From Eledone cirrhosa (taxonomy: Eukaryota), in the NCBI GenBank assembly GCA_964016885.1, contig OZ024741.1, positions 352,098,001 through 352,162,000 of the forward strand: a DNA stretch of 64,000 bases, given 5' to 3'. Shown here in pieces: positions 1 through 64,000 of the stretch (positions are counted from its first letter, which is position 1; the number at the start of each line of letters is the position of its first letter). The notes under the pieces are model-generated. The model was not told the DNA's origin and ran no database searches. It saw nothing but the letters and a program-made list of their open reading frames with translations. The position numbers were made by a program, and so were the translations under genes.

Positions 1-994
1 TTATTGCAAAGACAATGCATTCCCCATTAAATGTTTTATTTTTGTAAATACTCATTATGAAATACAATTGAATATGATTATAAATCAGTTTTAGATAGTT
101 CAGACATGTATAATGTACAAAGTGAGAAAATGTTACCATATATTCGCATATAGGTTGCACATTTTCCAATGGAAATACATCAAAACCAGCATGTCATTTA
201 ACCTACATAACTTCAATTCCAAATATATGGTACATTGTAAAATAATGAGTAGTGGGGAGGTCAATTTACCTACAAGTTTATTTGGTAGTTTTTCATTGGG
301 AGGGGGGCGGCCAATATTTGTTACTTTGGTAACACTATCTACACCTGCCAAATCTCACTGAAAATCTACAATATCCTCCTTAGTTCCATTAATTTCATAT
401 TAATTACATCAACATTTTCAATGCCATTAGTATTTATGAATATTAAAAAATTCATTTATTGCTTCGGGCTATTAAATCCAAAATAACAATTTCATTACCA
501 TATTTCTCATGAAACACACTGCCTATGAAGTAATTTTTAAACTAAACAAGAATTTGGGGCTATTTAGTTATATAACTTAATTTTTCATTATTTAGCTAGT
601 GTTTGGAACAACAGGTTCTGACTTAAAATTAGAATGGAAGGTTTTCTTTTAATAAACACTTTGAAATAGTTTTGTATCATAGAACCAGGAGGGGTTTTCA
701 TGCCGCTAGGTATCAAGAGTTGAGTGGTGGTGGAGATTACTATTACTAGATACAAATATAAGAGGTGGGTGGGGTGGTGGTAGATTAGTATGCTGGTTAT
801 CTGTTTGAGATATGACATGTGATTTGATTTAAAGTTTAGCACTGGCCTGACACTTAGAGAAGGAGAACTAATAATTTAATGTCAGGGAGTGTGGTAGTGG
901 TGGTTAGGCTGATTTGAAGGTGTAGTGGGTGCTGATTTGAAGTTATGTGTGGGGACTGAACTGAAATAGTGTGTATGTATGTGTTGTTTTTTTG

Positions 995-1031
<37 letters not shown>

Positions 1032-1407
1032 TTTTACTAGAAGATACAAATCTGAAATCTGTTCTCTTTCAATGATGTTTATTAATTACATCTACTAATT
1101 AAACATCTAATTACTGGCCTTAAACTTCCTATCTCTCTTTACACCACTGTACTGTTATTGTCATTGCTATTACAACTACTACTACTACTACCACTACCAT
1201 CACCACTACTTTTACTGCTGCAGCTATGTCTTTATAGAAATTGTTGTTTACAACTAATTGGCAGTAGCCTTGATTATCATCTTAAAAATACTAGTCAGGC
1301 AGTACATCGAAGTTGAGGGTCATTGTTCTTAAGTTACTTTGTCATTGTGTACAATCTTATATACTCGTGCTATGTAAATTTGTACTTTTCTTTCTATTAT
1401 TATTACT

Positions 1408-1845
1408 AAGTTCAAATCCTGCCGAAGTTAGCTTGCGGAGTCAATAAAATTAAAGTGCCAGTAACACACTGGGGTCGATTTAATGGACTTTCCCCTCACC
1501 CTAAAATTGTTGGCCTTGTGCCGAAATCAATAATAATAATAATTATTATTATTCAAATCCTGCCACGGTCAGCTTTGTCTTTCATACTTCTGGTGTTGAT
1601 AAAATTAAGTATCAGTTAAGTACTGGGGTCAGTATAATCGGCTTTTCCCTTCCCCTAAATTGTTGGCTTTGTTCCTAAATCAGAAAGCATCATTAATATT
1701 ACTCAAATCCTACCGAAGTAAACTTTGCCTTTCATTCATTCTGGGTGAGGTTGAAAAAATAACGGACCAGTCAAGTACTGGGGTCAATTTAATTGACATG
1801 CCCTAACCCGAAATAGCTGGCCTTGTGCCTAAATCAGAAACCATT
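1408..1845 (+). mobile_element. Three tandem, 5'-truncated, diverged copies of tRNA-derived SINE family 1
   Basis: Repeats at ~1408, ~1552 and ~1703 of TTCAAATCCTGCC...CTTTGCCTTTCAT...TAAAATTAAGTACCAG...CTGGGGTC...TTGGCCTTGTGCC followed by (ATT)n/(TAA)n tails. Same family as 6344-6527. Confidence 0.8.
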
Positions 1846-2189
1846 ATTATAATTATTATTTAAACAATAAAATAGGTATGCAAGAACATAACGTATATTA
1901 GATTTAAGGTAAGTTTAATTTAGATATATCTACAAATTTTAAATTTAAAACCTTCACTGTGGAAAGAATGTACACAGATATTTGGACTTTTTAGTTTCAA
2001 TGAAATACATTTTTGTTCTTCTACTTCTTATTCTCTATTTTCACACCATCATAACATTTACCCCAGCATGCATGAGTGAGTTATGGTAAGTAGGTAATTT
2101 GTAGATAGTTGGTTTTTTAAGTTGGTTTTCGAGAGAGCAAATTCTCTCCATTTCTTATTAGCTGACTCCAGTGCCCTGTGCAAAGGCTC

Positions 2190-2470
2190 ATTGACTTAGT
2201 GGTTAGGGTGTTCAGTTAGTGATTAGTTTAATTCCTGGCAGGATGTCGTATCCTTGAGCAAGACACTTTATCTCACATTGATCCAGTCACTCAGCTGAAA
2301 AAAAAAAAAGAGTTGCATCTGTAATTTGAAGGATTAGCTTTGTGACACACTGAATCTATTTGAGAACACTGTTAAGGTTGCATGTGTCTGTGGAAATCTC
2401 AACCAATTGCATATTAACTTCACGAGCAAGTTGACTTGTTGATCAAACAACTGGAAGACTTGTCATCAGA
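2190..2470 (+). mobile_element. Diverged tRNA-derived SINE (family 2-like head)
   Basis: TAGTGGTTAGGGTG (A-box-like)...CCTTGAGCAAGACACTTTATCTCACATTG...CACTCAGCTG, matching the head of 10806-11146. Confidence 0.65.
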
Positions 2471-3315
2471 AGGGGTCTAAATACTCCAGTGTCTTGCTGG
2501 AAAAAATATGAAGACTGCAACTTTCAAAGATTTGTCTCTGTGTAGAATGACATTTTAACTCGTAATGGCCACACCAAACTGCATTAGCAAGACATTCTTA
2601 AAAAGTACAAAGCAGCACATTAAAAATTAATCTTTGATACTGCAAATTTTCACAGCGATCTGTCTACTAGTAAAGGTACTATAGACATTTGAATGAACAT
2701 GTCTATTTTTAGATATTTACTGTTAAATCATTACAGGATGTTAAGAGCTAATATTTTTATATTTTTTATGACGTGCATTTTTTCCTCTTCTAGTTTTTTA
2801 TCTTACGAACATTTCCCCCAGAATGCATGAGTGGCTTATGGTAGTTTGGTAATTTGTAGATAGTTTGTTTTTAAATTGGTTTTTGAGAGAACAGGTGCTG
2901 TTTCTCTAACAGGAACTACTCAAATTCTCTCCATTTCTTATTAGCTTACTCCAATTCCCTGCTATCCGAGACTGATTGCATGCAGCTTACCTAACAACAT
3001 AAAACAACCACCACAACAACAACAAAGTTCTGTGAAGTGGAAGTCTGCTGCTATTTTCTGCTAGGTTGATTGTGGCAAGTAGAGTAATCTTTTGTTTTCT
3101 GATGCTTAAGAAGCAAGCTTTGAATCAAGATAACATTTTAAGGCAGCCAATCTGAAGTGTTTCTCTAACTCCCTCCTTACCCCTCTCTCTGTCTCTCTTT
3201 AAATGTTACATAGAAGTCAAGACTAGAGGGGATTCTGTTTTTTTAAATTTTTATAATGAACAATGGACATTCTGTGAGGGGAATGAATGAATGGAATTAT
3301 ACATACACACACACA

Positions 3316-3359
<44 letters not shown>

Positions 3360-3599
3360 GTAAACAATGGAATGTTTTTTTTTATCTGAAGTCAATGAGG
3401 TTTAAAGGTTGTACTCCTGTAAATGAAAGAGTTAAGTCAAATGAAATGGTATTATGAAATTCTTTTCAAGAGTTGTATTGTACTGTTTATAGAAGGGTGT
3501 TGTATTCAGTTGTCTCTAATACTACTGTTACTTTATTCTCTGTCTGGTGGTCTTTATCATGTAACAGAACATGGTTATTTGGGATATTCTTCAGTATGA

Positions 3600-3880
3600 C
3601 ATCCTCATCACCATCCTCATTTCCATTATCATTGTTTTAAATGTTTCTCCATGCTTGCATGAATTAGACAAGTCCTCTCCACTTGTTTATTTCCTTTGGC
3701 ACTTCTTGAGATAAGCTTTCACCTTCTCTGCTCATATGCTTCTTCATCTTCCTCTTCCATGATTTTCTTCCACTTGCAACTTTTGGCACTTTTTCATCCA
3801 ATGATCATCACTCATGTACATTACATGGTTGTACCATTGTAATCTCCTCTCCTGCATGCTACAGATGATTCCTTGCGCAA
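3600..3880 (-). mobile_element. Highly decayed RTE LINE 3' end
   Basis: Minus strand translates as ...ICSMQERRLQWYNHVMYMSDDHWMKKCQKLQVEENHGRGR, homologous to the C-terminus of the 53498-55123 ORF. Confidence 0.7.
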
Positions 3881-4306
3881 GTATTCTGTTGTTTCATTGG
3901 TATCCTATCATCTTTACAAGCTTTTCATCTTGGCCAGTTTGATCACCATCCTACCGAGGTTAACTTGGCCTTTCATCCTTACGGGGTCAATAAAATAAAG
4001 TACCAGTAATACACTGGGATAATTGCTGGCCTTGTGCCAAAAGTAGTAACAATTATTATTTTCTTTTCTATGTTGGCATTGGTTGGATAAGACATTTGAG
4101 GCAGTTTTTCTAAGGCCAGCGCACCTTTCCCGACACTGAGCCATACTTATATTTTTAATTTCATATTCATAAATTTCATTAGTGTCTTTGAAAAGGATGT
4201 TTCTATCTTATTAATTTTTCACCATAGCAACACTAAGTTAAGTGAGTTTATTGACATAATTGTTGTGTCTAATGCAATGTTTTAGAACTGTTAATTAAAC
4301 CAAACA

Positions 4307-4349
<43 letters not shown>

Positions 4350-6343
4350 CTGGGGAAGACAGTCCTCCTTCTGTTACAAATCACATTGTAGATATTAGTA
4401 TTTTTCATTTGTTCTTGATCATGAATTTCCAATCGATTTTCCTCATGTTTGATTGATCTGTCTCTCTCAGTGAGTTGGGGTGGTGTAGTGGTGATAATCT
4501 ATCAGTAGTGAACTGCTGCCACCACCACTTTTTCTTTTTCTCCTCTTCCTTCCCGATATATATAATTATAAGATAAACAGTTTAGTATCATAGAACTAGG
4601 GGCAGTTTCATGTGTTTTGTTATCAAAAGTGTTAATGTTGTTCTTGGTTTCCCTTTGCTATATTTCATTATAAGGCAGTATGTTTCATTTTATAGTCAAT
4701 CTCACCATTATATATACACACACACACACACACACATCCTTACCATAATATATTCACCCTAGGGAGAGACTATAATTATTGTATATATATGAAACTTGTA
4801 CAGTATTCTATTTTGTATGTCTTTACTATTTGGCAACAACTTCTTGCTGATTTTGAATGCTATGTTGACTTGATGCTGTTGTTATTTATTTCGCCCCAGG
4901 TCAGCTCTGATCAAGCAGACTTGTGACCATCCTGTTCTGTTTTTTCAATGTCTTCTTTTTTTGTATGTGAACTTTTAGAGAAATCTGGCTGCTATTTCTA
5001 GGAAGTTGTGTGACTTCATAACCAGAAGTGATGTGTGAAATTTGGTAGACAAAAACTGTATGGAAGCTCATCAGATGTACTGTTCCTACAATTTCAAGGG
5101 CCAGCCTTGTGAGACATTGTATCATACTGAATCTCCTTGTAGAATACTCAACAACTTACACATTAATTTCAGGAAGAATCTGTTCAGTTGATGGAACAGA
5201 AACACTTACCATTGAAACTAACTGACTTTAATTTGATTCCATTCTGTAAATATATGTTCTTTTCTTGATGGTTGTGACAGAGGTCCATTCTATATCCAAT
5301 GCCATCTCTATATTGACCTAAAAAATGGTCATATTTTCTCATCTTTTGCATGTTTGGTCAGTCACATATTAATCACAGAACAATATATTTATTTTATATT
5401 AATATGCAATTAACATTAATTAGCCTTTGATGTACTGATATATGTGTGTTAATCATACTGTATAAAAATCTGAAAGTTTTATACAAGTGTGGCCAACAAA
5501 GAAATAATAATAATTATTATTATTACTGTAGTATTGAGTTGAAATCATGCCAAAGTCAACTATGCCTTTCATCTTTTCGAGGGTCAATAAAATGAAATAC
5601 CTTTCAAGTACTGGAGTCGATATACTCTACTCACAGTTGCTAACCTTGTGTCAATATTAGTAAAATATTATTAGAATTACACTTCTTTCAATAAATCTTT
5701 TCATAGCTACACTTTTAAGTCTGATGATGGTGTGAAGAAGTTGCTGGAATTAGCTGTTGATTTGTCTGATGATTGTCCACAACATTAGTTGGGGTTGGGG
5801 TTATAACCCCGATACTATTATTTTGTAACAGGACTAAACCTGTAGTGCATTAAAACAGAAATATTAAACTATGTTATCACTATATTTCTAATGAAAGATA
5901 CTGCTTATAATTTTTTAATTATTTTGAAAACAATCAAGAATCTGGAACGATTTAACTTTTTCATAATTGTAATTCTAATGAAATACACTCTATTTTAATT
6001 AATGAAGAATTTTGATGGATTTACTAAAATTATTAATTATTTCATTACTTATAAGGTTCTTATATAAAATTATGTTGGAAGATTTTCATTTAAATTGGAA
6101 ATCTTTACAATGGGTATTTTTATTTTATAGAACCAGAGCCAGTTTTGGCCAAGTTGGTAACTAATAGGGTAATAACATAGCTAACTTTCTCATTATTAAG
6201 TTGTTGTTCAGAATAATGATGGAAAGTTTTTAGATGAATACAAACTGGTTACACTTTATTGATAATGTAGTCTTGGTTACACTGTATGGAGGGTTGGGGA
6301 ACACCTTGGATAATGTAGTTTGGGTTACACTGGAAGAAATAAT

Positions 6344-6527
6344 TGTTTCTACTTTAGGCACAAGGCCAGCAATTACCCAGTGCATTACTGGTACTTTATT
6401 TCATCGACCCCGTAAGGATGAAAGGCAAAGTCAACCTCGGCGGGATTTGAACTCAGATCGTAAAGGGACGTAACTATGCTGGAAAGCATGGCGTCCGACC
6501 CTCTACTGATACTGCCAATCCACCGCC
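6344..6527 (-). mobile_element. Full-length tRNA-derived SINE family 1 with 17-bp target-site duplication
   Basis: Minus strand reads GGCGGTGGATTGGCAGTATCAGTAG...GAGTTCAAATCCC (B box)...GGCCTTGTGCCTAAAGTAGAAACA. Flanked by ACACTGGAAGAAATAAT at 6327-6343 and 6528-6544. Confidence 0.9.
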
Positions 6528-8645
6528 ACACTGGAAGAAATAATATCTTGATTACACACAGCCAGGAGAGTGGTGGAACACCTTCAATAATGTAGCCCTG
6601 GTTACACTGAGTAAGGGGGCTCATCATGAATAATGTGACCTTTGTTAAAACTGTCTGGGGTAGAGGACATTTTGGATAATGTAGTCCTGGGTACACTGGT
6701 TGGAGGAGTGGTGCTGGATGAATAAAACTAGAATAGGGTTACACAATCTGAGTTGATACCAAAGTAGCAAATAATAACAATATTATGAAACTTGGCAAAC
6801 GAACCTATTATATAGATATTGATATGAGGAGTTATCTTTTTAAAGTTTACTTCATTGTTGTTGCTGTTTAAAAGAGAGGGATAATTTATTTTAATTGGGG
6901 GTGGTTTACCTCTGACAATTGGCCAAATTAGAATTGAAAGTAAAGCCCAGCAAAGCCCCTCAAAGTCTTGTGAGATATTGGACTTCGTGCTCATATGTTT
7001 GCTAAGATCTGTTGCTGGTGTTTGTTTCATTGTTTCTGGGCAAAACACTTAATTCTACATTGCTCTAGTTCACTCACATAGATGTGGGTGTTGTAGCTGT
7101 TGTGACAGCTATATATGTATCATAACAATGTGAAAAAAAATGATACAATATCAAAATAACAGTTGCTCATTTAGGCCTTAATGGTTCATTGTGAAGACTC
7201 TTAACAATTTTGATAGCAAACCATCTGAAATCGCCTCCAATTCTAAAATAGTTACTAAGCTGTTTATTTTAAAGATCAAAACTATATCCTTGTTAACCAT
7301 GTTCAGTATAAATTCATTCCACCAAATTCTAAATTTGAGTTGGCTATTTTTAATACTATTTACCCAGAAATGCCTGAAATAACAATTACAGCATCAGTCA
7401 AAATGCCTTGAGGTATTTGCTCTGGCCTTGTTTGTTCTAAGTTCAAATCCTGTTGTAATCTACTTGGCTCATAAAATTAATCCATCATTCATTTTAATAC
7501 CCCTCTCTGGTCCTTGGCTGGTAGGCTTAATCCATTACTTCGTTTAACATCACCATATTGTCCTTGGATGTCTTTAATGATGTCTACCACCTTGTCCTTG
7601 AGTGTCTTTAGTTGTGTTCATCACTTTATCGTGAGCATTCAGGCCAGGTTGCCAGTTTGAGGATATTCCCCTCTCTTCTCTTGACCATGCAGTATTTATT
7701 TTAATGAACCTTCATTTTGATATCGATCATTATCTACATCACTTCATCATCTCAGTTGTGTTGACATGAATAAGAGGCATTTGTAAATCACACAAAAGGT
7801 GATGGCAAATCTTGGGTTGCTGCTGTTATTAACCACAGGATCTATATTATATCCTCCCCCCTCCACATATTGTAATCATCAATGCCATGTTTTTTCCACA
7901 TGCCCCATCCTGTCAATGGCTAGCATATTTAGATAAATTTTCCAGGCTTTTTAAGATATCAATATAGCGAATACTGACCTGGTCCAATGAAACAAAAACC
8001 ACACATTTCACAGAGTTTCTATTAAAAAAAATATATCTAGGTATTTTTTTCTTTAATTTTGTTACAAATACTGTTGTAATTTTTAATAAATCCTTCACAT
8101 GTCTTCATTCATTAATTAATTGAAATAGTTTATTTCATAAGGAATAAAGTTGTAAAACGATTAAGAAGCTGTTAAAGTGACTTAGTGTGTTTGTGGTGCT
8201 CACTCATGCACGCATAAAATATGTACACACACACAAATCTCTTATCTCTATCTTCACCTGTCAATAGATACAGATCAAATGCTAAAATTTACACTGCTAC
8301 CACCAATGCAAAAACACAATAGTTTCTAGTATAAGTAGGTAGATGATGCTCTTGGTGTAGTTAATAGCAATAACTGTTCAATATTAATTGAAGAAAGGAA
8401 AAAATCTCACTCACCTCCTTTCTTCATCATTCTCTCTCCCTTAACTTTTCTCTCTTTCACCCTTTCTCACGCCCCTCTCTTCACATTCCTTCTCACCTTT
8501 CTCTCTCACTCTGTACTGTCAATATAAAATCTTGTTATAGGTCGTTGCTTCTACCACTTAAATAAACATTTATATATATATATATATATATACTTAAACT
8601 TACCTATACTAATTATTATCTAGATACATATGACCTTAGCAACCT

Positions 8646-9356
8646 GTGCCCTACAAGACGAGCAAGAAAACCCACACAGAAAGATGGAACAGGTGGACCA
8701 GAGCCATACGGACCCCCAGAAACCACGATGAACTAAAGAAAATGATTGCACATGCGGTGGGGGCCAGTATAAAATTAACCCTTAAGGAACATATGTTCAA
8801 ATTTAATGGAAAAACATATGCCCAAGAGGATGGAGCAGCCATTGGTGTTAGCATTGCAGGTGACATAGCTAACCTATTCATGGTATGGTGGGACAATAAA
8901 CTTAAAGAACAATTAGAAGACAGCAGCCTCTTAACCCTGATAATGTACTCCCGCTACATTGATAATATAAACATTGTAGTAAAAACACCCCCACTAGAGA
9001 ACAGTCAGGAATTAGAGAAAAACACCATGGAAAGCATCCAGCAAATAGCTAACTCCATCCACCAGAGTATTAGTGTTACTATAGACTACCCAAGCAAACA
9101 CCCCAACCATCGGTTACCTGTACTAGACACAGAGCTCTGGTTAGAAACCATTAATAACAAACAAATCCTCCATTCCCAAATATCTGATCCACTGAAACTC
9201 AGCTGTTTCGGATCACACCAAAATCAACATACTGATTACAGATTTGGTACGGGTGATGAGAAACGTGTCCCACATGTGCAGCCCCAAAGAACTAGAGAGA
9301 CACGTACAACACTTCATCCACCGTATGCAGTTCTCTGGTTACAATCAGAGAGATAA
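8646..9356 (+). pseudogene. PLE reverse transcriptase fragment (disrupted)
   Basis: FKFNGKTYAQEDGAAIGVSIAGDIANLFM, YSRYIDNI (YIDD changed to YIDN) and LPVLDTELW. The frame is lost after ~9170. Confidence 0.85.
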
Positions 9357-9398
9357 AATCAGAGTATATATAGAGGAGCCAGAACCAAATGAGAAAAA

Positions 9399-10061
9399 AT
9401 GGTAAATAATGATACAAATGGGACCTGCCCATTGTATAGGAGCACATTTTGGAATAGAATAGAAAGAACTAGTTATAAGGTTAATAGAATAAACTCATGG
9501 TATGATAGCAATACATACCAGAGTGTAATGTTCATCAATACAACCTCTAGAGGTGAATTAGCTTACAAATTTAGAAGGGCCCTAGATAAACATAAACTTA
9601 ATATTAAGATAGTAGAAAGACCAGGTACCTCCATAAAAACACTTATTAGCAATACATACCCTTTTCAAAGACCTCCCTGTATAGATAAGAAATGCATAAT
9701 CTGTAAACTAAGCCCCCATATTAACTGTAAAACTAGAAATGTAGTATATAGCATAAGATGTACTGAAGGACAATGTAAAGATAAGAATATAGTGTACATA
9801 GGTGAGACAGCTCGTAGTATAGGAGAAAGGTTAAATGAACACTGGCGAGAACTTCAAGATAAAAAAGAATCATCAATACTCCCCCAACATGCTAAAATAG
9901 AACATAAGGACAAATTAGAGAACATAGAAATAAAAATAGAATCTACACACAGAAAAGACACAATGTTTAGACAAATCACAGAGGCAATAAACATAAATGA
10001 ACTCCAACCAAAATTAAATAGAAAACATGAATGGAATAGCAACATCACAATTTACAATTAA
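9399..10061 (+). pseudogene. PLE Cys-rich linker plus GIY-YIG endonuclease
   Basis: PCIDKKCIICK...CKTRNVVYSIRC...VYIGETARSIGERLNEH...RQITEAININELQPKLNRKHEW. Confidence 0.9.
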
Positions 10062-10240
10062 CGACAAAATGAAAACACACACACACACATAGAACAAACA
10101 GCCAACCAGTAACATGTAAATAAACAAATATAAACACACACAGACACCCGGATGTAACACATGCGCAAACTAAGCACACAAAAACAAGATGGCGTAGGAC
10201 AGAACAAAGGAGAGGCACAAAACAAAGAAAAGAATCCCCA

Positions 10241-10283
10241 GTCACTGAAAAGGTCACAGAATGTGTGACGAAAGAACTTTGAC
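10241..10283 (+). ncRNA. Degenerate minimal hammerhead ribozyme in PLE 3' region
   Basis: GTCA-CTGAAAAG-GTCACA(gaatg)TGTGAC-GAAA-GAAC-TT-TGAC. Stems I and II pair, but the core differs from CUGANGA. Confidence 0.55.
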
Positions 10284-10481
10284 AATATATGAACAACCGT
10301 CTGGTTATGGAACCAACCAACCAATTTATAAATTCTTAAATTTATAAATGTAATTTATAATAAATTGGAGTGAAAGCAACTGGTGCGTGTGTTTCTTATT
10401 GGCAAATGACCCTCCCAAAACATAACAATATCGGTTTCAACACACGTTTTCAGATAAGGAATCTTGCTAAACAAATTCAGA

Positions 10482-10484
<3 letters not shown>

Positions 10485-10545
<61 letters not shown>

Positions 10546-10743
10546 TATATATATAATATATATATATTGTTATACTTTGGGAGATTCTTGTTGCCAATAA
10601 GAAACACACGCACCAGTTGCTTTCACTTCAATTTATTATAATAAATTTATAAATTTCCGGTTGGTTGGTTGGTTCCACAACCAGATGGTTGTTTATATAT
10701 TGTCAAAGTTCTTTCGACACATTGCTAAACAAATTCAGAAACG

Positions 10744-10807
<64 letters not shown>

Positions 10808-12576
10808 AGGCACATGGCTTAGTGGTTAGAGCATTGGGCTTGCAATCGAAAGGTTGTGAGTTCAATTCTCAGACCGGGTGATGTGTTGTTTCCTTGAGCA
10901 AGACAATTTATTTCACATTGCTCCAGTTTACTCAGCTGTAGAAATGAGATGATAGGGACTGGGGTCCCTATCATTCCACTGTAAAGTGGTCGTGGAGGTG
11001 CCACGGCAAAAAAGCACCCAGCACTCACTGTAAATGAGGTTGGTGTTAGGAAGGGCATCCAGCTGTAGAAATCAAGCCAGCATCAGTTCCCGTCCCACCC
11101 TTGCAAGCAGGGAAAAAGCGGACGTAAAATGAAATGAATGAATGAATATATATATATATATATATATAATATATATATATTATATATATATATAATATAT
11201 ATATATAATATATATATATAATATATATATAATATATATATATTATATATATATATAATATATATATATAATATATATATATAATATATATATATAATCT
11301 ATAATATATGTATATATTATATAATATATATATAATCTATAATATATGTATATATTATATATATATATATGTATATATTATATATATTATATATATATAT
11401 ATGTATATATTATATATATTATATATATATATTATATGTATATATTATATATATATATTATATATAATATATATATATATATATTATATATAATATATTT
11501 ATATATATATATATATATGTATATATTATATATATATATTATATATGTATATATTATATATATATATTATATATAATATATTTATATATATATATATGTA
11601 TATATTATATATATATATTATATATGTATATATTATATATATATATATTATATATATATATGTATATATTATATATGTATATATTATATATATATATATT
11701 ATATATATATATGTATATATTATATATGTATATATTATATATATATAATATATTTATTTATATATATATAATATATAATATATGTATATATATAATATTT
11801 ATATATATAATATATGTATGTGTATGTGTGTATATATATATATGTGTATGTGTGTGTGTGTGTGTGTGTATGAAGTATGTATGTATATATGTGTATGTGT
11901 ATGTAAGTGTACGTTTTATATATATGTGTATATGTATATATGTATGCGTACATATATATATGTATATATATATGTATATACATATATATGTGTGTGTAAG
12001 TATGCTTTTGTGTTTTTGTGTGTGTGTTTGCATGTGTAGTTTTATTTTATTTTTCCTTTCCTTATCCTTTCTCCAGCCTCACTTTCATATAGATTGCATT
12101 TTTGGTTTTTAAAATCCAAATTCAATAAACAAACCAGGATTTTTTCATTCTGAGGATTGAAAGCAAAACCTTTTGCTTTTAAGAAACCACTGGTAAATGG
12201 AATAATTGCCTTATGTTGTTTATTACATAATAATGATATATAATATATATATATATAATATATTATATATATATAATATATTATATATATATAATATATT
12301 ATATATATATAATATATATATATATAATATATATATATATAATATATTATATATATATAATATATTATATATATATAATATATATATATATAATATATAT
12401 ATATAATATATTATATATATATATATATATAATATATTATATATATATAATATATATCATATATATATATAATATATTATATATAATATATAATATATTA
12501 TATATATATAAAATATATATATATAATATATTATATATATATATATAATATATTATATATATATATATATATATAA

Positions 12577-12616
<40 letters not shown>

Positions 12617-13100
12617 TTATATATATAATATATTATATATATAATATATATTATATATATAATATATATTATATATATAATATATTATATATATATAATA
12701 TATTCTATATATATATATATATAATATATTCTATATATATATATATATATATATAATATATTCTATATATATATATATATATATATAATATATTCTATAT
12801 ATATATATATATATATAATATATTCTATATATATATATATATAATATATTCTATATATATATATATATAATATATTCTATATATATATATATATAATATA
12901 TTCTATATATATATATATATAATATATTCTATATATATATATATATAATATATTCTATATATATATATATATATAATATATTCTATATATATATATATAT
13001 ATATAATATATTCTATATATATATATATATATATATATTCTATATATATATATATATATATAATATATTCTATATATATATATATATATATAATATATTC

Positions 13101-13132
<32 letters not shown>

Positions 13133-13162
13133 TCTATATATATATATATATATAATATATTC

Positions 13163-13194
<32 letters not shown>

Positions 13195-13320
13195 TCTATA
13201 TATATATATATATATATATAATATATTCTATATATATATATATATATATATAATATATTCTATATATATATATATATATATATAATATATTCTATATATA
13301 TATATATATATAATATATTA
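10485..13320. repeat. Long compound (TA)n microsatellite arrays
   Basis: Almost pure TA with periodic variants, interrupted by the inverted PLE repeat, a SINE and a short unique stretch at ~12000-12235. Confidence 0.95.
10806..11146 (+). mobile_element. Young tRNA-derived SINE family 2 with RTE-type 3' tail
   Basis: TGGCTTAGTGG (A box), GAGTTCAATTC (B box), body GTTAGGAAGGGCATCCAGCTGTAGAAA, tail CCCACCCTTGCAAGCAGGGAAAAAGCGGACGTAAAATGA. Near-identical copies at 22392 and 25210. Confidence 0.9.
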
Positions 13321-14488
13321 TCCCTTCTGGGAAATGGTCGTGCTCGGTATGTAGGAAAGGCGTAGGTAGAAACTCCATTTTATGTCCTAAATGCAAAGTA
13401 TGGGTGCATAAAAGATGTAGTGGGATCACAGGTAAGCTAACTAAGAACAGATTTTACATGTGGCCGGTGTTCTGGTGCAATAAGTAGCAGCAAGTGCCCA
13501 CAAAATACTAGCTCTTTCAATTGCGCAGAGGGTTCTATAGAAATAGTGGACAGCTTCCGTTACCTGGGCGATAAAATCAGCAGTGGGGGAGGGTGCTCTG
13601 AAAGTACTGTAGCCAGAGTCAGAACTGGTTGGAAAAAGTTCAGAGAGCTTATACCACTATTAGCTGCTAAAGGGTTCTCCCTAAAAATGAAAGGCAGGTT
13701 GTACGATGCCTGCATATGAACAGCAATGTTGCATGGTAGTGAGACCTGGGCATTGTGTGCAGAGGATATACGCAGACTAGAGAGGAACGAAGCTTGCATG
13801 CTCCGCTGGATGTGTAACAGTAATATACGTGAACGACAAAGCATAAACGAACTAAGGAAAAAATTAGAGATAAGAGGGATCAGATGTTGTTTACTCGAGA
13901 GAAGGCTGCGTTGGTATGGACACGTGATGCGCATGAAAGTCGATAGCTGTATAACAAAGTGCAGGGCAATGAAGATAGACGGTAGCCACGGAATAGGCAG
14001 ACCTAGAAAAACCTGGGATGAGCTGATAAACTCCGACCTCACACACTTACACCTCTCCAAGACAATGTCACTGGTCCGAGACCTTTGGCGGTACTCAGTA
14101 ACAGAGAAGACCCGCCTTGCCAGTAGGCATCTCTAACAAAATACACCCCGTCCCGCCACCACCCCCACCCCATCCACACCACCCCGCTCTATGTAAAGTT
14201 ATGTTGGTGCCACACCATCCAGGCCGAAACAAATGAGATCGTGTAGGTGTCACGACAAAAAAACACACAGTCCACGCTGTAATGTGGCCGTGTAGGCAAC
14301 ACGGTAAAAACCTCCCAGACCCACACTGTAAATGTGGTTGGTGTTAGGAAGGGCATCCAACTGTAGAAAACCTGCCAGACAGTCCTATGCGAGCAAGACA
14401 ATCACTCTTGCCTCAAGTGGGACTACCCCCGTCCAAACCCATGCAAGCATGGAACACGGACGTTAAACGTTGATGATGATGATGATGA
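13321..14488 (+). mobile_element. 5'-truncated RTE/BovB-like LINE, subfamily A
   Basis: DSFRYLGDKI, MLHGSETW...RRLRWYGHVMRM...GRPRKTW. Has a frameshift and a stop, then a 3' UTR ending in (GAT)n. Confidence 0.92.
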
Positions 14489-14504
14489 TATATATATATA
14501 ATAT

Positions 14505-14554
<50 letters not shown>

Positions 14555-14744
14555 TATATATATACATATTATATATATATATATATATAATATATTATAT
14601 ATATATATATTATATATAATATATTATATATATATATATTATATTATATATATATATTATATTATATATATATATATACATTATATATATTATATATATA
14701 TATATTATATTTATATATATATTATATATATACATTATATATAT

Positions 14745-14881
14745 TGCATTACTGGTACTTTATTTTATCGACCCCGTAAGGATGAAAGGCAAAGTCAACC
14801 TCGGCGGGATTTGAACTCAGATCGTAAAGGGACGTAACTATGCTGGAAAGCATGGCGTCCGACCCTCTACCGATACTGCCA
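14745..14881 (-). mobile_element. SINE family 1 fragment within a TA array
   Basis: Nearly identical to 6382-6518. Confidence 0.88.
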
Positions 14882-15136
14882 ATATATATACATTATATAT
14901 ATATATACATTATATATATATATATTATATATATATATATACATTATATATATATATTATATATATATATACATTATTTATATATATATATATACATTAT
15001 ATATATTATATATATATATATACATTATACATTATATATATTATATATATATATTATATATATATATATACATTATATATATTATATATATATATTATAT
15101 ATATATATATACATTATATATATACATTATATATAC

Positions 15137-15180
<44 letters not shown>

Positions 15181-15181
<1 letters not shown>

Positions 15182-15280
15182 AGGAGATGCAGGACATGGC
15201 AGCGATAATGAGGGACAGAGACCGCTTGAGAGAACTCATCCACGGATCTCGGGGATCTTACCCGCCTTAGATAGATAGAT
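15181..15280 (+). mobile_element. Extreme 3' fragment of the 17645-20964 LINE family
   Basis: GGAGATGCAGGACATGGCAGCG...TACCCGCCTTAGATAGATAGAG. Confidence 0.88.
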
Positions 15281-15601
15281 ATATATATATATTATATATA
15301 TATTAAATATATATATTATATATTATATAAATTAATAAAATAATGAATAAACAAAGAAACAGTTCCCTATATTAAAAAATTCATCATTTTACGATCGTTT
15401 CTAGGATATATATGTTAGTGTTGGTATGCATATCCTATAGATCTATGTAAAATTTTTACAAACTATACATTATATATATATACATTATATATATATATAT
15501 ATATATTATATATATTATATATATTATATATTATATATGTATATATATTATATATATATATTATATATATATTATATATATATATATTATATTATATATA
15601 T

Positions 15602-15642
<41 letters not shown>

Positions 15643-15797
15643 GTATATTATATATTATATATATATATATATAATATATACATATATACTATATATATAT
15701 ATATTATATAATATATATTATATATATATTATATAATATATATATATATAATATATATAATATATATTATATATATATTATATATATATATAATATA

Positions 15798-16390
15798 TCA
15801 TCATCATCATTTTACGTCCGCTTTTCCCTGCTTGCAAGGGTGGGACGGGTCTTATTCAGCACAGCATCTCTCCACTCGTGACAGTCCTTCGTCATCTCCA
15901 GCATGAACTTCAATGATCTGAGGTATGTTACCACCTCGGCCCATGTTTTTCGTGGTCTACCTCTACCACGTCTTCCTTCAACTGGCATTTCCTGGCACTT
16001 CTTCACCCATCGGTCATCCTCCATGCACATCACATGTCCATAACACCTCAGTCTCCTCTCCGGTACACTACATTCTATCCCTCTCAGACACAGTTTCTCT
16101 CTCAACACATTTATGCTGGGTCGTTCACGCACATTTACACTGCACATCCAATGGAGCATGCTTGCCTCATTTCTCTCCAGCCGTCGCATATCCTTTGCAG
16201 TTGCTGCCCATGTCTAACTACCATGCAGCATCGCGCTCCTCACACAGGCATCACATAACCAGCCTTTCGTACGCAGGGAGAAACCTTTCTTTGTCAGCCG
16301 TCGGGGTCCTACTCGTTCCTATTAGCCACTCAGTATTGAGTACTTTGGTTTGTTATGGTCCACCTGGTTCCTTACCACATTTCCTTCGAT
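15798..16390 (-). mobile_element. 5'-truncated RTE/BovB-like LINE, subfamily C (ORF runs directly into the tail)
   Basis: RRLERNEASMLHWMCSV...RRLRCYGHV...GRGRPRKTW...TRPTLASREKRT followed by an (ATG)n tail. Confidence 0.88.
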
Positions 16391-16406
16391 ATATATATAA
16401 TATATA

Positions 16407-16477
<71 letters not shown>

Positions 16478-16664
16478 ATATATATATATGATATATATAT
16501 ATATATATGATATATATATATATGATATATATATATATGATATATATATATATGATATATATATATATATAATATATATATATATAATATATATATATAT
16601 ATAATATATATATATATATAATATATATATATATAATATATATATATATGATATATATATATAA

Positions 16665-17102
16665 CCCCCGTCCCACCACCTCCACCCCACCCACACCGCC
16701 CCTTTCAATGTAAAGTTATGTTGGTCCCACAACATCCAGGCCGAAACAAATGAGATCGTGTAGGTGTCACGACAAAAAACACACAGTCCACGCTGTAAAT
16801 GTGGCCGTGTAGGCAACACGGTAAAAACCTCCCAGCCCCACACTGTAAATGTGGTTGGTGTTAGGAAGGGCATCCAGCTGTAGAAAACCCGCCAGACAGT
16901 CCACGCTGTAATGTGGCCGTGTAGGCAACACGGTAAAAACCTCCCAGCCCCACACTGTAAATGTGGTTGGTGTTAGGAAGGGCATCCAACTGTAGAAAAC
17001 CCGCCAGACAGTCCTATGCGAGCAAGACAACCACTCTTGCCTCAAGTGGGAAAACCCCCCGTCCAAACCCATGCAAGCGTGGAACACGGACGCTAAACCT
17101 GA
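16665..17102 (+). mobile_element. RTE subfamily A 3' UTR only, with internal ~117-bp duplication
   Basis: Matches 21175-21502. The segment ACAGTCCACGCTGT...GAAAACCCGCCAG occurs twice (~16782 and ~16896). Confidence 0.85.
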
Positions 17103-17252
17103 TATAATATATATATATATGATATATATATATATATATGAAATATATATATATATGATATATATATGAATATATGATATATATATTTATATGATATATA
17201 TATATATATATATGATATATATATTTATATGATATATATATATATATATATA

Positions 17253-17291
<39 letters not shown>

Positions 17292-17599
17292 ATATATATA
17301 TATATATATATGATATATATATATATATATATATATATGATATATATATATATATGATATATATATATATATATATATATATGATATATATATATATATA
17401 TATATATGATATATATATATATATATATATATGATATATATATATATATATATATGATATATATATATATGATATATATATATATATATATATGATATAT
17501 ATATATATGATATATATATATATATATGATATATATATATATATGATATATGATATATATATATATATGATATATGATATATATATATATATATATATG

Positions 17600-17631
<32 letters not shown>

Positions 17632-17644
17632 TATATAATATATC

Positions 17645-20600
17645 TATCTATCTATCTAAGGCGGGTAAAATTCCCGAGATCCATGGACGAGTTCTCTCCA
17701 GCGGTCTCTGTCCCTCATTATCGCTGCCATATCCTGCATCTCCAACAAACCAGTGTCTGTCCTTAGGGCATCAACATATGTTAACCTTGGTCTTCCTCTT
17801 CTAGTGTGTCCATGTAGGGGCTCCCAAAGGAGCACTGAGTGCAATGTCAACTCTGGATGTCGGTGAGCATGTCCAGCAAACCTCAGTCTCCTCTGTGTCA
17901 CTTTTGAGCTGACTTTTGGGATGCTCCCATACAGCTCTGAGATTTTCATCCTCAGTGTATACTGATTAATGTTCAGAGCCATCCTCAGCATTCTCGTGTA
18001 GCACCCATCCACCATCTGAGTGAGTCTCTTGGTCAGTGTCCAAGTCTCAGACCCACACAGCAGCACAGACTCCACTACAGCAATGAAGAGGCGGATTTTC
18101 AGGTCTCTACGAAGGTCCGACTTCCACACCGATCTCAAGCTGTGACACGCCGCCCAGGCCTTGCTCTTCCTCTCAACCACATCATCCTCCGTATTCCCAA
18201 TCTTTGCTCCCAAATACAGGAAGTCCTCAACCAATTCCAGCGGCTTCCCGCCTACATTAGTGATCCCCTCTGGCTTCTCAACATTCTCTACCAGATATTT
18301 TGTTTTAGTCTCATTCATTCTCAGCCCCACACTCATCGACACAGTCTCAACCTCCCGCATCAAATCCTCTGCCTCCTTCACTGTATTTGTTACCAAAACT
18401 ATGTCGTCAGCAAATTCAGCATCCGATACCTTTTTCGCCCTAACTCTCCTGCTCTGAGCCGGTGCTACAGTAAAGCCAGAGTACTGGTGTTTCTCCAGTG
18501 CAAGGCGCATACAATAGTCCACTACGATGATAAAAAGGTAGGGAGCCAATGTATCTCCCTGGAGCACTCCAGCCAGTATCTCAAAGAACTCTGTCATCCC
18601 ATCAGGTGTAATGACTTGGGCTTTGGTGTTGGTGTAGAGCAGTGATATCAGGTCCACTATCCTCTTGGGAATTCCATAAGCCTGTAAGATCTTCATCAGG
18701 CAGTAACGGTCCACAGAATCAAAGGCCTTCCTAAAGTCAATGAAAACCATGACCGCAGGAAGGCACTTTGCTCTAGCTCCCTCTAATATCCTCCTCAGCA
18801 TCAGGATGTGACTGGTGGTTGATCTACCCTCTCTGAAGCCGTTCTGGTTGTCCCTGAGCTTCTTCTCCATCTCAGGCTGGATCCTGTTAAGAATCATCCT
18901 GTTGAGGGTCTTTGCCACAAGTGACGTCAGTGAGATCCCCCGGCAGTTGTTGGTGTTAGAGAGATCTCCCTTCTTTGGCACTGGGACGATGTTACTGATC
19001 CTCCAATGATTCGGGGCAACTCCTTTCTCCAGTGCCCCGTTACAGAACCCCAGGATGATATCATCAAAATCACACCTCTTCATCACCTCTGATGCCACTC
19101 CATCTTCTCCATGAGCCTTGCCCTCCTTGATCTTCTTCTTGGCTCTCTGAAGCTCCTCTCTGGTGAAGGGCTCTGTCTCAACATCCAGTTCCTCAAACAG
19201 CCGCCTGATCTCCCCAGTGCTCTGGGCTGTGGAGGGTGGCTCTCCTAGTAGGGTCCTAAAATGGTCTAGCCATTTCCTCTTCCTATCCTCGGGCCCCGTT
19301 CCCTGGATCTGACTCGAACACCTTTTCTTCCTCCCTGTGATCTCGTTGATGATCATCCAGCTCTCCTTACATCCAGATCTGTCAACCGCTCTCTCCACAC
19401 TTCTGATCTTCTCTATCAGTGCCTCCTCTCTGACCTCAGTGTAAGCGGTACAGAGCTCTTCCCTCATCACCTCCACAGTCTCCATCCTCTCCTCCGTAGG
19501 ATCAGCATAGAATTGGTCCCTGGCAGCTTTCAGGTGTTCTCTGGCTGCACACACTTTTGGGTTTGCAGAGCTGACGTGCTTCCCTTTGTTCTTTTTCCTC
19601 GGCACCAGGGTTTCACTTGCTTTCGCCACTGCATTGGTGAAGTGCCCGTACCTCCTCCTCACACTCTCCCCAGTCCATCCAATCTCTCTCTCCTCTGACT
19701 CTCCACACAGAGCACTAAACCTGTTTCTCACTTCCACTGTGAACCTCTCCTGTAGCTTATCATCTTCCTTGAAAGCTCCCCAGTCATAGATTGTTCTCCG
19801 GGGCTGAGCCTTGCTCTTTCTTAAGCTCACACGGACCTCACTCATAACAAGCCGGTGGTCACTACCCAGTGTACTGAAATAGCTGTATGGTTCCGTGTTC
19901 AGAACACTATTCCGCCACTTTTTCCTCACCAGAATGAAATCAATCTGGGACTTGGACAGGTGCATATCTGAGATGTAGGTCCACATCTTCCCCAGATTCT
20001 TCCTAAACCTTAGGTTGGTCGCCATCAAGTTCGCCTCCAGCAGGGTGTCTCTCAGTAGTCTTCCATTTCGGTTGGTGTTGTTATGGAAGTACCAGCAAGG
20101 ATCATCACTGCCCTCCTTACTCAGATGTACATTGAAGTCCCCCAAAACAAGCAGGATATTGTGTGCCTGACTGGTGTTGACAGCTCTACACACCTCCTCA
20201 TGGAACTCCTCGGCATTCACATCACTGTCCCCCTCGGTTGGACTATAGGCTGAGATGACTGTCAGTCTTGGGTTTCCATTGAAGGTCACCCTCAACACTT
20301 GCGGGGAGATAGGCATTATTTCCCTCACCAACAGATTGGTTTTTGCACTGAACACAAAACCCACTCCTCCTACTGCAGCATTTGTTGTGTTCTTCACTGC
20401 CGATGTAGTGATGAGCTGGCTCTTCCTCCCGATCATCACACTCCTCACGGGCTCATCGTGTAGAATCCTGTGTTCTTGGATTGCAAGTATCTGTATACCA
20501 CTCTCCTCGAACAGATGTCCCACTCCTCTCACTTCTCCAGCGTTCGAATAGTCCTCACATTCAAAGTGCCCATTTTGATGGCTCTTCTGCAGGACAAAAC

Positions 20601-20964
20601 TGCATTCTTTATATTTGTCTCAGAGACAGCTGATCCATCATCCACTGGCCCTCTCTGTGGCTCTAAGCCAGCAGAGTCATAACGACCAGGCTGCTCCTTG
20701 ACAGTGTAATTAGGGGCTCTAACCCTAGTGCTGTTAGATCGACTCTCCATATTTCTTTTCAATGGCTGACAATACCTTACCGGCGCCACTCGAATAAGGT
20801 AGTTATTTAACCCATAAATGGAGCCCTAACAGGTACTAGCACCCTGGGCCAGGGCAGACCTGGGAGTCATGACAACTAAGGGGTAACTCCACATTCCCCA
20901 AATCTCCTGAACTCCCGAACTGGAGCCTTGCCACTGGATGTAGTTTAATGTCATACCCAGGACA
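17645..20964 (-). mobile_element. Apparently full-length APE+RT non-LTR retrotransposon (RTE/RTEX-like)
   Basis: Flanked on both sides by (TA)n. Has a GC-balanced 5' leader, one long ORF, and a stop codon merging into a (TAGA)n tail. Confidence 0.92.
17656..20532 (-). CDS. LINE polyprotein: apurinic-like endonuclease plus reverse transcriptase (958 aa open; true N-terminus in 20529-20789)
   Basis: APE motifs LAIQEH, SAYSPT, LGDFN, QIDFIL, SDH. RT motifs VPVPKKGD, QNGFREGRST, FIDFRKAFDSV, GVLQGDTLAP, FADD, FLYLG. MGTLNVRT lies in the upstream frame. Confidence 0.92.
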   Translation of the reverse strand: MRGVGHLFEESGIQILAIQEHRILHDEPVRSVMIGRKSQLITTSAVKNTTNAAVGGVGFVFSAKTNLLVREIMPISPQVLRVTFNGNPRLTVISAYSPTEGDSDVNAEEFHEEVCRAVNTSQAHNILLVLGDFNVHLSKEGSDDPCWYFHNNTNRNGRLLRDTLLEANLMATNLRFRKNLGKMWTYISDMHLSKSQIDFILVRKKWRNSVLNTEPYSYFSTLGSDHRLVMSEVRVSLRKSKAQPRRTIYDWGAFKEDDKLQERFTVEVRNRFSALCGESEEREIGWTGESVRRRYGHFTNAVAKASETLVPRKKNKGKHVSSANPKVCAAREHLKAARDQFYADPTEERMETVEVMREELCTAYTEVREEALIEKIRSVERAVDRSGCKESWMIINEITGRKKRCSSQIQGTGPEDRKRKWLDHFRTLLGEPPSTAQSTGEIRRLFEELDVETEPFTREELQRAKKKIKEGKAHGEDGVASEVMKRCDFDDIILGFCNGALEKGVAPNHWRISNIVPVPKKGDLSNTNNCRGISLTSLVAKTLNRMILNRIQPEMEKKLRDNQNGFREGRSTTSHILMLRRILEGARAKCLPAVMVFIDFRKAFDSVDRYCLMKILQAYGIPKRIVDLISLLYTNTKAQVITPDGMTEFFEILAGVLQGDTLAPYLFIIVVDYCMRLALEKHQYSGFTVAPAQSRRVRAKKVSDAEFADDIVLVTNTVKEAEDLMREVETVSMSVGLRMNETKTKYLVENVEKPEGITNVGGKPLELVEDFLYLGAKIGNTEDDVVERKSKAWAACHSLRSVWKSDLRRDLKIRLFIAVVESVLLCGSETWTLTKRLTQMVDGCYTRMLRMALNINQYTLRMKISELYGSIPKVSSKVTQRRLRFAGHAHRHPELTLHSVLLWEPLHGHTRRGRPRLTYVDALRTDTGLLEMQDMAAIMRDRDRWRELVHGSREFYPP

Positions 20965-21035
20965 ATATAATATATATATATATTATATATATATATATAT
21001 ATAATATATATATATAATATATATATATATTATAT

Positions 21036-21546
21036 CCGACCTCACACGCTTACACCTCTCCAAGACAATGTCACTGGACCGAGACCTTTGGCGGTACTCA
21101 GTAATAGAGAAGACCCGCCTTACCTAAATACAAAGTAAAAACCTACTACAGTCAGTAGGCATCTCTATCAAAACACACCCCGGTCCCACCACCTCCACCC
21201 CATCCACACCGCCCCTTTCAATGTAAAGTTATGTTGGTCCCACAACATCCAGGCCGAAACAAATGAGATCGTGTAGGTGTCACGACAAAAAAACACACAG
21301 TCCACGCTGTAAATGTGGCCGTGTAGGCAACACGGTAAAAACCTCCCAGCCCCACACTGTAAATGTGGTTGGTGTTAGGAAGGGCATCCAACTGTAGAAA
21401 ACCCGCCAGACAGTCCTATGCGAGCAAGACAACCACTCTTGCCTCAAGTGGGAAAACCCCCGTCCAAACCCATGCAAGCGTGGAACACGGACGCTAAACC
21501 TGATGATGATGATGATGACGACGACGACGACGACGACGACGATGAT
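21036..21546 (+). mobile_element. Short 3' copy of RTE subfamily A
   Basis: SDLTRLHLSKTMSLDRDLWRYSV end, 3' UTR, and (GAT)n(GAC)n tail. Confidence 0.88.
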
Positions 21547-21554
21547 AGATATAC

Positions 21555-21665
<111 letters not shown>

Positions 21666-21734
21666 ATAATATATATATATAATATATATATATAATATAT
21701 ATATATAATATATATATATAATATATATATATAA

Positions 21735-21882
<148 letters not shown>

Positions 21883-21888
21883 ATATAT

Positions 21889-21922
<34 letters not shown>

Positions 21923-21926
21923 ATAT

Positions 21927-21969
<43 letters not shown>

Positions 21970-22049
21970 TATATAATATATATATATAATATATATATAT
22001 TATATATATATATTATATATATATATTATATATATATAATATATATATC

Positions 22050-22235
22050 TATCTATCTAAGGCGGGTAAAATTCCCGAGTACCATGGGCGAGTTCTCTCC
22101 AGCGGTCTCTGTCCCTCATTATCGCTGCCATATCCTGCATCTCCAACAGACCAGTGTCTGTCCTTAGGGCATCAACATATGTTAACCTTGGTCTTCCACT
22201 TCTAGTGTGTCCATCTAGGGGCTCCCAGAGTTGAC
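22050..22235 (-). mobile_element. 3' fragment of the 17645-20964 LINE family
   Basis: Encodes LWEPLDGHTRSGRPRLTYVD...EFYPP* followed by a (TAGA)n tail, in a TA array. Confidence 0.9.
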
Positions 22236-22267
22236 AATATATATATAATATATATATATAATATATA

Positions 22268-22305
<38 letters not shown>

Positions 22306-22352
22306 ATATATATATATATAATATATATATATAATATATATATATAATATAT

Positions 22353-22391
<39 letters not shown>

Positions 22392-22393
<2 letters not shown>

Positions 22394-22670
22394 AGGCACA
22401 TGGCTTAGTGGTTAGAGCATTGGCCTCGCAATCGAAAGGTTGTGAGTTCAATTCTCTGACCGGGTGATGTGTTATACTTTATTTCACATTGCTCCAGTTT
22501 ACTGCAAAGTGGTCGTGGAGGTGCCACGGCAAAAAAGCACCCAGCACTCACTGTAAATGAGGTTGGTGTTAGGAAGGGCATCCAGCTGTAGAAACCAAGC
22601 CAGAATCAGTTCCCGTCCCACCCTTGCAAGCAGGGAAAAAGCGGACGTAAAATGAAATGAAATGATGAAA

Positions 22671-22672
<2 letters not shown>
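22392..22672 (+). mobile_element. SINE family 2 copy with internal deletions
   Basis: Matches 10806-11146 but lacks two internal segments. Confidence 0.88.
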
Positions 22673-22717
<45 letters not shown>

Positions 22718-23129
22718 ATATATATATATAAAATATATATATATATATAAAAAATATATATATATATAAAATATATATATATATATAAAATATATATATA
22801 TATATATAAAATATATATATATATATATAAAATATATATATATATATATAAAATATATATATATATATATAAAATATATATATATATATATATAAAATAT
22901 ATATATATATATATAAAATATATATATATATATATAAAATATATATATATATATATAAAATATATATATATATAAAATATATATATATATATAAAATATA
23001 TATATATATATATATATAAAATATATATATATATATATAAAATATATATATATATATATAAAATATATATATATATATATATATAAAATATATATATATA
23101 TATATAAAATATATATATATATATATAAA

Positions 23130-23161
<32 letters not shown>

Positions 23162-23244
23162 TATATATATATATATAAAATATATATATATATATAAAAT
23201 ATATATATATATATATATAAAATATATATATATATATATATAAA

Positions 23245-23276
<32 letters not shown>

Positions 23277-23678
23277 TATATATATATATATAAAATATAT
23301 ATATATATATAAAATATATATATATATCTGCTGATGAATGAAATCCAACCGTGACCATCTCCACTGAAAGTTTTCATGAAATAGTCTTTTAAGACTATAC
23401 AGAGCATTTGATGTTATTCCAAATTGAAGGATAAGTGTTTCAAACTTTATTTTATCATGAGTTAAAGGTCTATAGATTTTTCCCTGGATTTTACTAAATT
23501 CTGTGGATGAATTTATATCCTGATTCTCTTTTGAGATGAGTTTGAGTTATTTTTCCTAAATCTTTCGTTAACTACTTTTCCCATCTTGACGTTATAGTCG
23601 CATATATGTTATAGAATGCCGTTAGCTTCTTGCTAAAACAATCTCGATACCTCTCATTTATGTATAAAATATATATAT

Positions 23679-23724
<46 letters not shown>

Positions 23725-23727
<3 letters not shown>

Positions 23728-25170
23728 TCATCATCATCATCAACGTTTAGCGTCCGTGTTCCACGCTTGCATGGGTTTGGACGGGGGTAGTCCCACTTGA
23801 GGCAAGAGTGATTGTCTTGCTCGCATAGGACTGTCTGGCAGGTTTTCTACAGTTGGATGCCCTTCCTAACACCAACCACATTTACAGTGTGGGTCTGGGA
23901 GGTTTTTACCGTGTTGCCTACACGGCCACATTACAGCGTGGACTGTGTTTTTTTGTCGTGACACCTACACGATCTCATTTGTTTCGGCCTGGATGGCGCG
24001 GCACCAACATAACTTTACATAGAACGGGGTGGGGGTGGTGGTGGTGGGACGGGGTGTATTTTGTTAGAAATGCCTACTGGCTGAAGTAGGTTTTACTATA
24101 TATTTAGGTAAGGCGGGTCTTCTCTGTTACTGAGTACCGCCAAAGGTCTCGGTCCAGTGACATTGTCTTGGAGAGGTGTAAGTGTGTGATGTCGGAGTTT
24201 ATCAGCTCGTCCCAGGTTTTTCTAGGTCTGCCTATTCCGTGACTACCGTCTATCTTTATTGCCCTGCACTTTGTTATACAGCTATCGACTTTCATGCGCA
24301 TCACGTGTCCATAACAACGTAGCCTCTCGAGTAAACAACATCTGATCCCTCTTATCTCTAATTTTTTCCTTAGTTCGTTTATGCTTTGCCGTTCACGTAT
24401 ATTACTGTTACACATCCAGCGGAGCATGCAAGCTTCGTTCTTCTCTAGTCTGCGTATATCCTCTGCACACAATGCCCAGGTCTCACTGCCATGCAACATT
24501 GCTGTTCGTATGCAGGCATCGTACAACCTGCCTTTCATTTTTAGGGAGAACCCTTTAGCAGCTAATAGTGGTATAAGCTCTCTGAACTTTTTCCAACCAG
24601 TTCTGACTCTAGCTACAGTACTTTCAGAGCACCCTCCCCCACTGCTGATTTTATCGCCCAGGTAACGGAAGCTGTCCACTATTTCTATAGAACCCTCTGC
24701 GCAATTGAAAGAGCTAGTATTTTGTGGGCACTTGCTGCTACTTATTGCACCAGAACACCGGCCACATGTAAAATCTATGTTCTTAGTTAACTTACCTGTG
24801 ATCCCACTACATCTTTTATGCACCCATACTTTGCATTTAGGACATAAAATGGAGTTTCTACCTACGCCTTTCCTACACACCGAGCACGACCATTTCCCAG
24901 AAGGGACTGCCGCCTTGTTTTCTTTCCTACAAACTAGAACTTTGGTCTTAGCCAGGTTAATTTTAAGTCCTTTTGACTCTAGGCCGTGCTTCCATGTTTG
25001 GAATTTCTTCTCTAGCTCGGCCATTGATTCCGCTATGAGTGTCAGGTCGTCTGCGTATAGGAGTTCCCATGGGCAGCCTGTCTTGAACTCCTCTGTTATA
25101 GCCTGAAGGGCAATAATAAATAGTAGGGGGCTGAGAACAGAGCCCTGATGGACGCCAACTTTTACGCTAA
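23725..25170 (-). mobile_element. 5'-truncated RTE/BovB-like LINE subfamily A (306-aa ORF at 24104-25024)
   Basis: QGSVLSP, WELLYADDL, PHD-like Cys cluster, FRYLG, GSETW. The 3' UTR and (GAT)n tail are near-identical to 13321-14488. Confidence 0.92.
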
Positions 25171-25209
25171 ACTCTTCTATAAAATATATATATCATATAT
25201 ATATATATT

Positions 25210-25545
25210 TCAATTCATTTTCATTTCATTTTACGTCCACTTTTCCCTGCTTGCAAGGGTGGGACGGGACCCGATTCTGGCTGATTTCTACAGCTGGATG
25301 CCCTTCCTAACACCAACTTCATTTACAGTGAGTGCTGGGTGCTTTTTTGCCGTGGCACCTCCACGACCACTTTGCAGTGGAATGATAGGGACCCCAGTCC
25401 CTATCATCTCATTTCTACAGCTGAGTAAACTGGAGCAATGTGAAATAAAGTGTCTTGCTCAAGGAAACAAAACATCACCCGCTCTGAGAATTGAACTCAC
25501 AACCTTTCGATTGCAAGGCCAATGCTCTAACCACTAAGCCATGTG

Positions 25546-25548
<3 letters not shown>
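25210..25548 (-). mobile_element. SINE family 2 copy
   Basis: Reverse complement of 10806-11146. Confidence 0.9.
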
Positions 25549-25582
<34 letters not shown>

Positions 25583-27149
25583 AAAAAATAAATAAAATAA
25601 ACCCCCTCCCCTATCTCTTACTCTCTCTCGTTTATATATTTATATACACATTGGCTCAGTCTCAGTTACTCACTCTCTATATATATACAGATATAACTTA
25701 ATCATGTACTTCGGCTGCTTGGCACAATGCCTTGTTTAGTATTTTATGTCTTATAGTTAATCAGTTATATATCATGTCCATATAGAATTGTGTGTGTGTG
25801 TATATTTAAGTAAAGGGAACAAAACTACCTTTGTCTGGTGATGGTTTATAATCAGGAGTTGTGTGTGTGTCTTGCTTTTTAATCTCATCAGTTGTCCTTT
25901 TATAATTGTATGGATATATGTTGTTACCATGGTTTCAAAGTTAGATAAAATCTTTTATTGATTATTGACAACACAGGGATTTAGAGGAGTGTTTGTCATT
26001 TCAAACACTGTTGTTGTTTAACACTATTTATTAAAAGGTGAGTTCAGCAATAATGACCTGCAGATTGGAGGGAATTGAGGAGTTGGGGGCACCTGCACAT
26101 GGTGCCCTTGGTGATCCAATGATTTTGGATCTTTGGAGTTCTTTAATTATTCTTGGGGTTGCTGCGGAAATTCTGTTATTAATTCATAGTTATTTGTTTT
26201 TCTCTTGTTTTATGTAAATCCCCATTGTCCCTGTTTATTTGTATTGCCTTTAGCATTTACACTACTCTCTATATATTATAGTATGTTCATGGTAATGGCT
26301 TTATCTCTCATAATTATCTCACATAATATCGAATCTATGGGATTTTGATGTTATTTATTCTCAGAACAATACCTTAACATCAGTATGAGTGGCCAGTTTG
26401 AATAGAAAGCGGTGAGAGAATTTTGGCCGGATACAGCCAGTTTAAAGGGTTAATGCTTTGACCACAGTATGGTAAAAATTCACTTCACAACCATATGGCT
26501 TCAGATTTATTTAGTTTTACGGCATGACACCTTGAGCAAGTATTTTCTACTATGGTCTCCCACTGACCAATGCCTTGACAGTGAAATTTAGTAGATGGAA
26601 ACTGTACATACATACATACACAAATACACACACACACATGGGCATGTATTAAACACACTCTGAATAAAGCATGCAATACTGATTGTGGAGTTGAGATGCT
26701 ATATATTAGCTATGAAACCTCACTGATAATATTATCGTAAAATTCTGCAATAAGTATTGAGCCCTTTATTCTTTTACATGTTTAGCGTGTAATATATATT
26801 TCTAAAAGTTTGTCCATATCTCCTTACCCCTCTCATTTTTATGTAGCAGTTCTATGTCCTTCCACTGCTACCCTCACTCGCTTCATTTATAATTTGCTCT
26901 CTCCATCGCTCAAGTTCCTTACCAAAGCTGCTTTCTTTTCTTCATGTACCCTTTGTGTTATATTCTTTTTTATCGAACAATTTTATTCATATTTCTTTAC
27001 AAGTGAACAAAAAATATATACAATAATGACCCCCCCCCCTTTTTTTTTTAAAATAACATTTTTCAAACTTAGTCCCAGGTTAGCCTTGGGCAGTGATGAT
27101 TTTGTTGTGACAGCTATATAAAAAGGTGCAGAGCACTCAAAGTCAATGG

Positions 27150-27765
27150 ATGCCTTGGAGTGAGGAGACCCAAGAAGATTTGCGACAGGGTAATAAAAAC
27201 CTGATCTCGCCCAATTGCACCTCTTTAAAGTGATGACACAGGACCGAGATCTCTGGTATTATGCAGTGATACAGAAGACTTGAATTCACATGGGCACAGG
27301 CTGTAGCTGAAGCATATATATAGTATCCCCCCACACACACACTCCGATACATTTCCCATGAGGATAAGCTGAAGCTACATCCGGTGAAGCCTCCAGCCCA
27401 CACTGTAAAGTGGTCGTCTCGGTGACATGACAAAAAGCACCCAGCCCACACTGTAAAGTGGTCGTCTCGGTGACATGACAAAAAGCACCCAGCCCACACT
27501 GTAAAGTGGTCGTCTCGGTGACACGACAAAAAGCACCCAGACCACACTGTAAAGTGGTTGTCTTGGTGACACGCCAAAAAGCACTCAGTACTCACTGTAA
27601 ATGAGGTTGGTGCTAGGAAGAGCATCCAGCTGAAGAAACCAAGCCAAAATCGGTTCTGTATAAGCATGACATGCTCACCTGACCATGGCATTGCTCACAA
27701 CAGGATAACTCGCCCAACCCATGCCAGCATGGAGAAGTAGACGTTAAATGGTGATGATTATGATT
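27150..27765 (+). mobile_element. RTE subfamily B 3' fragment with five 48-bp tandem modules in the 3' UTR
   Basis: DLAQLHLFKVMTQDRDLWYYAVIQKT end. CACTGTAAA recurs at 27401, 27449, 27497, 27545 and 27594. Confidence 0.82.
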
Positions 27766-28070
27766 CATCATCATCATCATCATCATCATCGTTTAACATC
27801 CATCTTCCACGCTTGCATGGGTTTGGACGGGAGTTTTCCCACTTGAGGCAAGAGTGGTTATCTTGCTCGCATAGGATTGTCTGGCGGGTTTTCTACGGTT
27901 GGATGCCCTTCTTAACACCAACCACATTTACAGTGTGGACTGGGAGGTTTTTACCGTGTTACCTACACGGCCACATTACAGCATGGACTGTGTGTTTTTT
28001 TGTCGTGACACCTACACAACCGCATTTGTTTCGGACTGGATGTTGTGGCACCAACATAACTTTACATTGA
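27766..28070 (-). mobile_element. RTE subfamily A 3' UTR, tail-to-tail with the previous element
   Basis: Reverse complement of 14190-14488, with an (ATC)n tail at 27766-27790. Confidence 0.82.
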
Positions 28071-28123
28071 AATATATATATATAGTCATAATCATCACCG
28101 TTTAACATCTACTTTTCCATGCT

Positions 28124-28215
<92 letters not shown>

Positions 28216-28237
28216 TGTATATATATATATATGAATG

Positions 28238-28469
28238 TTGTTTTAAAGTACTGACAATGTCACTTACTTCTATTTTCAGTAAACAAGGGGAGATAAGCTG
28301 ACAGCTCTGTTTCGTACTTGGTACTTATCAAAGCTCACCACTCCTCCTGTTTGCTGAAAATTATGAATGTTGGATTCTTATAGAATCCCAGTAATAATCA
28401 GGAACTGATTATACAGAGCAGTTGCCGGTCCAGCAAAAATTGAAAATTAGAATTGGTGCTCTGAAATAG

Positions 28470-28520
<51 letters not shown>

Positions 28521-28911
28521 TGTCACTACTTTAAAACAATAGCGTAAGGTCTTCAAAATGCTTTTAATTAAGCATACAGTGTATTGCAAAATACACTATA
28601 TATACATTGATATATATATATATCGCTATTTCAGAGCACCAATTTTAATTTTCAATTTTTGCTGGACCGGCAACCGCTCTGTATAATCAGTTCCTGATTA
28701 TTACTGGAATTCTATAAGTACCAACAAGTACGAAACAGAGCTCTGTCAGCTTATCTCCCCTTGTTTGCTGAAAATAGAAGTAAGTGGTATTGTCACTACT
28801 TTAAAACAATAGTGTAAGGTCTTCAAAATGCTTTTAATTAAGCATACAGTGTATTGCAAAATAGACTATATATGCATTCATATATATATCGCTATTTCAG
28901 AGCACCAATTC

Positions 28912-28916
<5 letters not shown>
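28238..28916. mobile_element. Non-autonomous PLE/retrozyme-like element: inverted copy plus partial tandem of a ~270-bp unit
   Basis: 28238-28470 is the reverse complement of 28625-28809 (with an indel). 28520-28646 is directly repeated at 28790-28916. Contains hammerhead-like motifs. Confidence 0.75.
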
Positions 28917-28975
<59 letters not shown>

Positions 28976-29589
28976 TATTGAAATTTGAGTGATTGTTCTA
29001 GTTTTGTGAAAGTTAAATAATAACTTTCTCTCACCATATTTTATAAATCTGGTGAAAAGATTAAGTACCCCATTGTATCTAAACATGGTAAAATTTCAGT
29101 TGTTTTTGTTTTAATTATTTGTTTACACTTAAAAGCACTATGAGTGGTTTGGGGGAGAGAGGGGTGCAGTTTACCAGCTGCAAGTGAATGCAGTTTGAAT
29201 ACTTTTATGTTGAAAACCCTCATCATCTAAATAGAGGAAAGATTGTTAGAAATTTACTAAGAGTTTCTCCTGACTTGTTGCAGTGTTTAGTTACAGTTTA
29301 AGTGTTTTATATAGCTTGGCTGTCTAAAGTTATTATAGAATGTAACACAGCATAAATCTCAGAGATTATTGGTTGACTCTTTCCTGTTTTAAGGAACTTA
29401 GTGCTCACAATTCAAGATATGTGTTAATATATATATTTTAGAAATACGAAATTCCAATAAATCCTAATTGTATTCTATTATAAGTTGAGCCAACTTAATA
29501 CAGCTTTATATGCAAATGAGATTAATTGTATCATTTACACAGATGAGAAAACTATATATTCTCGCCTGTTTTCAAGTCGAGCGAGAGGT

Positions 29590-29633
29590 ATCCTCCTGAT
29601 GAGAACCAGTTCAGTTTGAAATGCATCGACGAT
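29590..29633 (+). ncRNA. Minimal type-I hammerhead ribozyme
   Basis: ATCCTC-CTGATGA-GAAC(cagttca)GTTT-GAAA-TGCA-TC-GACGAT: intact core, palindromic stem III ATGCAT, AUC cleavage triplet, one stem I mismatch. Confidence 0.75.
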
Positions 29634-29999
29634 TGTCCCCCTTGCTTCTGCTAGACACCGCCAGGTGGCGATAGCTTCCTGTGTTTTTTGCATAGTTACA
29701 GCTTTCTAAATGTTTATTTATAAACACCGTATTTCTTTAGAAATATGAAATTCCAATACATATCTGTATACAGCTATACTTGAAACTAAATCTTAATTTT
29801 CTCTCTCTCTTTCTTTCTCTCTTTTTCTCTATCTCTCTCTCTCTTTCTCTCTCTCTCTCATCATTTTCATTGTTTAACGTCCATCTTCCATGCTACCATG
29901 GGTTATATATATATATATATTTGATAACCAGCTCGTTATGAGGTGACTAAAATTGTTAGTGCCAGTAAGTGAATGAGAAAGTTGGTGCAAAGCAATAAT

Positions 30000-30178
30000 T
30001 ATTTCTACTTTTGGCACAAGGCTAGCAATTTCCCCAGTGCATTACTGGTACTTTTTTTTTTATCGACCCCGTAAGGATGAAAGGCAAAGTTAACCTTGGT
30101 GGGATTTGAACTTAGAACATAAAGGGCAATAACTTTATGCTGCAAAGCATGGTGTCTGACTCTCTACTGATACTGCCA
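30000..30178 (-). mobile_element. SINE family 1 copy
   Basis: Similar to 6344-6518. Confidence 0.85.
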
Positions 30179-32219
30179 AAAGATAAATTACATTTGTAAA
30201 ATAAACCATAGAAATTGTCAATATGGCAGTGAATGACAAAATATTCCTTTGTATTTGATTAACTTCCTTGGAATTTCTGAGTTTGAATCCAGCCCAGGTT
30301 GATTTAGCTTTCTTTCCTAGATTAAAAAGGAAGAAAAATGATATCAAACTCCCTGAAAAATCACTGGTTTTACAATAAAAAGTTGCCAGTTTTAAAATGT
30401 ACATATTTATCTAAGAACCTTCAAATTATTTTCCAAACACCAGCTTAATAATGAGAAATTTATTTAACTGTCTTCAAATTGATTATTTTTAAAACATTAG
30501 ATATCTTTTAGAAAACTCTGCTGTATACATGTGCATCATAGCACACTACTTGAGAGCCCCCCCCCCCCCCCCCCCCATATTTATACAGTGTTTAGTAGGG
30601 AAGGAAATAGCAACAATGCCTGGGACCCATTTCAAGATGTCTGCTACATTCTTTACCAATCTCACTCCAAAAGATAAACAGCAATGTTAATCTCAGTGGG
30701 ATTTGAACTCAGTGTGCAGTGAGCCAATACAAATACTGTAAAGCATTGTATTAACTGCTCGTACCACTCTGCCAATGTTGGTAATTCTAAACTGAATTGA
30801 TCTCACAAATAGAAATAGATTTCACATTTTTTCTTCTATTACAAGTTGTTTTTGGCTATAACATTTAAATGTATCTGGATTGTATTTTCTACTTGTTCAT
30901 TCCTGGCTTTGGTGCTTTTTATTCAGTAATTTATTTGAAGAATTTAAGAATGCTATTTCTTTAATTCATTCTTAGGATTTCTCTGAATGTTTGCGGAAAT
31001 AGCTTTGGAAATATTTTTCTTTTTTTTCTTTTCCTCTTTCCATTTTAAACTTCAATAATATTATCCAAAACAAATGAAATTAGAAGAAAAATAAGTAAAT
31101 ATAAATAAATACATAAAATTTGAAATTTAATTAAATTTTCATCACAATTTTTGTTAACTATTTCAAAAACCTTTAACCCGCATTGTATTTCAATTTCTGG
31201 AAAGATGAATGCAAATTTTGTAGGGTATTTATTTTATTGTTTTATATAAGAAGAATTAAATAATTCTTGTAGAATATTTATTTTATTGTATGTTGTTTTA
31301 TATAAGAAGAATTAAATATTAAGAATGTTGTTCTTTGAATATTTTGAAAGATGTTTAGAAAAGCTGGCAGAGGAGGTATCCCCACCACCACTAATTTTTG
31401 TTTAGAATAGGAAAATTGGTTTTGCTAATTACCTAATCTCTGATAAATTATTATTGTTGTTGTTTCTCTTTCTGTTTCCGTAAATCTCTTCAAAATGTTA
31501 ATAATGGCAGTCACTGTGGAATCTTCTTAAAGACTAAAGAAATGCCACAAATGCCATTTTGTTGCTGCTATTCTTTTGAAGAATTCCGCAATTGTTTGTT
31601 TGTTGGTTAGCCAGTTGGTTTGGTTGGTTGGTTTGTTGGTTGATAGCTGGCATCATTTCTTGATAAAACTAAAGGTAGCAAATTGCTTTCTAATTAACCA
31701 AGTTTGAAAAATTGTTTGTTAATAGAACAGAATGAAATTTGATCATTCCATATATTGATTAATTATAATATTTTTATTTTTGTATTTTTTCTCGTTAATA
31801 TATTTTAGCTCATTGATGTTATTAATGAAGTTGATTTCAAACTAACTTCCATCATTTGAGAGCATACAAAATTCTCTCTCACCCTCACTAACGATAAATC
31901 TATATTACAATAACTAATACAGCCTCTTTATCCAACTGTCACACCAGTCAAAAACATTCTAGAAGTTTCTTCATTGAAAACTTCTCAATTCCTAATAACT
32001 CTTAATATCCTGTAATGATTTAGCAGAAAATATCTAACAATAAAAAGATTGTGAAAAATTGAAGTATTAGTGTAAAGACAATTTTTCAGTGATACATCCA
32101 TAATGCTGTTTTATACTTTTCAAGAATGTCTTGCTCATGTGGTTTCATGTGGTACAGGACATTAAGAGTTAAGGTTAATATATTTGGAATATATGAAGAC
32201 AAGCTTTTATTTATTTTTA

Positions 32220-32500
32220 TTTTTGACAAACTACTCTGAATTAAGAGATCACAGTTCTGATACTATGGGCATGTGGTTAGAATGTCACAGGAAAGAATTG
32301 CTGGACATTTCCTGCAAAAAACTGGTAGGAGATCCAGGGGAAGATCCTGAGCAAGATGGTTGGATAACATCCATGAGCTTGGCTGGTCTTGCTTGGGGAT
32401 CCAGATGGATCAGTTGGAGATGGTTGCTTCTGACAGGACCTGCTGGAAGGAGTGTCTGAGGACTCTGCCCCCACAACCCTCTCAGAGATAAGTGGGCAAA
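32220..32500 (+). mobile_element. Decayed RTE/Expander-like LINE 3' end
   Basis: YYGHVVRM...RSRGRS*ARWLDNIHELGWSCLGI...DRTCWKECLRTLPPQP. Confidence 0.7.
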
Positions 32501-33194
32501 GAATAAGACAAATAACCAGGTCTACTGTGCATTTCAAAAAGTATCACAACTGTATACTGCCAGTCTTGTACTTATTGGCCATAGATTATTTAATGGCAGA
32601 TAACTATATTGATATCTTTTTCTGATTCTTCTTTAGGATTTAACAGTCCATTGCCAGATGTTTTCCTTGTCAAGCTCTTTCTAGATTGTCGTTCTTGTTC
32701 AAACTGATCTTCATAAGCATGTATTTTTCAACATCATTCCTCCATCTTCTCTTTTGTCTGTGCTTCCTGTTGTCCTATTGCTTTCTTTTCTGCTCATCTC
32801 CATTTGGTTTTTATGTCCTCAAGTATATATCTCTAACCTCTTCTCTCCTCCTCTTATCATTTCATGCCTAATTCTAGCTTTTTGTTAGTGAGTTGAATTT
32901 GTGATCATATGGTCTTGTTTTCAATTTCTGTATCAGGCAGATACTTTCTTTCATGTTGCTTTTCTTGGTAGTACTGTGGTCTCAATCTTTCAAACACCCC
33001 AAAAACATTAGATGCTACATCACTGGAAGCCAGCCAAATCTGTATAAGTGTACGCTGTAAAATATAGTTGTGTGTGTGTGTGTCTATTTGTGTTTATTTA
33101 TGTATGAGTATATATGTATTTCTCTGTGTGTATATGTGTTTATATGTATCTCTCTGTGTATATGTGTGTGTATATATATTCATTATTAGCATAA

Positions 33195-33635
33195 TGGCAG
33201 TATCGGTAGAGGGTCGGAATCAATGCTTTGCAGCATAGAGTTACGGCTCTTTATGATCTGAGTTCAAATCCCGCCGAGGTTAACTTTGCCTTTCATCCTT
33301 ACTGGGTTGATAAAATAAAGTACCAATCACGCACTGGGGTCGATTTAATCGACTTTCCCCTCCCCCAAAATTGTTGGCCTTGTGCCATAATAAGAAACCA
33401 TTATCAGCATAATGGTGGATAGGCAGTATTGATTGTGCGTCAGACACCATGCTTCACAGCATAGAGTTAATTCCCTTTACATTCTGATTTCAAATCCTAC
33501 TGAGGTTAGCTTTACCTTTCATTCTTATGGAGTCCGGTAAAACAAAATGCCAGTAACACCACACTGGCATCAGTTTAATCGACTTTTCTATCTCCCAAAA
33601 TTGTTGGCCTTGTGCCTAAATCAGAAACCATTATT
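33195..33635 (+). mobile_element. Two tandem SINE family 1 copies
   Basis: GGCAGTATCGGTAGAGGG...AGAAACCATTAT occurs twice (33195-33403 and 33415-33635). Confidence 0.85.
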
Positions 33636-33769
33636 AGCATAGAGTAAAAGTTTAAGCACACAATTTTGTCTTTCACCCTTATGTAAGTGGAGAAAATAGA
33701 AAAGTTATTTAGTAAGTATAGAAGACAATGTCAAGGTGGTTGAAGATCAGGAAAATTCATTAAGCGTTT

Positions 33770-33955
33770 CTACTTAACAAGGAGTCTGCCTCTGAGATGT
33801 AGACATCCTCCAAAAATGTCATTCTTAGACTTATTGTTATTTGCAGAGGACAAATCTTGTAAGATCTGGAATTTTTCACTGATGCACTGACAACATCTCT
33901 TGGTACCATTGGTATGAGGTCTGGATTTTTCAAGTACCTTCCAAGTAATCATATG
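33770..33955 (-). pseudogene. C-terminal fragment of a second Penelope-like GIY-YIG endonuclease
   Basis: ITWKVLEKSRPHTNGTKRCCQCISEKFQIL...KNDIFGGCLH resembles the IxWxILxKxxPY...KRCxLCxxEK...CRH tail of PLE endonucleases. Confidence 0.7.
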
Positions 33956-33975
33956 TGAGACACCTCATTCATTTA

Positions 33976-36870
33976 ATTGCGAGACTCTTTTTGCTGTTTT
34001 CCCTGTTTGTATGGGTTGGACGAGTTCTCTCCACTCATGTTCTTTTGTCATCTCCTCTGTGAGTCTAAGCTATTTGAGATCAGCTTTGTCCAGGTCTTCC
34101 TGGTCTACCTCTACTGCAGCTTCCTTCCACTGAGATTTCCTGGCACTATTCACCCAGTGATCATCATCCATGCACATCATGTACCTGTACCAATGCAGTC
34201 GTCTCTCTTGCGTACCACGTTGGATTCCTCTGAAACCCAGTTTCTTCCTCAATTCATCCAAGCTCTGCCTTTCTCTCTCATTTACATTGAACATCCATCA
34301 AAACATAGCTGCTTTATTTCTCTCCAGCCTACACATGTCCTCTGCTGCTACTGTGTATGTTTCTATACCATGCAGCATCGCAGTTCGCACACAGCAGTCT
34401 TTTGTTGACAACAGTAGGAGTTGCCCTCCAAAATTCTTTCATTGTATCCCTATTCTAGCTATTATGTTCTCAGAGCACCTTCCTCCACTGCAAATTAGGT
34501 CATCTAGATAACAGAAGCTATCAACCACTTTTATTGATCCTTCCTGTGATTAAAAAAGCCTTCTATAAAGCCTTTTTATGACTGATGCTATTCCCCTTGA
34601 TCACCCCTTTTGCGTCTTTTACATACAAAGTCTTCCTTTTCTGCTAGCCTACCTGATATTCCACACTGCACCTTTTGTATATCCAAGATTAACAATATAT
34701 CGTGTAAAGTTTATGCCTACTCCTTTTCTGCCTATTGAACATGATCATTTCCCTGAAGGAATCAGGGTCTTATCTTCACTACTTAAGAGCACTTTAGTCT
34801 TGACTAAGTTAACTTTCAGACCCTTTGATTCCAAATTCTGTTTCCATTGTCAGAACTTATTCTAGCTCTTTTATGGATTCAGCTATAAGGACCAGATCAT
34901 TTGCATAGAGAAGTTCCCATGGAGAGCCAGTTTTAAACTCCTCTGTTATGGCCTGGAGAACTATGGTAAATAACAGTAGACTAAGAACCGAACCCCAATG
35001 TTCTCCTACTTGTACCTTGAATGCCTCACTAAAATCACTTCCTACCCTCACTTTACTGACAGCTCCTGTACATGGCTTACACTGCTCATATGAGGCATTC
35101 TTCTATACCTAATTTCCTTAAGGACCACCAGATAATATAGTGGCTTATTCTTGGCTTAGACCTCTTGTAGTTACCTTACTAAAAAGAGGGCATTTGTAGT
35201 ATTTTTCTCAAGCACAAAACCAAACTGCATCTTGTCTCACTTTACTCTTTCCCTAATTATCTGTGCTAGAACTCTTTCCATCATTTTTATAACTTGGTTC
35301 TTTAGTTTTATTCCTTTATAGTTGCTCCTTTCCAGAGCATCACCTTTGTCCTTGTAGCAACTTATGATGGTACTGGTGTGCCACTTATTGGGTATGACTA
35401 CGTCCTGTATTCCCTGATTGACTATGCAAATTATTAGTTTTACTCCTACTTCTCCCAATGCTTTTAGCATTTCAGCAATTTTCTCTGCTGTCATGCAGGT
35501 TTACTGTTCTTCATCTCCTTAATTGCTTCTTTGACCATATAACTATCAACTGCAATAGCTGGTTTTTATATTGGGTAAATTGTAGGTAGTCTCTTTTCCT
35601 CCCATTCATCTCTGCATTCATCTGTCTCTCATAGTAACATTTCAGGCCTCTTTTTTTTTCATCAGTGGTGCAAAGTGTACCAGTGTCATTTCTAACACTT
35701 TTCTCCAACTAGATCCAGATTCATCCTGACACTCTGCCTTGCAATGTGGAACACTTCATATTTCTGGTCTTCAGGTTGCAATGAGCAAACTTGCTTTTTC
35801 AGCCTCTCTCTGACCTACGTAAACCTGTCTTCAAGCTTTTTTCTTAGCTTCCTGTTACCTGTCTCTGCTACCCCCATTTTTCCAGTCTTTCCCTGTCTGT
35901 CTCTTGGTTTTAATGGTTCTGTTCCCTCTACTGTTCCACCACCAGATCACCCTCTGTTTGACTGGCTCTTGACTCCAACTATGTCTTATCATTTACAAAA
36001 GATTGTCACGCAAGAATTTTCAGTTGTCCTCTGTTATATGTTTCTAGCTTGTCACCCCTCTTATCAACTGCATTCCATAGGGCCTTTCTAAGCCTATATT
36101 TAACCGAAAGACCCTTTAGCTTCCAAACCCTCCACCTCTATATTTTCCTGCATATCTTGTTCTGTCTTGTGTTTAATTTAATCCCACTAATAACTAACTT
36201 GTGTTGGATGGCACATTCTTCACCAAGAAAAGCCTTAGTATTTATTACAGTCATTCTATTCCATTGTCTTAGAAGTAAGAAATCAACCTGGCTTGTATAA
36301 TTAGGTGGCTAGCTGGTTTCCTGGAATTTGTGTTGCAAATGGTTAGTTCATTTGCATCACAGAATTCCACAAACCTCACTCCCTCTTGAGCCATAACCAT
36401 AGCCGCCTTGGACTCCTGTGAATTCATTCTGATACGTTCTGACATGTCCATTGAGATCACCTGCCAAGATTATGAGGCCTATTTCATCAATAGTTGAGGT
36501 CAGTAAACGTTCCGCATAGAACGTGTTCTTTTGTTCTTTACCCATCCTGCCTGTGGTGCATAGGTACATGTAATTGTCTCCCTATTCTATTTCCTACAGC
36601 TATTCTAAGCTTGATAATTTTGTTTTACTCTAACTTCCTCTATCAGCTTATCTATCCATTTCTCAGCAAGCAGAATGTTTACACCACCTACCCCATTGTC
36701 ATTTTTTGCCCAGTAAAGTTTGCATTTATACTGTTTGTCTGTGAATAGTCTTGTTGAGGCACCCCTCCATCTCACTTCTTGTACACAGCATACAGCTATT
36801 TCTCTAAGAGCTCCACAATTTCACCTGATTTACTTTTCAGTGTGCCAACATTGAGGTTGATACTGTCTTA
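33976..36870 (-). mobile_element. Old, heavily mutated full-length RTE/BovB-like LINE (APE+RT)
   Basis: Colinear fragments LNVGTL, LAGDLNGHV, NELTICNT, KDKGDALERSNYKGIKL, GSVLSLLLF, WELLYANDL, QERRLHWY, with many stops and frameshifts. Confidence 0.88.
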
Positions 36871-37087
36871 TGTAATCAGTAACATAATCCATGATACAAT
36901 ATATATATATAAACTGCATTAGGAGAAAATTAGTGACAGAAATATATGAATATTTATTTAAACGATTGCTAACCGGAAGTGTTATTTGAAAATAAGTAAT
37001 AAAATAATATTTAATGAACAGCCACGAAATTTAGTAGATAAATTATGTAATATTCATTCATTATTTATTCAAAGTATTTATTCAAAG

Positions 37088-37197
37088 TCAACCCGCCGAG
37101 GTTGACTTTGCCTTTCATCCTTGCGGGGTCGATAAAATAAAGTACCAGTAATGCACTGGGTAATTGCTGGCCTTGTGCCAAAGGTAGAAACAATTAT
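37088..37197 (+). mobile_element. 5'-truncated SINE family 1 with target-site duplication
   Basis: Flanked by TATTTATTCAAAGT on both sides. Confidence 0.8.
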
Positions 37198-37289
37198 TTA
37201 TTCAAAGTAATCCAATTTATTTTACTAAGGGGATAAAACATTATAAACCGTATGCAGTCCGCGCTGCTTACTTTATTTTAGTTTAGATT

Positions 37290-37765
37290 AATGAGTGTTT
37301 GAGTATGATCCAGAGACAAAACAGCAAAGTGTGGAGTGGTACACAAAGAATTCTCCTCTTCTGAAGAAAGCATGCACGAGCAGATCCAGGGGAAAATGAT
37401 AATTTTTTTTGACAGCCGTGGTATTTATTGTTCAGAAAACATTTTTACCTCTAGGACAGACAATTAATCACACCTACAAAGATATCTTGGAAACACATCG
37501 AAAATGGGCCCAGCAAACCTGAGTTAACTCCATGTGACTTCTCTAAGTTGAAATCGTAGTTGAAGGGTCATCACTTAAGGAATGTGGAAAAAAATACAAA
37601 AAGATCTCTTCCGGTACTGCTACGATCAATGGGAAAAAAAAAGCCTAAACTACTGTGTGACTTCCCAACGGTATATTTTGAAGGAGCTAACTTGTAATTT
37701 CATGTACGTTTCATATATATTTAAATAAAACATTCAGTGCTCTTACTTTTGGGGCAAACTGCATG
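37290..37765 (+). mobile_element. Decayed mariner transposase remnant
   Basis: VFEYDPETKQQSVEW...SPLLKKACTSRS...FFDSRG...PLGQTIN, typical of the mariner catalytic region. TIR-like end CTTACTTTTGGGGCAAAC. Confidence 0.75.
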
Positions 37766-38001
37766 TGTGTGTGTGTATATATATATATAGACACACACAC
37801 ATAGATATATGTTTATATAGACAAAGAGCCATATATCTTCTGTAGAATATGTATTTGGTATATATGATATATGGCTCTTTTTCTTTCTATATAAACATAT
37901 ATCTTTTAATTTGGTTTATTATGGCTCTAGGTAAAATCTATTGAGCTAACTTACTGAGAAACACAAGATTCTAAACATATTTGATATGTTTTGATTCATC
38001 A

Positions 38002-38047
<46 letters not shown>

Positions 38048-38871
38048 TATCTGTATTTATATCTGCATGTATGTGTGTATGTATATGCATACATATTTCT
38101 ATCACCTTTCTACATGACATTACTTGAACATCTTGCTTTCCAGTGATAAAGGTAATCTTTTGTTCATAGTGTGACATTTTAAAAACGTTTTTCTCATGTT
38201 TTTAAAATATAACTTTTCTAAAGCATCATTTTCTCATTATTCTATTTATAATTAATCTAACCAAAATAAAGTAAATATATAAATAAAATAATAATAAATG
38301 AATAAATAAAATTAGATAAAAACTTTGAACTTCAAACATTTTTTATTTCATTATATATGAACAGTAAAAAAAAAAATATATTTTCAAATAAAATAAAGTT
38401 TAAACAGGAAACAATCTGGGTGTCAATTATGTTCTGATAGATCGAAATTATAATTGTTATTTTAGTGAAAGTTTTATCAAATTCCAAATGTCACAATTGA
38501 AAAAATGATGGTAAAAAATAATAAATTATATATAGTAAATGTGTATGTCACAGTGGTTAGTGTTGGTCATAGGGTTATTTCCCAGGCTGCTATGTTCTTC
38601 AGCAAGGTACTTCATTTCACATTGCTTTTCATGATAGACCTGGAGACCCTATCATTAAAATACTCAATAAATTTGCTATGAGATACAACCTGCATAGGTA
38701 TGAGCTATAAATTTCATTTTAGTAGTTCACTCTAATCAATTTATATGTGTGTTAAGTGATATTCAAAATACCAATGAGAAAGTTATATTAAATTTATGAT
38801 TGTTTTCAAAATGATTTGAAAGTCATATGTTTATAAGAAATATAGTAAAAAGGTTACATGGAAATCCTATA

Positions 38872-39223
38872 CAGGGTGTTCAAAAAGTCTCCCCACAGTG
38901 AGTATTTTATTTCGAAATTAAACAAAATAATGTAAAACGAAATGCGAAATAAATACAAAATTCTTTATAAGAGGTGTTAAGTGTCATCCTTCATTTTCAA
39001 TACATGTAGAACAACAGTATTTGGAAATATTTCACTTGAACTTTTGTTTTACAGAATCTGTGTATATATTTCCAGTTCTAAAAACTTCATTCTTTAATGG
39101 TTAGCATATTGATATGATGAAGGCAATGACAGACACATGGCTGAGCTTAGCTTAGAAGCAACAAAGTTATGTATGCACAGTTTGACAAAATACTCCATAC
39201 AGAGAGACATTTTGAATACCCTG
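38872..39223. mobile_element. Tc1/mariner-type MITE
   Basis: TIRs CAGGGTGTTCAAAAAGTCTC and GAGACATTTTGAATACCCTG, with TA on the left flank. Confidence 0.8.
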
Positions 39224-39442
39224 TGTGTGTGCGTGTAACCTTTTTATTACTTTATTTTTAATAAACATCACAGCCTATGATTTTCAAAATGATTTTTGAA
39301 AATCATAATCAGAAATTTGATAGAACTTTCTCATTATGAAGCTGGTATTTGGAACATCACTTAACATAACATTGTACATCTAAAGATATTTTATGTGTGT
39401 AAGGACAGATGTATTTGTATATACGTGTATATACAGCCTTAG

Positions 39443-39474
<32 letters not shown>

Positions 39475-40139
39475 GATAATCAACACTGTATCAGCCCTTT
39501 TGTGTCTTTAACTTGTCAGACATTACAACTGGCTTACTATGCTGTTCCTACTTCACAGTTATTGTCTTTGAGCTGAATGTATTTCTAAATAAAGAAAAGT
39601 AAATTTCACTCAATTTACATTTAAGGAATTTGTAGCCACCACTACAAAATGTTAACATGTCAACTATCTGTTAACCTAGTGAGAATTGGAGATAGACTGG
39701 GGTTGGATAATTTCAGAAAGCTTTACAAGAGTGTTTGCTCTTATTTTGGACTTGGGCATATTTGGCAAACAACTTGATCTGAGAGTATGTGTTGAAACTG
39801 AAGCAGGTACATTCTGGAAGACGCATTCTAGTTAGTAACAAAACATGCATGCACACACACACCGTGCTGTGTCTACATTTTTATAACAATGGAATTGCCA
39901 GTAACTATGTCACAAAGGTTCCTATGAAAATGTTGACCTACAAAAAACTCCTTTGTGAATGATATAATTTGCTTTGCTGTTGTTGTGTGGTGTGTGGACT
40001 AGTGGTTAGGGTGTTGTAAACTCATGATCATTGGTTCCATTCCTGGATATAAATGTAATTTTTCCTCATATTGTTTTTTTATTTTGAAATTAAAAAGAAA
40101 CTATGATTCTAATATATTTCTTTCTTTCCTTCATTGCAG

Positions 40140-40443
40140 TAGTTTTCAACTCTATTTAAAAAAACAAAAACATCCCTAAACACAAACAAGGACTAAAAAC
40201 TGCCGCAAAAAGGATTCACTTTGAGTAAGTTTGAAAAATACTAAACAACACAGCCTTTTTGGATCATTTAATTTTGGGTGTCTACCAACATCCTTGGAGT
40301 AGATTTAAGTGAAAACTGTGGTGGACTATATATTTTGGAGGTGGTGTGGTGGTGGTGGAGTGAGCGACAAGGCCCCCTCCACACCTGAACAAAGCTGCTG
40401 CACATGGATCCCGGCAATAAACGAGCTCGTTTTGACAAGCCAG
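40140..40443 (+). other. Candidate host-gene exon (5' UTR plus start codon)
   Basis: Polypyrimidine tract plus TTGCAG acceptor ending at 40139, and a consensus CAG|GTAAG donor at 40443/40444. Non-repetitive and GC-richer than the flanks. Confidence 0.6.
40404..40443 (+). CDS. Putative first coding segment MDPGNKRARFDKP (phase-1 intron follows); product unknown
   Basis: ATG at 40404 with an in-frame upstream TGA at 40386, open to the donor site. KRAR resembles a monopartite NLS. Confidence 0.5.
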
Positions 40444-42299
40444 GTAAGATGATTGTTTAGCTTCATTTCATTTACCTATAATTGACCAATGATAGTTAGT
40501 TATTAGTAGAAAGAAGAGGTGGGGGATGGGAGTAGTTAGTTACTAGTTGGATTTTGTTCTCCTCTTCCTGCTCCCATCCTCTTCTCGCTCTTCTTGTCTT
40601 CATTTATATCAACTAATTCAGCTTGCTTAGATTATTCTAGTTACTGTTCTTGTTTGTTAGCAGGTTTGATATGTCTGTTTTCTTCACTTTCCTCTTGTTT
40701 TGTTTTTCACCTTTTCTTAAATAACCAAAACATAATTCATATTTCTGTGGTAGAATGCATGTTTTCTAAATTTGATGCTCAACCTTTCATTTATACTCTA
40801 TGATTTTTCTAAATAGTCTATAGCCACAAATACATGTGCACACAAACACATACATACATTTGCATAGACACATATAGTTTTGTTCAAATACATACAAGGT
40901 AAACTGAACATGCCCCCTACCACACACACTTTTATATTTTCCTTTTTGGTAGGTTTCAATGGTTGTATTCCTTGGTCTCCATAGCCCCCCACCTGCCCCC
41001 GATGGGTGATGTGTGTCTGTTGTTTGTGTGTGCACATACATTTTGTTGACATTTGGCGAACACCTTCTTTGCTGAAACATCATGGCTATGTTGTAAGAAA
41101 ATGAATAAATTAACTTATATAATTACTTTATTAGAAATATTGAGTTCTTCTCTTGTTGGCTACCAAGCTCACTAGATCAGAAACTAAACATAGCCAGTGT
41201 ATATATATATCACTCCATAGTCATGAGGTTCTGGCTTTAGTCTTGCTATGTGACACCTTGGACAAACGATTTCTACTATAGTTTCAGGTTGACCAATCAA
41301 TACCTTGTGAGTGGAATTCGGTAAATGGAAACTGCAGAGCCCGTCTTATATGTTTATACTTATATCACTGTTCATGTCTCATAACTTAAGAATTTAACAA
41401 AGGAGATCGATAAAATAGTAGCAGACTTGAAAAATTAAATCTAGAATGGGTTTTGTGTTAGGCCATTCTTCATCAGCAGGTGTGCAAAGAAAGAAAAAAG
41501 CACTCAATACACCCCATAGAGTATATATTGATACTTCATGGGTATGTGAAGAATTGGGCATATAGCTATTTATCTATGAAACACTGAGTAATAGCTATGG
41601 AAGTTATTAACTGATCACTTACATGTGTATCTACACCACACACATATATCTGATGTGCTTTGGCAGAACCTCTATCTACCTAATTTTACTTGCAAGGATT
41701 TGTCTTACTTAGGACTATGACAGGAACAGTTGACCAAAGTACTGTACAGTGGGAGTGAATCAGAAACCATGTGGTTGCAGATTAAATGACTTTATTGAAT
41801 GAAAGTTGCTTGTTGACTATAAAGTCTTTCACACATTATTTCATCTACTAACAATGTTGGCCACTCACCAAACCTTCTCATGCCCTCCATTACGCCACAA
41901 AGAGATCTGATAAGATAAGAGATCATATGTGTGTGCATGTGTTATAAAAGTACAGTGCTGACCTGGTTAACAATAATAACACTGTTTACTTAGTAGCTTC
42001 CTTCCCAACTTAAGATTTTCCATATCAGAAAAATAAACAAGAATTAGTTAAATTATTTTATTTTGTTATATCTTTCCTTCCCTGCTAGTATATATATATA
42101 TAATGTGCATGTGTACACACCTTTGTATGTGCATAAAAATGTATATATAACTGCTTTGTGTAATGAGTACTTTCTTAAACCTTTCATATTAGCAATTAAC
42201 ATGTAGTATGGAAGTGAATTCTTTCATTTCCATAATTTTTAAAATCAATAATTTGGATGGGTTTAATAATATAATTAACCTCATTATTTAGCTGGTGTT

Positions 42300-42478
42300 T
42301 GGCAGTATCGGTAGATGGTCGGATGCCATGCTTTACAGAAAAGAGTTATGGCCCTTTATGGTCTGAGTTCAAATCCCGCTGAGGTTAACTTTGCCTTTCA
42401 TCCTTACAGGGTCGATAAAATAAAGTACCAGTAATGTACTGAGTAATTGCTGGCCTTGTGCCAAAAGTAGAAACAATT
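42300..42478 (+). mobile_element. SINE family 1 inserted into a piggyBac-like MITE
   Basis: Target duplication ATTATTTAGCTGGTGTTTGG at ~42283 and ~42476. Confidence 0.85.
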
Positions 42479-43177
42479 ATTTAGCTGGTGTTTGGAACTA
42501 AAAGTTCTCACATTGAAATTATAATGGAAGGTTTTTAAACTAAACAACTTTGTATTGTAGAACCATGGGTGGTCCCAGGTGGTTTGGCATCAAATGTATT
42601 AGTATCTGTTGCGATAAAATACACTCAGCCCACTCTGTAAAGTGACAGTACTTTTTACAATAAAAAATATCCAGTTCACTTTTTAAGATGGTAGTGTTTG
42701 TGCCATGATAATACAATTGGATACCCACATTACAACCATTTCACATGTTTGACACCCACATTATAGACATGTCACATGTTGAACAGCCACATTTCTTGGT
42801 TTTGAGGTGAGCAAATGCAGAACTAGAGGGGTGGGGTTAGCCAAGAAAAATTAATTCAAATATACTGAGTCCTTGGTAGGGGAATGAATTGGGTCCCCCC
42901 AACAGTTCCAGTGATGTGTATTTCAGTTGTTCAATCAACAAAACAGCCTGCTCATGGAGTTATGTAAGTGGCTGAACCCCCCCCCCCCCCATCTCTCTCT
43001 CACACACACACACACATTTAATTCTCATGGGAGATTCAGCTTGACATAAGTTGGGCCTTTTGAATTACAGGTACAGTTCACCTGAAAGGCTTTCAAGCAG
43101 TTTCCATCTATCCAATTTAACTCACAAGGCATGAGTGGACTAGAGGCTTTGGTAATGAAAAGATTGGAAATCATTGA

Positions 43178-43233
<56 letters not shown>

Positions 43234-43635
43234 TGAAATTCTTTTCTATGTTTTCAGTTATGTAATTGTGGACACTAATAATCTTATCAGTCCTATTCTA
43301 CTCACTGTTTTTACTCACCTCCCTTTCTTTGTGAGTGGGTCCCCCTCCTTCCTCATTATCTCTCTTCTTTGTCTCCTTCTTTCTGTTTCACTAAAGATAA
43401 AAAGAATCCTGACTTGGTTGAGTTAATAAGGAATCAATGTATCACTAGAGTTAGTAAGGAAGCTTGATTACGTTTCATGGGCTGGTTCATGCTCTTACCG
43501 TTGGCTACTATGTACAACCATTCGTGCATACATATATACACACAGACATAAACATATATACTACATTTACACATACATACTATCACACACACATAATGGT
43601 TAGACATAGTCAGTTAATGTTGTATTGGTGTATCA

Positions 43636-43941
43636 CAGTGTTTCTCAAATGAGAAGCACTTGGCTCCCGGGAGGGGAATTTTAACCATGGGGATTTGGAG
43701 AAAGAATTAAAACCAAGAAAAATATAGTGTGCTGTTCTGTGTGTATGAAATACTAATATACTCAACTATAAGCATGATCATGAATTTTAACAGTAAAAAA
43801 AAAAAAACTAAGGCAATTTACTTTAATAATAAGCGCTGTAAAATTGTAATGGGAGGAAACATGGTGTTTCAAGGGGGAAAATGTGATATCTGGGTCTTTG
43901 GAATGAGGGAAGAAGGTGACGTGGGTCTCTGAGAACCACTA
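43636..43941. mobile_element. hAT/Charlie-type MITE
   Basis: Ends CAGTGTTTCTCA and TGAGAACCACTA. 8-bp flanks GTGTATCA and GTCTATCA. Confidence 0.75.
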
Positions 43942-44208
43942 GTCTATCATCTCAAACCTGTTTATATGGAGGTGTGAGTTGTGGCAGTTATGTGAGAAAA
44001 GTGTAATAAAATGAAGAAATAACAAAACAATATAAAAGTAGTGTAGACGATTTGTTTTGTGACTAGTAATATTACCTTAGTATTTCTCAAGCAACATGCT
44101 TATATTGAGCGGCGTTTATATCTGGTGAAACAAAAAGTAATATTAGAATAGCATCAAATTATAAATGTTCACTTGCTCATTTAGGTTTTAATATTTAACC
44201 ATATAGAC

Positions 44209-44340
44209 CAGTGTTTCTTAACGAGGGTAAGGGACTTGAGAATGAGGCATCTATATACAAACTTTATCCAATCATGATGAGTGCATTTTTTTTTTTTTGA
44301 AATGGAAGTGAGGTGTGGGACAGAAAGTTGAGAAACATTG
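44209..44340. mobile_element. hAT/Charlie-type MITE
   Basis: Ends CAGTGTTTCTTAAC and GTTGAGAAACATTG. 8-bp flanks ATATAGAC and ATATAGGC. Confidence 0.8.
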
Positions 44341-45120
44341 ATATAGGCAGAGGATGTGAAATCTAAATCAAATTTAACAATATATTTAATATTTTCGTTT
44401 CCATATTTCCAATGAAATACACTGCCTATGATTTTCAATTAGTTTTGGAAATACTATAAAATTTGAAGGGATTTAGTAATATAACTGACTTTCTCTACAA
44501 TCTGGTGATATTATGAGAGATAATTATGTGACATAGTGTTTACCATGAAAATATAATAGTAAATATAGAGTAATGTAAATGCTAAAAGATTAATGTTTTG
44601 TCAGACATGTAAAAGAAAAAAATAAGTTATTTAATTAAAAAATCAATAACTATCTCATATTAATTAGCAGTAGCACTAACAGCTTGATTCAGGACAGGGA
44701 CATATAAGGAAACGTATACACTATATTTATGTATAATAAACATAAATCTCACTGTGGGTATTTTAAGTTGTGATAATATCACAAAAATACTTCTGTAATG
44801 ATGTGAAAATGCCAAATACTAGTATTTTAGGATTTTTAGAATTGAGGCAAGAAAGCTTCTTATATACACATTTATGGACATGTTCATTGCATATAATGCA
44901 AGCTTGATGGGCTGGTATTAACAGTGGCCCTAACACAGCATGGTTCAGAGTAGAGAGAGGTATATATGGAAACATATACAATATGTTTATTTATAATAAA
45001 CATAAATATAGTCTTGCTGTGGGTATTTTCTGCTGTTACTAAGGCATTTATGCAGTCATTAGACAGATGTACTTGATATAGTAGCCAAATATCCCTCAAA
45101 TCACATATTAACATCTTTAA

Positions 45121-45371
45121 CCCTTCTGATAACAAACTGCCTAAGACTACCCCTGGTTTTCTAAAATAAAATGTCTAATTTTAAAGCCTCTGAGGTTTTG
45201 AAATAAAATTATGAAAGATTATATTTAAATATAGTTATGTTCTAAACACCAGATTAATAATGGCAAAATTAGTTACTTACATTACTAAATCCCTCCAAAT
45301 ACTTGATTATTTACAAAATTATCTGAAAATAATTAGCAGTGTTTTTCATTAGAAATAGGATAACGAAAGGG
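45121..45371. mobile_element. piggyBac-like MITE (best-delimited copy of a family recurring about 12 times in the window)
   Basis: TTAA-CCCTT...AAGGG-TTAA. The internal motif CATTATTAAGCTGGTGTTTGGAACATAA is also seen near 590, 6190, 39330, 42290, 46650, 49210, 50440 and 63570. Confidence 0.7.
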
Positions 45372-47329
45372 TTAAAAGGGGAATAGTACTTTGGGTAATT
45401 ACTTGCTAGATGCACTTTGTCAGAAAACAATGGGATGGCTATTGCTGGATGTCAACTGAATCTAATCTACCCCCCCCCCCCCCTCCCAACAGCAAAAACA
45501 CACGTTTTGAAAATATGATATTGACTCCAATCTTTATATTCTGAATTTACCACAATATAGAAAATCTATAGCCACTGCATCTACACAATCTAGAAATTAC
45601 AGCTAAATCTCCCTGAAATCATACAACACAATCTTTATTAAAAAAAAATAATAATAATAAAAGCATCTCCTAGATGGGGTGATCATTGTTTGACTGCTTT
45701 TGATCATTTGGTCTGATGGATTAGAGCTGAACCCTATCTCTAAATGGTTCTATTAAAGAAACCTTGCATCATTCTTCTTTTGATAAATCCAATCTTTGTG
45801 GCTTTCTTCAACTTTGCTCTTTCTCTTTCTACTCATTATGGTGCAGCATGGCTTTGATGAATTGTACAGGATTCCTTTTGAAGCTGTCTACCATACAGTC
45901 ATCTTCTTATTCATCTTATATTTGTTCATTTCTGGTACAACATATGTCATAATTCATTCATGGAAGCTAGAAGCTAGATGTGTGTTAGGAGATGTTTAAA
46001 AGTAGAAGCTAGATATATGTTGGGTAACGTTTAAAACTAGATGTTAGGCGCTGTTTAAAGAGATGTGCTCAACACACATAATCTGTTGGAGTGATCACTA
46101 ATAGAAGTGAAAGAAAACTTTTTTTTTTTTGGAGGGGTGTGGGTGTTCAAACATAGTTACAGGCATTGCTGTGTGGTTAAAGAGTTTGCTTTGCAACTAT
46201 GTAGTTTGGGGTTCAGTTCCACTGTATGGTGGCAACTTTAGCAAGTATCTTCTATGACTGCCTTGTATGTGAAATTTAGTTGATGAATGCTGTGTGGTAG
46301 CCTGTTTTATATTCATTTAATATATATATATATGTGTGTGTGTGTGTGTTTACATTTACCAGAGATTGAAAAAATAAAGTATGGGACTTGAAAAAAATAA
46401 TTACTAGGGTTTTTACGATCAATTCAAAATTTCTTCAACTACATGGCCCAAAGTTAAATAACTGAAACAAGTTAAAGGACTTTTAGACTCATTAAGCTTT
46501 GCATGATATAATACTTTTCTGTGGCAATTCCAAAATTCACTACTAGCATATTTATGTTAACCCTTTTGTCATCATATATTTAATGAAAAACACTGCTTAT
46601 GATTTTCAAATAATTAAAAAATTGGAGAGATTTAATAATTATAACTTTCTCATTATTTATCTAGTGTTTGTGACAAAGGTTTTCGGATAAATATGACCAC
46701 TTGAAGTAAACAAGTTTCTATCATAAAACCATCAGCAATTTCAAGTGCTTTAGTATCAAAAGTTACCCCTTTTGATGAATTAGTATAGCTAATATTCTTA
46801 AATATGTGGTTTGAATTGTTTGAGGAAAGCCTGTCCAATGCAAGTTAGAAATACAGGTATGATAACAAAAGTAAAGTATGGCTAACACAACAAAATAAGT
46901 TTTTACACCATTACTAGAAATAATAGTTGAATAAATATTCAACTATCAATATAGGTATCTATATTCTAATGACTGTAATTTGAAATTTAAATTTTTCAAA
47001 TGTTTCATAAGTTTCATAAGTCCACCTATCTTGTTTACACTTACACTTTATGTTTCGTAAAAGGGTTAGTCACCTTTTTTAAAAGAAAGGAAATATGATA
47101 TGGTGGCAAGTCTGCACAAAGGAGCTCAGCTTGTCATCGCACTCCATTTCCTTTATTTTGATAAAGGGGATCCTAATCCCCAAATCTCATGAAATATAAA
47201 AGGTAAAACTCTTGGTTTGTTTTGTTTTACTTGTTATTTTCACTCCTGTATTTCTAACTTGCATTGTACTAGCTTTCTTCCAACAATGATAATCACATGA
47301 ATTGCAAAGGGTGGTGGGAATAGAGCTAG

Positions 47330-47620
47330 TGATGCATGTTGTGAAGAGAAATGGAATGAGATGGCTGGGTTATGTGTTGAGGAAGGATGAAAGTGAATGT
47401 GTGAGAAGAGTGATGAGAAGAGTGATGAATACTGGTAAGGGAAATGGAGTGGGGTGGTTGAGTCATGCGTTGAGGAAGGATGAGAGTAATTGGGTGTGAG
47501 GAGTGGTGGAAAGAAGTAGAGGAAGATTGACATGGCTAAAGATGGGGTTTGGTGAAGGGAGAATGCAGACTATCAGAAGAAATGGAGAGGTTGTCATGGG
47601 ACTCTGCTTTAACAGGGAAG
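47330..47620 (+). mobile_element. Decayed RTE 3' fragment with internal duplication
   Basis: RNGMRWLGYVLRKDESECVRRVM, then GNGVGWLSHALRKDESNWV and RSRGRLTW. Confidence 0.6.
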
Positions 47621-49986
47621 ATGGCCTTAAAATGTTTGTTGTATATTTACACAACAAGAATGATACCTTCGACAGATTATTAAATAGCAATGTATCTCTT
47701 ACACTCTGGAAGAAACTCATACACTCTCTTTATCCTCCGTGCACATATACATGCACTGTTATTGAAGTGGATTACAAATTGTTGGATAGGAAATGGTTAC
47801 CTGTAGCATGTTTCATTTAAAATTTAATAGCTCCTTTACTCAATTGAAGATTTTAATAAAGGTTTTACTATATTATTTTCCTTTATTTTTATGTGGTGTT
47901 ATTAGTATTTTCTTTTCTGAGTGGGGATTTAAAAATAATTCAAATGGAGGCGAACTTTGTGGGTGGTGATTTAAACATAAAGATATGGGGTTTAGGTTGG
48001 AACATAGACATCCTTAATTAAATTAAATTTAAAAGAGAATAAAAGTAACATTTGAAAATGTTAAGGAACATTTTTAAGGAAGCTGCCACAAAGCAGATAG
48101 TTATAAATAATAGTTGAATGGGTTTGGTTAAAGTACCCTTCGAGACAGTAGAAAGTGAGCAGACACGCTAGCTATATACCGGATGGCTGTATTTAACCAT
48201 GATGCTGTCATCTGTCATGGTTTAATTCTCACTTTTTTCCTGTCTCCAGAGAAACTTTATCCAACTTATTCAGCTATTTTTTTTATAGGTATTTGCATTG
48301 TAACAACTTCCCAAAAGGAAAGTATATTTTCAAATTCCAACTGACCCCAATGCTTTGCAAAATTAACCAAATGTTATTTACACCTTTAAAAGTAAACAAA
48401 AATTCTTTGGGGGGGGGGGGGGGGGGTGTTATTTATTTCATACAGAGATTTTTTACCATCACTAAAGGCAAAATATATTGCTGCGATGTTTTTTTTTAAA
48501 AAAAATGGAATAAAATAAATAAAAAAATAACATTTTTTAAATCCATGGATAACATATGATAGAAATCATTAACTGAATTAGATTTTAAAAAGTCTAAAAA
48601 TTAAGATTTAAAAAAAAAAGGTGGGGAGGTGTGTGAAAAAATCATACCCTATCTGAGATCGTCCATCACATAAAACCAAAATATATTGTCAAGTATGTTA
48701 CTGTTATTTCCTCATTTTTCAACCTTTTAGAAAACTGGACATCGTCAATAAATGGAAAGTCAGTGATGGGTATGTTTTCTCCAGTTATCTATAATTCTCC
48801 ATCGTCTGTCAGTGCTATTATTTCTATCTTTTTCTTCTTATTATTGTTGCTGTGTTCATATTAATTCTGTTACTGTAATGTGTTATTTATTTATTTATTT
48901 AGTTGTTTTTTTTATTTCCTTTATAAAAACATTTTTGTGGCTCCTTTTTTTAAAATGATCCACTACTTATTTTAGATATTATAGCCTCATAGTTTGTCTC
49001 CATCATTATTTCCCCTTATTTATGTCGCATTCCCCATATATCAATTTAAATTTTAATATATAAAGTTATAATAAGGCCTGTTTAAATTGGCTTTATGATG
49101 AATTTAAATAATTGAAAAAATTATTGAAAATAAGCCTTCTTTTTTACTCTTTTTCAAATAATTTTGAAAATAAGAATTTAGATGGATTTAGAAATATAAC
49201 TCAATTTCTCATTAAGTCAGTGTTTGGACCATAATTCAAAGGTTCTTACATAAAATCACATAGATTTATGATGGAAAGTCTTTAGATAAATTTATATAGA
49301 TTAAAACAGTTTTATATCATTGGACCAGGTGCAGTTTCTGGCAGTTTGGCATCAAAAGGAAGTTTTTTCAGATTGCTTGAAACAGTTGACACATAATGTC
49401 ATGATAGAACTGGTAATGAATTTTTAAAAATGACAAGAAATCACTTATGAGAGGCTGGCATAATGTCACCTCTGTTGATAAATCATTATTGGAGTTAATT
49501 AGAGTTAAAAGGTGTGTAAGGAATTAACAGGTTGTTTACTACATTGCCATTAGTATTGGAGTAGACCAGAAGAAATAAGAAAAGATGGGTCCAAACAGAT
49601 CAGTTGACATGGCCTAGCATCTTTCAATGATCCTATTCCTTTCGAATTCTAGTTATGTTTAGTTCTGTTATTAAGTACATCATGTACATTATAGCCATTA
49701 ATAGGAAGTGGGACGTATTACCAGCTGTGTATGTGTTAATCAAACCCAAAGATGCAGTTTTCAGCTACATACAGGCGGATGGTAGAATTGGTAAAGCTGT
49801 TGGATTAAAATACCTTGTGGCATTTAAATTTGTCCACTTTGAGTCTCATTGTTTCATTATTTAAGGGTGAATAAAACAGTTAGTGGGGTTGATGTGATTG
49901 AATTCATCATTTAATGTGGAAACCCATCATGGTCGCAGTCTAATGATTGAAACCTTTAAAAGAGGACTAGGATGCTGCTGCTGCTG

Positions 49987-50036
<50 letters not shown>

Positions 50037-51788
50037 GATAATAATATTAATAATAACAATATTTTGAATAATAAGATGAATAATAAAAAAAATCATTAAT
50101 AATATATGAATAACGGGAATAATTTATTTTTGAATTAAAACCATTGATTGTAGTCAGAAGAAAACCAAATGAATAGTAATCCTTAACAAATATGGCTGCA
50201 TTAAACAGTAAGTGACCAAATTCAGCTATATTCCACCCAGTCTAGGCCAGTCATACTCAAGAAGACCTATGGCGAAGGAGTCTCCAGTTGTGACCCCCCC
50301 CCCCCCCCCCCCACACACACACACATTGTTCTCATTTTCATTTTCAGGCAGTGGAATACACAATCCAGTCTGTTCCCCCACCCCCCACACTTTTTAAAGA
50401 CAGGTGTAATTTAACAGAAATTTAGCTGCTCGTTATTAAATTGGTATTTGGAACATAACTCAACAAAAGTTCATATGTAAAATTGTGATTAAATGGTTTT
50501 AATAGATTTAAAAATAAATAGCCCTGTGTCATACAATCAGGGGTGGTCTAGTATTAAAAGAGTTAAGAAAAAAAGGATTTGTAAAAAAGATAATTTGACA
50601 TTTATATTATTCTGTTAAATCTTGTCGAAGTTTTATTTAATTTGTTTAAAATATTTAAACTGACAAACACATTCTTTTAATAATAATTGTGACTTTAATA
50701 TAATTATTGAATCTAATATTTTGGAGGTTTTCATTAAATTAAAAATTAAATGCACATAAAAACAGAACATAATACTGCATGGGTTACATTTGGAAACCTG
50801 GTGTGTGTGTGTGTGTGTGTGTGTGTGTGCACTCACACACATACACTTTCTGGGCTTTTCTGGTGAAGCTTAGCAAATACACAATTTACTGAAACACGCT
50901 GTAAGAATACAAATATCCAATACTGTTTTTGACTGACAGTTCTTTCTTGCTTGCCATGTACTCCCCCACCCACCACCACAACCACCACAGCACTTTTTGC
51001 TTATATATATATTGGCAAAAGATGTACCCATTTAGGGAGAAAACTGGTGAACCATGTGTTTAACAAACTGACCATATCCCGCCAGAATTCTCTCACCTCT
51101 TTCTGTTCAAACCAGCCATAACTGGCTGCTCATAGTTAATGTTATTGTTCTCAAAATAAATAATATCAAAATCTCGTAGATTTGATATTATGTGAGATGA
51201 TTATGTGAAATAAAGTGTTTACTTCAGTAGGGTTACATAATTATATCCCACCATCATAAATGTAGTCAAGTATTGATTGGTCCCTTAACCTAGAATCAAC
51301 AATACATCTGTTCACAAAATGATATAAAATAAAATGTGTCAGTGAATTAAGAAAATTTATAAGAATTCTTTTTTTATGTGCTTGAATTTATATAAATCAA
51401 TTGAAGGATGGGTCCTTTATGAATGATTAAACAAAACAAAACAAAAAAGCACTGGACATGGTGTTAATTATTTTAACCACTGCTTGTGTCTTCTTTGGTA
51501 AATGGCTTCTTTATTAAAATACACTATATTTCAATTAATGAATTAATAATTGAGAAATTTAATAACATTTTAAATTTAAATCGGAACTTTTTGAAATGGA
51601 TGGTTTTGTTTCATAAACCCACGGTTGGTTTGTATCAGAAGGGATATTGTAAAATATTAATTTGAATGGATTAATTTAAAACAAAATGTATCTAAAATCA
51701 TTATCGGGAAAACTAATGTTACTATTAAAATATCCTCCTTTATTATTATTATAAACTTGGTGCATGTTTAGGTACATAGAAATTTGTT

Positions 51789-53061
<1,273 letters not shown>

Positions 53062-53477
53062 TATATATACACACATACACACATGCACACACAAAACCTA
53101 AATATGTGTCGAGTATTGCGCTGATTTATGGTCATCCATATAGCGAACACTACACCACACCATGCTACATGCACATGTGTGTGTGTACAGTAGAAAGGAG
53201 GAGGGGGTATTTCTATACCTAGCCTGATTCAGATTTCAAAAAGAGAGATATTTTAATATTAATATTAGTTTTTTGTTAAGAATTTCAACTCTGTAGCTTT
53301 TAGTATGTTTTGTGATTGATATTGTATCTTTTGTGATAATGTTTGGTGTAGTTAGAAAAAAATATTTTGAATTTTTGTGGTTGTCATTTTTTGTGCAAGT
53401 AAGTCTTTTTGTGTAGTAGATGTAGATACATATATAAAAAAATAAATGTTCATGGGAATATTTTGAATACTTTGTAT

Positions 53478-55431
53478 ATAATAAGGCAATCAGAGATATG
53501 AAGATAGGGAAGGCAACCGGTCCATCGGGTATAGCTGCCGAGATGCTGAAGGCATCTGGGTCTGTAGGTCACACTATAACCACACGTATCATTAACCAGG
53601 TAATACTAGAAGGGGCCATACCAAAAGATTGGTGCAGTAGCATCATTGTCAACTGCTACAAAGGTAAAGGCGATGCACTAGATAGAGGAAACTATAGAGG
53701 TATAAAGTTGATGGACCAGGTCATGAAAGTAACAGAAAGAGTTATAGCACAGCTGATTAGGGACTGGGTGAATATAGACGAGATGCAATTTGGGTTTGTA
53801 CCAGGGAAAGGCACCACTGATGCCCTCTTCCTTGTGAGGCAATTACAGGAAAAGTACCTAGCTAGGGGTAAGCCACTCTACTTGGCATTTGTCGACCTTG
53901 AGAAAGCCTTTGACAGAGTTCCACGTGCAGTAATCTGGTGGGCTCTTAGAAAACTAGGAGTAGATGAATGGCTTGTGAAAGCGGTACAAGCCATGTATAG
54001 GGGAGCAGTCAGCAAAGTTAGGATTAGCAATGAGTATAGCGAGGAATTTAGCGTACAGGTTGGGGTCCACCAGGGCTCTGTTCTTAGCCCTCTCCTGTTC
54101 ATCATAGTCCTGCAGGCAATAACGGAGGAGTTTAAGACCGGATGCCCATGGGAACTCCTGTATGCTGATGACCTCGCACTCATAGCTGAATCTATGGTAG
54201 AACTAGAGAATAAATTCCAAACCTGGAAGCAGGGACTAGAGAGAAAGGGCCTCAAAGTCAACATGACAAAGACTAAGGTCCTTGTAAGTAGACGAGAAAA
54301 CAGAACCCAGATCCCCTCAGGGAAATGGCCTTGCTCAGTATGTAGGAAAGGTGTAGGTAGGAACTCCATTCTCTGCCCCAAATGCAAACAATGGGTACAC
54401 AAGAGATGTAGCGGGATCTCAGGAAGCTTAATTAAGAATGTAGGATTCACATGCAGCAGCTGTGCTGAAACAGCAAGCAAACAGCCACAGGAAACAAGTA
54501 CCACCAATCTCTGGGAGGGCCCTGTAGAAACAGTAGACAGCTTCTGCTACCTAGGTGACCGAATTAGCAACGGAGGTGGGTGCTCAGAAAGTACAATAAC
54601 TAGGGTAAGAACGGGATGGAAGAAGTTTAGGGAACTACTACCACTGCTAGCTGCAAAAGGCTTCTCCCTCAGAATGAAAGGCAGACTGTATGATGCGTGT
54701 ATCCGAACAGCGATGTTGCATGGTAGTGAGACCTGGGCGCTGAAGGTGGAAGACTTACGTAGATTAGAGAGAAACGAAGCCTGCATGCTCCGATGGATGT
54801 GTAACAGTAATATACGTGAACGACAAAGCATAAAGGAATTGAGAGAGAGACTGAGCATAAGAGGAATCAAATGCTGCGTGCAGGAGAGGCGGTTACGCTG
54901 GTATGGACATGTGATGCGTATGAAGGATGACAGCTGCATAAAAAGGTGCAGAGCACTAGAAGTTGATGGAAACCGCGGAGTGGGGAGACCCAAGATGACT
55001 TGGGATGAGGTGATAAAAGCCGACCTTACCCAACTACACCTCTCAAAGTCAATGACACACGACCGTGACTTCTGGCGTCACGCAGTAATACAGGGTACCC
55101 GACCTCCCATGGGTACATGCTGAAGCATATAAACAATATGCCCCCACTCCCCCCACCGCAAAGTGGTCGTGGAGGTGCCACGGCAAAAAAGCACCCAGCC
55201 CACACTGTAAAGTGGACGTGTAGGCGCCACGAAAAAGCACCCAGCACTCACTGTAAATGAGGTTGGTGTTAGGAAGGGCATCCAGCTGTAGAAATCAAGC
55301 CAGATCAGTTCCTGTATGAGCAAGGCATGGTCAGCCGACCAGACACTGCCCACAACAGGACAACCCGTCTAACCCATGCTAGCGTGGAAGAACGGACGTA
55401 AAACGGTGATGATGATGATGATGATGATGAT
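53478..55431 (+). mobile_element. 5'-truncated RTE/BovB-like LINE subfamily B
   Basis: Uninterrupted RT ORF, modular 3' UTR and (GAT)n tail, with TA at both junctions. Confidence 0.93.
53498..55123 (+). CDS. RTE reverse transcriptase (541 aa, endonuclease missing) with embedded PHD-like finger
   Basis: NYRGIKL, QFGFVPG, FVDLEKAFDRV, GVHQGSVLSP, YADD, CxxC..CxxCxxxxHxxC..CxxC, FCYLG. Confidence 0.9.
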   Translation: MKIGKATGPSGIAAEMLKASGSVGHTITTRIINQVILEGAIPKDWCSSIIVNCYKGKGDALDRGNYRGIKLMDQVMKVTERVIAQLIRDWVNIDEMQFGFVPGKGTTDALFLVRQLQEKYLARGKPLYLAFVDLEKAFDRVPRAVIWWALRKLGVDEWLVKAVQAMYRGAVSKVRISNEYSEEFSVQVGVHQGSVLSPLLFIIVLQAITEEFKTGCPWELLYADDLALIAESMVELENKFQTWKQGLERKGLKVNMTKTKVLVSRRENRTQIPSGKWPCSVCRKGVGRNSILCPKCKQWVHKRCSGISGSLIKNVGFTCSSCAETASKQPQETSTTNLWEGPVETVDSFCYLGDRISNGGGCSESTITRVRTGWKKFRELLPLLAAKGFSLRMKGRLYDACIRTAMLHGSETWALKVEDLRRLERNEACMLRWMCNSNIRERQSIKELRERLSIRGIKCCVQERRLRWYGHVMRMKDDSCIKRCRALEVDGNRGVGRPKMTWDEVIKADLTQLHLSKSMTHDRDFWRHAVIQGTRPPMGTC

Positions 55432-55494
55432 ATATATATAAGCTGGAAAGTTGCTTTTTACTTGATCAGTATTTATCTGTCAAGTAATCCAGTG

Positions 55495-55897
55495 TTAACT
55501 GTCAACCAGACATTGTAATATGTGATGTTTACCTGTTCCCTCACCCATTGTCAACTGTCAACAATACATTGTAATATATGATGTTTACTTGTTGACATTG
55601 ACATTTGATGAGGGAACAAGTAAACATCACATATTACGATGTTTAGTTGACAGTTGACAATGGGTGAGGGAACAGGTAAACATCACATATTACAATGTAT
55701 AGTTGACATTGACATTTGATGAGGGAACTATACATTGTAATATGTGATGTTTACCTGTTCCCTCACCCATTGTCAACTGTCAACTAAACATTGTAATATG
55801 TGATGTTTACCTGTTCCCTCACCCATTGTCAACTGTCAACTATACATTGTAATATGTGATATTTACCTGTTCCCTCACCCATTGTCAACTGTCAACC
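55495..55897. repeat. ~56-bp minisatellite with units in both orientations
   Basis: ACATTGTAATATGTGATGTTTACCTGTTCCCTCACCCATTGTCAACTGTCAACT runs forward, then inverted (55608-55706), then forward three times. Confidence 0.9.
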
Positions 55898-56214
55898 TGG
55901 AGTTGTTGTATGTGGTGTAGCTTTGTTGAGTAAATTGCTGTATATTTGTCCTGTTGACCACCAACTGACACATTCACTCATATACACGCACACTTGTACA
56001 GGTACACAGGTGGTGAAATTGCATTTTGTGTGTGTGTGTGTGTGTGTGTGCAGCCTCAGATGTTAGCTTTGCTAGACATCAGCTTTCAGAATCAATGAAA
56101 TAGAGTTCCAGACTTGAGCAGTGGATTGGTGGAATTGTTAATGTCAGACCAGATGCCATGTACTTATTCTAGCTATTTTTGTTCTGAGTTCAAATCCTGC
56201 TATAACCTACTTTG

Positions 56215-56855
56215 GTGGCCTACATAATCTGTTTAACACCACCATATGGTCCTTGTGTGGTAGACTTAATCTGTCACCTGGTTTAACACCACCATCTGGT
56301 CCTTGTGTGGTAGACTTAATCCGTCACCTGGTTTAACACCACCATATGGTCCTTGTGTGGTAGACTTAATCTGTCACCTAGTTTAACACCACCATATGGT
56401 CCTTGTGTGGTAGACTTAATATGTCACCTGGTTTAACACCACCATATGGTCCTTGTGTGGGAGACTTAATCTGTCACCACCACCACCACCCAGTCTTTGG
56501 GTGGTAGACTAAATCTGTCACCTAGTTTAACACCACCACCTGGTCCTTTGGTGGTAGACTAAATCTGTCATTGTTTTAACACCACCACCACCACCTAGTC
56601 TTTTGGTGGTAGACTAAATCTGTCATTGTTTTACCACCACCACCACCACCTAGTCTTTTGGTGGTAGACTAAATCTGTCATCTGGTTTAACACCACCACT
56701 TGGTGTTTGGGTGGTAGATTTAATCTGTCACCTGGTTTAACAACACCAGCACCACCTGGGTCTTTGGTGGTAGACTTAATTCGAATCCAGCAAGTGGTTT
56801 AGCACCACCACCTGGTCCTTGGGTGGTAGAGTTAGTCTGCCACCTGGGTTAACAT
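56215..56855. repeat. 50-bp minisatellite, about 12 units, degenerating rightwards
   Basis: GTTTAACACCACCATATGGTCCTTGTGTGGTAGACTTAATCTGTCACCTG at 56231, 56281, 56331, 56381, 56431 and onward. Confidence 0.92.
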
Positions 56856-58454
56856 GACCCTTTGACTCTTGAAACAGAGGTACTCTTCCACTTGCCGCAC
56901 ACACACATGCGCACTCTTTGTTACACACACACTAGCAAACACACACACATTTTCACAATATCTGACATACACATGCACGCACACACACTCACTCATTCAC
57001 TCAGTTTCTCACACATGTACTTTCTCATACTCTCATACACACTAATACTCCCCCTCTTTCTCACACACATACTCTTGCACACACACATACTACAAAGATA
57101 GATCATTAATCACTTGGTGGGAGTGACAATTTCAATTTAGGTTCCTTCCACTGTTTCTTTCCTTCCTTTTTTCCTTCCTTATAAGAATTGACTTCTCTAT
57201 ATATGTATCTGTGTGTATTTGCTAATAGCTGTGCTACACCACACTACACAGCCACCATTACATGGTGAATGCTTTGGACAGTAGTTGTGGTAATAATAGC
57301 AGTGATGGTTGTAGTAGCAACAGTGTTACTAATAGTGGTAGTAGTGGCAGTAGTATTGGAGGTGGTGGTGGTAGTGGTAGTAGTAGTAGTAGAAGTAATT
57401 ATACTGATGATATTGGGTGAGAGGCAGGTATACCACCAGATAACATGGCGAAATGTCTGTTTGCTCTTCTTTTTTTTTTTTGCAAAGTGTAAATTTAGAA
57501 GTAGCTTTGCAGTGAACATTTTTATTATTGAGGAGATTGTGGTGCTGTAGGCTCTTCCTATACAGCATAGTACAGCAACAGGATGGCTGTTGAGACCCCC
57601 AAGTGGGCCTTAGAGTTGTTCTCACATAACTAAGAACCTTTTTATATGTGATATATTCAACCATCTGTTTATCTTGTTTTCTGATCTGATGGGTACATGA
57701 TCCAATGATGTGTGTGTGCCCACCTGATGGTAAATGATCCAATGGCTCCTACCGGTAGTTTCCTGAAGTTGGTCTTGTAAATTGTCAGATCATTTCCATC
57801 ACAAAGAGCCTCGATCTCTCTTCATGTCAAGATATGGAATATAAGAGCTAAATGGAGTTAGCTAATCGTGCCTTGTCTCTTGATAATCCATCCAACCATG
57901 GAAAGCAAATGTGGTTGTCAAAAAGGGCATTGAGTTGTAGAAACCATTTGAAAAGTATGTTGAGAGGTCTCTTCAGTCATATCACCGTCATGACAACCTC
58001 TCTACTGCTAATGCTAGGTTATATGCAACTAATACATTCTGTAAAGAGGTTGGCCTCAGGATGTGCATCCAGCTGTAGAAATCATGGCAATGGGCTGAAA
58101 GGACTGTTCAATCTCATCTCTAGATCTTGTGCCATGATAAAATATTGTATATTTTGTGAAGCCTTTGTCATTAAGGGCATCCAGCTGTAGAAACAATGCC
58201 AAAACTGGAACATAAGTGAGCCATGTCCCTACTCCCCATCTCTATTTAAGTACTGACTTAGTCTGTAATGACCCATGGGACATAGGTGAGGCATGCCCCA
58301 TATCCCCACCATCATTTAAGTACTGACTTAGTGAGGCATGTCCCATGTCTTCAACTCCATGTAAGTACTGACCGAGTCTGTAATGACCCACCCATCCTAA
58401 AGAAAGCAGGCATAGAGATGATGAAGGTGCATCAACTTTTGATTGAGTTAGGCG

Positions 58455-58509
<55 letters not shown>

Positions 58510-58519
58510 AGTATATATA

Positions 58520-58628
58520 TGCACGACCTTGGATTTCAGTATCCGCTTCAACACTGGCCTCTCGTCGGGCTCCATTGCAAAATTTGTGGTGGTGGCTGTA
58601 ACTGGACCCCAAAACCTAAGGTCGTGCA
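58520..58628. mobile_element. Tiny MITE-like element with TA flanks
   Basis: TA-TGCACGACCTT ... AAGGTCGTGCA-TA. Confidence 0.6.
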
Positions 58629-61600
58629 TACATGTGAAGTGTATGAAACTTTATAAATACTAAATAAGCTCTTTTGCAATAGAGTATTGTTTTCCTTGAC
58701 CTTTTATCTACGGATATGTGTGAGTGTGTGTATATACATACATACCCACTAATCTCTATTAATTTCCAATTAAATATTTCACTATTTTCTGTTACCAGGT
58801 GTTGTTGCTGTCTTGAATTAAAGACTCCTAAAAATATTACCTTTGCATATGTTTATTGCTGGTATCATCATCATTTTTTTAAAAATGAAAGTGAAAGATA
58901 GTTAGTAGATAATTAAATTTTGAAAGCTCCAAATATTTGATCAAATAAAAATATTTTGGGAGTTGCCCCCCTCCCCTCTTCTCTTAGGGTGTTTTCTATT
59001 TTGTAATAAACTAGTATTTATAACTAGATCATTGGAAATTAATTAAGTAATGGCAATTTTTTTTTTTATTAATTTAAAAAAAAAAAAATCCAGTTCCATT
59101 TCTTTTAATAAATTTTATTTTATTCTAACTTATTTTTTTATACAATAGAGTTTTGCAATTTAATTGGAATATAGATTTTTTTAATTGCTACTGCACATCA
59201 ATGCATCTTCTGTATTCTAATAGCAATTCATTGCTGTTGCTCAGTTTTTTTTTCTTTTCAATATGATAAGTTATATAATTAAATATTTTTTGGTGGTTGG
59301 AGGGGGAATATTTGGAACACCTGGTCTTCTTCCTTGAAGGACTTTCCTGTCTTTTTTTCTCTCCGTCTATCTGTCGCTCTACCTATCAAATTTATCTGTT
59401 TGCCTGGGTGTCTCTATCTCTGTCTATCCCTCTCTCTATATCTGTCTACATCTCCTTCTCTTTCCCCTTCTTACACACAGATGCATACATACAAAATATT
59501 TACATCTAGGTAATAACAAATTTACCGTAAATTATCCATATTTTCTAATATTAAAATACTTCTATAAAAATCTTCTCCATCCAACATAACAGCTGGGTAT
59601 TAATTTATTCCTATTTACCAATTTTATCCTTCTAAATTCTAAATATTAAAAACATTCTACAGTTACTTGAATATAACGTGATCCGAATATAAGCCAATCT
59701 CCTATTATATGTCTGGAAAATGGGCAAAAAACCCAACCCCATGTATAAGCTGATGTAGTTAATCAAATGGTGGGGGTTTGAAATTTTCACGAGTGGAGAT
59801 TATACTTATGAAGTTTTAATATTTTGATATTTAAAATGTTTTAAGAGTATAGTTTTTATTTCACAACTCCATTAGATAATAATGTTTTTTATTTTATTTT
59901 ATTTTTTACCAATTTCCAACATCAAAAACATGAAAAACAAATTTCACTTCTAAAGTGAAACTGGTGTAATATTCATTTCCAAGGTGAAAATACTTTAGCA
60001 TCTCATTTATGTACAATTTGGAGTTGGTGAAAATCAGTAATTATACCGTCAGAATAAAAAAAAAAATAAATTATAGTTTTAGAGTAAAAACTTTAATCTC
60101 TAATGTGATGCAGTCATAATACTGTTTTACACTTTTAAAGAATGTCTTGCTAATGTGGCTTCATGTAGTACAGGATGTTAAGAGCTAAATATAATGTAGT
60201 TTACTATTTTTTTTTTCATTTAACTACATATTATTTAACTTGTAGTTAAATCTTCTCACAGAGGGATACATTTTACCTAATCAGGGGCCACATTAGCTGA
60301 TTCTGGAATTATGCATATATTGTTTGAAGTTGAGAAGAATATTTAATCTTGTTTATTAAAATCTTTCTATTATTTTAATGATCAGTGTTTTATCCTTCTT
60401 AGTTACTATGTTACCCTTCTAATTAGTTTACTTGAAGAGAGAATAACTCTTTCAAGAAATGAATAACAAAACAGAAAGAAATCAACATGGTTGAGCACTT
60501 GCCAATCTTGAATTGGTAGAGGCCACTATACAAAAATAGTTTGTGGTATTTGCTTATGTCCCTTTGGTTTTCACCCTTTTGAGGTTGTTGAAATAAGTAC
60601 CAGGTAATGTACCTGAGTTGCTATAATTGACCAAGACCCTTGAAGGTGGTGTTCATGGTGGCCATGGTCCAATTTCTGTGCAAGATTGTGTGTATCTTTG
60701 TGTGATACATTTTGTTGTATATAAATAATTCTATATTTTTCATACATATATGAAAGCATATAGGGCTAGTAGTGACCATAAAATCATAGGTTTCATTCCT
60801 AAATAAGGTGGTGTATTATGTTCTGTATTTCACGTTACTTTACATACACAATAGGGGGTCTTTAATCATTAAAAGACCTGAGAAACCTCCTAGGTAATGT
60901 AAGCTCATAGGAGGCTAGCTAAACCTGCACAGGTGTGAGATGTAAATTTTTCATTTCATTTTTCATTTTTCTCGAACAAAAACAAATAGAAAAAGAAAAA
61001 AAAGAAACCTTTTTGTTATTATATCTCTAATGAAACACAGTATTTCAATTAATTAATGAAGAATTTAGAGGGATTTACTAAAGTTAATTATTTCATTATC
61101 AAAATAATATTTGTAACACAACTTAACAAAAGGCTCCTATATAAAATTTACGTTGAACAGTTTTGGTTCATGGAACCAGAGCTGGTTTTTGTCCAGATTG
61201 GTATCAAAAGAGTTAACTGAAAGCCACCATTGTAAGAAGTTGTCTTTCAATGTAAACTTGTTTGTCTCCAGTGTCTCTTGTTACATTGTAAATGTTTCCA
61301 TTTTCCCCTGGGTTGTGTTATGTTGGCTTCCAGACGGATTTCTTTGCAATCTAAAAGAAATGTGTATGTGTATATGTGTGTACAAAAAAAAAAAAAATAC
61401 ATTTTAAAATCCATTTGATTATTGGCTGAAGAGAAATGGGTACATATTTTACTTTTGCTTGAACTTTTTAGATAACTGGAACGCCTCATTGAACGGAAAG
61501 TCCATAATGCCATATAATATGGGTATGTTGGTCATTTGTTTACATTATTCTAAAACGTATTCTAATCTATTGTGTTGCTATTTTTATTTACTCTACCTCA

Positions 61601-61853
61601 TTTGTTGTTTGACAGTCTCTTTTTGTTATCTATCTGCCTATCTTATATTGTGCTCCTTTTATTTATTCTGCCCCTCTGTGACTCCTTAGTATTCTATTTT
61701 CTTTTTATATAAACTCCTTTTTGATGTATGTCTTTCAAGTTCTTTTCAATTTCTTTTGTCTCTATATTTCTTTCTTACTCTCATTTTGTTGTCTCTATTC
61801 TGCGCTCTTTAAAAAAAACAAACTTATATGAGCCTACATACATACATTATTTT

Positions 61854-61905
<52 letters not shown>

Positions 61906-62061
61906 GAGAGAGAGAGAGAGAGAGAGAGAGTATATGTTGGTTGTATGCCAACACCTCAGTATGCAGGCTGGAGCACTCGACGAAGTGCGCAGGTTGGTTT
62001 GGTTACTCCGGAGTAATGTAAAATAAATAAGTCAAATGTTTAAAATTTAGCTTCGTTTATT

Positions 62062-62103
62062 ACTGCTATATATATTTCGGTGGCTGTGACCTCTTCAGGC
62101 AGT
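62062..62103 (-). ncRNA. Minimal hammerhead ribozyme, shortened stem II variant (left arm)
   Basis: Minus strand reads ACTGC-CTGAAGA-GGT(cacagcc)ACC-GAAA-TATATA-TA-GCAGT. Confidence 0.65.
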
Positions 62104-62337
62104 CCGAATTAGTGTGGTATAGACAAGTACATATGTTGTTGAGGTGTATAATTTTGTCAATACTCTGATATGCCCAGTTCCTGGTTGGGTTGTTATTTCA
62201 CTGAGGAACTGGAATCACGGATATGATTCCAGTTCTTCAGTGAAATAACAACCCAACCAGGAACTGGGCATATCAGAGTATTGACAAAATTATACACCTC
62301 AACAACATATGTACTTGTCTATACCACACTAATTCGG

Positions 62338-62392
62338 ACTGCCTGAAGAGGTCACAGCCAAAGATGGCTGTCACCGAAATATATATAGCAGT
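62338..62392 (+). ncRNA. Minimal type-I hammerhead ribozyme (right arm)
   Basis: ACTGC-CTGAAGA-GGTCACAGCCA(aaga)TGGCTGTCACC-GAAA-TATATA-TA-GCAGT: perfect stem I, 10 of 11 pairs in stem II, palindromic stem III, AUA triplet. Confidence 0.82.
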
Positions 62393-63329
62393 AATAAACG
62401 AAGCTAAATTTTAAACATTTGACTTATTTATTTTACTTTATTTTATATATATATATATATAATCTTTATTTCTCTTTCTTTCCATTTCTCTATCTTCTTA
62501 TTTCTCTTTTTCTCTCTCTGTTACTTTATTCCGCTGTCTTTTTATTCCCCTTTCTCTCTCTGTCTCTGTCTACTTATTGTCTTATCTCTGGATACTGAAA
62601 TGTTATACTGATTGGTACTACTTGTTGCTCAGATTTTTTTTTATTTTGTAAGCTACTTGGAAATATCCGAAACTGACAGTTCCTCCCTCTATTTTAAGTT
62701 GCCTATTGACTTCTTGTCTGTTAGTGATTAAAAAAAGATTTTTGTTTTAATTTATTTTAACTGGCTTCAGTTTCATAAAAATATATTTCTTTGTTTCCTT
62801 CTTTTGTTCATTATATTTACTAGAAATTCAAAGAAAATATCTGTGATGCAATGATTTCTTTATTAGTCACAGATGGCCTATACTGTGTGTGTTATATGAT
62901 ACAATGTTTTCTTCTCCCACTTTTTTTCTTTTGGTGATGGTTGTTGTTAAATTTATTATTCTCTTCTCTTTACTTTCCTGATTTACCTCATCTTTTAGCA
63001 GTACCTGAGTGATATGGCAAGGGATTTTTAGGTGCCCATGTAGTCATAAGCTGATACAGAGACTTTCCCAACTTTCTCTCTTTTGGCCCAGTGGAACATC
63101 CAGGATGTAACAGCTGGAAGGAAAGAAGGGCTGAACCATAGTTGGTCAATTTGGCAATCTTTAGAGTGTTGAGCCTGTTTTTGTTCTCTGTAGTCAAATT
63201 CATCCGTTCATGATCTATAAAGAAAGTACCAGTCCAACTCTGAGATTAATGCCTTTCAAAATATTTTCTAACCCTTTTTGATGGCAACCTGCTCAAAATT
63301 AAACTAAAACTTTCCAACATTATTTTATA

Positions 63330-63441
63330 TATGGTCTGAGTTCAAATCCCACCGATGTTAACTTTGCCTTTCATCCGATAAAATAAAGTACCAGTAATGC
63401 ACTGGTAATTGCTGGCCTTGTGCCAAAAGTAGAAACAATTA
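63330..63441 (+). mobile_element. Truncated SINE family 1
   Basis: CTGAGTTCAAATCCC...GTAGAAACAATTAT. Confidence 0.8.
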
Positions 63442-63737
63442 TTTTATATATATATATATATATAAAACCACCTGTGAAGTTATGTTACAAATACTATCTT
63501 AATGAAATCATTTATAATTTTAGTAAATCCCTCCAAATTATTTAATTAACTTGAATACAGTATATTTCATTAGGTGGTGTTTGGAATATAACTTAAAGGT
63601 TCTTATGTAATTATGTTGGGAGTCTTTTAGATAAATATAAATATTTCAAAATAAGCAATTTTGTATTATAGATAAGTATGTGGCACATATGCAGGCTGAA
63701 AATCTAGATTTTGGTGGCATGTTTATTATAATAATAA

Positions 63738-64000
63738 TAATTGTTTCTACTTTTGGCACAAGGCCAGCAATTATACCAGTGTATTACTGGTACTTTATTT
63801 TATCGACCCCGTAAGGATGAAAGGCAAAGTTAACCTCAGCGGGATTTGAACTCAGTCCGTAAAGGGACGTAACTGTGCTGCAAAGCATGGCGTCCGACCC
63901 TCTACTGATACTGCCAATCCACCGCCCCATTATAATAATAATAATAATGTTTCTACTTTTGGCACAATGCCAACAATTACCCCAGTCCATTACTGGTGCT
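63738..64000 (-). mobile_element. Full-length SINE family 1 (63738-63927) plus the tail of a further copy running off the window
   Basis: Matches 6344-6527. Confidence 0.88.

What the first reader, a model, noticed from the sequence alone, without database searches (positions are those of the whole stretch)
29437..29758. 299-bp unit bounded by direct repeats carrying a hammerhead: candidate retrozyme monomer
Seen: TTTAGAAATA(C/T)GAAATTCCAATA occurs at 29437-29459 and 29736-29758, bracketing a GC-richer core with an intact hammerhead motif (29590-29633). The variants GTTT-G and ATGCAT are what CpG decay of GTTC-G and ACGCGT would produce. The sequence is unrelated to the 62-kb ribozyme. Established: metazoan non-LTR retrozymes are units of a few hundred bp with a minimal hammerhead that yield circular RNAs. 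Inference: this is a one-unit-plus-overlap insertion copied from a circular or tandem RNA template. The 23-bp repeat could instead be a target-site duplication.
Basis: partly seen in the sequence, partly recalled or inferred. Interest (0 to 1): 0.75.

Follow-up and report, generated by a model that had tools for sequence, protein, structure and literature searches.

The report
Decayed Penelope-spread hammerhead retrozyme copy
This is one damaged copy of a repeat present many hundreds of times in this animal genome; its 341-base (not 299-base) unit carries a hammerhead motif predicted to cut its own RNA and was likely pasted in by Penelope-type jumping-gene enzymes, probably from an RNA circle, which makes it a new family of a known kind of element.

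Summary
The repeats and the hammerhead motif are real, but the unit is 341 bp. The '299 bp' comes from deletions in this copy, chiefly 30 and 12 nt. The 23-mer lies inside the element (not a TSD), and the element runs 29437-29798. It belongs to a dispersed non-coding family, probably low thousands of copies, none longer than about 2.1 units among those examined. Subfamilies keep the hammerhead core and show compensatory stem changes; this copy's stems are damaged and it has one ribozyme, so it could not release a circle. Insertions show a Penelope footprint: 3' ends at two fixed sites in TA/TC repeats and head-to-head arms that use one site each (17 of 20, then 26 of 28). A coding Penelope element in the same window behaves alike. 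Copies read through the predicted cut site, which fits a re-ligated circle but does not prove it. The unit carries a box found before this genome's U6 genes. No RNA data were available. The scan had already noted the same footprint and promoter in sibling families on other DNA of this genome, though not this sequence. Verdict: new member of animal non-LTR retrozymes.

The parts
29437..29798 (+). Whole insertion: a 5' partial unit plus one full unit plus a short 3' tail; single-armed, ends at family site B
   Evidence: Alignment to the family majority; family ends
29437..29457 (+).
29458..29786 (+). One full 341-bp unit, shortened here to 329 bp, mainly by a 12-nt deletion
   Evidence: DNA contigs join 29786 back to 29458
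29509..29520 (+). Box TATGCAAATGAG, matching the box at -77 to -79 of this genome's U6 genes (promoter role inferred)
29553..29560 (+). TATA-like box, 44 nt after the box start (47-49 in U6); implies a start site near unit m125, inside the stretch deleted in this copy
   Evidence: inference
29589..29634 (+). Type I hammerhead: stem I 29589-95/29628-34, core 29596-29602, stem II 29603-06/29614-17, GAAA 29618-21, helix III 29621-26; predicted cut after 29627; damaged in this copy
29684..29689 (+). T6 run (T5 in the family majority, T3 in the younger subfamily), possible weak Pol III terminator
   Evidence: role inferred
29736..29758 (+). The 23-mer at its normal place in the unit (m291-313), ending at family 3' site A
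29759..29798 (+). The roughly 40-44 nt stretch between sites A and B (Penelope-type 'tail')
29425..29436 (.). TA run at the 5' flank (target microsatellite); no target-site duplication
29800..29859 (.). TC repeat at the 3' flank

Best explanation
The feature is a decayed insertion of a dispersed, non-coding 341-bp repeat family whose type I hammerhead motif is predicted to self-cleave, and which was likely copied into TA/TC microsatellites by the reverse transcriptase and GIY-YIG endonuclease of Penelope-like elements, probably from a re-ligated circular RNA. Shown: unit length, many dispersed copies, no coding sequence, compensatory stem changes, two fixed 3' ends about 44 nt apart, head-to-head arms that use one end each, variable 5' truncation, read-through of the cut site, and a U6-like box plus TATA upstream of the ribozyme. 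Inferred: rare copies with a promoter and two ribozymes (3 of 158 arms) would be transcribed by Pol III from about m125, reading through a weak T run. The two weak-helix-III ribozymes would cleave as a dimer and release a unit-length RNA, a host ligase would close it, and both ends of a Penelope-cut target would prime at sites A and B and copy about 0.2 to 2 turns. The copy in the window has one damaged ribozyme and would be a dead end.
For: Family: 71 matches from 40 scored of 3,182 candidates, best 40 at 82-87% apart from the window itself; 158 and 509 exact matches to two short motifs. Ends: 139 of 158 arms in 120 loci stop at site A or B, and 17 of 20 classed two-armed loci use A plus B; in an independent set, 105 of 131 arms and 26 of 28 loci. 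A dinucleotide repeat follows 104 of 158 3' ends against 1,004 of 6,300 flank samples. Control: the coding PLE family of this window (RT, GIY-YIG) ends at 10484-5 on one arm and at 10431 in 16 of 19 opposite arms, and 44 of 52 ends run into TA. PMC8557442 (passages) lists 5' truncation, partial tandems, inverted 5' copies, a 30-40 bp tail at one end and microsatellite bias as PLE features. Ribozyme under selection: C-G to G-C at the pair next to the cut in 8 of 112 loci; A-U/G-C swaps at three stem II pairs and one stem I pair between subfamilies with the core unchanged; covariation score 0.280 against 0.190 shuffled, 0 of 500, and far above slid registers. Read-through: 3 stops in 148 and 2 in 116 encounters with the cut site, equal to background; 9 of 158 arms cross it twice. 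Duplicated parts within one insertion share variants three times more than parts of different insertions (0.032 against 0.010 per site). Arms of 641-730 nt exist, longer than the roughly 580 nt a dimer could transcribe from its own promoter (my arithmetic), and no array of 3 or more units was seen among the top 30 hits of a dimer query. The box is in 3 of 3 distinct U6 promoters and 0 of 15 distinct U1/U2 upstream regions.
Against: No cleavage, transcription or circular RNA was observed. The compensatory changes are about five inherited events, not independent samples: the count of covarying pairs is no higher than in shuffles (339 of 500), and alignment A2 was pre-selected for core motifs. 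Read-through of the cut site also fits uncut linear RNA, which weak helix III makes plausible. The box was defined after seeing the U6 sequences, whole-region alignments to U6 promoters were weak (6, 263, 44 and 16 of 500 shuffles), box-to-TATA spacing is 3-5 nt shorter than in U6, and 5' ends do not pile up at the predicted start (0 of 108). A pile-up of 5' ends near site B (12 of 91) did not replicate (3 of 77, p 0.24). No coding PLE sharing sequence with the unit was found, so the partner is unidentified; the window's PLE end matches only weakly (21 of 500 shuffles). Only 40 of 4,442 candidates were scored in the dimer search, so rare long arrays may exist.
Confidence: 0.62

Rival explanations
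1. Same family and same Penelope enzymes, but the template is uncut linear RNA (from a dimer, a rare longer array or host read-through), with template jumps giving the more-than-unit lengths; the ribozyme matters only for trimming or rarely cuts.
For: Helix III is 2 bp with a 2-nt palindromic loop, which cleaves poorly as a monomer (PMC4209133 parts 1-2; PMC7229834 passages). The coding PLE family also reads through its own ribozyme variant. On the second pass, 5 of 32 arms stop within m181-187 of the cut (my tally; about p 0.09), a weak hint of cut 5' ends.
Against: Selection on the pair next to the cut together with seamless read-through is simplest if cut ends were rejoined. Arms of 641-730 nt exceed a dimer's own-promoter transcript, and no 3-mer was seen.
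Confidence: 0.27
2. The copies are solo or truncated pseudo-LTRs of a coding Penelope element not yet found, not an independent small element.
For: The insertion footprint is the same as a coding PLE's. The preprint 10.64898/2026.07.22.740005 (parts 1-3 read) derives retrozymes from pLTRs. tblastn used only the window's PLE proteins and could miss other clades.
Against: Upstream of unit position 1 lies position 341 of the same unit in tandem arms. PLE protein hits occur in 5 of 126 and 3 of 85 loci, none continuous with the unit, whereas 13 of 30 loci of the coding family run from the ORF into the end (my count). No common upstream sequence among 126 loci beyond duplicates and a few small groups.
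Confidence: 0.07
3. A 299-bp insert flanked by a 23-bp target-site duplication, or a locus that itself yields a 299-nt circle.
For: 22 of 23 identity between the repeats.
Against: The 23-mer is unit m291-313 and occurs (3 degenerate sites allowed) in 40 of 125 other loci. Family sequence continues 40 nt past the right repeat. The copy has one damaged ribozyme.
Confidence: 0.02

Closest known systems
Metazoan non-LTR retrozymes (coral, mussel, axolotl; Cervera and de la Pena 2020, PMC7229834: passages and Discussion read)
   Same: Non-coding unit of 150-450 bp, GC under 45%, one canonical type I hammerhead per unit, head-to-tail copies, stable predicted circle fold (z -8.3), PLEs present in the genome.
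   Different: Almost all copies are dispersed 0.2-2.1 unit insertions, with no long arrays seen. They show two fixed 3' ends, inverted arms and microsatellite targets; the words 'inverted' and 'microsatellite' do not occur in that paper. Expression and circles are untested here.
Non-LTR retrozymes as non-autonomous PLE derivatives (Li, Clavereau and Pollet, bioRxiv 10.64898/2026.07.22.740005: parts 1-3 of 5 read, supplements closed)
   Same: Monomers and dimers, PLE co-occurrence, proposed use of PLE enzymes; single-ribozyme copies regarded as inactive offspring.
   Different: There the link is sequence likeness to pLTRs in vertebrates. Here no matching pLTR was found and the link is the insertion footprint, compared with a coding PLE of the same genome.
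Penelope-like elements with C-terminal GIY-YIG (Craig et al. 2021, PMC8557442: passages; Cervera and de la Pena 2014, PMC4209133: parts 1-2 of 4)
   Same: 5' truncation, partial tandems, inverted 5' copy, tail at one end, TA targets, type I hammerhead in the terminal repeat.
   Different: No ORF; canonical, not minimal, hammerhead; a U6-like box that the window's PLE end lacks.
Newt satellite 2 (330 bp; snRNA-type internal promoter, Coats, Zhang and Epstein 1994: recalled, paper not held)
   Same: Unit of about 330-340 bp, weak helix III hammerhead, promoter-like boxes inside the unit.
   Different: Satellite arrays there, dispersed insertions here. The box here matches this genome's U6 and not its U1/U2 upstream regions.

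Membership tests
Metazoan non-LTR retrozyme | Short non-coding unit (about 150-450 bp) without LTR/PBS/PPT | tested here: met
   341-bp unit, 321 bp in a subfamily; no ORF continuous with it. PBS and PPT were not searched as such.
Metazoan non-LTR retrozyme | One type I hammerhead per unit with conserved core and stems | tested here: met
   Family level: invariant core positions 100-111 of 112 each, compensatory stem changes. This copy is damaged.
Metazoan non-LTR retrozyme | Head-to-tail copies with at least two ribozymes | tested here: met
   9 of 158 arms cross the cut site twice; longest 730 nt. The window copy itself has one ribozyme; no long arrays seen.
Metazoan non-LTR retrozyme | Self-cleavage in vitro | not testable with these tools
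   Needs a bench assay.
Metazoan non-LTR retrozyme | Expression as linear and circular unit-length RNA | not testable with these tools
   No raw RNA reads were available for this family.
PLE-mobilised element | Fixed 3' ends, 5' truncation, partial tandem and inverted arms, tail at one end | tested here: met
   coding PLE control
PLE-mobilised element | Microsatellite targets and no classical TSD | tested here: met
   104 of 158 3' ends against 16% background; no TSD at this copy
PLE-mobilised element | Sequence shared with the ends of a coding PLE | tested here: inconclusive
   None found; only one coding family was compared (21 of 500 shuffles)
Autonomous Penelope-like element | RT and GIY-YIG ORF between pLTRs | tested here: not met
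   0 of 211 loci with PLE protein hits continuous with the unit
Minimal PLE hammerhead (min-HHR) | No helix III, helix II 7-8 bp, helix I 4-5 bp | tested here: not met
   Helix I 6-7 bp, II 4 bp, III 2 bp with palindromic loop (definition in PMC4209133)
U6-type (Pol III type 3) promoter | Host U6 upstream box plus TATA at matching spacing | tested here: inconclusive
   Box shared with 3 of 3 U6 promoters and 0 of 15 U1/U2 regions; spacing 44 against 47-49; motif defined after the fact

The most novel reading that the evidence does not exclude
A self-promoted retrozyme. Each unit carries a captured U6-type Pol III promoter, so only insertions of about 1.8 units or more are fertile; they release a circle that Penelope enzymes copy from both ends of one DNA break. 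The younger subfamily lost the internal T5 terminator, which would raise read-through to the second ribozyme. The family then persists without satellite arrays, by circle-driven regeneration of dimers alone.
Probability: 0.3. Interest if true: 0.7.

Novelty: new member of a known kind. Interest (0 to 1): 0.4.

Why it matters
How animal retrozymes are transcribed and inserted is proposed but not shown in the papers read (PMC7229834 Discussion; preprint 10.64898/2026.07.22.740005). This family gives genome-level evidence for Penelope enzymes as the copying machinery, with a coding control from the same genome, and gives concrete constructs for testing the promoter, dimer cleavage and circle steps. 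Because it seems to lack long arrays, it tests the circle idea more sharply than satellite-like families do. The copy in the window is an ordinary dead copy, and the scan has noted the same pattern in several sibling families, so the added value is one more family and its subfamily comparison.

Tried and rejected
TSD reading: rejected. 299-bp unit and intact ribozyme: rejected. CpG origin of ATGCAT: rejected. Rfam: no hammerhead hit. A 5'-end pile-up at unit m18-24 seen in the first set failed in an independent set and was dropped. 5' ends at the cut site or at the predicted start site: not enriched. Link to the 62-kb element through a shared 10-16 nt word: not significant; that family had no PLE frame upstream in 30 loci. 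PLE remnants next to L067 and L083: separate elements. The idea that an abundant young AUA-triplet sibling is the scan's 310-nt family: only 13 exact matches to the test motif, not shown. No RNA holder listed. Contigs of three runs from one sample cover the 5' flank and junction without differences and show no empty allele; their depths were not used as copy numbers. The extended stem I pairs tabulated were mis-registered and are not used; energies for the constrained active fold are invalid (2-nt loop). Coats 1994 is not held. Paper searches; none listed a paper on cephalopod retrozymes or on a U6-type box in retrozymes, but subscription journals and preprint supplements were not seen.

Full report
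Observation. The two 23-mers lie at 29437-29459 and 29736-29758, 299 apart. Between them is a type I hammerhead motif: CUGAUGA at 29596, a 4-bp stem II with a 7-nt loop, GAAA at 29618, a 2-bp helix III closed by a palindromic 2-nt loop, and a predicted cut after 29627. Rfam does not recognise it, and this copy folds no better than shuffles.

The family. A search of the window's own genome (3.0 Gb; earlier scan notes call it an octopus, which I did not check) gave 3,182 first-look candidates, of which 40 were scored, at 82-87% identity apart from the window itself. Two short motifs match exactly 158 and 509 times. About 5 of 42 units carry the first motif region unchanged, which gives roughly 1,300 units; low thousands is a fair range. 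The majority unit is 341 bp. The window copy is unit m291-311, then m1-341, then m1-12, so it spans 29437-29798. It has a 30-nt deletion at the first junction and a 12-nt deletion in distal stem I; these, with three small indels, give the 299 spacing. The 23-mer is unit m291-313 and is found in 40 of 125 other loci, so it is not a target-site duplication. The flanks are a TA run and a TC repeat. The first 30 loci differ from the majority by 2.6-8.4% outside CpG (this copy 4.6%) and by about a quarter at CpG. A younger 321-bp subfamily has a median of 3.5%. No near-identical copies turned up, so the family looks quiet or extinct.

The ribozyme. In 112 loci covering it, each invariant core position is kept in 100-111; N7 is the one core site with a widespread variant; 24 of 112 are fully intact. 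The pair next to the cut is C-G in 76 and G-C in 8. Between subfamilies three stem II pairs and one stem I pair switch between A-U and G-C with the core unchanged, and the triplet changes from AUC to AUA. On 80 of 136 distinct sequences the covariation score is 0.280 against 0.190 shuffled (0 of 500), with 89.7% paired against 19-41% in slid registers. Limits: these are about five inherited events, the number of covarying pairs is not above shuffles, and the rows were picked for core motifs. By the definitions in PMC4209133 (parts 1-2 read) this is a canonical metazoan type I hammerhead of the kind that cleaves well only as a dimer. The window copy has a C.C mismatch in stem I, G.U for the first stem II pair and the stem I deletion; its region scores z +0.35 against -4.55 and -4.20 for the two majorities.

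Insertion footprint. After dropping 6 of 126 loci as duplicates, and arms under 60 nt or at locus edges, 158 arms in 120 loci remained: 64 end at site A (about m313), 75 at site B (about m16), 19 elsewhere. 33 loci have head-to-head arms, and 17 of the 20 with both ends classed use A on one arm and B on the other. A dinucleotide repeat follows 104 of 158 ends against 16% of flank samples. An independent set picked by a motif in the promoter region (85 of 90 loci after dropping repeats; 131 arms) gave 105 A/B ends and 26 of 28 A-plus-B pairs. 5' ends are scattered. PMC8557442 (passages) gives these as PLE features, including a 30-40 bp tail at one end. As a control, the coding PLE family in this window (RT and GIY-YIG) ends at 10484-5, its opposite arms end at 10431 in 16 of 19 cases, and 44 of 52 ends run into TA. 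In that family 13 of 30 loci run from the ORF into the end (my count). In the 341-bp family 8 of 211 loci have PLE protein hits nearby and none is continuous with the unit. The element is therefore non-coding, and its partner is unidentified.

Template. Arms pass the predicted cut at the background rate of stopping (3 of 148; 2 of 116), and 9 of 158 pass it twice. Repeated parts within one insertion share variants three times more often than parts of different insertions, so both arms came from the same source type. The longest arm among the top 30 hits of a dimer query is 730 nt, about 2.1 units (40 of 4,442 candidates scored). A ribozyme under selection whose cut is crossed without a scar, and arms longer than a dimer's own transcript, are simplest with a re-ligated circle, as proposed in PMC7229834 (Discussion read) and PMC4209133. 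Uncut linear RNA with template jumps is not excluded. Against my reading: a pile-up of 5' ends beside site B in the first set did not replicate, and on the second pass 5 of 32 arms stop near the cut, a non-significant hint of cut linear templates.

Promoter. The unit has TATGCAAATGAG at m51 and a TATA box at m95 (window 29509 and 29553). Three distinct U6 promoters of this genome have the same kind of box at -77 to -79 and TATA at -30; 15 distinct U1/U2 upstream regions lack it. This would put a start near m125, at the 5' arm of extended stem I. A T5 run follows the ribozyme (T5 in 46 of 86 arms), shorter than the T7-T10 of the U6 genes, and is T3 in the younger subfamily. Only 3 of 158 arms hold the box followed by two ribozymes. 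Limits: the motif was defined after the fact, spacing is 44 against 47-49, region-wide alignments were weak, and nothing was tested on RNA. A promoter had been mentioned in scan notes on sibling families before I ran this test, and further notes report the U6 likeness.

Comparison and verdict. The family meets the sequence-level features of animal non-LTR retrozymes and of PLE-mobilised elements; cleavage and circles could not be tested. It is not an autonomous PLE and not a minimal hammerhead. It differs from the published examples read in being dispersed as units of two or fewer, in its two-site footprint and in the U6-like box. The scan has noted that footprint and box in sibling families of 310-478 bp in this genome (AI notes, not support); no note matched this sequence or place. 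The six paper searches listed nothing on cephalopod retrozymes; preprint supplements and subscription journals were not seen. New member of a known kind; this copy is dead; interest 0.4.

Noticed in passing
window 8640-10485 and 10568-10745: Penelope remnant with RT and GIY-YIG frames, a CX4CxxC motif before the GIY-YIG (Neptune/Nematis type by PMC8557442) and a hammerhead variant near 10245; a second, two-armed insertion of the same family follows in the TA run. Used as control.
   Followed up: partly
window about 61930-62437: Very young (99-100% identical, 847 candidates) two-armed hammerhead element of another family; left arm has a 13-nt stem II deletion; no PLE frame upstream in 30 loci and no tandem unit seen in the 6 loci self-aligned.
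   Followed up: partly
L058, L249-L278: Younger 321-bp subfamily (median 3.5% from its majority) with an AUA cleavage triplet, four compensatory stem changes, a 17-nt deletion and T5 reduced to T3, while the promoter-like region is almost unchanged.
   Followed up: yes
L163, L164, L168 (U6 array): Some U6 repeats have a SINE-like insert between the TATA box and the U6 start, which would displace the promoter.
   Followed up: no
L169-L188: U1 and U2 upstream regions share TCAGT near -55 and an AATTA word near -90 and lack the U6 box.
   Followed up: no
L032, L065, L126, L373: The element starts at or near unit m20 directly after the tail of one other repeat; repeated targeting or an old composite.
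   Followed up: no
window 29627: 72% of the contig depth laid at the cut site reads A instead of C, with very uneven depth along the unit; a more abundant relative may exist that my motif search missed.
   Followed up: partly
window 17656-20619 (-) and 53438-55123 (+): LINE frames: endonuclease plus RT (987 aa), and RT with a PHD finger.
   Followed up: no
window 28377-28718: Inverted repeat with 122-nt arms, 94% complementary, next to TA runs; related pieces to 28907.
   Followed up: no
window 10815-10872: tRNA-like match (31 bits), probably a SINE head.
   Followed up: no
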